From Candidatus Sysuiplasma jiujiangense (GTDB taxonomy: Archaea > Thermoplasmatota > Thermoplasmata > Sysuiplasmatales > Sysuiplasmataceae): 45,623 nt of DNA. Both the position numbers and the translations under genes were made by a program. The stretch is taken from positions 1 through 45,623 of the forward strand of contig JAHEAD010000016.1 in assembly GCA_019721075.1 (NCBI GenBank). The letters are read 5' to 3'. The notes beneath the pieces were generated by a model. That model saw only the letters and a list, made by a program, of their open reading frames with translations. It was not told where the DNA came from and did not search any database. How positions within the stretch are numbered: position 1 is the stretch's first letter; each line of letters starts with the position of its first letter. This document shows, piece by piece, positions 1 through 45,623 of the stretch.

Positions 1-218
1 GTGGAGAAAATACAAACCGGTCCTGACGCACACACCCTTACCGTAGATCATCGTCGCGGAAATGTGCACGTCTTCTTGCCTGACGTTTACCTGGATTTAA
101 TACTGGCAGACAGGACCTGACGGCATAGAAGCACTGTTTTTCCGGGGATATTCAATAGGCTGACGGTATGTTGCCATGGTATTCCATTAATATTTTAAGC
201 GAATCCCGACCGGCCCAT

Positions 219-881
219 TCAGCGAATATTTAACACGTTGGCGAGCGGCGGATCGAAAAGCACGGCGCGTGCAGGCGCTGCCTCCCGTCCTTCGAGCTTG
301 ACCGGCATTGCTGAAAGCGTGTATCTGCCCGGTTTCACACCTTTGAGTACCAGACCTTCGATTATGGGTATCCCCTCCCTGAGCAGGGTATGGTGAACCG
401 GAGCCGCAGTGGAGCCGAATTTCTCCACCGACAGATAATCTATCCCGACCACAGGCACCCTCATTTCCACGAGTCTTTCCGCTGTCTCCGCCTCCAGATA
501 GACGAAGTCTCTGGTAAATTTCCTGCCATAGAGAAGCGAATTGGATGTCTTGAAGAGGACTCCGTCGCCGTCCCGTATCGCCTTCCTCCTGAACACGTCA
601 GGGCGGATTGTCCTTCCCCTCGTCTCCACCACCTGAACGTTGCAGAAGAAGTGTCGAGGCGAAACGAGATCGATTGTCGTGCCGCCATCGATGAAATGCA
701 GTGGCGCGTCGATGTGGGTGCCCGTGTGAACGCCCTCATGGATTTCCGTCAGGTTCACGCCGTCCCCTGAGGCGAGGCTCATTGCCCATGTCATGGACAG
801 CGGGGGATTTCCCTCATAGATCGGGATGCGTTCGCTGACAGCAGCGGAAATGTCGATGATCCTTGAGCTGATTTCATTCAT
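219..881 (-). CDS. Cyclase-family metal-dependent hydrolase (kynurenine formamidase-like)
   Basis: HTGTHIDAPLHF signature, GIDYLS and H...IIEGL motifs; start overlaps the stop of the GH15 gene. Confidence 0.9.
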   Translation of the reverse strand: MNEISSRIIDISAAVSERIPIYEGNPPLSMTWAMSLASGDGVNLTEIHEGVHTGTHIDAPLHFIDGGTTIDLVSPRHFFCNVQVVETRGRTIRPDVFRRKAIRDGDGVLFKTSNSLLYGRKFTRDFVYLEAETAERLVEMRVPVVGIDYLSVEKFGSTAAPVHHTLLREGIPIIEGLVLKGVKPGRYTLSAMPVKLEGREAAPARAVLFDPPLANVLNIR

Positions 882-2857
882 TTTATCAATCCCAGTGTTT
901 TCGATTTTTCTATATATCTGTCGACCGCATCAACAAATGCTGCGTGACTCCATGTCAGGGGGGAAACGGAAAGCGGAGAACCGGTGTGCGGATCTATCTG
1001 TTCCGCCATGATACCGCTTGGAGAGGCATGGTCCGCAGCCCACTTGATGAGTCCGAGCGCAATGGAAAGAGATGCGGCATCCTTTGCCACCGCAGTGTAC
1101 CAGTCCGCAAGCCAGAGCGTGCAGATGAACCACGGATTGCCCTGGATGTCGTTGCCGGAAGCGGATCTCTGATAATAATCTCCCTCATATCTTGCAATTC
1201 CTCCGATATTGCCCCTGACCCACAGGCGTTCCTGTATCGCGTGCATGGTTCCGGCAACCATCGGATCATCCGCAGGGAGAACGCCGAAATAGAATATTCC
1301 GGAAAGGCTTGCGTCCACCGCACTGTCCCTGTAGAGCTTTCCGTCCTGCCCCATCAGGAGACCGCGTATGAATCTGTGATCGCTCCTGCTGTAGAGCTGC
1401 TCGATGATTGCAGCCTTCATCCTTTCGGCTGCGGCAGAATATCTCTTGGCTATGTTCATCTCGCCGAAGCTCTCGCTGAATTTTGCAGCCGCCATCAGGC
1501 CGGCATAATTGGCGGAACAGGTAAATGTGAAAACACCCCTCCTTTCCTCCCAGAGATCATAACTGTCCAGCGGAAGACCTGTATCCAGGTCCACGTAGGA
1601 TGAGATGAAATCCGCCGAATTCTTTATCAGCGGCCTGTAAAGCGGTTTTATGAACTCCACATCGCCGCATTTCTCAAAATGATTCCACAGTGCATAGAGC
1701 ACCAGGGAGGTTTCGTCTTCCTGAATCGGCAGGGACGGTTTCCCGTTCAGGACCCAGGGATGCCAGCTGCTTGCAAATGAGCCGTTGGGATTGTACTTCT
1801 GAAGGAAATAGCCTCTGTGACTGATACCCCTCATGCAGAATTCAAAAAAGCGGGAAGCCGGATAGCTGTAGCCTGCATTGTCGAGGGCCAGGCTTACGAG
1901 CGCGCCGTCCCGCGGCCAGACATAGCTGTATGTATCCCTGTTGAATCTCAGCAGATCAGTATCGTTTGCGGCAAGTATGCCGCCGTTCCGGTCCAGATTT
2001 GTGGCAATGGCAAGCAGACTCCTCCTGTACAGCCTCCTCATGTAGTCAGGGAGGCCCTCGAACTGCCTGTGCTGCTTGCTGCACCAGAGTTTCCAGTAGT
2101 TACCGGTTCGCTCTATGAACTTTTCGACGCCGCGGGATCTTACAAGATTCTGGAGCTTGTCAACGCTGTCGTAGTCTGTCCCGGCGAGCATGTAATAATA
2201 CCCCTGCTTTGATGCACCCGCCTTTACCCTGAAAATAACGCCCAAAACGGAGTCGACTGAGCCCTGTGAGATGGTGTTTCCCGAAAGTATGCCGTCCTCT
2301 GCATCACGCCAGGTCCCCTCCTTGCCGGCCATTTCCTTCTGCCCGCACGCGAACATGTCGATACCGCCGTTTCCTTCAGCACCTGCGTCCATGAGGAAAT
2401 AGCGCTGGTCCTTGTAATGTATTATAACGTTCAGCTGAGGATCGAAATATGCCGTGTCGCCGATATCGTTTCCGTACAGATGAAAATCGTGATGGAAAAA
2501 CAGGCGGATTTCGGCATCTGTATCCGCCGTCCTCCTGACGTCGATCTTTCTCACCATCGCATCTATTACAAAATCAACGGCATCGTTGAAACGTATCTCA
2601 ACACCAAGCCCCGGATTGCTGAGCAGCACGTCGGTCACCAGCTCGTCCTCGACGTACTGGAGGCTCTTGTTCCATCCGGGACCGTCGATCCAGCTGAACG
2701 ATCCGTTGACCCAGACACCTATTCTGAATTTGTGCCCCACGCTGTGATTCTCATCGCCTATGAACGGGAAGTATATGTCCCGTATCAGATAATCACGATC
2801 AAACGCAATGAGCAGCTTCTCGTTTCCAATCGGTACATCCCTTGGCAGGCAGATCAC
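878..2857 (-). CDS. Glycoside hydrolase family 15 (glucoamylase/trehalase-like)
   Basis: YSYVWPRDG, QEDET, DLWEER, MAEQI and PLTWSHA motifs typical of GH15. Confidence 0.92.
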   Translation of the reverse strand: MICLPRDVPIGNEKLLIAFDRDYLIRDIYFPFIGDENHSVGHKFRIGVWVNGSFSWIDGPGWNKSLQYVEDELVTDVLLSNPGLGVEIRFNDAVDFVIDAMVRKIDVRRTADTDAEIRLFFHHDFHLYGNDIGDTAYFDPQLNVIIHYKDQRYFLMDAGAEGNGGIDMFACGQKEMAGKEGTWRDAEDGILSGNTISQGSVDSVLGVIFRVKAGASKQGYYYMLAGTDYDSVDKLQNLVRSRGVEKFIERTGNYWKLWCSKQHRQFEGLPDYMRRLYRRSLLAIATNLDRNGGILAANDTDLLRFNRDTYSYVWPRDGALVSLALDNAGYSYPASRFFEFCMRGISHRGYFLQKYNPNGSFASSWHPWVLNGKPSLPIQEDETSLVLYALWNHFEKCGDVEFIKPLYRPLIKNSADFISSYVDLDTGLPLDSYDLWEERRGVFTFTCSANYAGLMAAAKFSESFGEMNIAKRYSAAAERMKAAIIEQLYSRSDHRFIRGLLMGQDGKLYRDSAVDASLSGIFYFGVLPADDPMVAGTMHAIQERLWVRGNIGGIARYEGDYYQRSASGNDIQGNPWFICTLWLADWYTAVAKDAASLSIALGLIKWAADHASPSGIMAEQIDPHTGSPLSVSPLTWSHAAFVDAVDRYIEKSKTLGLIK

Positions 2858-3945
2858 TCTCCCTTCCAGTCTATTGCCACCTTGATAACTTCCCTGTCCC
2901 TTATCGAATATGCTTTCGAATAATCGGCAGGCGAAAACCTGTGTGAAAGTATCTTGTCCAGTATTCCGGGAAAACGCCTGTTGATTTCCACCATATCAAG
3001 AAGAGCTGTCCTGAAATAACTTATGTTTGCATTGACAATGCCGACAACAATGGCATTGTTGAGCACAATGGAGCGCATTATCTGGACAGCGGGCATCTGA
3101 TAGTTCTGAGCTCCGCCGGGAATACCGGTAAGTGCCATAATCCCGTTCGGAGCGAGACCTGGAACGCTGTCGAGTCCGACTATAGCATCGCCCGTCGCCT
3201 CGATTATGAAATCGAACTTGCCGACGGATTTGGCAAGGTCTGCTATCGCGCCGGCACCCGAATTGAAATGCCGGACACCCGCGGAAATGAGCAGCTGTGC
3301 CCTTAATGTCGTGTCGTCATGCCTGTCTGCTGCCCATACCTCGAACCCCCTTATTCTCAGGGCGAGTGCGGCAAGCAGACCGACTGGGCCCGTTCCGAGA
3401 ACAAGCGCCTTTCTGCAGGAAAAATCGCCTCCGCAGTCCCATTTGACTCTCTGCTGCAGGTTGAGTGACTGGATAATGGCCTTCTCCCCGATTGTCATCG
3501 GTTCGGTGAGCACCGCCGCGTCTCCTATCCCTGAGGGTACGGATGCAAGGTATTCCGGCACTTCGGCAACGAGTTCACAGTTGTATCCGTTGAGACCTTT
3601 TATTCCCCTCTCCTTGTATTTTCCGGTAAAACACATGTCCGACTGACCATGCAGACAGCTCCAGCACTCTCCGCATCCTCTTCTGACAGTCGGTATTACC
3701 ATGTCACCCTTTCTGAAAGCGCTGTTGCCCGGCTCGACGACCCTGCACAGAGCTTCATGGCCGATTATCAGCATGTTCTGCCCCGGCGGCGCCTCGCCAT
3801 AGAAGGCTGAAATGATCTCCCTGTCGGTTCCGCAAATGCCCACAAGCTCAGGCGCAAGCAGCAGTTCACTTCCGGACGCGCCAGGCTCAGGAGCTTCGGT
3901 CAGAAAAACGCCCGGAGTTCCGGGTTTCACGGCAATGGCTTTCAT
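2854..3945 (-). CDS. gdh: Zinc-dependent glucose 1-dehydrogenase (MDR family)
   Basis: Start reassigned to MKAIAVKPG (ATG at 3945); CGTD, GHE, CGECWSC..C zinc motifs, VRR, LTEP, GTGPVG nucleotide-binding motif. Confidence 0.88.
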   Translation of the reverse strand: MKAIAVKPGTPGVFLTEAPEPGASGSELLLAPELVGICGTDREIISAFYGEAPPGQNMLIIGHEALCRVVEPGNSAFRKGDMVIPTVRRGCGECWSCLHGQSDMCFTGKYKERGIKGLNGYNCELVAEVPEYLASVPSGIGDAAVLTEPMTIGEKAIIQSLNLQQRVKWDCGGDFSCRKALVLGTGPVGLLAALALRIRGFEVWAADRHDDTTLRAQLLISAGVRHFNSGAGAIADLAKSVGKFDFIIEATGDAIVGLDSVPGLAPNGIMALTGIPGGAQNYQMPAVQIMRSIVLNNAIVVGIVNANISYFRTALLDMVEINRRFPGILDKILSHRFSPADYSKAYSIRDREVIKVAIDWKGE

Positions 3946-3973
3946 AATTATGAGCTTGAACACCACTGAATTA

Positions 3974-4375
3974 TTAAATGCTCGTGTTTTTGAAAACGTA
4001 GCGATTGAGTATGGCATCGAGCGCTGCGTGCGTCTCGGCCGGATTCTCCGCAGATTTGAGTATATCCGTCCCGCAGACGTGAATCGCGAGCGAAGTGTTC
4101 TCGTTGAACAGGGAAAACGACTGGAAATGGATACTGGCCCTCTTCGACTCAATGTCCATCAGTTTATCTCCCAATTCCACGATTTTATGTTCAAGTTCTT
4201 TCAGTTCAATTTCAGCTGATTCATTTGTCCTCCGAAGGTTGTGGATGGCTCTGCTCATCTCTGAGGCGCCCGGCAGCAGTTCGGTTCCCTTCCTTTCGCC
4301 GGTAAACTGAAGGAGGATGGAGATTGCAACCCGCTCAGCGTATTTTTGACTGACGCACCGAATTGCCATCACCAC
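3974..4375 (-). CDS. Hypothetical protein with coiled-coil segment
   Basis: 133-aa ORF, GGTGG/GGTGA SD near start (true start may be ATG 4369), heptad-like IELKELEHKIVELGDKLMDIE. Confidence 0.65.
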   Translation of the reverse strand: MVMAIRCVSQKYAERVAISILLQFTGERKGTELLPGASEMSRAIHNLRRTNESAEIELKELEHKIVELGDKLMDIESKRASIHFQSFSLFNENTSLAIHVCGTDILKSAENPAETHAALDAILNRYVFKNTSI

Positions 4376-4718
4376 CGTCTACCAGAGAGATAAGAAATCT
4401 GTTGTCCTGGAGATATGTTCCGTAATTGTTCAACTCTTTTTTGAAATTCACCTCTGCCGATTCGAGTCTGGAGGTTATTGATGACAGCCTGTTCACCGAA
4501 TCTGAAAGCTTCGCCTCAATTCTGATGTGCTCCAGTTTAGCGCGTGCAAGCTGTATTGCAGCATCGAGAGCTTCAGGCTCGATTCTGCGCATTGCGTCCG
4601 TGGATAAAATGTTCAACCTCTCTGCATCGATGCCGGTTTCATGCAATATGGAGATGCTCAGGTCACGCATACGGCTGTCTCTGAGCCGCGCGAGAATCTT
4701 TTCAATGCTATGCATCAT
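4335..4718 (-). CDS. Hypothetical helical/coiled-coil protein
   Basis: 127-aa ORF with TTTATAAA box about 20-25 nt upstream (4736-4743), consistent with a leaderless start. Confidence 0.65.
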   Translation of the reverse strand: MMHSIEKILARLRDSRMRDLSISILHETGIDAERLNILSTDAMRRIEPEALDAAIQLARAKLEHIRIEAKLSDSVNRLSSITSRLESAEVNFKKELNNYGTYLQDNRFLISLVDGGDGNSVRQSKIR

Positions 4719-4787
4719 ACTTGATCCGTGCCTGTTTTATAAATACAATTGCAGCCTGGTTTACGGTTGCAGGCACGGTATGAACAG

Positions 4788-5639
4788 TCAGCTGAAGAGA
4801 CCGGCAAGGACAGCCATATCCGCGTTGCTGAATAGATTCCTGCCAAGTTCGGCATTCTGGAAGACATGTTCCGGGTTTGAAGCCCTCGGTATTGGAAATA
4901 CATTTTCGCCCTTTGATATCAGGTAGTTGAGACCGACCTGCGCGATGGTCGCAAGACCGTATTTCTTTCTGATTGATTCGAGTGAGGAATGCGTCTCCCC
5001 GCCAGCCGGTTTTGCCAGTTTTCCGTGGGCGACTGGAAAATAGGCCATCAGCGCTATGCCGTTTTCAGTGCAGTGAGGAAGTATTTCATTCTCGACGTCC
5101 CTGTGCATCATGTTGTAGTGCATCTGGGTTGAAGCGAGCTGGTATTTTTTGAGTGCGCTCTCCGCTTCCCTCATTTTATCCAGCGAAAAATTGCTTATGC
5201 CGATGTATCTGATTTTCCCCTCGTCAACGAGTTTCTCCATCGCGCCCATTGTTTCAGAAAGCGGAATGCTCTGCCTGGGAAAGTGAATCTGGTAAAGGTC
5301 GATATAGTCCAGTTCGAGTCTCCTGAGACTCCTCTCGCAGGATCTGATTACCTTCCCGAACTTCAGATGTGTCGGGAAAACCTTGGTTGCAATGAAAAGT
5401 TTCTCCCGATCATAGCCTTTTACAGCCTCGGCCACAAGGGCTTCGCTTTTATAGAATTCTGCAGTATCAATAAGGTTTATCCCTGCATCGATGCCCGTGC
5501 GCAGGGCCCTGATAATCTCTGTTCGGCGCAACCTGAAGCCAAAAAGAGACGCAACTGTTATCCATCTGAAATCATAGTAAGTTCCCATTCCGACCGTTGA
5601 AACCTTTACGCCCGTTCTGCCAAAATACCTGTAAAGCAC
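4788..5639 (-). CDS. Aldo/keto reductase
   Basis: YRYFGRTG..VS.VGMGT N-terminus, DTAEFY, IATK, DLYQIH, GISNF, IPRAS; start placed at GTG 5639 (ORF is open to 5657). Confidence 0.9.
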   Translation of the reverse strand: MLYRYFGRTGVKVSTVGMGTYYDFRWITVASLFGFRLRRTEIIRALRTGIDAGINLIDTAEFYKSEALVAEAVKGYDREKLFIATKVFPTHLKFGKVIRSCERSLRRLELDYIDLYQIHFPRQSIPLSETMGAMEKLVDEGKIRYIGISNFSLDKMREAESALKKYQLASTQMHYNMMHRDVENEILPHCTENGIALMAYFPVAHGKLAKPAGGETHSSLESIRKKYGLATIAQVGLNYLISKGENVFPIPRASNPEHVFQNAELGRNLFSNADMAVLAGLFS

Positions 5640-5741
5640 AGGCACGGAAACAGGCAAAAGCGGATAAATAGATAGCTGTACGGAGAGCGCCTGGAGAAAG
5701 CATTCGCCTGAAGGATATAAATGCCCTGAACTGAAGTGAAT

Positions 5742-5843
5742 TTATTGCCTTCCGGATACGTAGTACACTGCCCAGGCAAACCACATGTTGAAGACTACGG
5801 CCCCAAGAATAACGACCGCTATTATTGCAATACCTGTGTCCAT
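5742..5843 (-). CDS. 33-aa single-pass membrane microprotein (not in the ORF track)
   Basis: MDTGIAIIAVVILGAVVFNMWFAWAVYYVSGRQ*; G-rich SD (GGGGGGT) upstream and TTTAAG box at about 5892-5897. Confidence 0.6.
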   Translation of the reverse strand: MDTGIAIIAVVILGAVVFNMWFAWAVYYVSGRQ

Positions 5844-6080
5844 CCGACCCCCCGCTATCAATATTGACAATAATGCCATAACCCGATCCTGCTTAAATAA
5901 CTACCCGTTAACCGCCGGGAACATCGCACAATGCCAGCCTGCGCAGGATTGAAGGCGCTGTCTCTGTCTCCCGGACGCCCTGACTGTATATATACGGACA
6001 GCAGCGTCGCCGGCACCGCCTTCCCGCTCTAGGGTATTCGGCGTGCTGTCTGCTGTCCGGCAAAGACCGTTGCGTGGAGT

Positions 6081-8978
6081 TTATGTCTTCTGCAATCCAA
6101 AGAAGACGACGTTCTCGAGGGTATCGCCAGGACTCAATGACCATGCAAGGGAGCTTGTGACTATCCACGATCTGTAATACAGTACGCCGAGAGGCTGGAT
6201 GTTTCCGACCATCAGGTAAAGACTCGAGAATTCCAGGTCCGCCATCCAGTAGTAATAATCCCGAACTGAGGCGTTGAGTTCATTCAGGGCGAGATAGCTG
6301 TAATTCCAGACAGAGTGCAGAATGGACCACTGGTGCGGATTCGTTGACGAATTGAAACCGGTTCCCGGATAGACACCGAAGGGATACATGTCCAGCGCAA
6401 AAGGCGAAGCGAAAGTTGCAGCATAATCAGATGCGTCGGGATAATCTGCGTACCACGCATCCCATGCGATAGGAAGTATGTCGGTCCCGGAAGCAACAGA
6501 TTCATATGTGAACAGGCTTGAAGAAGGCAGATCTTCGAGATATGGCTTGACGGTGCCGTTTGTTGCCTGCTCAATGGCAGGTATCCAGTAGCTCTCGATT
6601 ATCTGATCCTCTACAGACTGCCCGGAAAGATCGAAGATGGGGAATGTCACGTTTCCTTTCCCCTGCGTCCTGTAGGGCGTGTTGTTCCAGTAGTGCTCGG
6701 CGAGCGTCATATTGTAATAGGGAACATACGGATCCGCTGAAACATTGGTTATATTGGATGGATACTCCGAAACACCTCTGGGAATGAAGCCGGTAAGATT
6801 TTCCGCGAAACTGATGCCGTAGGAAGTGTATTCCGAGATGAGCTGCGCCTGATTATATGCATAGGTGAATGCCTTCCTGACGCTCAGATTTCCGAAGAAG
6901 ACGGAAACCGTTCCGATGCCGGGGACGCTGTATTCACTGGAGGCAGGGAAGCTTGCAGTGTAACCTGCTGCTGTCAGCCCGGTCACGTTTATCTGCAGAT
7001 TGTAATTGTAGAAGTTGGTTGCGACCTGCGGCTCGCTGATTGATTTCACAAGTCCTTTCTGTATCAGGTTCACCACTGTTCCGGTGGATGTCGAGGGGAA
7101 GGCACCCTCAGCAAAGTCTGCGGCACCGTTGATGAACTGGAGCTGGGCAACCGACTCCGAGGAGTAGTAGTAGATGGTGACAGAAGGTGGAATCTGCGAA
7201 GCAGGCGGGTAGCCGGGGGTCGATGTATAATACGGGTTGGGTACGAACTGGATGAGCTGACCGGGATTGACCAGTGACACCATGTATGGTCCGGTGCCCA
7301 TTGCGCCGAACTGAATCGCCTGATTCCACTGTGGCGGATTGCCGAACGCCTGGTAGTTGTAATAGTCCTGAGTGGTATTGCCCGGTATGCCTGCACCATG
7401 CTGTGCGGCCCACGAGGCATCCATTATGCTTGCCTCCGTCCCCGTGAGCAGCTGGAGGAAATAAACCGAAGCCCCATAGGAGGTGTAGGTTGTTGCCGCA
7501 TAGCCCTCAGAAAAGGCAGTTGAGGAGGATGTATTGACGCCCGTAAGGAAGTACGCGGCGTTTGTCCCGTTCACAGGAGAAATTCCATAGAGCGAACCGT
7601 TGGTCGTTGGCAGCAGGTGAAATTCGATGGAGGTCGAATTATATGTTATTGCCTTGTCTATCCAGAACGGTGTCAGATTGTACGGGCCGTAAACACTGGC
7701 TCCGGGTATCAGGGCATGTGCCAGGAGCCAGCCGGGATCTCCCGGGTCGTTGGTAAAGAGCAGTGTCCTCATAAATGAGAACCATACATCGTACACCGTA
7801 AGCGGGTTTCCATCTGAAAATTTTATATTCTGCCTGATGTTGAACGTGTAGTTGACATAACTCAGGCCGCTCCTGTTCTGAATGCTGAGCAGCCCATTGG
7901 AAACAGACGGAACCTGTGCTGCAAGAACAGGTATGAAGGAGGCCGGGTTGTTACCCGGAGCAAACTGGACAAGGTTCTGGTATATCTCGAAAACAACCTC
8001 TCCGCTTATTGTATCATATGCAAGGGCAGGATCCATGGTCCTGAATCCTCCCGGTATGTATGCCGCATCCACTATGCCCTTTCTGCTGGAAGTTGCAAGA
8101 GGAGGTATCGCGAATTTTCCAACCGCGACAGTCTGGATATAGGACCATGTCAGGGAGGAGGTAGAACTGTTGGTTGTCGCGTTCATGAGCACATACGTAA
8201 TGCCTGCAGTTTTGTAGGTTACATTAAGGTAATCGGTGCCTATGGAGACATCCGATGAATTCCAGGAGAAACTGTGTCCCGCAGATGAAAAGGAAATGCC
8301 CTGCAGATTCCATCCCGAAGCTGTGGGATAATTGCCGAAGCTGGCGGGCAGAAGCGATGTAACATTTACAAATCCGCCGACACCTATAATCGAAGGCTCA
8401 CCGGACGATACACTCGTATTTGACGCGGAACTTGCAGAGACCGCTATAGATGCGGGATAAAGCTGACTGATGTCTGAGGCGGAGGTGAGAGGGGAGACAA
8501 CTACCGGCAGAAGGCTCGCGGCATTATCTGCGCTTGTTCCGCTGGTTCCATTAACCCGAACGTAGACAAGGTAGTTACCCGGATACGGATAAATGTACTG
8601 TACGGTGCTGCCGCTTCCGCCTGTGAATTTTTCCGATATACCATTACCGAAATTCCACACAGTGGAAGTTATTTTCACACCTGAAACCTTGGCACCAAGA
8701 TAGAAAGTGACAGCAGTTCCCTGAGTGACGATTGAAAAGCTGCTTGAAGGCGTAATAGAAAGCGATGTTTTTTTGTGGTTTACAAGGACTATGTAGGCCG
8801 ACACACCGGCAACCAGCAGTATGACCACTACTGCAACCGCAATCAGCGCTCCCTTTCTTCCCTTATTCAATCTGGGATTCAATGCGGAAGCTGACGGGCT
8901 TTCTCCCCCTGGCACAGGTTTTCCGGCGGCTGCCATCAAAAAAACAGATGCCAGCCGATAACGCGTGCGATTCATCAT
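6081..8978 (-). CDS. ABC transporter substrate-binding protein (family 5, peptide/nickel type) with N-terminal membrane anchor and PKD domain
   Basis: TM helix ALIAVAVVVILLVAGV; PKD-like WNFGNG..Y.YPGNY.V; MDPALAYD, IYQNLV, FSDGNPLT..DV..S, GTGPY, VRKAF, W.ADYPD. Start uncertain (8978 or 8936). Confidence 0.88.
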   Translation of the reverse strand: MMNRTRYRLASVFLMAAAGKPVPGGESPSASALNPRLNKGRKGALIAVAVVVILLVAGVSAYIVLVNHKKTSLSITPSSSFSIVTQGTAVTFYLGAKVSGVKITSTVWNFGNGISEKFTGGSGSTVQYIYPYPGNYLVYVRVNGTSGTSADNAASLLPVVVSPLTSASDISQLYPASIAVSASSASNTSVSSGEPSIIGVGGFVNVTSLLPASFGNYPTASGWNLQGISFSSAGHSFSWNSSDVSIGTDYLNVTYKTAGITYVLMNATTNSSTSSLTWSYIQTVAVGKFAIPPLATSSRKGIVDAAYIPGGFRTMDPALAYDTISGEVVFEIYQNLVQFAPGNNPASFIPVLAAQVPSVSNGLLSIQNRSGLSYVNYTFNIRQNIKFSDGNPLTVYDVWFSFMRTLLFTNDPGDPGWLLAHALIPGASVYGPYNLTPFWIDKAITYNSTSIEFHLLPTTNGSLYGISPVNGTNAAYFLTGVNTSSSTAFSEGYAATTYTSYGASVYFLQLLTGTEASIMDASWAAQHGAGIPGNTTQDYYNYQAFGNPPQWNQAIQFGAMGTGPYMVSLVNPGQLIQFVPNPYYTSTPGYPPASQIPPSVTIYYYSSESVAQLQFINGAADFAEGAFPSTSTGTVVNLIQKGLVKSISEPQVATNFYNYNLQINVTGLTAAGYTASFPASSEYSVPGIGTVSVFFGNLSVRKAFTYAYNQAQLISEYTSYGISFAENLTGFIPRGVSEYPSNITNVSADPYVPYYNMTLAEHYWNNTPYRTQGKGNVTFPIFDLSGQSVEDQIIESYWIPAIEQATNGTVKPYLEDLPSSSLFTYESVASGTDILPIAWDAWYADYPDASDYAATFASPFALDMYPFGVYPGTGFNSSTNPHQWSILHSVWNYSYLALNELNASVRDYYYWMADLEFSSLYLMVGNIQPLGVLYYRSWIVTSSLAWSLSPGDTLENVVFFGLQKT

Positions 8979-9211
8979 TTGGAACAAACCTGGATGTGTC
9001 TTACCATATTTAAAAGCTATGCTAATTATTGTCTGGGAGACGCTCAACAGCAGTTTCATGGCAGTCCATAGCACTCGACCCAGAACTTCGCGAATTTCAG
9101 TGATTGCACGCCTTCAGCCACGGGCCGACACGTCACGGACTAACGATGTATGGTTCCGTCAAACGTCGTATTAATTTAAATTTCAGGACCCTGCTAATTC
9201 GTCACAAGGTA

Positions 9212-9217
9212 TTTATA
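9212..9217 (+). promoter_or_regulatory. Archaeal TATA box of the ilv operon
   Basis: TTTATA ending 25 nt before the ATG at 9242. Confidence 0.6.
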
Positions 9218-9241
9218 CAAAGCGTTCTCTGCGACGGAAAG

Positions 9242-9316
9242 ATGAAAGTCAGAAGTGCCGCGTGTGAAACAGCTGTCCCTATTTCTGCAGCATTGTTGCA
9301 CTTCATTATTGCCTGA
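9242..9316 (+). CDS. Putative ilv leader peptide (24 aa)
   Basis: MKVRSAACETAVPISAALLHFIIA*; ATG at leaderless distance from the TATA box; Leu-Leu and Ile-Ile codons just before the stop. Confidence 0.55.
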   Translation: MKVRSAACETAVPISAALLHFIIA

Positions 9317-9348
9317 ACCTGAACCTTCTGCCGGTTTAGCGTTTCAGG
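9312..9348 (+). promoter_or_regulatory. Hairpin linking the leader stop codon with the ilvB ribosome-binding site
   Basis: CCTGAA(9312-9317)/TTCAGG(9343-9348) and CTGAACC(9319-9325)/GGTTTAG(9333-9339) pair; 3' arm overlaps AGGGAG (9346-9351). Confidence 0.5.
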
Positions 9349-9359
9349 GAGTTGGTAGT

Positions 9360-11066
9360 ATGAAAGGAGCAAAAGTTCTAGTAAACACAATGTCGGAACA
9401 CGGCGTTAAGACGATATTCGGCATACCGGGAGGTGCAAACCTTCCCATCTACGATGAGCTGATGGGCAGCACGATCAGGAGCATACTCACGAGACATGAG
9501 GGAGGTGCAGCGCATATGGCAGACGGCTATGCAAGGATAAGCGGCAAACCAGGAGTCTGTCTCGGTACATCCGGTCCGGGCGCCACGAACATGATAACAG
9601 GCGTAGCAACGGCGTTTCTCGACTCCTCACCGATGGTCTGCCTTACGGGTCAGGTTTCGACGAGAATGATGGGCAACGATGCGTTCCAGGAATCTGACAC
9701 ATTCGACATGATGATACCGGTTACAAAGAGCAACTTCAAGATACGCAGGCCGGAGGATATACCCTACATGATCAGCAGGGCATTCGAGGTCGCTGTAAAC
9801 GGAAGATTCGGACCAGTGGCCGTTGACCTTCCGACAGACACCGTTGCCAATGAAATGGCCGGCGACCCCTATATGGCCCCTGTCTCTTTCCCGGCAAAGT
9901 CGGATCTGGCCAACCTGGGGACTGCGGTTGCCATGCTCAACGGAGCCGAAAGGCCCGCGATACTTGTCGGCGGCGGTGCCAAATGGTCAGGGTGCGGCAA
10001 ATCCATAAGCATGCTTGCCGAACTCATCGGTGCCCCGGTCATAACAACGGTAATGGGAAAGGGAGCGGTAGATGAGAGTCACCCCCTCTCGATGGGTACA
10101 GCCGGAATGCACGGAAGGCGATCGTCCGCTGCTGTTCTTGAAGAAGCTGACGTTGTTCTCGCAATAGCCACCAGATTCAGCGACAGGACAACTGGCAGAA
10201 GTTCGGAGTTTCTTCCGAAGGCAGGAATAATCCATGTTGACATCGACACTGCCGAAATCGGGAAGAACGTGACAAACATCGTTGGACTGGCAGGCAACTG
10301 CGACGAAATAGTGGAGATACTGATAAGGACTGTAGACAGAAGGGCAGCATCGAGAGCACTGTGGATCAGGAGGGTTGCGGCAATGAAGTCGTTCTGCCAG
10401 TGCGACTTCAATTACGGTGACACACCTCTCAAGCCGCAGAAAATACTGCATGAGCTGAACAGACTCCTTCCCGAAGATGCCATACTCACCACGGACGTGG
10501 GCCAGCACCAGATGTTTGCGGCACACTTTTTCGAGGCAAGGAACGGCAGAAGGTTCGTCACTTCCGGCGGCCTCGGCACCATGGGGTTTGGTCTGCCGGC
10601 CGCCATCGGCGCAAAGGCGGCGGAGCCCGAAACAAAGACTGTCTGCCTGACCGGTGACGGCGGTTTCCAGATGACCTTCGGAGAATTTTCAACTGCGGTG
10701 GAAAATAACCTGCCTGTATTCGTCATCATCATGAACAACAACAGCCTCGGGATGATAAGGCAGTTCCAGAAACAGTTCTACAGCAATCATATTTTCTGCG
10801 CAGACTACAGGATAAGCCCGGATTTTGTGAAATTTGCAGAGGCGATGGGCGGAGAGGGAGTCGTTGTGGAGAGACCGGGCGAAGTCCGGGAAGCCATAAT
10901 GCGCGGACTTGACAGCGACATACCGTTCGTTGCAGACATGAGGATAGACATCAACGAGGACTGCCTGCCGATGACCCCTCCATGGGCAGGCAAGGGAGGA
11001 ACGATTTACGGAAGATGTAAATGGAAGGATATAAATGACGGCGAAATTGAAAATTTCGGCAGATGA
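9360..11066 (+). CDS. ilvB: Acetolactate synthase large subunit
   Basis: MKGAKVLV start at ATG 9360; FGIPGG, RHE, TSGPGATN, DAFQE, GMHG, DVGQHQM, SGGLGTMGFGLPAAIGA, GDG..NN TPP motif. Confidence 0.95.
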   Translation: MKGAKVLVNTMSEHGVKTIFGIPGGANLPIYDELMGSTIRSILTRHEGGAAHMADGYARISGKPGVCLGTSGPGATNMITGVATAFLDSSPMVCLTGQVSTRMMGNDAFQESDTFDMMIPVTKSNFKIRRPEDIPYMISRAFEVAVNGRFGPVAVDLPTDTVANEMAGDPYMAPVSFPAKSDLANLGTAVAMLNGAERPAILVGGGAKWSGCGKSISMLAELIGAPVITTVMGKGAVDESHPLSMGTAGMHGRRSSAAVLEEADVVLAIATRFSDRTTGRSSEFLPKAGIIHVDIDTAEIGKNVTNIVGLAGNCDEIVEILIRTVDRRAASRALWIRRVAAMKSFCQCDFNYGDTPLKPQKILHELNRLLPEDAILTTDVGQHQMFAAHFFEARNGRRFVTSGGLGTMGFGLPAAIGAKAAEPETKTVCLTGDGGFQMTFGEFSTAVENNLPVFVIIMNNNSLGMIRQFQKQFYSNHIFCADYRISPDFVKFAEAMGGEGVVVERPGEVREAIMRGLDSDIPFVADMRIDINEDCLPMTPPWAGKGGTIYGRCKWKDINDGEIENFGR

Positions 11067-11331
11067 TCGGGACGGAGTGCTTCAGCGGATCATAATCGAG
11101 TTCAGCAGAAGGAATATAACCATCGACAGGCTGACTTTCGTACGGCACAGTGACATGGATACCATTGAAGTGCATACGGGAAGGGAGACGGACGCCGCAC
11201 GGATAGCAAAGTCTGTGGGCAGAATAGACGGTGTAAGAGATATCAGGCTGACTGCTGACGGCGGTGACCGGCAGGATGAATACTCCGGCGGAAAGGAAAG
11301 GAAGTTAAATCCGCAGGAAATGCTCGGGTGA
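11035..11331 (+). CDS. ilvN: Acetolactate synthase small (ACT) regulatory subunit
   Basis: DRDGVLQRI...FSRRNITI ACT motif; lies between ilvB and ilvC. Confidence 0.85.
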   Translation: MTAKLKISADDRDGVLQRIIIEFSRRNITIDRLTFVRHSDMDTIEVHTGRETDAARIAKSVGRIDGVRDIRLTADGGDRQDEYSGGKERKLNPQEMLG

Positions 11332-11336
11332 ATAAT

Positions 11337-12335
11337 ATGGTCAATGCTTTCTATGACAGGGACGCAGACCTGGGTCTGCTCAATGGAAAGAAGGTTGCGG
11401 TTATCGGCTACGGCATCCAGGGAAGGGCACAGGCGCTGAACCTGAGGGACTCAGGTGTTGAAGTGGTCGTGGGACTGAAGAAAAACGGCGAGAGCTGGAA
11501 AACAGCCGAAAAAGACGGTTTCAGACCGCTTGAGGTGCGTGAGGCGGTGAAACGGGCCGACATAATAATGCTGCTGATACCGGACGAAGTGCAGGCCGAT
11601 GTCTACATGAACGACATTGCCATGAATCTGAGCAGGGGAAAGGTACTGGAATTCGCACACGGTTTCAGCATACATTTCCACAGAATTGAACCGCCGGGAG
11701 GCGTAGATGTCATCATGGTTGCGCCCAAAGGCCCAGGAGCGATGGTGAGAAACACATTCCTTGAGGGTTTTGGCACACCATCGCTGGTCGCGGTGGAAAG
11801 GGACTTTTCCGGAAATGCTCTGGGCATTGCGCTTGCGATTGCGAAGGGGATAGGGGCCACGAGAGCCGGCGTCATAAAGACAACTTTCAGGGAGGAAACA
11901 GAGACGGACAACTTCGGTGAACAGGTTGTTCTCTGCGGAGGTGTCGCAGAGCTAATCGGAAAGGCATTCAAGCTGCTTGTTTCTGAAGGGTATCAGCCGG
12001 AAGTGGCTTATTTCGAGGTGCTGCATGAGCTGAAACTCATTGTTGATCTCATTCAGAAAGGGGGCATCGAAAACATGTGGGACAACGTGAGCAATACTGC
12101 CGAATACGGCGGCAGGACGAGAGGCCCGAAGGTAATAGACGAGCACTCAGTGCAGAGCATGAAGGAAATTCTCAACGACATAAGAAACGGATCATTCGCA
12201 GAGGAATGGATGAAGGAGTACTACAGCGAGATGCCGACCCTCAGAAAGCTGAGGGAGGATGCAAAAAAGGAGCAGATAGAGAGCGTCGGCAGCGAGTTGA
12301 GAAGCCTGTTCGTGAAGAAGGAACAGCAGGGCTGA
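11337..12335 (+). CDS. ilvC: Ketol-acid reductoisomerase
   Basis: VIGYGIQG.AQALNLRDSG, FAHGF, MVAPKGPG, ETETDNFGEQ, HELKLIVDL, SNTAEYG; alternative GTG start at 11328. Confidence 0.96.
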   Translation: MVNAFYDRDADLGLLNGKKVAVIGYGIQGRAQALNLRDSGVEVVVGLKKNGESWKTAEKDGFRPLEVREAVKRADIIMLLIPDEVQADVYMNDIAMNLSRGKVLEFAHGFSIHFHRIEPPGGVDVIMVAPKGPGAMVRNTFLEGFGTPSLVAVERDFSGNALGIALAIAKGIGATRAGVIKTTFREETETDNFGEQVVLCGGVAELIGKAFKLLVSEGYQPEVAYFEVLHELKLIVDLIQKGGIENMWDNVSNTAEYGGRTRGPKVIDEHSVQSMKEILNDIRNGSFAEEWMKEYYSEMPTLRKLREDAKKEQIESVGSELRSLFVKKEQQG

Positions 12336-12425
12336 AGGCTGTCCGGGACCCGTTCTGTTTGAACCCGGCCGGACAGCGGCATACCGGAATAAGGCAGGAG
12401 GGAACGCCGAACGTCGAATGGAAGG

Positions 12426-13178
12426 TTGAAGGAGCGGAGGGTTCTCGTCACAGGCGGAAGCGGAACAATCGGGAAGGCAATCGTAAGGGCGCTTGCTGCG
12501 GAAGGAGCTTTTGTTGCAATGGCTTCACGGGCGGGACAGAGGCTCAGAGATGCAAACCAGGAACTCAGGAAGGAGGGACTGGATGTCTTTGCCGTTGTTC
12601 TCGATGTCGAGTCTGCGGAGTCGGTGGGGGAGACGGTACACCTGCTGGACTCACACTGGGGAGGCATCGATGCAATGTTCAACTGCGCAGGGATGGGAAT
12701 GACGGAGTTCAATCCCCGGATTTCCAAAAATGCGCTGCCGTTCTATGCGTACGGGCCGGAAACACTCAGAAAGGCAATGGACGTGAATTACTTCGGCTAT
12801 CTGTCTCTGATGCGGGCGTTCATCCCCTTCTTCCTGGAGCAGCGCAGCGGTATGATTGTGAACGTCAGCATGGACGCTGAAATACTGGCGGTGAGGGGTT
12901 TCGGCCCGGTCTCTCCGACGAGGGCTGCGACGAACACGCTTACTGATATCGCGTCGATGGAACTGCAGGGCACCGGCGTGTCTGTAAATCTTCTCACGCC
13001 CGGCGGATTTATCAGGGGAGGAATGATCCCCTCGGACGCGCAGGAGGAGGATTTCGGGAAGTTTCTGCCCCCGGAGATAATGGCTGAGCCGGCGATATTC
13101 CTTGCGTCCGCCGAAGCCGCGGGACTCAGCGGCGCACACATAGTCGCTTCACGGTTCAAACGCGACGATTACGACTGA
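12426..13178 (+). CDS. Short-chain dehydrogenase/reductase with non-canonical active site
   Basis: VLVTGGSGTIG, NCAG, IVNVS, VSVNLLTPG; YxxxK position reads VSPTR. Confidence 0.85.
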   Translation: MKERRVLVTGGSGTIGKAIVRALAAEGAFVAMASRAGQRLRDANQELRKEGLDVFAVVLDVESAESVGETVHLLDSHWGGIDAMFNCAGMGMTEFNPRISKNALPFYAYGPETLRKAMDVNYFGYLSLMRAFIPFFLEQRSGMIVNVSMDAEILAVRGFGPVSPTRAATNTLTDIASMELQGTGVSVNLLTPGGFIRGGMIPSDAQEEDFGKFLPPEIMAEPAIFLASAEAAGLSGAHIVASRFKRDDYD

Positions 13179-13303
13179 ATGCCGGCGATACCGCATTACT
13201 GAAAAAAGGGTCTTCCTGTCTTTCCGGTTCGGCGGCAATGAAAGCATTTATACCAGAGCAATTGTCTGAATACCATCGGATTGCAAAGGGAACCGGTGAA
13301 ATA

Positions 13304-13456
13304 ATGTCGGATAAAAAGGCTGTCACACTCTACAAATGCTGGTTCTGCGGAAGGGAGTACAGGACCGAGGAGGAAGCGGACAGATGCCACAACGCAGGCT
13401 ACTATCCCATTTTCAGGGACGGAACAAAGAGGAAGAGATCACCCTTCGGTAACTGA
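13304..13456 (+). CDS. Small zinc-finger protein (50 aa)
   Basis: YKCWFCGREYRTEEEADRCH (CxxC-x12-CH); GGTGA SD before ATG 13304. Confidence 0.7.
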   Translation: MSDKKAVTLYKCWFCGREYRTEEEADRCHNAGYYPIFRDGTKRKRSPFGN

Positions 13457-13457
13457 T

Positions 13458-13925
13458 TCACCTCCTGCAGTATACGGAAAATTCGCAATTTCTGCACTTC
13501 CCGAGATCTTCAGTCATTTCGAACGGGCCCGCCCGCATTCTTGCCATAATTTCCATGAGGTATGTTTTTGCTTCCGGATTCCACCGAACGAAAAATTCAC
13601 CGTCGGGGTACACAAGCCTCCCTCCGTCCGTATTCCCCAGATTCTCCTCCACAAGCAGGCAGTATGCGAGGAGCTGGGCCACATCCCATTCACGGGCTGC
13701 GCCGCCGCTCCTGTAGCTCTTATACTCAATAGGCGCATATCTCAGTCCTTTCTTCAGAATCAGGTCAGGCTTGCCGCTAAGGCCGTACCGTCTGGAGACC
13801 AGGACAATCCCCTGCCGGCTCATATCCGATGATTTTATCCGCTCTGTTTTCAGAAATATGAAGAGAGCTGAAGCAAGGAATCCGGCAGCTACAGCCGCCA
13901 CCAGCAGAATCTTCAGAGAAACCAG
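13458..13925 (-). CDS. Cas4-like PD-(D/E)XK nuclease, C-terminal part, with N-terminal TM helix
   Basis: YGLSGKPDLI, PIEYKS, QLLAY, C-terminal CRNCEFSVYC; start either CTG 13925 (GGTGG SD) or GTG 13901. Confidence 0.85.
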   Translation of the reverse strand: MVSLKILLVAAVAAGFLASALFIFLKTERIKSSDMSRQGIVLVSRRYGLSGKPDLILKKGLRYAPIEYKSYRSGGAAREWDVAQLLAYCLLVEENLGNTDGGRLVYPDGEFFVRWNPEAKTYLMEIMARMRAGPFEMTEDLGKCRNCEFSVYCRR

Positions 13926-14167
13926 ATTATCGCCACCATAACAGCGGCAATCAGGCCCAGAATGATTAGAACACGTCCCCCGGAATACTGCCGCCTGACG
14001 CTGAATTCCGTTTCGCTGTGGTAGGTGAGGCCAGCGTCTTTCCTGAGGCTGACGTATTCTGGTTCCGTGTAATCCGGCGGGGGCGAAACCGTATAGTAAT
14101 ATTTCATCTCGCAGTATACATAGGTGGCTATAGCAGAAGCGGTCAGCCGACCGCTGTGTCCTTGCAT
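13913..14167 (-). CDS. Cas4-like N-terminal module with C-terminal TM helix
   Basis: LTASAIATYVYCEMKYYY and G..YH match the Cas4 N-terminal Cys motif and motif I; hydrophobic tail VLIILGLIAAVMVAIIWFL. Confidence 0.75.
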   Translation of the reverse strand: MQGHSGRLTASAIATYVYCEMKYYYTVSPPPDYTEPEYVSLRKDAGLTYHSETEFSVRRQYSGGRVLIILGLIAAVMVAIIWFL

Positions 14168-14280
14168 CCCGTCATCCCATCATCAGTTTCCGGATTCGCT
14201 CGCAGTGCTCATTACAGTTCCGGTGACAGAATTTCAGCAGGAATTGATATTTAAACGATTCAGGAGGATGACCGCAACGG

Positions 14281-15363
14281 TCAGGAGGTTCCTCCTTTCC
14301 TGGTTCTTTCTTTGAACACTATCCCCTTCCTGCTCAGCAGGAACAGCACTTTCCTGAATGTTCCATCATCGAATCCGGCGTATTCCGGAGGAAAAACGCC
14401 TGAACCGATGATATCCCCATCCATTATCAGACGGACGAACGCTGCAGCCGAATATCCGGTCATTCTTGCCATGGATGTGATGCCTGATGCGCGATCGTAG
14501 CTGTCGACCGAAACGAATTCCACCGAACGCCCGGCTTTCCTGCCGCGGATCATCGTGAGGCACCTGTCCGCCGAACCGCTGCCGATGGCCGAAAACAGTT
14601 TTTCCGAAATGCTTCTCGGAGTACAGCCTCCAATTTTCCTGTCGGAAAGAAATCCGAGTTCGCGAATAGCCTTCATCAAAGCAAGGTGGCCGGGATATCT
14701 GAGAGTAATTTCCAGCATGTTCCTCACCCTGACGGTGCTAAGCAGTGTCCTGAGTCCGTCAGAATAGAATCCTTCAAACCTTCCCGCTCCGGGAAAATCA
14801 ACTGTCCTGAACTCACCGAGCGGATCAACAGAAACCTGCCTGCCGTTCCTGACGATCCTGGCTGGCCTCAGATACTCGTCTATCCACCCCTCGACATTGA
14901 ATGTGACAGTGTGATGCAGCGGTGATGTGTCTCTCTCTGCAAGACCTGCGACATAGATCTCAATTGTGTCCGGCTTCATTGTACTGAACAGGTGCCCGGC
15001 AAACACATTGGACAGACCTGGAGCATAGCCGGCATCGGGAACATATAACGCACCGCCGTCTGCTGCTGATTTGTCGAGGAGCATGGGATCCTCCGGCATA
15101 AAGCCCGTGTCAACTACACTCCTGCCCCTCCTGAGCAGTTTCCGCACCACATTAAAGGAAATGCTGCCCGGAAGGGAGGTGACGATCACTTCGGCTTTTC
15201 TTATCAAATCAGGCCGATCAAATATGTCTCCGTGAAATTTGGTAACGCCCTTCAGCCCTTTCATGGATGAAAGTGAAATATCGCTGACCGTGACCTCTGT
15301 GTCTGCGGAAAGATCTGCGGCAATGGCCCTTCCCACCGTCCCAGCTCCGATTACCAGTATCAT
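14281..15363 (-). CDS. Saccharopine dehydrogenase / lysine 6-dehydrogenase family oxidoreductase
   Basis: MILVIGAGTVG, DAGYAPGLSN, TFNVEGWIDEY, SDGLRTL, TLRYPGH, SMARMTG, GVFPPE. Confidence 0.88.
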   Translation of the reverse strand: MILVIGAGTVGRAIAADLSADTEVTVSDISLSSMKGLKGVTKFHGDIFDRPDLIRKAEVIVTSLPGSISFNVVRKLLRRGRSVVDTGFMPEDPMLLDKSAADGGALYVPDAGYAPGLSNVFAGHLFSTMKPDTIEIYVAGLAERDTSPLHHTVTFNVEGWIDEYLRPARIVRNGRQVSVDPLGEFRTVDFPGAGRFEGFYSDGLRTLLSTVRVRNMLEITLRYPGHLALMKAIRELGFLSDRKIGGCTPRSISEKLFSAIGSGSADRCLTMIRGRKAGRSVEFVSVDSYDRASGITSMARMTGYSAAAFVRLIMDGDIIGSGVFPPEYAGFDDGTFRKVLFLLSRKGIVFKERTRKGGTS

Positions 15364-15446
15364 CGCTGCCCGAACCGCGAAGAAGGATAACAAACTTTCC
15401 CGAAGAGATTGCAGCCATCTCGGGGAGGGTGGTGCCCCCTATCATG

Positions 15447-16025
15447 TCATTTCTGCCGGCCACTCTTCACATATATTACGAGGTTTGAGGAAGTATAAGG
15501 GTTTTTTATCCTCCGCAGCCCCATGCGCCTTACAAGCGTAGACCAGATGTATGCTGTTACCTCCAGTCCTGACTGCCTGGAGAGGTATTTCTTATCCCTC
15601 TGCGTCATCAGATAACCGAAACGCTCCAGCCTTTTGCAGGCAATCGTATGCAGTCTCTGCCAATCATCTGCGCCGAGCAGAGTTCCTGCGGGAGGGCTGA
15701 AACCGTCATCTGTGAACGCCCGGATCCTTTTACCGTGCGCAGGAGTTCCGGTGCCGTATGTTCCGTAAGCTGCCGATTCGGCAGGCTGAACAGATTCAAT
15801 GGAAAGAAGAACCTCCCTGCAGAATGTGTTTACCTCCCGTGCAAAGTCAATCACGGGGGAAGCGTTACCTTCAGTTCCCCTCAGGTAGACGGAATATAGC
15901 AAATCCGCCTCCCTTTCCATTTCGTTCTCATAGTAGCTGTCCGCCGATTCGGCAGCCCTCGGTACATCTGGCTGCAGCTCCGCAGCAATGCAGTGTCCCT
16001 GGTCTGCAACCATAGCGTCTGACAT
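15447..16025 (-). CDS. Hypothetical protein
   Basis: 192-aa ORF with GGTG SD and an AT-rich TATA-like element upstream; acidic N-terminus, basic C-terminus. Confidence 0.65.
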   Translation of the reverse strand: MSDAMVADQGHCIAAELQPDVPRAAESADSYYENEMEREADLLYSVYLRGTEGNASPVIDFAREVNTFCREVLLSIESVQPAESAAYGTYGTGTPAHGKRIRAFTDDGFSPPAGTLLGADDWQRLHTIACKRLERFGYLMTQRDKKYLSRQSGLEVTAYIWSTLVRRMGLRRIKNPYTSSNLVIYVKSGRQK

Positions 16026-16371
16026 TAGTCAGACAACACCTTCTGATTATTTATAACATATGCATTCACGCCTGTTCGGCCGAAAATCGGGCCGGATGCA
16101 TTCCTCTCAATGCGAGTCGCAGGACACAGCAGGGAGGAACGGCGGATGTGTGCTCCCGCTCCAAAACGCCTGTGCCGATTCAATAATTGGAAGAGATGTT
16201 TTACATATCGCCGCCGTTATCAGACGCCAGTTAGCGGGTATACGGGCATTGGAGGCCCGCATGTATGAATATCAAATTCGACAACTGGACAATTTTTGTT
16301 TAAATATAGTTCCAGCCTCTCCATCATCTGCGTCCAGCATACTTCCAGCAAGTCTGGTTCCGAGTGAATAA

Positions 16372-19300
16372 ATGTCAGAAGAGGATGCCGTCACCGGCAA
16401 GTTAGTCGACAAACCCAGGTCTCCCTCAGGAAACAAAAGCAGGAAGCCTGCAGAAAACAGCGCACTTGAAGATATAATTTCCAGCGCCGTAGACACGCTG
16501 TCTGAATCCGGGAGCTGGAAATCAATGCTTTCCTCCTTCAGCAGGAACCTGGCAAGAAGCAGAACAGAAATGTTTGCCGTCTTCGTTGTAATAGGCCGCG
16601 ACCTGAAATTCAAATGGACAACATACAACGAAATACTCGGGAATCCTGAAGAGCTCAGCTACGAGGATCTGCTGCCGCTGAACGCAGATTTCGGGGAAGC
16701 GGCAAAGACGATAAGCGTACCGGGCAACAACATAAAGCTCCTCAGTGAGATTTCCGCGATTACAAACATAGACGACTTCACACTTTACAGAGGCGGCGAG
16801 CACCGCAGCCCCTCGCTTTACATGTATGTGGGCTCAAGGAGGAAGCTTGACGGCACTGAGAATTTAGCCCTTTCCATGACAGCAAAGGCATTCGACTCGA
16901 TAGTGACAAGGGAATTCAGATCTTCGGAACACCTGTACAGGTCATCCAGGCTTGCTGCGGCAATCGAAATAATGATTCAACTTCAGGAAGGTGAAATAAC
17001 AGGCAGCACGCTCAACAAAGTCTCTGACATATTGCAGAAGAGGCTGCCCGTCGATTTCGCTGCAATAATGATTGAGGATGAAGACAGCCACAACATTGAG
17101 ATGACAGGAATAAGCGAGGCTTTAACCTCCCTGTACGACACGCCACAGAGCCTGAAGACAAACAATCTCCCGGCTCTCGTCGGATCAAGTAAAGATTCTG
17201 TGATACTGACGGAATTTGAAGGTGCAAACTACAGGCCGCTTGGTATTGGAAGCAGATGGGCCTGTGTGATCCCCCTTGCCATCAGTTCCAGAAGAGGGGG
17301 ATTCCTCATACTTGAAAGCAGGACGGCGGCACCGTTCGACGAATCTGAACTGGATGACATAGAAGTCGTTTCCAGGGCAGTTGCGGACAGAATTTCATCA
17401 AAGCTCATGGTTGCCGGGAAGGACAGAAAAATTGGCGTCAGAAACATGCTTCTTGAAGAGCTGCTCCTGCTACAGCGGGAAAATGATCCTTCGAAAATTG
17501 CCGATGATGCCCTCACATTCATTGATTCCGTAATCCGCTCCAACATATCCGTCTTTTACGTTCTGAATGAAAGCAGATCCATGCTTATACCGATTCAGTC
17601 GCATGGCATATTTGCCGAAGAGATGCTCTCATTCTCCGTCAGAATCGGGGAGGGAATTGTCGGCAGGGCGATGACAAGGGACAAACCTGAACTCGTTCAT
17701 GAGGCACATACCGATGCGAGATCCGTAAATATCCCGGGAACGCCCAACGAGCCGGAATCGATCCTTACAATACCCATCAGAAGCATCAGGGAGGACATAG
17801 GCGTAATAGCACTTCACCGCATAGGCCGAAAGTCTTTTTCAGGCGAGGAAATCGAGCTGGCGGAAATCACTGCGCGGCATTTTTCCACAGTGATGGAGAG
17901 GGCATACTCGACAGCAGAGCTGAAGAAGAGGATAGCGGAAAGGGAAATGGAGAATCATCTCAGGGCACAGGTTGCCGAGTGCACTTCGTTATGCGCCGAG
18001 ATTGATGATGCCGAGCAGATCTGCCCAATTATGCTTCAAAAGGCAATGGAATTCTGTAACAGCGACAACGGTCTCCTGTTCGTCAGGAAAAAAGGGGAAG
18101 GGACACTGGCAAAACTTGCGGGAAAGGGCATAACAGGCGATACTGCGCTGCCGGAACTGAACGCGGGTGAATTCGATTCACTTTTGAAAAATGCGGTTCG
18201 CCTTTCCTCCGGCGCATTGACTGTGGAGAACATGGGCGACATTTCCACACTTACCGAATTTGTATGCCCGGGGACCCGGGAAAAGGCCGTTTCACGTCTC
18301 TTCGAACGCGCCCTCATCAGTGAGTCGCGGGAATTTGGCGGCTCATCGGCAGTATTCATATGTTTTGACTACAGATCGAATATAAGGACGGAAAATTTCA
18401 GAAACGCCGTAATGCAGGAACTGCTTAATTTTCTCTCTGTTCAGCTGGTTAAACTGAACTCAAGGAGGAGCGGCATCGTAGAACTTGAACAGTTGAAAAA
18501 GATATCCGGATTCAAGGACATTGCAAATGACGAGGCAGACATAAATTCGCTGCATAAGAAGACAACCGAGTATCTGGAAAGCGCTCTCAACGCCGTGTTT
18601 GTCGCGGCATACAGAATCGACTACGAAGGGGAACGCCTTGTTCTGCTGCACTCATCCTCGCATTCATATTTCCCTCCGAAGGAGCTGCTGTTAAAGTTCG
18701 TGGCAGGTTTCCTGGAAAAGCTCAATCGCTCATCGACGGTTGCGACAATAGATCTGAAGGACGACGCAGACAGCTATCCTGAGCTGTTCAGGAACAGGAT
18801 GGCCATCTCCAGGCTCAATTCCACGGAAGGCGCCGACATACTTTTCCTGGCAGGTTTCAGCGATTACCGGGCGATGGCAGAGCAGCTTACCGTCTTTTCG
18901 GAATCTGTCAGATATCTTGAAAACAGAATAAGACAGCTGGAGGCCTCCTTCAGGGAAAGGCAGAGGTCAGGCATACTGAATCTCATCGGCGAGATAGGAC
19001 GAAAGATTTCGTCCGAAAGGGATTTCAGGAGGATGCTCGATGCTCTTGCCTCGGCCGCAGGCCACATCATAGGCGCCGAATATGCGCTCACGGGAGTGGT
19101 TTCCGGCTCATTCGTCGAATGGAACGGTTATTTCGAAACAATGATTCCGGAATCGATAGACAAGCTTGCACTGAAGTCCGCAGAACGCGGGGAAGCCATA
19201 GTAGTCAACAACTTTGAAAAGTCGCAGATTGAACTGGACAGCACCTCGGCGGAGACAGTCAAGGACATGGTAATCTATCCTGTCTTCAGAAGAAGCGAAA

Positions 19301-20421
19301 GCGAAACACCCATACTCCTGCTCCTCCTGAACAAGTTTGACAGGAAGGGTTTTGCGGAGAATGATATCTGGATAATCGAAAGACTCGCCGCGGATGTTGT
19401 GAATTCCGTCAAAAACATAGAAACTCTGAGAAGAGAGACGCAGCTCAAGAGAAAAGCAGAGACGCTGAGCAATGAGCTTGCGGAAATACTCGACGAAATG
19501 GAATTTCCAATTCTGAGAGTGGGCACTTCCGGCAGCATAGAATTCGCGAATGAGTATGCCAGGAAGCTTTTCCTGCCGGATATTCAGGGCGAGGGACAGA
19601 AGATCACGTCCCTCCTCGATGAGAAGGATTCACTGCAGATCGTGGAACTCACAGACAACCTGAGGAAATCCGAACGGTTCGATTCTTCCTATTCGCTGCT
19701 GACGCATAACGGCCTCAGAAGAATGAATGTTTCCGGCATACCCATACAGGGGAAGGGAAAGAAAAAGGGCACCATACTGCTGATCAGGGGGGAGGAGGCG
19801 CTGATTGCTCCAGGCAATGACGGCAGTGATGAAAATTACCAGTCCGCCAGGCATTCCGAAATTGAGGGCATACGCTACACGATGAAGCGCGGCTACAGCT
19901 ACATGGTGAATGAGCAGAGGCCGCTCCTGGCATATATGGCGCTGAATGATCTTTCCAGGGCCGGATTCGACATTCTTGCGATAACAAGGCAGCATCCGAC
20001 AAAGATCAGGGAGAAATTCGGCTTAATCGGCGCGGAAATCAGGTGGCTGACACAGGTCGTGGGCAGCAACAATCTCGATCCCTCCAAGATATCCATGATT
20101 ACAAGCGCCATTCTGAACTTTATCGACAGGCACAGGAATTCAGCAATTCTGATTGACGGCCTGGAATATCTCCTCCCAAATAACAGCGTCGTCAAGGTTG
20201 TCGGTATGCTTGAGAGCGTCATGCAGAGGACAGTGGACAGGGGTGCAGTTATAATCGCATCTGCCGACAGGCTTACCTTTGACCAGAAGGATCTTGCCAT
20301 GATAGAGAAGATGTTTGAGGAACTTGATCTCAGGGAGATGAAAAGGCGTTACCTCAACACGGAGATAGAAAAATTCGATACGAATAAAATTGAACCGGCA
20401 GGAGACGATGCAAATGATTAA
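16372..20421 (+). CDS. Multi-GAF + PAS + DUF835 (KaiC-like) signal transduction protein
   Basis: GAF motifs (IGEGIVGRA..SILTIPI..IGVIAL..FS.EE; VIPL..GFLIL..PFD), PAS (PILRV...G.IEFAN), C-terminal LAITRQHP, RWLT, ILIDGLEYL..N. Confidence 0.85.
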   Translation: MSEEDAVTGKLVDKPRSPSGNKSRKPAENSALEDIISSAVDTLSESGSWKSMLSSFSRNLARSRTEMFAVFVVIGRDLKFKWTTYNEILGNPEELSYEDLLPLNADFGEAAKTISVPGNNIKLLSEISAITNIDDFTLYRGGEHRSPSLYMYVGSRRKLDGTENLALSMTAKAFDSIVTREFRSSEHLYRSSRLAAAIEIMIQLQEGEITGSTLNKVSDILQKRLPVDFAAIMIEDEDSHNIEMTGISEALTSLYDTPQSLKTNNLPALVGSSKDSVILTEFEGANYRPLGIGSRWACVIPLAISSRRGGFLILESRTAAPFDESELDDIEVVSRAVADRISSKLMVAGKDRKIGVRNMLLEELLLLQRENDPSKIADDALTFIDSVIRSNISVFYVLNESRSMLIPIQSHGIFAEEMLSFSVRIGEGIVGRAMTRDKPELVHEAHTDARSVNIPGTPNEPESILTIPIRSIREDIGVIALHRIGRKSFSGEEIELAEITARHFSTVMERAYSTAELKKRIAEREMENHLRAQVAECTSLCAEIDDAEQICPIMLQKAMEFCNSDNGLLFVRKKGEGTLAKLAGKGITGDTALPELNAGEFDSLLKNAVRLSSGALTVENMGDISTLTEFVCPGTREKAVSRLFERALISESREFGGSSAVFICFDYRSNIRTENFRNAVMQELLNFLSVQLVKLNSRRSGIVELEQLKKISGFKDIANDEADINSLHKKTTEYLESALNAVFVAAYRIDYEGERLVLLHSSSHSYFPPKELLLKFVAGFLEKLNRSSTVATIDLKDDADSYPELFRNRMAISRLNSTEGADILFLAGFSDYRAMAEQLTVFSESVRYLENRIRQLEASFRERQRSGILNLIGEIGRKISSERDFRRMLDALASAAGHIIGAEYALTGVVSGSFVEWNGYFETMIPESIDKLALKSAERGEAIVVNNFEKSQIELDSTSAETVKDMVIYPVFRRSESETPILLLLLNKFDRKGFAENDIWIIERLAADVVNSVKNIETLRRETQLKRKAETLSNELAEILDEMEFPILRVGTSGSIEFANEYARKLFLPDIQGEGQKITSLLDEKDSLQIVELTDNLRKSERFDSSYSLLTHNGLRRMNVSGIPIQGKGKKKGTILLIRGEEALIAPGNDGSDENYQSARHSEIEGIRYTMKRGYSYMVNEQRPLLAYMALNDLSRAGFDILAITRQHPTKIREKFGLIGAEIRWLTQVVGSNNLDPSKISMITSAILNFIDRHRNSAILIDGLEYLLPNNSVVKVVGMLESVMQRTVDRGAVIIASADRLTFDQKDLAMIEKMFEELDLREMKRRYLNTEIEKFDTNKIEPAGDDAND

Positions 20422-20516
20422 AAACAGAATAGAAATAGGGGTCTTGCTCCCATTCTGCCCGGCAAGCTTACGCTGACAGGATTGAAGCCTGATTTCGGGG
20501 AAAAAGGTGTTCAGCA

Positions 20517-20759
20517 ATGTCTGATTCGGATATGGTAAATGTTCAATGCGAAACCTGCGGTGTCTACATAAGCCTCGACGGATTGAGTGTAAAGATAAAG
20601 AAATCGCTCCGGAAGCCGGTGGAATGCCCGATATGCCGGAATTCGAGGATTGCCAGGGAAATTGAAGCTGAGGAGGCAGGCTTTGCCGGGGAGGCCGACG
20701 AGGACATCGCGCCGAGGCCAAGGGAGTTTAAAAAGGCGGCAAACCAGACCGTGTTCTGA
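20517..20759 (+). CDS. Small zinc-ribbon protein
   Basis: CETCG ... CPICR paired CxxC motifs; GGTG SD. Confidence 0.7.
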   Translation: MSDSDMVNVQCETCGVYISLDGLSVKIKKSLRKPVECPICRNSRIAREIEAEEAGFAGEADEDIAPRPREFKKAANQTVF

Positions 20760-20760
20760 T

Positions 20761-21231
20761 CTAATCCCGGGGGATGAAGTGCCTCCTGCCTTCGAAATAC
20801 TCGGCGACCGCAGGCAGGATGTTCATCAGCGCTATTATTGCCAGTATCCTGGTCACCGGATAGATGTTCGCCGTCAGCCAGAAGGAGCCCGGAAAAGCAA
20901 TCGTGAACGCTCTGCCCAGGACTTCGACGAGATAGAACGCTATGGCAATCAGCGAGAGAATCCTCAGGCAGAGGCCCGGGAGCCTTTCATTTCCCAGAAG
21001 CTGTGCGCCGAAGTTGAGAGCTATGAAAACAGAGCCGATGAAAAGGGCCGTACTGGCCATGCCCGCGGATGCGCCCAGACTGACTCCCGGATAAGCAGCG
21101 GCAAGATGCAGATATATTTCCGGCACTACTATCAGAAAGAAAAGCGCTTCCGCCACTGAAAGGACAGCCTTTACGAAGTGCAGCTGCCTGTGGAACTGTT
21201 CAGTCCTTCCGGCACCGTATGAGTTGCTCAA
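20761..21231 (-). CDS. Hypothetical 4-TM membrane protein
   Basis: Start reassigned to TTG 21231, overlapping the upstream stop (TTGA), with GGAGG SD; four hydrophobic segments. Confidence 0.7.
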   Translation of the reverse strand: MSNSYGAGRTEQFHRQLHFVKAVLSVAEALFFLIVVPEIYLHLAAAYPGVSLGASAGMASTALFIGSVFIALNFGAQLLGNERLPGLCLRILSLIAIAFYLVEVLGRAFTIAFPGSFWLTANIYPVTRILAIIALMNILPAVAEYFEGRRHFIPRD

Positions 21232-21896
21232 TACCGCAGCCTCCAGCCGTATACGGGCGGCATGATGGCTGGTACGCCGCCGTAATTTGCAGCGAAAACC
21301 GCACCGTGCTTCTGCTGAACGCAATTATCAAAGCTGATCGCATATGCAAGACCCTGCTGACCGAGCATCGCCGATGTGGAGAGAGGCATGCTGTGGTTCA
21401 GCCTGAAATTGAAGAACCGGAATGCGTACGAAGCGCTGACCGAAATGTAGAGCGTCAGGTTGATCGCCGAATATGCGGATTCTGCGAGAAACCATCCTGG
21501 AAGCGAGGCGTAATAAACAGGCACAGAAACGTTGTATGAAACATTGCCGCCAGGCGGAATGTCGGGCAGCGCCTTTGAATAACCGTAGACACTCGTCCCG
21601 TTTGATGATATTGCTATATTGAGCGAGTACAGGATGCCGTTGAGGGAGTACAGTGCCCTGTTGTCCACGATGAAAGAACTGTTGATATAGAAGGCAGAAG
21701 GACTTCTGGAAGTCTGCGGGGCTGAATAAGTTTCCACTGAAATACCATGTCCGGCAACAAACGGAAGCACCGCCGATGCAATGAAAACAAGAAGCGCGAG
21801 CGATACAGCCAGGATGAGTCTCCTGAGCGTCCTTGAAAGCTGAAAATGCAAATTCAAACCAGCAGACCAGCCCTGTGAATTAATGACTGCCTGCAT
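21228..21896 (-). CDS. Membrane-anchored extracellular beta-rich protein, function unknown
   Basis: RRLILAVSLALLVFIASAVL anchor followed by Ser/Asn/Tyr-rich beta strands with several N-x-S/T sequons; start uncertain. Confidence 0.65.
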   Translation of the reverse strand: MQAVINSQGWSAGLNLHFQLSRTLRRLILAVSLALLVFIASAVLPFVAGHGISVETYSAPQTSRSPSAFYINSSFIVDNRALYSLNGILYSLNIAISSNGTSVYGYSKALPDIPPGGNVSYNVSVPVYYASLPGWFLAESAYSAINLTLYISVSASYAFRFFNFRLNHSMPLSTSAMLGQQGLAYAISFDNCVQQKHGAVFAANYGGVPAIMPPVYGWRLRY

Positions 21897-21923
21897 CCGG
21901 ATAAATAACATGAGATGCCGGTT

Positions 21924-21977
21924 TCACACCTTGATAAGCTTGCGTGCGGCGCAGCATTGCGCAAGGACAGGGTCCAT
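21924..21977 (-). CDS. Possible 17-aa Cys-Cys peptide
   Basis: MDPVLAQCCAARKLIKV*; GAAGTGA SD-like site and a TTTAATA box upstream. Confidence 0.3.
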   Translation of the reverse strand: MDPVLAQCCAARKLIKV

Positions 21978-22116
21978 GATCACTTCGTCCCCGCGGCACG
22001 GCGGTCCGCGGCCCAACAGTGCCTGCACAGGAACGTGACTGACCTGCCGGCTATTAAAGCGCAGCCAGGCCTTGTCAGAATGAATTATATACAGAATTGA
22101 TGTATGCGCTTCCTGA

Positions 22117-22560
22117 ATGACAGGAATAGAAGGAAAGGAGCTGCAGAAAAAGGTTGTAATCAGGGTAATCGATGATATCGACAGCCAGATCCTTTCCCTG
22201 CTGCGCGAAAATGCAAGAATGAAAAATGTTGAAATCGCAAGGCATGTGAACCTTACCGAAGGCGGTGTAAGGGCGCGCATAGCCAAGATGGTCAACGATC
22301 ACATTATAGAGAGGTTCACAATAGTCACAAGGAGCAATCAGATTTCCGGCCTTGTGCTGATCAAGACACAGCTGGATCAGACGAAGATTGTAATAAAGAG
22401 GCTGAAGGAAATCTCATCATCCGTGTATGAGACAAGCGGCGAATTTGATGTTGCCTCGGAAATGAGTGCAGACACTGTCGAACAGCTGAACCAGAAAGTC
22501 GACGAAATAAGATCTTTTCCCGGCGTACTCGAAACAATGACACTGATCAAAATGAGCTGA
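22117..22560 (+). CDS. Lrp/AsnC family transcriptional regulator
   Basis: DDIDSQILSLLRENAR..N.EIA..V.LTEG.VR.RI HTH; VYETSGEFD in the RAM domain. Confidence 0.92.
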   Translation: MTGIEGKELQKKVVIRVIDDIDSQILSLLRENARMKNVEIARHVNLTEGGVRARIAKMVNDHIIERFTIVTRSNQISGLVLIKTQLDQTKIVIKRLKEISSSVYETSGEFDVASEMSADTVEQLNQKVDEIRSFPGVLETMTLIKMS

Positions 22561-22611
22561 AAGTCCTCCGTGCCTTGAAACATTTAAAATGGAACCGGAC
22601 ATAGCATATCT

Positions 22612-25122
22612 GTGACTTTTCAGCCAGAGAATGAGGACAAAACTGTTGTCGGGAGACCCGGCCTCGCCGCGAATCTGATGAAAAGGCTTGTCTATGCCGC
22701 CCTGTCCGTATTCTTCATTTCATCCGCGACAACGCTGTGGTCAAGCACGGGCTATCTGAACATCGGTGTGCTTCTGGCAGTCTGGTCCCTTCTCATCATT
22801 TCCGGCGTGCTGCTTGTTCTAGCGGCGCTGGTCAGGCCCCCAACTCAGGGCAGGAGAAGGAAGACATTCTTCGGCAGGACCGGCCTCCTTAAAAAGACGC
22901 TGAACAAATCCGCATGGGTTCTGCTGGCAGTTTTCTTTATCTCGTTTGCCGCAGGTCTGTGGTCAGCACCCGTCAGATCCGGTCTGGAAACAGCCGTTGC
23001 CGTCTGGTCCCTTCTCATCATTTCCGGCGTGCTGCTCGTTCTTGCAGCATTTACAGACACAGACAGCAGGAAGATGGAAAATGCCTATCTGGTCATTCTG
23101 CTTTCCGGCATGACAGCGCTTTTTGCCGGAATAGTCGCTACCGCACCGCTGTTCGGAACGGATGAAATTGCGATTGAAACATATGCTGCACACCTCACCC
23201 TGAACGGCATAGATCCGTATGTCGTGGCAAACATGGTCGGCGTATTCCAGCTCTACCATGTATCTTTCTATTATCTGACACCACTGCTGACGGGCGGCTT
23301 TGTTCACAGCCTCAACTATCCCGGACTCTCGGTCCTGCTCATGTTGCCCGGCGCGCTTGGATGGGTACACAGCAACTATGTTCTCGTGTTTTTCAACCTT
23401 GCTTCCTATCCACTGCTCTTCTTTTACTACAGACGGTCTGATTTTACAATTATTTTTCCGTATGCTGTTTTTGTCCTTTTCCTTAATTTCAACTGGATAT
23501 ACTATACAGCCGGCGGACTCACGGAGATCATCTGGCTGTTCTTTCTTTCAGCCTCATACGTATCAAGAAACAGGCCATGGCTGAGCGGCCTCCTCTACGG
23601 GCTGAGTCTTTCCAGCAAGCAGACTGCGGCGGCGATTCTTCCATTCTATCTGTATTTCATCTACATGGAGAACAGCAGAAGCACGAAGCTTACGGGTGAA
23701 TTTGTTCTGGCCGGAACGCTGTCGTTTCTGCTCACCAATCTGCCTTTCATTTTAATGAACCCGCACTCCTGGTTTTTCAGCGTTGCCGGAGTAGCAAGCC
23801 AGCCCATAATCGGTATAGGACTTGGTCCCTCGATAATATCGTTCGCCGGCTTTGTTCCGATGTCAAAACTTGTGTTCTATGCCGTTCCGGTAATAATCAT
23901 CGCAGGGCTGTTCGCACTTTACGTCACATACTACGGCGAACTGCGCTATGCATTCTTTGCGTTTCCGGTCATAGCTTTCGTTTTCTACTACAGGCTCCTG
24001 CTCAACTACCTTGTCTACTGGCCATTTCTCATACTTCTTGTTTTCCCTGATGTGATGCAGGCTGTTTACGGTATGAAGCCGGTGCCCCGGGACTGGAGGG
24101 GAGCCGGACGGAAAGTTGCAGCAGCGGCAGCAAATCTGAGGAAACGGAAGGCGGGCGCGGCGGCAGTACTGCTGATGATTCTCGGAAGCAGCATTGTCGC
24201 CGGCTACGGTTACGCTGCCGCACTGCATAACCCCCTTGAGATCACAGGAATAGAATCATTCGGAGACCCGTTTGATATACCTTACAGCATTACATCGATG
24301 AACATTACAATGCGTTATCTGCCGGCCGCAGGAATGCCGCAGAGTATACCGGTATTTTTCAGGGTTCTGATCAACGGTCCCCTCGTGAGCGCTAACGGTA
24401 TGCTCTGGAGTGCCCGGTCGCCGCACGTGGGCAGGGGAAACACAACGCTGCAGATATTCCCTGACACGGTAATCGACTACGTCCCTGTGAATACGGGATT
24501 CAGGCTCATCGCATACTACGGCAGCTTCCAGGCATCCTATTATTCTGCCGGAAGCAAAAATATCTCAGTGGTGCCGATGGAGAATCCGCTCATGCAGAGG
24601 GCTACATTCTTCAGCTCGATGTTGCCGGCAGGCTGGGAATTCGAGCGGAACGCAGGGACCAGTGCGTCATACGTATATACACCGGGCAGGATCACTCTCA
24701 CGCTTGGCATGGCAGCGAACAGGCATATACCCGCAGAGGCCGCAATAGCGAACGACAGAATCAATCTGAGCTCGCTTGCTTCATCTGATTACATACTGTC
24801 GTACTCCCTTTCCGTGAATGACGGCGGCAGCACAAACACAGGAAGTGCTGTTTACGGAGCACTGTTTGCCTTCGGCAACAATACCGAGCACATACTCGTT
24901 GAATACAACAGCTCCGTTTACTTCTCATATTCCAGCCCGGGACCGGATTCGATAATCATACGCACCAACCAGACCGCCATCTACTTCAGCCAGATTGCAA
25001 GCCTCGCGGAATTTGAGCACTGGCCGATGCATGGCGTAAGATTTATGTACCTAGTATGTACGCTCTCTTCAGACGTACCGGTTTCGGCAACATTCTACAA
25101 TTTCAGTATCAGGAGTGGTTAA
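22612..25122 (+). CDS. Polytopic membrane protein, probable GT-C fold glycosyltransferase with extracellular C-terminal domains
   Basis: GTDE acidic motif in first external loop, GIDPY, NYPG, SKQ, NLPF; more than 12 hydrophobic segments; overlaps the GT2 start region. Confidence 0.7.
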   Translation: MTFQPENEDKTVVGRPGLAANLMKRLVYAALSVFFISSATTLWSSTGYLNIGVLLAVWSLLIISGVLLVLAALVRPPTQGRRRKTFFGRTGLLKKTLNKSAWVLLAVFFISFAAGLWSAPVRSGLETAVAVWSLLIISGVLLVLAAFTDTDSRKMENAYLVILLSGMTALFAGIVATAPLFGTDEIAIETYAAHLTLNGIDPYVVANMVGVFQLYHVSFYYLTPLLTGGFVHSLNYPGLSVLLMLPGALGWVHSNYVLVFFNLASYPLLFFYYRRSDFTIIFPYAVFVLFLNFNWIYYTAGGLTEIIWLFFLSASYVSRNRPWLSGLLYGLSLSSKQTAAAILPFYLYFIYMENSRSTKLTGEFVLAGTLSFLLTNLPFILMNPHSWFFSVAGVASQPIIGIGLGPSIISFAGFVPMSKLVFYAVPVIIIAGLFALYVTYYGELRYAFFAFPVIAFVFYYRLLLNYLVYWPFLILLVFPDVMQAVYGMKPVPRDWRGAGRKVAAAAANLRKRKAGAAAVLLMILGSSIVAGYGYAAALHNPLEITGIESFGDPFDIPYSITSMNITMRYLPAAGMPQSIPVFFRVLINGPLVSANGMLWSARSPHVGRGNTTLQIFPDTVIDYVPVNTGFRLIAYYGSFQASYYSAGSKNISVVPMENPLMQRATFFSSMLPAGWEFERNAGTSASYVYTPGRITLTLGMAANRHIPAEAAIANDRINLSSLASSDYILSYSLSVNDGGSTNTGSAVYGALFAFGNNTEHILVEYNSSVYFSYSSPGPDSIIIRTNQTAIYFSQIASLAEFEHWPMHGVRFMYLVCTLSSDVPVSATFYNFSIRSG
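22780..23036 (+). repeat. 35-bp perfect direct repeat, copies 22780-22814 and 23002-23036
   Basis: GTCTGGTCCCTTCTCATCATTTCCGGCGTGCTGCT twice, 222 bp apart, in frame. Confidence 0.9.
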
Positions 25123-25123
25123 C

Positions 25124-26173
25124 ATGACAGAGTTGACGGTTGTCCTTCCCACATTCAATGAGGCGGAAAACCTGCCGCTGGTAATAGAGAGGATAGAGAG
25201 GCTGAACCTTGACTGTGATATTATAGTTGTGGATGACAACAGCGGCGATGGAACAGCAGATGCAGTCAGGCGCATGATGGCGCGTTATGGCAACCTCAGG
25301 CTGATTGAACGGCCGTCAAAATCAGGAATTGACACAGCGGTCAGGGATGCGGCGCTTGTCGCCGGAGGAAAGTACATAGCAGTAATGGACAGCGACCTGC
25401 AGCACCCGCCTGAGCTTCTTCCGCAGCTGCTGCACGAAGCCAGAGGGGGGAAGGAGCTTGTAATAGCCTCCAGATATGCGGAGAACTCAAAAACAGACAT
25501 GGGCTTCCTTCGGGGACTCGTTTCGAAATGCGCCACAGCGCTTGCACATTTCTTCGTGCCGAGAACGAGAAACATCACGGACCCCCTTTCCGGCTACTTC
25601 ATATTTGAAAAGGGTTCTGTGGATACGGGCACCATTGGAGTTAACAACTACAAGGTGCTTCTCGAAATACTCGCAAGGAACCAGGTCGAGGCATCCGAAA
25701 TACCGTTTGATTTCGGCGAACGGCATTCAGGCAGGAGTAAACTCGGATTCACGGAGATGCTGCGGTTTATTGCTCTCCTCTTCAGGTATTCGGACTACAG
25801 AACGGTCAAGTTCGTAATCGTCGGTGCAATCGGCATAGGCATCAACGAAAGCCTGCTTTTTCTCTTTGAACCGCATGCCCCGCTGCTGCTGGCATCGGCG
25901 GTTGCGGTGGAGGCTTCAATCGTCTCCAATTTCATAATGAACAATTACTGGACTTTCAGAAAAAAGATGAGATGCGGCTTCCTGAGAGGACTTTTAAGAT
26001 ACAATTTCGTAACAACTGCAGGTGCACTGCTGAACATAGCGATACTGGGAATGCTTGTTTTCGTCCATTTCGAATATCTTGCAGCCAACTTTGTGGGAAC
26101 AATATTCGGCTTCGCAGCAAATTACATCGGAAGCGAAGGTTTCGTATGGCGCCTCAGGGTGCCGATTCAGTGA
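25124..26173 (+). CDS. Polyprenol-phosphate glycosyltransferase (GT2, DPM1-like) fused to a GtrA-like domain
   Basis: VVLPTFNEAENL, VVDDNSGDGT, MDSDLQHPPE, ASRY, DPLSGYF, R..G.SK; C-terminal KFVIVG...NF..N..WTF. Confidence 0.92.
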   Translation: MTELTVVLPTFNEAENLPLVIERIERLNLDCDIIVVDDNSGDGTADAVRRMMARYGNLRLIERPSKSGIDTAVRDAALVAGGKYIAVMDSDLQHPPELLPQLLHEARGGKELVIASRYAENSKTDMGFLRGLVSKCATALAHFFVPRTRNITDPLSGYFIFEKGSVDTGTIGVNNYKVLLEILARNQVEASEIPFDFGERHSGRSKLGFTEMLRFIALLFRYSDYRTVKFVIVGAIGIGINESLLFLFEPHAPLLLASAVAVEASIVSNFIMNNYWTFRKKMRCGFLRGLLRYNFVTTAGALLNIAILGMLVFVHFEYLAANFVGTIFGFAANYIGSEGFVWRLRVPIQ

Positions 26174-26207
26174 GCGGAACGCCCTGATCTTTTGTGCGTC
26201 CAGTTGA

Positions 26208-26218
26208 CCCCCCCCCCC
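26208..26218. repeat. Poly-C tract (11 nt)
   Basis: Homopolymer in the gap between convergent genes. Confidence 0.85.
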
Positions 26219-26241
26219 ACATCCAGAGACACATGGCATGC

Positions 26242-26278
26242 CCTGGGGCTGACGCATGCCACGGCAGTCAGCCTCAGG
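26242..26278. other. Stem-loop between convergent genes
   Basis: CCTGGGGCTGAC / GTCAGCCTCAGG 12-bp stem with one G-U pair. Confidence 0.55.
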
Positions 26279-26287
26279 CGGTCAGCT

Positions 26288-28024
26288 TCAGGCGGACGGC
26301 ACGGCGGAGAATACGACCGGAGAAGAGGAATAACCGAGTTTGAAAAGATACGTATCTCCCGGATATGAGGAACTGTTCAGGTAGGCGACCACACCGTATA
26401 TGGTGGAGTTACGCAATGCGGACAGGACAAACGGGGGGAGCAGCTGCATCTCGTACGAGTCGGCAAAAACATATTCGGGCAGATCAGAGGAGCTGAAGGG
26501 GAGAAAAGGCATGTAGCTGCGATTGAACGGAAGCCACATCGAGGAATAGGCATGAAAATTCTGATCCACCAGGGGAAAGAGATTGTCGCTGGCGAGCACA
26601 TATGAATTTGCAGGTATCATTGCAGCCATCTTCCGGATCGCTGAAAATTCCGGGCTCGCGGAGTAACGCACATTGAAGCCTATGTTTGCCGAAAAATTCT
26701 GCGTATTGAGCGGTCCGACAACCAGGTTGAAGACTATCAGCGAGGTCAGGAGGAGTATGGAAAACTTCCTCAGGCGGCTCTCGCCCAGATCAGGCAGCCT
26801 GCGTAAAAGCGGATGGAGTTTCGATGCAGTAACGGGCGAAATGAGGAAGCGGAAAAGGACAGCCGCGGCAATTAATGCCAGCAGTACTGGCAGGTAATCG
26901 ACAGGTTTCAGGAGAATAATGCCAAGATCCCTGGCGTAGAAAACGGCCGAGAGGGCGAGGAAGGAGGCCGGCAGAAACACAAAAGCATAGCCGCCTTTCT
27001 CTTTCAGACTGGTGTATCCCATTACGGCAGAAACGAACATGGGGGGGAGTGCTATGAAACCGTACTGATATCCGAAATTCTGAGAGAATTTGGAATAAAG
27101 AAATACCGACTCGACAAACCATGGAAGACTCATGACGAGCGACTTAGGTTTCAGCAGCGGCAGGAATGAGAGTGTGAGAAGGAGCAGCAGCCAGTATATC
27201 AGCGATTTTCCGAGCGTGAGAGGCGTCAGCGAGGGTGAAATGAAGTATGCATTCAGCGAAGACGCAAATGAACTGCTCAGCAGACCGAATACCCTTTCGA
27301 TGACGAACACCCTCACCAGCTCAATCAGGACAAAAGCAATGCCTGAGAGCACCAGGAACGACAGGAATGTCCTGTTCTTTTCTGTCCATTCCCTCAAGGC
27401 TGTGTCAAAACCGTTTTCAGATATGAAATAAATGGCCACTGCGCCGGCGAGCAGCGGGAATACCTCCAGCGTCAGCGAGCCGATGACAAACGGAATCAGC
27501 GCCCATCTGTATCGGCGGACGGACATCAGGTAGTAGAAGGCGAGGAATTCAGCAGGAATGAAGGATTCCCAGTGAAAGTCATAGAAGATACTGGACAGCG
27601 TGGCCATGCTGAAGAGGAAGAGTGTCGCGAACAGCACAGCCTCCGCCCTCGACATTGCGCTTTTCCGCGCCAGGAGGTAGACAGGGACAGAGGATATGCC
27701 TACGGCAAATGACTGGATGAGGAGCAGGAAGAAGGCCCCCTGGTCGAGAGAATAGATGTACGCCACAGGTATTGCCACATATGCGCTGTTGACCTCCAGA
27801 TATGTCGTGTAGCCGGTTGTTGAGAGATCCGCGGTCTCAAAGAGAAGTTTTCCGTGGACTGTTGACCAGAGCATCTGCTGCATTATTCCGAAGTCCCAGT
27901 CGGAGGTGTAGAAATTGGCGTACCGGAGATATCCGACATAGGTGGCAAGGACAATAAAAACGGAGGTCACAGAGATAAGAAGGACGAAATCAAGCAGCAC
28001 CATTTTTTTGGATCCGGATGACAT
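26288..28024 (-). CDS. DUF2079-like polytopic membrane protein (probable GT-C glycosyltransferase)
   Basis: DFGIMQQ.LW, LLLIQS, YDFH.E, QY motifs; many TM segments; start placed at ATG 28024 (ORF is open to 28087). Confidence 0.78.
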   Translation of the reverse strand: MSSGSKKMVLLDFVLLISVTSVFIVLATYVGYLRYANFYTSDWDFGIMQQMLWSTVHGKLLFETADLSTTGYTTYLEVNSAYVAIPVAYIYSLDQGAFFLLLIQSFAVGISSVPVYLLARKSAMSRAEAVLFATLFLFSMATLSSIFYDFHWESFIPAEFLAFYYLMSVRRYRWALIPFVIGSLTLEVFPLLAGAVAIYFISENGFDTALREWTEKNRTFLSFLVLSGIAFVLIELVRVFVIERVFGLLSSSFASSLNAYFISPSLTPLTLGKSLIYWLLLLLTLSFLPLLKPKSLVMSLPWFVESVFLYSKFSQNFGYQYGFIALPPMFVSAVMGYTSLKEKGGYAFVFLPASFLALSAVFYARDLGIILLKPVDYLPVLLALIAAAVLFRFLISPVTASKLHPLLRRLPDLGESRLRKFSILLLTSLIVFNLVVGPLNTQNFSANIGFNVRYSASPEFSAIRKMAAMIPANSYVLASDNLFPLVDQNFHAYSSMWLPFNRSYMPFLPFSSSDLPEYVFADSYEMQLLPPFVLSALRNSTIYGVVAYLNSSSYPGDTYLFKLGYSSSPVVFSAVPSA

Positions 28025-28174
28025 TTCGGCTGTCAAATAGCATCCGGCATGATATTTGTTTGTATTCTCCGGTAAAAAGGCAGGCACCCATGAATGTGTT
28101 ATTGTTTAAGTAGGAATTGATTTCTCATCTGTTTACGTGAGCCGCCTGCAGAACGGGCGGAGGGAGATGGGCAT

Positions 28175-29971
28175 GTGCCTGCAGGAAAATTGCTGAAGAC
28201 GATCGCAGCTGTAATCGTCCTGGCTGTTATCGCCGCAGGTTCGGCGGCGGTGGTTTCCGGATATCTGGCAAAGCCGGTCCTCGAAATTTCGCCGGGTACT
28301 GCACTGTCGGGAAATCCCGTCAGGGTAACGGTGATCTTTCCGTTTGGCTCGACCGCGGGCGAATTCAGCGGCCTGTCACTTAATTATGGCGACGGGAACA
28401 GCACCACGCTTGTCTCCTCGCAGCACACTTATCAGAAACCGGGGGTGTACACCATCACGCTCACCTACAGCAGGAACGGCGAAACAGGAAAGGTTACGTC
28501 AGGCGTAAGGATACTCCCGTCCTACTATGAGCTTCCCGCAATGCGCTACGGGGACAGCGCTTCGTACGCAATAACAAACGGCAGCATGAAAGCGGAAAAT
28601 CCATACGGCATTTTTTCCGGTAACTACACGTACAGCGGGCTGAACCTGTCCATAACTGTCGACTCGATAGACCTGCATTTGAACGGGACGGCGGATATCA
28701 GCACTGGAAACGCATCCCTCAATTCAACGGACGGAATGGGCTTCACGCACAATTCATATGAAATCAGACAGACGGTATTTCTGAACGGAAGCGGATTTGC
28801 AATCGGTTTCGCCGCTGGAACAGCGCTCAATATTTCAATGTCGATGAAGGCCCGCCTGCTCATTCGCACCTTCAACAGTGCTGAGAACAACGCAGCAGTA
28901 AGCCAGACCGTGGACGGCAGCATATCGCTGAATGCGGACTATGAAGGGCTGAGCGTACCGATAATTGACAATCTCAGTCTGAAGGCGGTGGCATACGGTT
29001 ATATCGGCAACGGAACGCTCTCGCAGATAATGGAACTTAGCGCGCTCAGCAGATCAGGCATCTTCCAGCTGACAGGGCAGGCGCTGACAAAGTACGTTTC
29101 GCATGTGCCATCCGTACTTGAAACTGGTCTCTACGGCTCATACGGCGGCTATGGCTGGAATGCTACCGCCCTGATACCTTCCCTGAACGACCCGATGCTT
29201 AACCTCACAATAACGGGGAACGGATCGCTGAAGAGAACGCTAACCATGGACGAACTGTCTCCTTATCCTCTTGTTTCGGCAACAAGCTACAGTTTTGAGC
29301 TCAACGGCACAAATGTTGAATTTTTCCTCGGCATGAAGCGGACGGCGTTTGAAGGTGGCAGCGGCTACATTTCTTCCGCTGAAAGCGGAATCATGGAGAA
29401 TGCCGGCGCCAATTACACTCTCTGGAAAGCGGGAAGCAGGGTGCCGGATGTTTCAGGCGGCCTGCTCCGCCTTAATCTGACGACGGCGTACAGCCTGGCG
29501 GTCAACGGCACCGGCCTTGGCTCATTCATCGTGGCCAATCCTGACGCTGTATTCATCAACGGCACATACAATTTCACGCATGCTTCATGGTATTTCGTGA
29601 TGGGCAACCTGTCCGACGGCGCTGGTTACGCCGTTCTTGTCGCCGATTCCAACGGCACGGTCACTGCTTCGGGCAGAAACACAACGGTCAGCGCGGCTCA
29701 GCGCACGGCGCAGGGAGACGGCATCATATCGCTCGATTCTGCAATAGCACTGCTTAACGACAGCAGCGTGAGGAATTACTTTTTCAACGGTAATATGCCC
29801 AACATCAGCAGGCTCTCGTATTCGCCATCGTCGTTTCTGCCCCAGCTTTCGCCGTTTCTGCCGCCTGCATCGCAGGGCGTTCCCCTCTCGGTGTCATTTT
29901 ATGCTGGAAACGGCACCGTTGCCTCGTTTGACTGCCTGAACGGCGAGATGATGTTCTTTCTGGAATCATGA
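28175..29971 (+). CDS. Membrane-anchored PKD-domain surface protein
   Basis: N-terminal hydrophobic anchor; NYGDG...HTY..PGVYTITL PKD motif; very many N-x-S/T sequons. Confidence 0.8.
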   Translation: MPAGKLLKTIAAVIVLAVIAAGSAAVVSGYLAKPVLEISPGTALSGNPVRVTVIFPFGSTAGEFSGLSLNYGDGNSTTLVSSQHTYQKPGVYTITLTYSRNGETGKVTSGVRILPSYYELPAMRYGDSASYAITNGSMKAENPYGIFSGNYTYSGLNLSITVDSIDLHLNGTADISTGNASLNSTDGMGFTHNSYEIRQTVFLNGSGFAIGFAAGTALNISMSMKARLLIRTFNSAENNAAVSQTVDGSISLNADYEGLSVPIIDNLSLKAVAYGYIGNGTLSQIMELSALSRSGIFQLTGQALTKYVSHVPSVLETGLYGSYGGYGWNATALIPSLNDPMLNLTITGNGSLKRTLTMDELSPYPLVSATSYSFELNGTNVEFFLGMKRTAFEGGSGYISSAESGIMENAGANYTLWKAGSRVPDVSGGLLRLNLTTAYSLAVNGTGLGSFIVANPDAVFINGTYNFTHASWYFVMGNLSDGAGYAVLVADSNGTVTASGRNTTVSAAQRTAQGDGIISLDSAIALLNDSSVRNYFFNGNMPNISRLSYSPSSFLPQLSPFLPPASQGVPLSVSFYAGNGTVASFDCLNGEMMFFLES

Positions 29972-29993
29972 CGGAAGGTTATGGCGACGGGTG

Positions 29994-31352
29994 TCATCGC
30001 TGAATACCGTCAAGCGCCTTCGCAATCTCTCTCATTACCTCTTCCGGCTTTGCCTTTCCGTGAAGACGCCTCATGCATTGACCCACAAGAAAATTAATTA
30101 CCTCCTTCCTCCCCTGGCGGTACCTTTCTGCGGCGTCCGTATTTTCAGATATAACCTTTGCAACAGTTTCGGCAATGTGTTCCGGGCCGAACCAGTTTTC
30201 AGTAAAATCGCGGAGCTTTGCTTCGATGGGGCTGCCGTCGAAGAGTGCACGGAGCAATAGTGTGGCGTTCTGGTTTGAAAGTTTTGAGAGGCTGTAGTTC
30301 GACGCTATTTGCAGTATGCCTTCCTGTATCCCCGGTAAGAACGAGGAAGGGAGGCTTCTGTAGTTGAGTTCCGATTTGACATCCCTGGCCACGAAAACGG
30401 ATGCAAATTTCGGATCAGTCCTGGCGGCCAGGAACTCATAGAGGCGCAGAAGGTTCCTGTCCACCACAACAGTTCTTGCATCAGGCTCATGCACGCCATG
30501 ATCCGTCATTTTCCTGAGAATGAGAAAAGGATTCTCCCTTCTCACGTAATCCAGCCCGGAAACATCGACGGGAAGTATGTCGGGATCTGGCAGATACCTG
30601 TAATCCTCGACGCTTTCCTTGTATCTGAGGGATACGGTTGTGCCCGAAATGGGATCGAAATGCCTTGTCTCCTGTTCGACGGTACCTCCGCTTTCAATGA
30701 CCGAAAGCTGCCGCTCCGTTTCATACTCGACCGATTTCACGACACCGTTCAGGGAATTGATGTTCTTGATCTCAACTCTTCTGCCGCCGTTCAGCGAAAT
30801 ATTCGTGTCCACCTTGAAAGGCATCTCTTCCCTGGACACCTCCAGATACTCAAGAGCGAACAGGAGGTCCACAAGCAGCCGTCTTGCCTCTGCCGCACTG
30901 GCGATGTCCGGTTCCGTTACCAGTTCGAGTAGCGGTACACCCGAACGGTTGAAATCGACCTTCCCCTTTGAAATGTCATACTGCCCCGGATCCTCTTCAA
31001 AATGAATTTCGCGCAGCCGGCAGCTGCCAATCCTTCCGCCTGTTGCAACAGGACCCGAGGTCCGCTGATAATTGCTTGGCAAATCAGGATAGAAATAATG
31101 CTTTCTCAGCGTCACGACCGGATAGGGCGAAAGGCTCATTCCGAAGATGTCAGAAATCTGCAGTGCGGCTGTCAGAGCGGAGAGATTGGGCGGCATCGGT
31201 TTGGATCCTGGCTGGCCGGTGCAGACAGGACAGATGTTTGTATTCGGCGGTGCATCGAGAAATGAGGCACTGCACCTGCAGAACATTTTACACCCGGTCT
31301 TCGGGTAAATATGTATCTCGAGTCCCACTTTCAGGGAGACGGGGGTCTGCAT
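29994..31352 (-). CDS. gatB: Asp-tRNA(Asn)/Glu-tRNA(Gln) amidotransferase subunit B
   Basis: GLEIH, FC.C..CPVC..PG, RKHYFYPDLP, HFEED.G, D.NR.GVPL.E.VTEPD, VEIKN.NS, QETR, DYRY.P.PD, C-terminal YqeY-like FLVGQ.M. Confidence 0.95.
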   Translation of the reverse strand: MQTPVSLKVGLEIHIYPKTGCKMFCRCSASFLDAPPNTNICPVCTGQPGSKPMPPNLSALTAALQISDIFGMSLSPYPVVTLRKHYFYPDLPSNYQRTSGPVATGGRIGSCRLREIHFEEDPGQYDISKGKVDFNRSGVPLLELVTEPDIASAAEARRLLVDLLFALEYLEVSREEMPFKVDTNISLNGGRRVEIKNINSLNGVVKSVEYETERQLSVIESGGTVEQETRHFDPISGTTVSLRYKESVEDYRYLPDPDILPVDVSGLDYVRRENPFLILRKMTDHGVHEPDARTVVVDRNLLRLYEFLAARTDPKFASVFVARDVKSELNYRSLPSSFLPGIQEGILQIASNYSLSKLSNQNATLLLRALFDGSPIEAKLRDFTENWFGPEHIAETVAKVISENTDAAERYRQGRKEVINFLVGQCMRRLHGKAKPEEVMREIAKALDGIQR

Positions 31353-31353
31353 G

Positions 31354-32688
31354 TCAGACCAGCCCCTGCAGGCGGTTCATTGCCGAAACAACCTCTTCAT
31401 CCTTTCCTCTTCTGCCGATCAGCTGTATTCCGATACCATGGTCAACAGGCAGACTTCCTGCCGGGAGGGAGCAGACGTTTGCGAGTACCGTGAGCACGTC
31501 GGTAGCGTACATAAGCAGAGGGTCGGATGTTTTTTCTCCAAACGGGTAAGGTGTTACGGGCATTGTAGGCATGACGATCATGTCACTCGTGCCGAGTATC
31601 TCCTCAGCCTCCTCCCTTACCTCATTTCTTGCATTCACAGCCCTTTCATACCATTCGCTCCTCCCTTCGAGGGAAGTGATGTATGTTCCGAGCAGTATTC
31701 TCCTTCTGACTTCCCTGCCGAGCAGGGATCTTGATGCCTTCATTATTTCTGCGATGCCGCCGGCTCCCATTCTCGTTCCGTATCTCAGGCCGTCGAAACG
31801 CTGCATGGCGGATGAAAATTCAGAGTACATTGTAATATAATATGACGGAAGCAGCATGGGCGCATTTTTCAAATCGAATTCGCTGACCGTGCTGCCTGCT
31901 CGCCTCATTGCCTCGACTGCTTTCCGGAATGCTGCGGCCACATCACTACTGCAGAACCTGACAAGGTTCGCGGGTATGGAAATGTCAGCTCCTTCAAAAT
32001 CAAAATCGTTCAGTTTTCTGACACAATCCGTTCTCCGGAATGAATAAGTCGTCTGATCATGCTCGTCGTAGCCGCTGACAGCGTCCATTATTTCCGCGAG
32101 CAGCGGGACCTTACCTCTCGGAACAACGGGAGCGGGGGTCTCGAGGCTCATGGCCATGTCCACCAGGCCGTGGCGTGATATGCGCCCGTAGGTCGGCTTG
32201 AATGCGACTGCATCGCAGAATGCGGCCGGACATCTTGCCGATCCGCCAGTATCGGAACCGAACGCGGCATCAACCAGTCCGGCCGCAACAGCAGCGCCTG
32301 AACCGGACGAGCTGCCTCCTGGAACCATTCCCGGAAAAAGGGGATTCAATGCAGGCCCGAACGCAGAATTCTCCCCGGAGGAGCCGCAGGCGAATTCGTC
32401 CATGTTTGTCTTTCCAAGAATCACTGCGCCATTGGATCTCAGCCGGGAAACAAGTGTGGCGTCATATGGAGACACGTAATTTTCCAGCAGCCTGGAAGCG
32501 CAGGTGAGTCTCTCCCCCTTGACGGCAATGTTGTCCTTGATCCCGAAGATTGTGCCTGCAAGGCTGCCTCCGGCTGAGGTCACCGGCGCCGGCCTGCAGA
32601 GCGTAATGAACACGTTGAAATCATTTCTCTCAATTTCCCTGTAGATGAGGTTCAGCCTTCGGCTGAGGTCACCGCCGGGTTGGGTCAT
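31354..32688 (-). CDS. gatA: Amidotransferase subunit A (amidase signature)
   Basis: IKDNI, GKTNMDEFA.GS, PGGSSSGS, GSDTGGS.R.PA, KPTYG.ISR.G, RFDG.RYG, EVRRRILLGTY. Confidence 0.95.
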   Translation of the reverse strand: MTQPGGDLSRRLNLIYREIERNDFNVFITLCRPAPVTSAGGSLAGTIFGIKDNIAVKGERLTCASRLLENYVSPYDATLVSRLRSNGAVILGKTNMDEFACGSSGENSAFGPALNPLFPGMVPGGSSSGSGAAVAAGLVDAAFGSDTGGSARCPAAFCDAVAFKPTYGRISRHGLVDMAMSLETPAPVVPRGKVPLLAEIMDAVSGYDEHDQTTYSFRRTDCVRKLNDFDFEGADISIPANLVRFCSSDVAAAFRKAVEAMRRAGSTVSEFDLKNAPMLLPSYYITMYSEFSSAMQRFDGLRYGTRMGAGGIAEIMKASRSLLGREVRRRILLGTYITSLEGRSEWYERAVNARNEVREEAEEILGTSDMIVMPTMPVTPYPFGEKTSDPLLMYATDVLTVLANVCSLPAGSLPVDHGIGIQLIGRRGKDEEVVSAMNRLQGLV

Positions 32689-32969
32689 TCAGAGCCCCTG
32701 GGGACAAGCAGCAGCCGGCTCTCCTTTGCCGGGAAGTTGCCTACCACCATATCCGCCTCCTCGGCGGACGAGGTGCAATTCCCGTCATTTCTCGGGCCGG
32801 CCTTATCCGTTCGTGTCTCACCATCCCCTGCACTGAATTTTTCAACTGCCGAGAAAAAATCAAGTATAGTGTTCATTTCATCGGTGAAGAGAGCTATGTC
32901 CTGCGTGTTTAAGGGAAGCATTGCAAGATCTGCCAGCCTGTTAACCTCATCCCTGTCGATTTTTTTCAT
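32685..32969 (-). CDS. gatC: Amidotransferase subunit C
   Basis: IDRDEV..LA.LA.L, ILDFF, NFP....L.VPR; directly upstream of gatA. Confidence 0.85.
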   Translation of the reverse strand: MKKIDRDEVNRLADLAMLPLNTQDIALFTDEMNTILDFFSAVEKFSAGDGETRTDKAGPRNDGNCTSSAEEADMVVGNFPAKESRLLLVPRGSE

Positions 32970-32970
32970 C

Positions 32971-33411
32971 TTACCCATTCCTCTTGACTGTGTCAAAGAT
33001 GGAACATGTTTCTGTCCTATTTACGCCCTCTATCGATCTGAGTTTGTCGATCACAATGTTGCCCAGTTCCTGCAGACTTTGGGCGCTGACCCTCGCAATC
33101 ATGTCCCATCCGCCTGATATCAGGTACAGTTCCTTTATGCCGGGTATGGCGGATATCCTGTTTGCTACCTCCCTCTGCGTTGCGAGTCCAGGCATGAACG
33201 AGATTAGAATGAATGCAGAATGTGATTCACTCAGCTTGCTTTCATCGATATCCACCGTGTACCGGCGTATTATTCCCTCCTTCCGCAGGCTGGATATGCG
33301 CTGCCTGGCGGTTCCCCTGCCTATTCCCAGTCTCTCAGCGATGGAAGAGACAGGCATCCGCGCATTTTCCTTTAACAGGGCCAATATTTCAGCATCCAAT
33401 TTGTCTATCAT
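32971..33411 (-). CDS. Lrp/AsnC family transcriptional regulator
   Basis: MIDKLD.EIL..LKENAR HTH; ISGGWD; ends 1 nt before the gatC start. Confidence 0.92.
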   Translation of the reverse strand: MIDKLDAEILALLKENARMPVSSIAERLGIGRGTARQRISSLRKEGIIRRYTVDIDESKLSESHSAFILISFMPGLATQREVANRISAIPGIKELYLISGGWDMIARVSAQSLQELGNIVIDKLRSIEGVNRTETCSIFDTVKRNG

Positions 33412-33524
33412 GTCAACAACCTGGACCAGGAACAGGCAGAATTAAGCCATTTTGCCTTAGCAGGTCCGGAGAATATTCCAAAAGGTAATTAATATTAGTG
33501 ATGTTTGCTTCAATTCGGATTTAT

Positions 33525-33596
33525 GGCTCCGTAGTCCAATGGGCAAGATATCTGGCTGTTAACCAGGTGATGACCGTTCGAATCGGTCCGGAGCCG
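33525..33596 (+). tRNA. tRNA-Asn (GTT), no intron, CCA not encoded
   Basis: Acceptor GGCTCCG/CGGAGCC, anticodon arm TCTGG-CTGTTAA-CCAGG, T arm GACCG-TTCGAAT-CGGTC, discriminator G. Confidence 0.9.
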
Positions 33597-33802
33597 GGTG
33601 TATTCCGCATTCTGCACTGGCAGGAAGGTGCCAGGATGACCGGAGAATGATGGTCAGACTTTCCCGTGCCTGAGTGGCTAACTGCATTCCAATTTAATTG
33701 CCTTACTTAACATTGCAGTTGTATAAATATGGGCTTTGCTTTTCCTGTATCGACCGGCAGACAACGAACTCAATGAGCTGTTGCGGCATGGGGAGCCAAA
33801 GG

Positions 33803-34645
33803 ATGAATGATGACAGCCCGCTTCGGAGGCTTGGCCTTACCGGGTATGAGAAAAAAATAGTAAGCGCAATGATATCCAGCGGTCTTGACACATTCGATTA
33901 CAGGGAGGCAATGAAACTTGGAGAGATACCCTACGGAAAGGTCTATTTTGTCCTGAATTCTCTTGAAAACAAGGGTTTTCTGAGGAACCTTGGAGGAAGA
34001 CCTAAGAGGTACTCGCTGACACCCCTCGGTGAGGTGATTGACGAATACCTCATCATTCCGCTCATCAGGGAACTTCTTTCCGGCCCGCTGGATTCACAGC
34101 ACATTTTCAGGGACACATGGACGAGGCAGGTTTGTTCCTCCATCCCCGTTTTGAGGCTTGAAGGACAGGGCAGTCCATCGATAGAAATGCTTTCAGGTCT
34201 GGAAGAAATCAGAAAGGCGCAGATTGCAGAAATAATGAATGCCTCCAGGGAGATACTTTTCTGCTTTTCAAAGTCCAATTTCCTTGACAGAAGATTTACA
34301 AGCTACATCAAAATGAGCAGAAATGTGAAAATAAACCTGATCACATCGGTGCCTCCTGGCGAACTTCTGGCAACCACATCACGTAACGACAGAGAGCAGA
34401 TGATGAGCATGCTTTCCAACGAGAAGTTCACATCCAACATACGGTATTACCACTGCCCCGGCCTGAAAGAGAGATTCATGTCAATCGACGGCAGATTCAC
34501 AGCAGTGGGGAGCGATGTTTCTCCGGTCCTTGCGCACATCTACTCCACAGCGATCGGGGCGCAGATGAGGAACAGATTCGAAGAGCTCAGAGGCATATCG
34601 GTGGAACAGCAAATCGGGAAAGTTGTATCCGGCATGTCCGTGTGA
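33803..34645 (+). CDS. TrmB family transcriptional regulator
   Basis: LRRLGLT.YE, IPYGKVY.VL.SLE.KG, GRPKRY N-terminal wHTH; PLD-like C-terminal domain; start uncertain (33773-33803). Confidence 0.85.
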   Translation: MNDDSPLRRLGLTGYEKKIVSAMISSGLDTFDYREAMKLGEIPYGKVYFVLNSLENKGFLRNLGGRPKRYSLTPLGEVIDEYLIIPLIRELLSGPLDSQHIFRDTWTRQVCSSIPVLRLEGQGSPSIEMLSGLEEIRKAQIAEIMNASREILFCFSKSNFLDRRFTSYIKMSRNVKINLITSVPPGELLATTSRNDREQMMSMLSNEKFTSNIRYYHCPGLKERFMSIDGRFTAVGSDVSPVLAHIYSTAIGAQMRNRFEELRGISVEQQIGKVVSGMSV

Positions 34646-34820
34646 CCGTGTTGCACCTGCAGACACTTTCCCGGCGCAAAGACAGTGGCTTAAAACTGCT
34701 GAGCCTGCAGACCCGCAGCGTCTCAGCATGCCTCAGTGAACAGTCGCAGTGAGCGCTGACCATCCCGGACCATGTCAGGCAGAGAACAATTTTAAGCAGC
34801 CGCAGATGATGTTCCCTTCA

Positions 34821-35717
34821 ATGAGCAAAAAAATATTCATAACCGGCGTATGCGGTTTTATCGGCACCCATCTTGCAGCGATGGCAGCGGAGATGGGGTA
34901 TGATGTTTCGGGACTTGCGCATTGCGATAAGGCCATCAGGGATGCGGAGATAACAGTAGGCGACATCAGGGATGCGGCAACGGTGGAGAATGCGTCCAGG
35001 GACTGCGATTATTTCATCCATCTCGCAGCCGTCACTTCAAACGTGGAGTTCGAGAAAAACACAGATTACAGCGTTGACGTGAACATCAACGGCTTCAGGA
35101 CCGCAATAAATGCCGCCGTAAAGAACAGGTGCAGCAGATTTGTGTACGCCTCAAGTGCCGCGATCTATCTGGATTCCTTTTCCGAGGGCAGCGTCATTCC
35201 GTTCAGCATGCAGTCAAATCACTATGCAAAAACGAAGATGATGAACGAGATGATCGCCAGGACATACGCAGAGGTTTTCGGGGTCAGCACGCTCGGCCTG
35301 CGCTATTTCAATGTGTACGGGAGCGGTGAAAACCGGAAGGGGAATTACGCAAGCATCATGTCACAGTTCATTTCGGCATCCATGGCCGGGAAAAAACTGG
35401 AAGTCTACGGCGACGGAACACAGGCAAGAGATTTCATACATGTCTCGGATGTGGCCAGAATAACGCTGATGCTTTCATCCTCACCCCTGACCGGGGCTGT
35501 CAATGTCGGAACGGGCAGAACCATAGAATACGGACGGATCGCGGATATAATCGACGGAAAAAACAAGGAGTTTGTGAAGAATCCGCTATCAAGCTATCAG
35601 CAACTCACCAGGGCAGATACAGGGCTTCTCCGCACTGTCATAGGGGATTACAATTTCGTTGAGGTTGAAGATGGAATAAGGAAGCTCACCAGGGAGATGC
35701 GGGCCGCAACCGGTTAA
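34821..35717 (+). CDS. NAD-dependent epimerase/dehydratase, RfaD/GmhD-like
   Basis: ITGVCGFIG, HLAA, YASSAAIY, YAKTK, RYFNVYG..E..KG.YAS, RDFIHV.DV, YQ..T.AD. Confidence 0.88.
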   Translation: MSKKIFITGVCGFIGTHLAAMAAEMGYDVSGLAHCDKAIRDAEITVGDIRDAATVENASRDCDYFIHLAAVTSNVEFEKNTDYSVDVNINGFRTAINAAVKNRCSRFVYASSAAIYLDSFSEGSVIPFSMQSNHYAKTKMMNEMIARTYAEVFGVSTLGLRYFNVYGSGENRKGNYASIMSQFISASMAGKKLEVYGDGTQARDFIHVSDVARITLMLSSSPLTGAVNVGTGRTIEYGRIADIIDGKNKEFVKNPLSSYQQLTRADTGLLRTVIGDYNFVEVEDGIRKLTREMRAATG

Positions 35718-35756
35718 AACAACGGGCCCTGGCAAGGAGCACTCTAACCGGCACGT

Positions 35757-36257
35757 TCAATTTTTAGCCTGTGATGAAGGGGGAGACTGCCCGGTGCCGG
35801 AAGGAACTGCGTCCTTTCTGTCTGAAGGTGCTTTGTCTGCAGGCGTCTGGACAGGCGGCGCAACAGCCTTCTGCTGCGGTTTCGGCGCAACCGGCGGCGG
35901 TGCGTTCATTTCCCTGATTTTCAGTTCGAAATCATCAACACCCAGGTTTGCAATCCAGTCGACAAACATGCCCGTCAGCCCTTTTGCTCCGGGAACCACC
36001 CTTATACCTGCGGATCGGAGCGCGGCGGCCGTGTCCTCCGAGATGGAGTTTGCCACGACTACATCCACCTTCAGCTTTCGGGCAATAGATATCCATTTTT
36101 CCGGCTGTGGAGGGGAAGGGAAACCGGTCCTGACCAGTGTGCCCGCTACAGTACCGTCTATTATTTCTGCGACAGTATAATATCTTGATTTTTCGAATTC
36201 TCTGGAAATGTTGCTTATCAAACCTGTCTCACTTTCCGAAGGAAGCAGCACGTTCAT
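35757..36257 (-). CDS. NifB/NifX (FeMo-cofactor-binding fold) family protein with Pro-rich tail
   Basis: MNVLLP...IS..F..S.YY, VDVVV..SI...A..L...GIRV pattern. Confidence 0.7.
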   Translation of the reverse strand: MNVLLPSESETGLISNISREFEKSRYYTVAEIIDGTVAGTLVRTGFPSPPQPEKWISIARKLKVDVVVANSISEDTAAALRSAGIRVVPGAKGLTGMFVDWIANLGVDDFELKIREMNAPPPVAPKPQQKAVAPPVQTPADKAPSDRKDAVPSGTGQSPPSSQAKN

Positions 36258-36621
36258 CTTACAGCCTCACACTCCATGCGCCGGCAGCGCTGGTATAGTA
36301 GACAGGGTGTTTACTTAAATGTGTCGAGAACATGTCTGCCGGCAGATAAACCACATGCCTGACATGTTGGCAATGTGCTGACAAAGTGGCACATGTTTTC
36401 CACCGGCCTGCCGCGGCGGTTTTTGAGAACTGCCCTAAATCAGTGGCATTGCACAGCCCTACCTGCCGGGTTGAGACTGCAAACCGCAACGCCTTCATGA
36501 ACAGACGGCCATGAGCAGAAGACTGATATCGCGGGCTCATGCCACTCTGTCGCACAACTGAATTCACAAAATTGACAACAGTTTTAAGTTACATGCCGTT
36601 AAGACACCCGGGTGACAGGGC

Positions 36622-37425
36622 TTGAAGATAGTTGTTCTAGTGAAGGCAGTACCTGAAGTCAGGAACGTCAGACTGTCAATAAAGGGAAATGACATTGACA
36701 AAGGCGAGCTGAACTACGTCATAAACGAACAGGATGATTACGCACTCGAGGAGGGATTGAAGCTGAAAGAGAAGAGCAGAGGGGACGTCACTGTCGTGAT
36801 GCTCGGGGAGGAGTCTGCCAGGAAAGGAGTTACGCAGGTAATGCGCCAGTGCTATGCAAAGGGGGCTGACATCGGCATAATGCTGCTGCATCCGTCATAT
36901 GGCGAATGGGATGATGCCGTAAAGGCGAGAATTATCGCAAAAATCGTTTCGGAACTGAGCCCGGATGTTGTTCTGTGCGGTTCGCAATCGTCCGATACCG
37001 CCTCAAGCAGGCTCGGCCCCATGGTTGCAGAGTTGACTGGAATACCGCATGCGACACTCATAACTTCGCTGGAAACTGACGCTGAGAAGGCATTCAGGGT
37101 GAGAAGAGACCTGGAGCAGGGAGTTCAGGAAGTCGTTCACATCCAGATTCCCTGCCTTGTAAGCACCCAGACTGGAATAAACACGCCGAGATACGCATCG
37201 CTGAGCAGGATCATTGCAGCGACCAAAAAGGAAATCAGGCAGCCAAATCTGTCTGAACTGAAGATTTCAGACGCGGACCTGGAGAAGTGGAACAGAGTCA
37301 GGAGGACTTCCATTTCGTTCCCCGAAGAAAAGTCATCCAGCGCACTGATACTGCAGGGAAAGCCGGAGGAAGAGGCGCAGCAGCTGGTCAGGATGCTGCG
37401 GGAAAAGGGGCTTCTTCAGAGGTGA
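36622..37425 (+). CDS. etfB: Electron transfer flavoprotein beta subunit
   Basis: KIVVLVKAVP, INEQD.YALEE, GAD, GSQSSD, NTPRY; TTG start with GGTGA SD. Confidence 0.93.
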   Translation: MKIVVLVKAVPEVRNVRLSIKGNDIDKGELNYVINEQDDYALEEGLKLKEKSRGDVTVVMLGEESARKGVTQVMRQCYAKGADIGIMLLHPSYGEWDDAVKARIIAKIVSELSPDVVLCGSQSSDTASSRLGPMVAELTGIPHATLITSLETDAEKAFRVRRDLEQGVQEVVHIQIPCLVSTQTGINTPRYASLSRIIAATKKEIRQPNLSELKISDADLEKWNRVRRTSISFPEEKSSSALILQGKPEEEAQQLVRMLREKGLLQR

Positions 37426-38390
37426 TGCTGTTGGGCAGAATAATTGTGGTTGCCGAGCAGAGAGATGACGTGCTGAAGGATGCTACGCTTGAGAACATAA
37501 CACTTGCCAGGAAACTCGCAGGCGGGAACGGCAGAGTGGCCGTACTGCTCATGGGAGACGCGCTGTCGTCGAGTGTAAGAACATTATCGGAGGTGGATGC
37601 GGATGAACTGCTCATCGTCAGGAACGGCATGCTCAGGAATTACACCTATGATGCCTACAAATTTGCAATAAGCAGGGTAGTCAGTGAAAAAGAATTCGAC
37701 TTGATCATTGCGCCGTACACCTCGCTGGGAATGGATCTCTACCCGGGGCTTTCGGTTGCAATCGATGTTCCTCTGGTCTCCGATTGCACGGGTGCGGAAA
37801 TAAAGGATGGCGTTGTCGTCGCCAGGAGACAGCTCTATGGAGGGAAACTGGAGGCTGATTTCAGTGTCGAAGGCAGATGCATCCTGACTGCCAGACCCGG
37901 CATCAGCAAACCGTGCGGCGGCGGAAGACCGGAAACAACCGAACTGAACATAGATATGGAAAGCGTGAAGGCAAGAACACGTGTGGAAGGATATGAAATT
38001 CCGCCCAGGGAGGACGTCGATATAGAGAAGGCGAAGATCATAGTCTCCGTCGGAAGAGGGATAGAAAAGAAGGAGAATCTGCCTGCATTCGAGGAGCTGG
38101 TAAAGGAGATAGACGGAGCAGTGCTTGCCGGCTCGAGACCGGTAATAGACAGCGGCTGGCTTCCGAAAGGCAGGCAGGTTGGCGTTTCAGGCAAGACCGT
38201 AAAGCCGAAGCTTTACATGGCATTCGGGATAAGCGGAGCGATACAGCACCTTTCCGGCATGTCCGGCAGCGATTTTATTGTTGCCGTCAACAAGGACAGA
38301 GATGCGCCGATTTTCAAGGTCGCAAATGTGGGCATAGTGGACGACATATTCAAGGTCGCGCCGGCACTGGTCAAGGAACTTAAGAAATGA
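37425..38390 (+). CDS. etfA: Electron transfer flavoprotein alpha subunit
   Basis: ATG overlaps the etfB stop (TGATG); SVGRG, GSRPVID.GW, QVGVSGKTV.P.LY.A.GISGAIQH, AVNKD..APIF. Confidence 0.94.
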   Translation: MLLGRIIVVAEQRDDVLKDATLENITLARKLAGGNGRVAVLLMGDALSSSVRTLSEVDADELLIVRNGMLRNYTYDAYKFAISRVVSEKEFDLIIAPYTSLGMDLYPGLSVAIDVPLVSDCTGAEIKDGVVVARRQLYGGKLEADFSVEGRCILTARPGISKPCGGGRPETTELNIDMESVKARTRVEGYEIPPREDVDIEKAKIIVSVGRGIEKKENLPAFEELVKEIDGAVLAGSRPVIDSGWLPKGRQVGVSGKTVKPKLYMAFGISGAIQHLSGMSGSDFIVAVNKDRDAPIFKVANVGIVDDIFKVAPALVKELKK

Positions 38391-38631
38391 CTGTGACTTC
38401 TACAAGACACGCAGTGCAGCCCGATGAAAAGAGCGAAATCGCAGAGGAATGCACTGCGTCGGATCGCGCTGCCGCCTCAGGCACTTGCGGCTGTTTACTG
38501 AAATCCAGACCGGCCCCAGGCTCCATATCCGGGGCTGCACTGATACGCTGGGTGAAAATACACACGCTCGTTAGGTAACCAGTGAAGGGAGGGTGGCAAC
38601 AGTTATGAAGAATGATGCAGGTATGGCCGGG

Positions 38632-39417
38632 ATGATGAAGATTACTGTAGTGCAGTGGAGTCCTTCGTTTGGAAAAAAACAGCTGAACTGGGCGAGGATG
38701 GAAGAATTCTCGCGCCGGTGCGACTCGGATATAATTGTTTTTCCGGAACTATATTCGTCCGGATACAATTTTGACAGCCGGGAAGAAATAATTCCCCATT
38801 CGGATACCGTCGGGGCGCTGTCCGGTCTTGCAGAGATATCTGCAGGCAACGGAAAGCTGATTGCTGGAGGTTTTTCAGAACTAGACGGAAGGCGTGTGTT
38901 CGATTCCGCATTTGCCATATCGGAGGGCAAAGTAGACATTTACAGAAAAATACATCTCTGGGCGAAGGAGACGCAGATATTCGACGAGGGGATCGAAAGC
39001 CTGATCGTCAGCTATGGCGATGCGAAAGTAGGCATCGAGATCTGCTACGATCTTCAGTTTCCGGAACTGGCGCGTCTCATGCTTTCAGGCGGCGCAGACA
39101 TAATACTCTGCCCCATGGCATGGGCGGAAGAGCCCACATACATGGATCGGGAAACGCCTTCCTTTGTTCATCTTGCAATCGCCCAGTCATTTTCCAACGG
39201 CGTGTTCACAGCGATAGCTAACAGGGTCGGAACTGAGCGTGGTGCAGTATTTGAAGGACACAGCGGAGTGGCCGATCCGTACGGAAATTTCAGCGGATTG
39301 AAGAGAGGTGAAGGCGAAATTACGGTCGAAATGGATCTTTCAGCTGTTGAAAAGGCAAGAAGACCCAATGTCTACAACAATCTGGATAAAGACAGAAGAC
39401 TGAAGGTTTCCCTGTGA
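38632..39417 (+). CDS. Carbon-nitrogen hydrolase (nitrilase superfamily)
   Basis: Catalytic triad motifs FPEL, YRKIHL, ICYDLQFPE; ANRVG.E; start uncertain (38593-38635). Confidence 0.9.
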   Translation: MMKITVVQWSPSFGKKQLNWARMEEFSRRCDSDIIVFPELYSSGYNFDSREEIIPHSDTVGALSGLAEISAGNGKLIAGGFSELDGRRVFDSAFAISEGKVDIYRKIHLWAKETQIFDEGIESLIVSYGDAKVGIEICYDLQFPELARLMLSGGADIILCPMAWAEEPTYMDRETPSFVHLAIAQSFSNGVFTAIANRVGTERGAVFEGHSGVADPYGNFSGLKRGEGEITVEMDLSAVEKARRPNVYNNLDKDRRLKVSL

Positions 39418-39425
39418 ACTGCGCA

Positions 39426-40565
39426 TCAGGCAAAACGGGAAAGAACCCTTTCAAATCTTGAGAGCATCTCCGTATTTTCGTCCGGACTCCTTATGGTCAG
39501 CCTGAGGCAATTTCCATAATCGGGGTCTGAGATGCGCTTGAAATAAACACCGTCAGATTCAAGTGCGTCCGCGATCATATCGCGCCCGGGGCCAACTTCG
39601 GCCAGCACGAAGTTGGCGTCGCTGTCAAATGTGGCGATCCCCAGCGCCCGCAGCCGTTCCCTTACTCTTGTCCTTTCCCGGCCCACAAGCTCTCTTATCT
39701 TCTTTACGTACGGCTGGTCCTTTACAGCCTCGGCTGCAAGTTTCTGTGAAACGGTTGAAACATTGAACGGATTTTTCACTTTTCGCATCTGACCGGCAAT
39801 TTCAGGGACCGAGATACTGTAGCCAATCCTGAAATTGGTCAGACCATAGATCTTGGAAAATGTCCTTACCACCACAAGATTTGGGAAATTTTGTATGTGA
39901 GGAACAAGCGTCACGCCCGCGTATTCTGAATACGCCTCATCCACAACCATAATACCCCGGAAAGAGGCGAGCAGCTCGAGTATACGTTCAACCGGGAATA
40001 GCGTCCCTACAGGGTTATTAGGGTTCGATATAACATACAATTTCGAGCCGGCATCGGCGGGAAACGGAATCACCGGCGGCTTTCCCAGCCTCTGATGCAC
40101 CGCTTTCGCGGAACTGATCAGTGCAAAGTGATCATACATGAAATATGAGGGTGTAGGAATACACACAACATCCCCGGGATTTACGAATACCCGGAAAATC
40201 ATGTCTATTATTTCATCTGCACCTGCACCCACGACAACGCACTCTTCCGCAACATTTTCATTGGCAGCAATCAGTTTCCGCAGCTCGGATGCATTTTGAT
40301 CCGGATAATATCCTGATTCAGCGTCGCCGCCTATTATGTCAACTACCCTGGAATCCATGATTTTACGGACTGCCGGCGAAGGACCAAACGGGCTTGTGTT
40401 GTCGTTGAACTTTAGCTTCCCGCTGCCGCGGGGATAAAAATAGGTCTCTTCCTCTGCCCTGATCACGCTGTCTCGTGCCAGTTTCCTTATTCTTGTCTGG
40501 ATGTCTATGTATTTCACCCTGGAAATGTGGTTCTGCCTGATACTGCCGCCATGCAGGAGCTTCAC
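39426..40565 (-). CDS. PLP-dependent class I/II aminotransferase (HisC/CobD-like)
   Basis: YYPD, GAGADE, NPNNPVG, VDEAY, RTFSKIYGL..RIGY, ANFV, LRLTI. Confidence 0.88.
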   Translation of the reverse strand: MKLLHGGSIRQNHISRVKYIDIQTRIRKLARDSVIRAEEETYFYPRGSGKLKFNDNTSPFGPSPAVRKIMDSRVVDIIGGDAESGYYPDQNASELRKLIAANENVAEECVVVGAGADEIIDMIFRVFVNPGDVVCIPTPSYFMYDHFALISSAKAVHQRLGKPPVIPFPADAGSKLYVISNPNNPVGTLFPVERILELLASFRGIMVVDEAYSEYAGVTLVPHIQNFPNLVVVRTFSKIYGLTNFRIGYSISVPEIAGQMRKVKNPFNVSTVSQKLAAEAVKDQPYVKKIRELVGRERTRVRERLRALGIATFDSDANFVLAEVGPGRDMIADALESDGVYFKRISDPDYGNCLRLTIRSPDENTEMLSRFERVLSRFA

Positions 40566-40582
40566 TGGGGGTACCGGAGGTT

Positions 40583-41524
40583 TTACCTCCGCGCCGGCTT
40601 TGTCTTCTTTTCAAGTCTTGCAGACTGCAGGCTCATCATTTCATATATCAGATTGGCCGCAGTCATGGCAGTCAGTTCACTGACATCATACGGCGGCGAG
40701 ACCTCGACTACGTCGAAACCGGCGATATCGATGTCCATTCTGCGCAGAAATTCCAGTATTTCAAAACCGCCGAAACCTCCGATTTCCGGCGTTCCCGTCC
40801 CCGGCGCTGTTCCCGGATCGACAACGTCAATGTCAATCGAAACATACGTTTTTCCTTTGAGGGAATTTATACGCCTCAGCACCCTGTCGGGCGAGTACTT
40901 GACCTCCCGGATATTAAAACTGGAAATACCGAGTTTATCAGGCTGTTCCAGATCTTCGTGAGAGAAAAGGGAACCCCTGATCCCAACCTGAATTATATCC
41001 TTGAGAAGATTTTCCTCTGCGGCCCTTCTGAGCCAGGTGCCATGCGTGTACTTTTTACCCCAGTAAGAATCCCAGAAGTCATAGTGCGAATCAAAATGAA
41101 CAAGGTTTACCCTGCCGTATTCACCATGCATTGATCGAAGGACCGGAAGAGTTATCGAGTGGTCTCCTCCCCCTATGTAGGGAATGGTCTTTTTACCCGC
41201 TATGATTCCGGATATCTCTTTCTGGACCACCTCCATTGTATCGGAGATGTAACCGGGAATAATGTCTATGTCCCCATAGTCTGCCGCATTCAGCGTGTCA
41301 AATGGATACGTGCCGACAAAGGGGTTATACGGCCTCAGAAGTCTGGACCCCTGGCGTATCGCGGAGGGGCCGAACCTCGCACCGGTCCTGTAGGTTGTTC
41401 CGTCATCAAACGGTATGCCGACAAACAATGCCTTAATGTCATCCAGATCGCGTGTGACTGGCAGCCTTGCGAATGTGGACACCTGCGTGAATCTCGGGGA
41501 TTTCAATGCATCTATCTGTCTCAT
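40583..41524 (-). CDS. speB: Agmatinase (ureohydrolase family)
   Basis: GARFGP.AIR, GGDHSI, HFDSHYD, THGT, SIDIDVVDP..APGTGTPE, DVVEVSP; TTTAATA box at about 41547-41553. Confidence 0.9.
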   Translation of the reverse strand: MRQIDALKSPRFTQVSTFARLPVTRDLDDIKALFVGIPFDDGTTYRTGARFGPSAIRQGSRLLRPYNPFVGTYPFDTLNAADYGDIDIIPGYISDTMEVVQKEISGIIAGKKTIPYIGGGDHSITLPVLRSMHGEYGRVNLVHFDSHYDFWDSYWGKKYTHGTWLRRAAEENLLKDIIQVGIRGSLFSHEDLEQPDKLGISSFNIREVKYSPDRVLRRINSLKGKTYVSIDIDVVDPGTAPGTGTPEIGGFGGFEILEFLRRMDIDIAGFDVVEVSPPYDVSELTAMTAANLIYEMMSLQSARLEKKTKPARR

Positions 41525-41667
41525 GACAATGGGATGCCGCAGTTGATATTAAAGAATTCTGTGATTCATGTTCTGGTTATCGGAGCATTTTATAACGTCA
41601 CAAGGACAGCAACACTTCCGGTGCAGCACTTGTATTATCAGCCTGTGTACGGCTATTCCGCATTGCA

Positions 41668-42618
41668 TCAGCCGCTTGTAAAAATGTACGATTTAACCTT
41701 GTTGTCCGTCAGTTTTACAAGCAACCCCTGAAGAGTGCCGGAATAATATACGCTGCCCGGATTGAAAACCCATGTCCTGCCTATCCTTTCGGCCCCCTTT
41801 GATTCGTGTATGTGACCGTGAAGCCCCATCAGAGGCTGGTAGCGTTCAATCGCCTCGCGTATGGATGTCGAGCCGACATGTTCCGTCAGCACGTTGCCGG
41901 AAACTGTAACCGGCCGTAAATTATCGTCAAGTTTCGCGGCGACATCCAGCGATGTTCCATACGGAGGGGCATGGAAGTTCAATATTGCATGATCGAGGTC
42001 GGTCATGCTGTCCATCAGCGACATCACCTTTTTATGAAGTTCTTCCTCAGGAAGGTCTCCCGGAAGTTTCCAGGGTGTCATGTTGACAAAGCTCAGACCG
42101 GCGATATTATATCCGTCAACCTGCACCACCTTTTCTTCTGGAACGAACAGGTTGCCCTTCTCGTGCGACTGCAGTGTCTTAAGCAGATCCGGCGGATCGT
42201 CGTTTCCGATGTTTGCTATTATCGGGCGTTCCCTCTCACGCTCCCTCATAAGATCAAGCCATTCCTCCAGTCTTTCCACCATAAGTCTGTTGAACACTGC
42301 GGACATTCTGGCAGGATCGGCGGTAAGTTCCATCCAGTCACTTTCAGCAGTGACATACGGGTAGCTTCCCCTGTCAGAGATTTCCTTCTTCAGTTTTTCC
42401 AGTTCCACTCCGCCGTTTATACTGATGTTTTTGTCACCGTTGAAATAGAAGTAACCCGCGCTTGACTCAAATATGGGAACGATGGACTTCCCGCCTATGT
42501 CTTCTCCGAGCACCAGTATATCCGCATTGTAAATCTTTCCTGCATTCAAAAATTTTCTGAAGCAGACGTTGGAACCATGTATGTCGGTCACGTAAAAAAC
42601 AGTTGTCTCCTTCTTCAT
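41668..42618 (-). CDS. Calcineurin-like metallophosphoesterase (Icc-related)
   Basis: DIHG, GED, GNDD, FHAPP, HGHIHE, NPGS metal-binding motifs. Confidence 0.9.
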   Translation of the reverse strand: MKKETTVFYVTDIHGSNVCFRKFLNAGKIYNADILVLGEDIGGKSIVPIFESSAGYFYFNGDKNISINGGVELEKLKKEISDRGSYPYVTAESDWMELTADPARMSAVFNRLMVERLEEWLDLMRERERERPIIANIGNDDPPDLLKTLQSHEKGNLFVPEEKVVQVDGYNIAGLSFVNMTPWKLPGDLPEEELHKKVMSLMDSMTDLDHAILNFHAPPYGTSLDVAAKLDDNLRPVTVSGNVLTEHVGSTSIREAIERYQPLMGLHGHIHESKGAERIGRTWVFNPGSVYYSGTLQGLLVKLTDNKVKSYIFTSG

Positions 42619-42630
42619 GCCACCACTTCC

Positions 42631-43455
42631 TCAAATCTCGTCTACTTCCCTGTACCAGATCTTTCTGGTTCCCTTCCTCGATCTTTTCTCCCAGTTCTTC
42701 GTCTTCGGAAATTCAGAAACGCTGCTGAGCAGCACATCGGTTTTGCGCATCACTTCGTCATGAATGTCTGCGTCAATAACCCTTTCCGACAGCAACAGGG
42801 CGGAAAGATCCTTCACTTTCGCGAGATTGCTGATTGCATCGAAATAGAAGCCCCAGTCATCTGACAGCAGTGACGAGACGTAATTCAGGTTTATTGCATC
42901 GGGTTCGTCTGTTGTGGAGAAATTATGGCATAATTGAAGTATCATCAGATCCAGAAGATCTTTTCTTGTTATGTTGTGGACCTGCAGTTTGCTCAGCAGT
43001 ATATCTGTCGGTAGCAGTGTAACTGATTTTGTGCAAAGCCTGTTCCTGCTCCTGTCCGATATAATTACATCATGACTGAAGCACAATGCATCGTAGAAGA
43101 CATCGACATGAAATCCATGTTCCCTGTTTATGAACATGTTTCGTGAACCTGAGAAGAGGGCATTGACGTACCTGTCGGAATCATAACCCTTTCTAATGAA
43201 AAACTGCTGAACAGCCGTCTCCTGCCCGGAGAGGCCCACAAAGTCAATGTCGCCAAAATCCGGTCCTTCTGCCCCGAGCCTGTTCATCCTGGCGTACAGT
43301 GAAACTGTCCTCTCATCGGGAGCACTCCTTATATAAACAGCGAGTCCGCCGGTCACCCTGATTGTGATACCTTCAGCCTCCGCAGCCTTTACTATATCGG
43401 AAGCGGCATCCGCAAGCTCCTGATTGGAAAGTCTGACTGTTTTGTGTACCGGCAT
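42631..43455 (-). CDS. Predicted nucleotidyltransferase-fold protein
   Basis: GGLAV ... DIDF ... VDVF (pol-beta NTase G-G/S, DxD, third Asp), later L.SKLQ and KD..D. Confidence 0.72.
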   Translation of the reverse strand: MPVHKTVRLSNQELADAASDIVKAAEAEGITIRVTGGLAVYIRSAPDERTVSLYARMNRLGAEGPDFGDIDFVGLSGQETAVQQFFIRKGYDSDRYVNALFSGSRNMFINREHGFHVDVFYDALCFSHDVIISDRSRNRLCTKSVTLLPTDILLSKLQVHNITRKDLLDLMILQLCHNFSTTDEPDAINLNYVSSLLSDDWGFYFDAISNLAKVKDLSALLLSERVIDADIHDEVMRKTDVLLSSVSEFPKTKNWEKRSRKGTRKIWYREVDEI

Positions 43456-43553
43456 GTTCTGTACGCTACCGTTTAAATTAGATGTCAGGCTGGGCGGCCT
43501 GCACTTTACTTTAGATCAGGATGTGATTAATAGTTTTTGCATCCGAAGCGGCG

Positions 43554-45167
43554 TCAATCAGGGGGCAACGGCTTGAATATAGCGCGTATGTCCATGCCGT
43601 GCTTTTTCCTGAAATATGATCTCAGGACAGCGTACCATACAAGGGAGACAACGAAAATGCCCACTATTATGATGTCGGAGATGTCAGACGGAGTGGTTCC
43701 GGCCACCAGGCCGATTGTCGGAAGGAATGAAAGGACTACGGCCGAGACGAGTGTAACAATTGTTGCAATAAGCCCGATGACTATACCCCTGATGTCCTTG
43801 TTATGGATTCCGTAAAAAGCAGCGGAAACGGATGTAAGGGCAACAGTTATCATCGGCAGTATAAAGAGAAGATAAGTGAGCGGCCCGTAGAAACCTCCTT
43901 CAAATATCTCGTAGACAGGAATCAGAATCATGCTGATAACAGTTACCGCTATTATGCCGGGGTAGGGGGAATGTGACTTTTTCCCGACATTTGACATTCC
44001 GAGCGGAAGCAGTCTGTCTATGGACATTGCAAGCGTGTATCGCGAGAAGATGTAGAGTCCGAGTATGAGCCATGCGATATACCATGCTATCGAGCCCAGA
44101 TCTACCAGTGCGATAAGAACTGCATTGCCGTTCGCAACGACAAGCGGGTATGTGGTCAGTCCAGGAAACAGCGAGGTAAACTTCCAGACAGGGCTGCCCG
44201 TCGAAGCCAGACCGACAGATGCATTCAGGAAGTTAATGCCGACCGCATACACAAATGCCAGGATTATTAGAATCGCAAACACAAACGCAAGGAGATAAGC
44301 TATCCATGTACCTGCCCTGATGGTTCTGGTCGACCTCGTGAATTCGCCGGCAATGTAACTGGGGGATGTTATAAACATGAAATAAAACGCGAAAATAAAC
44401 GGCACAAAAAGAATTGTCTGTGACAGGCTTGAGCCTGAAACGAATCCCTGTTTGGTGCCGGCGCTGAGAACAGTTTGGTAGTAGTGGGCGCCGAAACCGT
44501 TCTTGGTGGCAAGAGAATTGAACGCGCTTTTGAATCCGACCGGGCCGGCAGCAAACAGCAGTGCAATCGTCACTATCAGCCCTATCAGTTCAAGTATCAG
44601 AAAACCCTCGAATATTCTGAATGCTGTTTTCGGCTTGACAAAAATGTAGAGCAGTGCAAGAATTATCACAAGCACTTCGGCCACTGCTATGATGCTTGTA
44701 CGCGTGCTGAGAGCGTTGGCAAGGTTGACCATCGCAGCATTGTTGAGTATAAAACCCGTGGCGGCAAGCGCAGGGACAAGGCTGAGAGTGACAAACCAGA
44801 CAGCCAGAACACCTCCGTATATCGACGCATTAACAAGTCTGGAAACTGACGACACTATCCCCCAGAATGTTCCCATATTTCTCGAGGCGAAGACGTATTC
44901 TCCGCCGGATCTGGGCATCTTGGTCGACATGTAGATGTAAACTGCAGTGACCGGAACGCCGATAACAGCACCCAGAAGAGTTGCATAAAGGAGATTTGTT
45001 CCGGGAAGCAGCCAAAGCACAGCCAGATAAAGGGCAAAGGCCGGACCGGGACCAAGAGATATCAGTGCCATTGAAAATGAGTCAAATGAGCCGAGTTCCT
45101 TTGTAAGGCCGCTGGATTTTCTAACGTATATACCTTTGTCAGAAGTCTCCATCGCCGTATTCAGCAC
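43554..45167 (-). CDS. APC superfamily amino acid/amine permease
   Basis: YVRKSSGLTKE, MPRSGGEYVF.SR, YIAGE, SR..LAMS.DRLLP, P..GI; about 12 TM segments; start GTG 45167 or ATG 45152. Confidence 0.92.
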   Translation of the reverse strand: MLNTAMETSDKGIYVRKSSGLTKELGSFDSFSMALISLGPGPAFALYLAVLWLLPGTNLLYATLLGAVIGVPVTAVYIYMSTKMPRSGGEYVFASRNMGTFWGIVSSVSRLVNASIYGGVLAVWFVTLSLVPALAATGFILNNAAMVNLANALSTRTSIIAVAEVLVIILALLYIFVKPKTAFRIFEGFLILELIGLIVTIALLFAAGPVGFKSAFNSLATKNGFGAHYYQTVLSAGTKQGFVSGSSLSQTILFVPFIFAFYFMFITSPSYIAGEFTRSTRTIRAGTWIAYLLAFVFAILIILAFVYAVGINFLNASVGLASTGSPVWKFTSLFPGLTTYPLVVANGNAVLIALVDLGSIAWYIAWLILGLYIFSRYTLAMSIDRLLPLGMSNVGKKSHSPYPGIIAVTVISMILIPVYEIFEGGFYGPLTYLLFILPMITVALTSVSAAFYGIHNKDIRGIVIGLIATIVTLVSAVVLSFLPTIGLVAGTTPSDISDIIIVGIFVVSLVWYAVLRSYFRKKHGMDIRAIFKPLPPD

Positions 45168-45276
45168 CCCTTCGGTACATTCACCAGAAATACTGCGCTT
45201 ATTGTCGCATCCCCCAAAATACCGGAACGGCTAATCCCGGTCTTCTTATTAAATTGTTTTCATGAGTCCAGTATGC

Positions 45277-45623
45277 TGTCGAGTACAACAATTATTTCAC
45301 CCCCCTCACATAACCCCTGTGGCCAAACTCAATGAAACACAAATCCGTTTCATCTGCAATCATATCGTCCACAGGAAAGACTGGTCTGTATCACGCATCG
45401 CCATACAGTATGGCGTCACCACGAGGAGGGTGAGGCAGCTGGTTGCACAGTACAGGAGGACAGGCAGCTATCCTGTGCTGAAACATCCTGGCAGGAAGGC
45501 ATCGGCACCGCTCACAGCAGAGGAGAGGGATGCGATAGACACTGTCTGGAACGAAACACGGCTGGGCGCACGCCTCCTGTTCAGGGAGCTGAGGAGGCGC
45601 GGATACCGCATACAGCACCACAA
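45277..45623 (+). mobile_element. IS481-family insertion sequence, left end (truncated by the window)
   Basis: TGT-initiated end TGTCGAGTACAACAATTATTTCACCCC directly before a transposase ORF; right end not visible, so the inverted repeat cannot be confirmed. Confidence 0.7.
45319..45623 (+). CDS. IS481-family (ISA0963-like) transposase, N-terminal HTH part (partial; not in the ORF track)
   Basis: GTG start; MAKLNETQIRFICNHIVHRKDWSVSRIAIQYGVTTRRVRQLVAQYRRTGSYPVLKHPGRK...RLGARLLFRELRRRGYRIQHH, open to the window end. Confidence 0.82.
   Translation, partial: MAKLNETQIRFICNHIVHRKDWSVSRIAIQYGVTTRRVRQLVAQYRRTGSYPVLKHPGRKASAPLTAEERDAIDTVWNETRLGARLLFRELRRRGYRIQHH

Follow-up and report, generated by a model that had tools for sequence, protein, structure and literature searches.

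The window, a 45,623-nt stretch of the Candidatus Sysuiplasma jiujiangense contig JAHEAD010000016.1, carries a split Cas4-like gene pair, ORF1 and ORF2. We confirm this observation, first made in the window itself: both ORFs lie on the minus strand, and the coordinates and motifs originally given for ORF1 and the motifs given for ORF2 are all as described. The pair is not a broken gene. Most probably, ORF1 and ORF2 are the two halves of one membrane-anchored nuclease domain of the Cas4 family (RecB-type PD-(D/E)xK, iron-sulfur). This reading draws on the gene structure, the conservation, the half-by-half homology, the core fold and the co-occurrence of the two genes, from which we infer pairing of the chains, an iron-sulfur cluster and nuclease activity.

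A conserved two-gene locus

The features of the pair are collected in Table 1. ORF1 displays the motifs ASAIATYVYC, which contains Cys19, and G46..H50, followed by a terminal hydrophobic helix. When ATG, GTG and TTG are allowed as start codons, an 11-nt gap separates the ORF1 stop codon, TGA (13915-13913), from the GTG start of ORF2. The overlap of the two genes that had been described for the window is hence not found there, but is seen in eight orthologous loci, in which ORF2 starts with ATG or TTG 4-25 nt inside ORF1. The window codon at the position of the orthologues' ORF2 start is CTG (13925-13923), because Ile81 of ORF1 is encoded by ATC and not by ATA. This CTG could be an alternative start for ORF2 in the window; the GTG start leaves the window's ORF2 only ~17 hydrophobic residues for its helix. 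The pair was also predicted to have a TATA-like box of its own, and such a box, TTTAAATA, is indeed present. The same element or a near variant is found upstream of ORF1 in orthologous loci as well, and may function as the promoter of ORF1 and ORF2. No RNA run carrying the locus is listed among the public runs.

Table 1 Features of the ORF1-ORF2 locus (window coordinates)
Feature	Position	Strand	Description
ORF1	13913-14167	(-)	ATG start, 84 aa; tail-anchored, predicted N-terminal piece of Cas4 domain
ORF2	13458-13901	(-)	GTG start at 13901, 147 aa; N-terminal membrane helix and Cas4 nuclease core
Cys19 codon (ORF1)	14111..14113	(-)	Predicted first 4Fe-4S ligand; invariant in 71/71 family members
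His50 codon (ORF1)	14018..14020	(-)	Predicted motif-I metal ligand; invariant in 71/71
C-terminal transmembrane helix of ORF1, residues 66-84	13916..13972	(-)	Mean Kyte-Doolittle 3.11; zero residues beyond
N-terminal transmembrane helix of ORF2, ~residues 1-19	13845..13901	(-)	Charge pattern; model helix 2-17
Nuclease motifs II and III, G43-K-P-D46 ... E59-Y-K61 (ORF2)	13719..13775	(-)	Invariant in 32/32 aligned relatives
Q76-L-L-A-Y80, then extra conserved Cys81 (ORF2)	13659..13676	(-)	Q76, Y80 and C81 invariant in 32/32
C136-x2-C139-x5-C145, three C-terminal cluster cysteines (ORF2)	13467..13496	(-)	Invariant in 32/32; in register with the 4R5Q Cys triad
TATA-like box TTTAAATA	14255-14248	(-)	26 nt past the upstream gene's stop, ~80 nt before the ORF1 ATG

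The two-gene arrangement, with an identical -1 frame relation, is present in 9 of the 10 genomes of the order and in all nine orthologous loci; the one genome without the pair is 85% complete. ORF1 retains S11, I13, T15, C19, K22, P30, G46, H50 and W82 in each of the nine loci, and of the 14 listed strain differences in ORF1, 9 are synonymous, the changes at C19, A10 and A12 among them. Across the wider family (71 members), G46 is as invariant as C19 and H50. ORF1-like proteins form 84 clusters (76-149 aa), and at least 595 ORF2-like loci were found. Among the best 80 of these loci, 49 have an adjacent ORF1-like gene, 4 have one within ~1 kb (about 0.7-1 kb away), 1 is fused, 22 have no linked partner and 4 are ended by a contig edge. 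All five tested genomes without a linked partner carry a single ORF1-like gene at another site (E 1e-17 to 1e-20). The two-gene form of these orthologous and related loci, together with the unlinked pairs, shows that homologues are not always single-chain; had they been so, the original prediction would, by its own terms, have been refuted. The best related loci belong to Chloroflexota, Acidobacteriota and other archaea, Chloroflexota supplying most of the bacterial relatives found.

Half-by-half homology to Cas4

ORF2 matched the Pfam families PDDEXK_1 (2.6e-10) and Cas_Cas4 (PF01930; 9.9e-6, profile positions 53-158 of 160), and passed the cut-off of the latter with 26.2 bits against 22.7. 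Against the PDB, the ORF2 profile aligned with residues 116-213 of 4R5Q (E 1.7e-6), with the Cys triads of both in register. The TIGR00372 score of ORF2 (52.2 bits) is under the curated equivalog cut-off of 65 and ORF1 has no match; the pair is therefore not a CRISPR Cas4 equivalog and belongs only to the Cas4 family at large (COG1468). Folded alone, ORF2 gave an AF2 model with a pLDDT of 88.9. This model superimposes on 7MI4_A (Z 13.2, rmsd 4.3, 113 residues aligned), covering Cas4 residues 62-181 only, and in the alignment it has no counterpart of Cas4 residues 1 to ~60, where the motif-I histidine sits. Among the pair's own chains, a predicted Cas4 fold is thus seen for the ORF2 core only.

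The window's ORF1 sequence alone, or a profile restricted to the order, had no match in Pfam, NCBIfam, PADLOC or the PDB (E<=10), and a word-based homologue search with ORF1 returned its own cluster only. The order-level profile aligned with the fused relatives at 41% probability (E 2.8e-4), and the profile of the 71-member ORF1 family aligned with their N-terminus at 97.3% probability (E 2.6e-11, hhalign). The top PDB matches of the family profile are the Cas4 structures 4R5Q (residues 54-108, E 0.0025) and 8D3L (residues 3-61, E 0.012), and 47 of the 71 family members matched the PADLOC Cas4 profile. In these alignments, Cys19 of ORF1 falls on the N-terminal cysteine of the fused relatives and of 4R5Q and 8D3L, and G46..H50 falls on the G...H of both structures; the Cas4 protein SSO0001 uses His62 as a metal ligand, according to PMC13621843 and PMC12501428. 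The link between ORF1 and Cas4 rests on the 71-member profile, the only one that reaches Cas4. The proposal that ORF1 represents the Cas4 N-terminus consequently holds at the level of the family profile and does not hold for the single ORF1 sequence. Taken together, the profile alignments indicate that ORF1 and ORF2 correspond to successive stretches of one Cas4, the ORF1 family covering residues 54-108 of 4R5Q and ORF2 residues 116-213.

The same genome encodes a single-chain paralog in which both Cas4 segments are parted by four long helices. Its C-terminus aligned with the ORF2 family at an E of 9e-47 (hhalign), and its model (residues 1..327) matched whole Cas4, residues 6-201 of 7MI5, with a Z of 17.1 over 179 residues. 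In the fused family, the N-terminal cysteine is retained together with the equivalent of Cys81, the latter conserved at 90% or more. Fused and split forms fall in separate clades (SH-aLRT 99), and a membrane-type Cas4 is present in 160 of the 201 genomes of the class.

Proposed membrane assembly and alternative readings

Three K/R are found in the 15 residues before the ORF1 helix and none after it, and no residues or K/R precede the ORF2 helix, which is followed by three K/R in 15 residues. Positive-inside counts thus place the predicted soluble parts of both proteins on the cytoplasmic side, and not on opposite faces of the membrane, the placement that the original prediction had named as refuting it. 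We propose that the N-terminal helices, bearing Cys19 as the first cluster ligand and His50 of motif I, come from ORF1, which would be held in the membrane by its C-terminal tail anchor. ORF2 would add the beta-sheet core (D46, E59, K61, Q76..Y80) along with the C-terminal cysteine triad, behind an N-terminal signal-anchor helix. The predicted membrane helices of both proteins sit where a transmembrane hairpin or a four-helix bundle interrupts the domain in single-chain relatives. The halves would meet in the membrane, a 4Fe-4S cluster would staple Cys19 of ORF1 to the Cys triad of ORF2, and His50 would complete the metal site, yielding a DNA nuclease fixed to the membrane on its inner side. 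The original reading of the pair as a heterodimeric membrane nuclease is supported, none of its three named refuting outcomes having been observed, with chain pairing, Fe-S binding and nuclease activity remaining putative properties read from sequence. As to its biological role, we can only guess that the enzyme acts at the membrane on DNA that is, for instance, entering the cell or trapped there. It is conceivable, albeit rather doubtful, that the split is itself functional, the nuclease existing only where and when the tail-anchored and signal-anchored halves meet; activity would then be gated by membrane insertion or chain stoichiometry and directed at DNA arriving or trapped at the membrane (viral, transforming or caught at division). 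If so, Chloroflexota, Acidobacteriota and several archaeal lineages would widely share a housekeeping or defence function that has yet to be described.

Could the locus be one gene broken by a frameshift, through pseudogenization or assembly error, or encode a two-helix protein through a programmed -1 shift of the ribosome? In favour, every one of the nine loci has ORF2 in the -1 frame relative to ORF1, the ORF2 frame of the window stays open along the full length of ORF1 (237 codons), ATG is missing there from the usual start site of ORF2, and single-chain relatives exist. However, a start/stop overlap of 1, 4, 13 or 16 nt gives just such a -1 relation, and an ATG or TTG start lies inside the overlap in 8/8 orthologues. 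Contigs crossing the junction, from four independent metagenome runs, contain zero inserted or deleted letters, and the fusing indel in the reads that would have undone the original prediction was hence not encountered. In addition, no X XXY YYZ slippery heptamer was seen by eye at the window junction, the junction sequence varies among orthologues, and the genes are separated by about 0.7-1 kb in four loci and unlinked in the five tested genomes. With no indels, start codons inside the overlaps, and separated and unlinked gene pairs, frameshifting in any of these forms was rejected as extremely improbable. We give just as little credence to the idea that the pair, although located apart from the cas locus, supplies the Cas4 for CRISPR adaptation in this genome. 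The genome does have a Cas1, and public sources label relatives of the pair 'CRISPR-associated exonuclease Cas4'. But this only Cas1 is encoded on another contig as a Cas4g/Cas1g fusion (779 bits, cut-off 560), with its own fused and complete Cas4 domain (PF01930 positions 4-159). The pair does not lie next to cas1/cas2 or an array: the window contains no CRISPR-like array, only two short tandem repeats, and the lack of a CRISPR context noted at the outset is corroborated. The 150 flanking ORFs scanned in the 80 related loci include no cas, helicase, competence or restriction gene, and the prevalence of the membrane type in the class likewise argues against a role in adaptation, which we rejected on the grounds that Cas1 has its own Cas4, that cas neighbours are absent and that the window has no array. 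The pair is instead a chromosomal 'solo-Cas4' that is passed on vertically, does not depend on CRISPR adaptation and has its own promoter-like element.

Two further alternatives concern what the proteins do. ORF2 has a fifth invariant cysteine (Cys81) and a confident lone fold, and might bind a cluster without ORF1, an observation that counts against a need for pairing. Taken further, ORF2 could be a self-sufficient membrane nuclease, with Cys81 as the fourth cluster ligand and ORF1 as a separate regulator or inhibitor. The invariance of Cys81 in 32/32 ORF2-like proteins, the pLDDT of the lone model, the 22 of the best 80 related loci without a linked ORF1 and the absence of a family match for the window's ORF1 on its own all fit this possibility. 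It nevertheless seems unlikely: ORF2 lacks Cas4 residues 1 to ~60, including the motif-I histidine, and precisely this stretch has its homologue in the ORF1 family; since the fused family has both the N-terminal cysteine and the Cys81 equivalent, Cys81 is no substitute for Cys19 there; and ORF1 is present in 5/5 unlinked cases. Loss of nuclease activity, leaving a membrane Fe-S sensor (redox or oxygen) or a DNA-tethering protein, appears very unlikely. Such a role could suit this organism, whose samples come from mine drainage and mine tailings, settings in which iron and redox state are important, and the neighbours are metabolic genes. Across the 80 loci, these neighbours are lineage-specific housekeeping genes (Peptidase_M50+PDZ in 14 loci, NAD kinase in 8, PALP+CBS in 5, and SDRs), and the survey of 150 ORFs provided no functional partner or clue. 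The catalytic residues H50, D46, E59, K61, Q76 and Y80 show no variation in either bacteria or archaea, which is unexpected for an inactivated enzyme.

Relation to known Cas4-family nucleases

Archaea very commonly encode Cas4-family nucleases that are not part of a CRISPR locus ('solo-Cas4'). With the solo-Cas4 proteins described in the main text of PMC5704561 and PMC12501428, the pair shares a Cas4-family gene outside cas loci and a mostly vertical inheritance. Hudaiberdiev et al. (2017) reported monophyletic solo-Cas4 in many Chloroflexi (PMC5704561), in a main text with zero occurrences of 'transmembrane' and 'split'; the Solo-Cas4 of M. mazei is soluble, its 30.7-kDa chains assembling into a ~318-kDa oligomer (Rentz et al. 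2025, PMC12501428), in a main text with zero occurrences of 'membrane'. A literature search that included PMC5704561, PMC13621843, PMC12501428 and PMC11420986 retrieved no account of a Cas4 that is anchored in the membrane or split; such proteins may still stand unremarked in the supplementary trees of PMC5704561. The search likewise found no paper describing the single-chain four-helix membrane Cas4 paralog of Thermoplasmata. The two-gene membrane-anchored Cas4 is thus, apparently, a conserved and undescribed way to build such an enzyme, and would be a natural split Fe-S enzyme joined by the pairing of transmembrane helices. Its location at the inner membrane face and its two separately expressible genes offer handles on function. 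There is also a consequence for annotation: the 80-90-aa partner goes unnamed, and the 'CRISPR-associated Cas4' label of the core misleads CRISPR inference from metagenome-assembled genomes.

CRISPR Cas4 proteins (SSO0001, 4IC1; Pcal_0546, 4R5Q; type I-C, 8D3L; type I-G Cas4/Cas1, 7MI4-7MI5) have in common with the pair the N-terminal cysteine and CxxCx5C, the motif-I histidine, D, ExK and QxxxY. They consist of one soluble chain, whereas the pair consists of two chains with a membrane helix each, the cut falling behind the motif-I helix and ahead of the first core strand. Unlike them, the pair has one more invariant cysteine following QxxxY, and its surroundings contain no cas1, cas2 or array. 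The nuclease domains of AddB, AdnAB, Dna2, EXO5 and MGME1, all among the structural matches, share the PD-(D/E)xK core with the pair, and in AddB, Dna2 and EXO5 a 4Fe-4S cluster ties an N-terminal cysteine to a C-terminal triad. These domains belong to large soluble helicase-nucleases or to mitochondrial enzymes and, to our knowledge, none is membrane-anchored or split at the cut point of the pair. The single-chain paralog of Thermoplasmata, which most genomes of the class encode, has the same two soluble segments and the same invariant residues, including the extra cysteine after QxxxY. It differs in being one polypeptide with four helices, the split pair being two polypeptides with one helix each, cut between the helices. 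A whole branch of solo-Cas4 proteins thus emerges as membrane-bound, either as a helix-interrupted single chain or as two chains that would have to rebuild the Fe-S and active site across an interface.

Two adjacent genes and the Cas4 domain

ORF1 and ORF2, the two halves of the putative membrane-anchored Cas4-like pair, carry the motifs attributed to them by the original prediction. ORF1 reads MQGHSGRLTASAIATYVYC...GLTYH..., with the Cys and G..H expected of it, followed by a 19-residue hydrophobic stretch that forms its very C-terminal end. ORF2, in the -1 frame relative to ORF1, opens with a hydrophobic stretch and continues with GKPD, EYK, QLLAY and CRNCEFSVYC, the last containing the Cys triad. 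The TATA-like element claimed for the pair was also found. The two genes had been described as overlapping; with the usual start codons, however, 11 nt separate them in the window.

Features of the locus and of genes on other contigs of the genome (L-numbers denote the loci compared)
Feature	Position	Strand	Description
ORF1	13913-14167	-	84 aa, ATG start (ORF listing)
ORF2	13458-13901	-	147 aa, GTG start (ORF listing)
TTTAAATA, TATA-like	14255-14248	-	26 nt beyond the saccharopine-dehydrogenase-like gene that ends upstream
CTG codon	13923-13925	-	at the ORF2 start of the orthologues
Cys81 codon	13659-13661	-	in ORF2, directly after QxxxY
Stop-free ORF2 frame	13458-14168	-	237 codons
Zinc-ribbon-like gene	13238-13456	+	72 aa, CxxC...CH; no Pfam or NCBIfam match
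192-aa ORF	15447-16025	-	no Pfam family at E<=1e-3
1349-aa protein	16372-20421	+	GAF 372-509, C-terminal DUF835 1190-1315; mostly without Pfam match
836-aa ORF	22612-25122	+	no Pfam family at E<=1e-3
Cas4g/Cas1g fusion	L020:811-2490	+	559 aa, contig C1
TPD protein	L002:62-850	+	262 aa, contig C6; PF14811, 2.4e-41

Against Pfam, ORF2 matched PDDEXK_1 (2.6e-10) and Cas_Cas4 (9.9e-6), the latter limited to profile positions 53-158 of 160, and ORF1 gave no match. Cas4 structures were nevertheless the two best PDB matches of the ORF1-family profile (71 members), namely 4R5Q, residues 54-108 (E 0.0025), and the type I-C Cas4 8D3L, residues 3-61 (E 0.012), with the Cys and G...H of the family aligned to those of the matched structures. 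Since the ORF2 profile covers residues 116-213 of the same Pcal_0546 Cas4 (4R5Q; E 1.7e-6), the two profiles lie one after the other along a single Cas4 chain. At E<=0.05, a PADLOC Cas4 profile was matched by 47/71 ORF1-family members, the window's own copy not being one of them. The claim that ORF1 represents the Cas4 N-terminus is therefore sustained by the family profile, but not by the window's ORF1 sequence taken alone.

Modelled by itself with AlphaFold (pLDDT 88.9), ORF2 matches Cas4 only from about residue 58-62 on (7MI4_A 62-181, Z 13.2; 8D3L_J 58-182, Z 9.8; 4IC1_G 73-202, Z 8.5), and the Cas4 stretch absent from it, roughly 60 residues, equals the length of the ORF1 soluble part. 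Excerpts of two papers (PMC13621843, PMC12501428) give His62, Asp99, Glu113 and a backbone carbonyl as the ligands of the Mn ion of SSO0001, which assigns the metal-ligand His to the N-terminal part of Cas4. By analogy, ORF1 would carry the His ligand and ORF2 the acidic ones.

Conservation of the split

Sequence search identified an ORF2 orthologue in 9/10 genomes of the order, the tenth being 85% complete. At all nine loci, the ORF1 orthologue lies directly upstream and ends with TGA, followed by ORF2 in the -1 frame. In the eight other loci ORF2 starts at ATG (6) or TTG (2), 4-25 nt within ORF1, which is ordinary coupled overlapping-gene geometry. The corresponding codon of the window is CTG, with GGTGG 6 nt upstream, since Ile81 of ORF1 is ATC instead of ATA, a change that is synonymous in ORF1. 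Because CTG replaces the ATG or TTG of the orthologues, ORF2 could start here either at GTG 13901 or, less conventionally, at the CTG 24 nt upstream. In four other runs, each from a different study, contigs span the junction with 0 inserted or deleted letters, which speaks against an indel artefact, and with no listed difference at 13900-13930. Furthermore, 9 of the 14 strain differences listed within ORF1 are synonymous, those affecting the C19, A10 and A12 codons among them, a sign that purifying selection acts on ORF1 in its own frame. The ORF2 frame is itself free of stops across all of ORF1, and in the orthologues it spans 172-241 codons for a gene of ~150 codons; this is probably compositional.

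Searching 1.84 billion representatives with an ORF1 profile built from nine sequences returned 84 clusters, all of 76-149 aa and all with ASE-I/L..Y/F.Y/F-C, then G...H, then a terminal hydrophobic helix. The 31 word-search matches of ORF2 are all 85-205 aa long, and the relatives inspected have the membrane helix first and no N-terminal Cys. A scan of one genome per species revealed ORF2-like genes at no fewer than 595 loci; the best 80 come from Ca. Sysuiplasma (54% identity), other Thermoplasmata, Woesearchaeota, Methanotrichaceae, many Chloroflexota and Pyrinomonadaceae. Partner status in these best 80 was assigned with our own HMMs on the DNA around each locus: in 49 an ORF1-like gene directly precedes the ORF2-like gene on its strand, showing that homologues are not always single-chain; in 4 it precedes at a distance of about 0.7-1 kb, 1 locus consists of one fused ORF, 4 are interrupted by a contig end, and 22 have no ORF1-like gene in the DNA around the locus. 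When the whole genomes of 5 of those 22 were searched, each contained exactly one ORF1-like gene elsewhere (5/5; E 1.6e-20 to 3.1e-17), and both genes are therefore retained together even when they are not neighbours. Such a pattern of co-occurrence supports the view that the two genes function jointly, and it speaks against read-through of any kind.

A single-chain relative and the membrane topology

PF01930 has three matches in the genome: the Cas4g/Cas1g fusion, ORF2, and a 327-aa protein encoded on contig C6. The latter reads ...FSYCP...GSRAH..., followed by four long hydrophobic helices and then GRPD, EFK, QVSAYC and CLSCx5C. Relatives of this type number at least 707, with lengths of about 320-345 aa, and are publicly named 'CRISPR-associated protein Cas4' or 'PD-(D/E)XK nuclease family protein'. 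In profile-profile comparisons, the ORF1 family matched residues 1-51 of this fused form (97.3%, E 2.6e-11; 41%, E 2.8e-4 with an order-only ORF1 profile) and the ORF2 family residues 185-327 (E 9e-47). Its model has a pLDDT of 76.2, with lower values in the helices, which span 32-81, 88-113, 118-144 and 150-188; with these looped out, residues 1..327 fit 7MI5_A 6-201 (Z 17.1, rmsd 3.1, 179 residues) and 8D3L_J 5-204 (Z 15.2), the top Foldseek matches being Cas4, MGME1, Dna2 and SSO0001. From this whole-Cas4 fit, the helices interrupt Cas4 exactly where the window's pair is cut. The gene immediately preceding the fused paralog on its strand, across a 41-nt gap, is the TPD gene; TPD-motif proteins are predicted PD-(D/E)xK nucleases.

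Across the class, the ORF1-family profile matched 160/201 genomes. Among the 150 matches listed, 43 are in open frames of <=200 aa (split form, several families) and the remainder mostly in 330-576-aa frames (fused form). Most genomes of the window's order that appear in this listing have two or three matches, and in three of them (G005, G007, G009), each with both matches listed, one lies in a short open frame and one in a long one. In a quick, unrooted LG+G4 tree of 113 core domains, fused forms make up one clade (SH-aLRT 99), and another (SH-aLRT 95) unites the window's ORF2 and its orthologues with one further Thermoplasmata sequence, all of them split.

In the window and its orthologues, the ORF1 helix is at the C-terminal end, with 0-4 residues beyond it, 3-7 Lys/Arg in the 15 residues ahead and 0-1 behind. 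The ORF2 helix is preceded by 0-5 residues, none of them Lys/Arg, and followed by 0-4 Lys/Arg in 15 residues (none in two orthologues). By the positive-inside rule, this distribution puts both soluble parts on the cytoplasmic face, in agreement with the original prediction. The ORF1 C-terminus and ORF2 N-terminus are thereby predicted to face outward, as would be expected if a transmembrane hairpin had been cut in its outer loop.

Proposed assembly and genomic setting

Sequence comparison establishes two conserved genes, each homologous to one part of Cas4, with a matching single-chain form and a cytoplasmic location assigned by charge. We propose that the ORF1 and ORF2 helices would pair in the membrane, that Cys19 of ORF1 and C136, C139 and C145 of ORF2 would ligate the Fe-S cluster, and that His50 of ORF1 would form the metal site together with D46 and E59 of ORF2. 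Once assembled, the pair would cleave DNA at the inner membrane face. ORF2 possesses a further cysteine, Cys81, which is invariant in 32/32 split-type cores and at least 90% conserved at the equivalent position of 46 fused-type proteins; the aligned residues of 4R5Q and 7MI4 are not Cys. Conservation of this fifth cysteine in both families leaves room for an ORF2 that holds the cluster by itself.

Within the order, the gene order is kept: saccharopine-dehydrogenase-like gene, ORF1, ORF2, then, head-on, genes for a small zinc-ribbon protein and an SDR. Outside the order, the neighbours are lineage-specific housekeeping genes: across the best 80 of at least 595 loci, these include Peptidase_M50+PDZ (14), NAD kinase (8) and PALP+CBS (5). 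The absence of CRISPR context was confirmed, with no CRISPR-like array in the window and no cas, restriction, helicase or competence gene next to these best 80 loci. The only Cas1 of the genome is the Cas4g/Cas1g fusion (NF049935, 779 bits, cut-off 560), which points to a type I-G-like adaptation module.

The zinc-ribbon-like gene converges on ORF2, their stops being 1 nt apart; 43-73 C-terminal residues of its product are conserved (54-77% identity) in the same abutting position at 8/10 loci tested, the exceptions being L035, and L007, where the DNA ends about 120 nt past ORF2. Loci L003 and L021 apparently represent one species. The 192-aa ORF has a 42%-identical counterpart in the same place in Ca. 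Sysuiplasma (L021).

Full-text literature searches retrieved no account of a Cas4 that is split or anchored in the membrane, and the words 'transmembrane' and 'split' are absent from the main text of the solo-Cas4 study of Hudaiberdiev et al. (PMC5704561). New here are an archaeal order in which the split pair coexists with a fused paralog and a CRISPR Cas4-Cas1, as well as the 5/5 co-occurrence of unlinked partners, the read-level junction check and the start-codon change in the source genome. Hudaiberdiev et al. describe solo-Cas4 as vertically inherited, under ordinary selection and without an assigned role, with a monophyletic group in many Chloroflexi, a picture that the setting of the ORF1/ORF2 pair fits.
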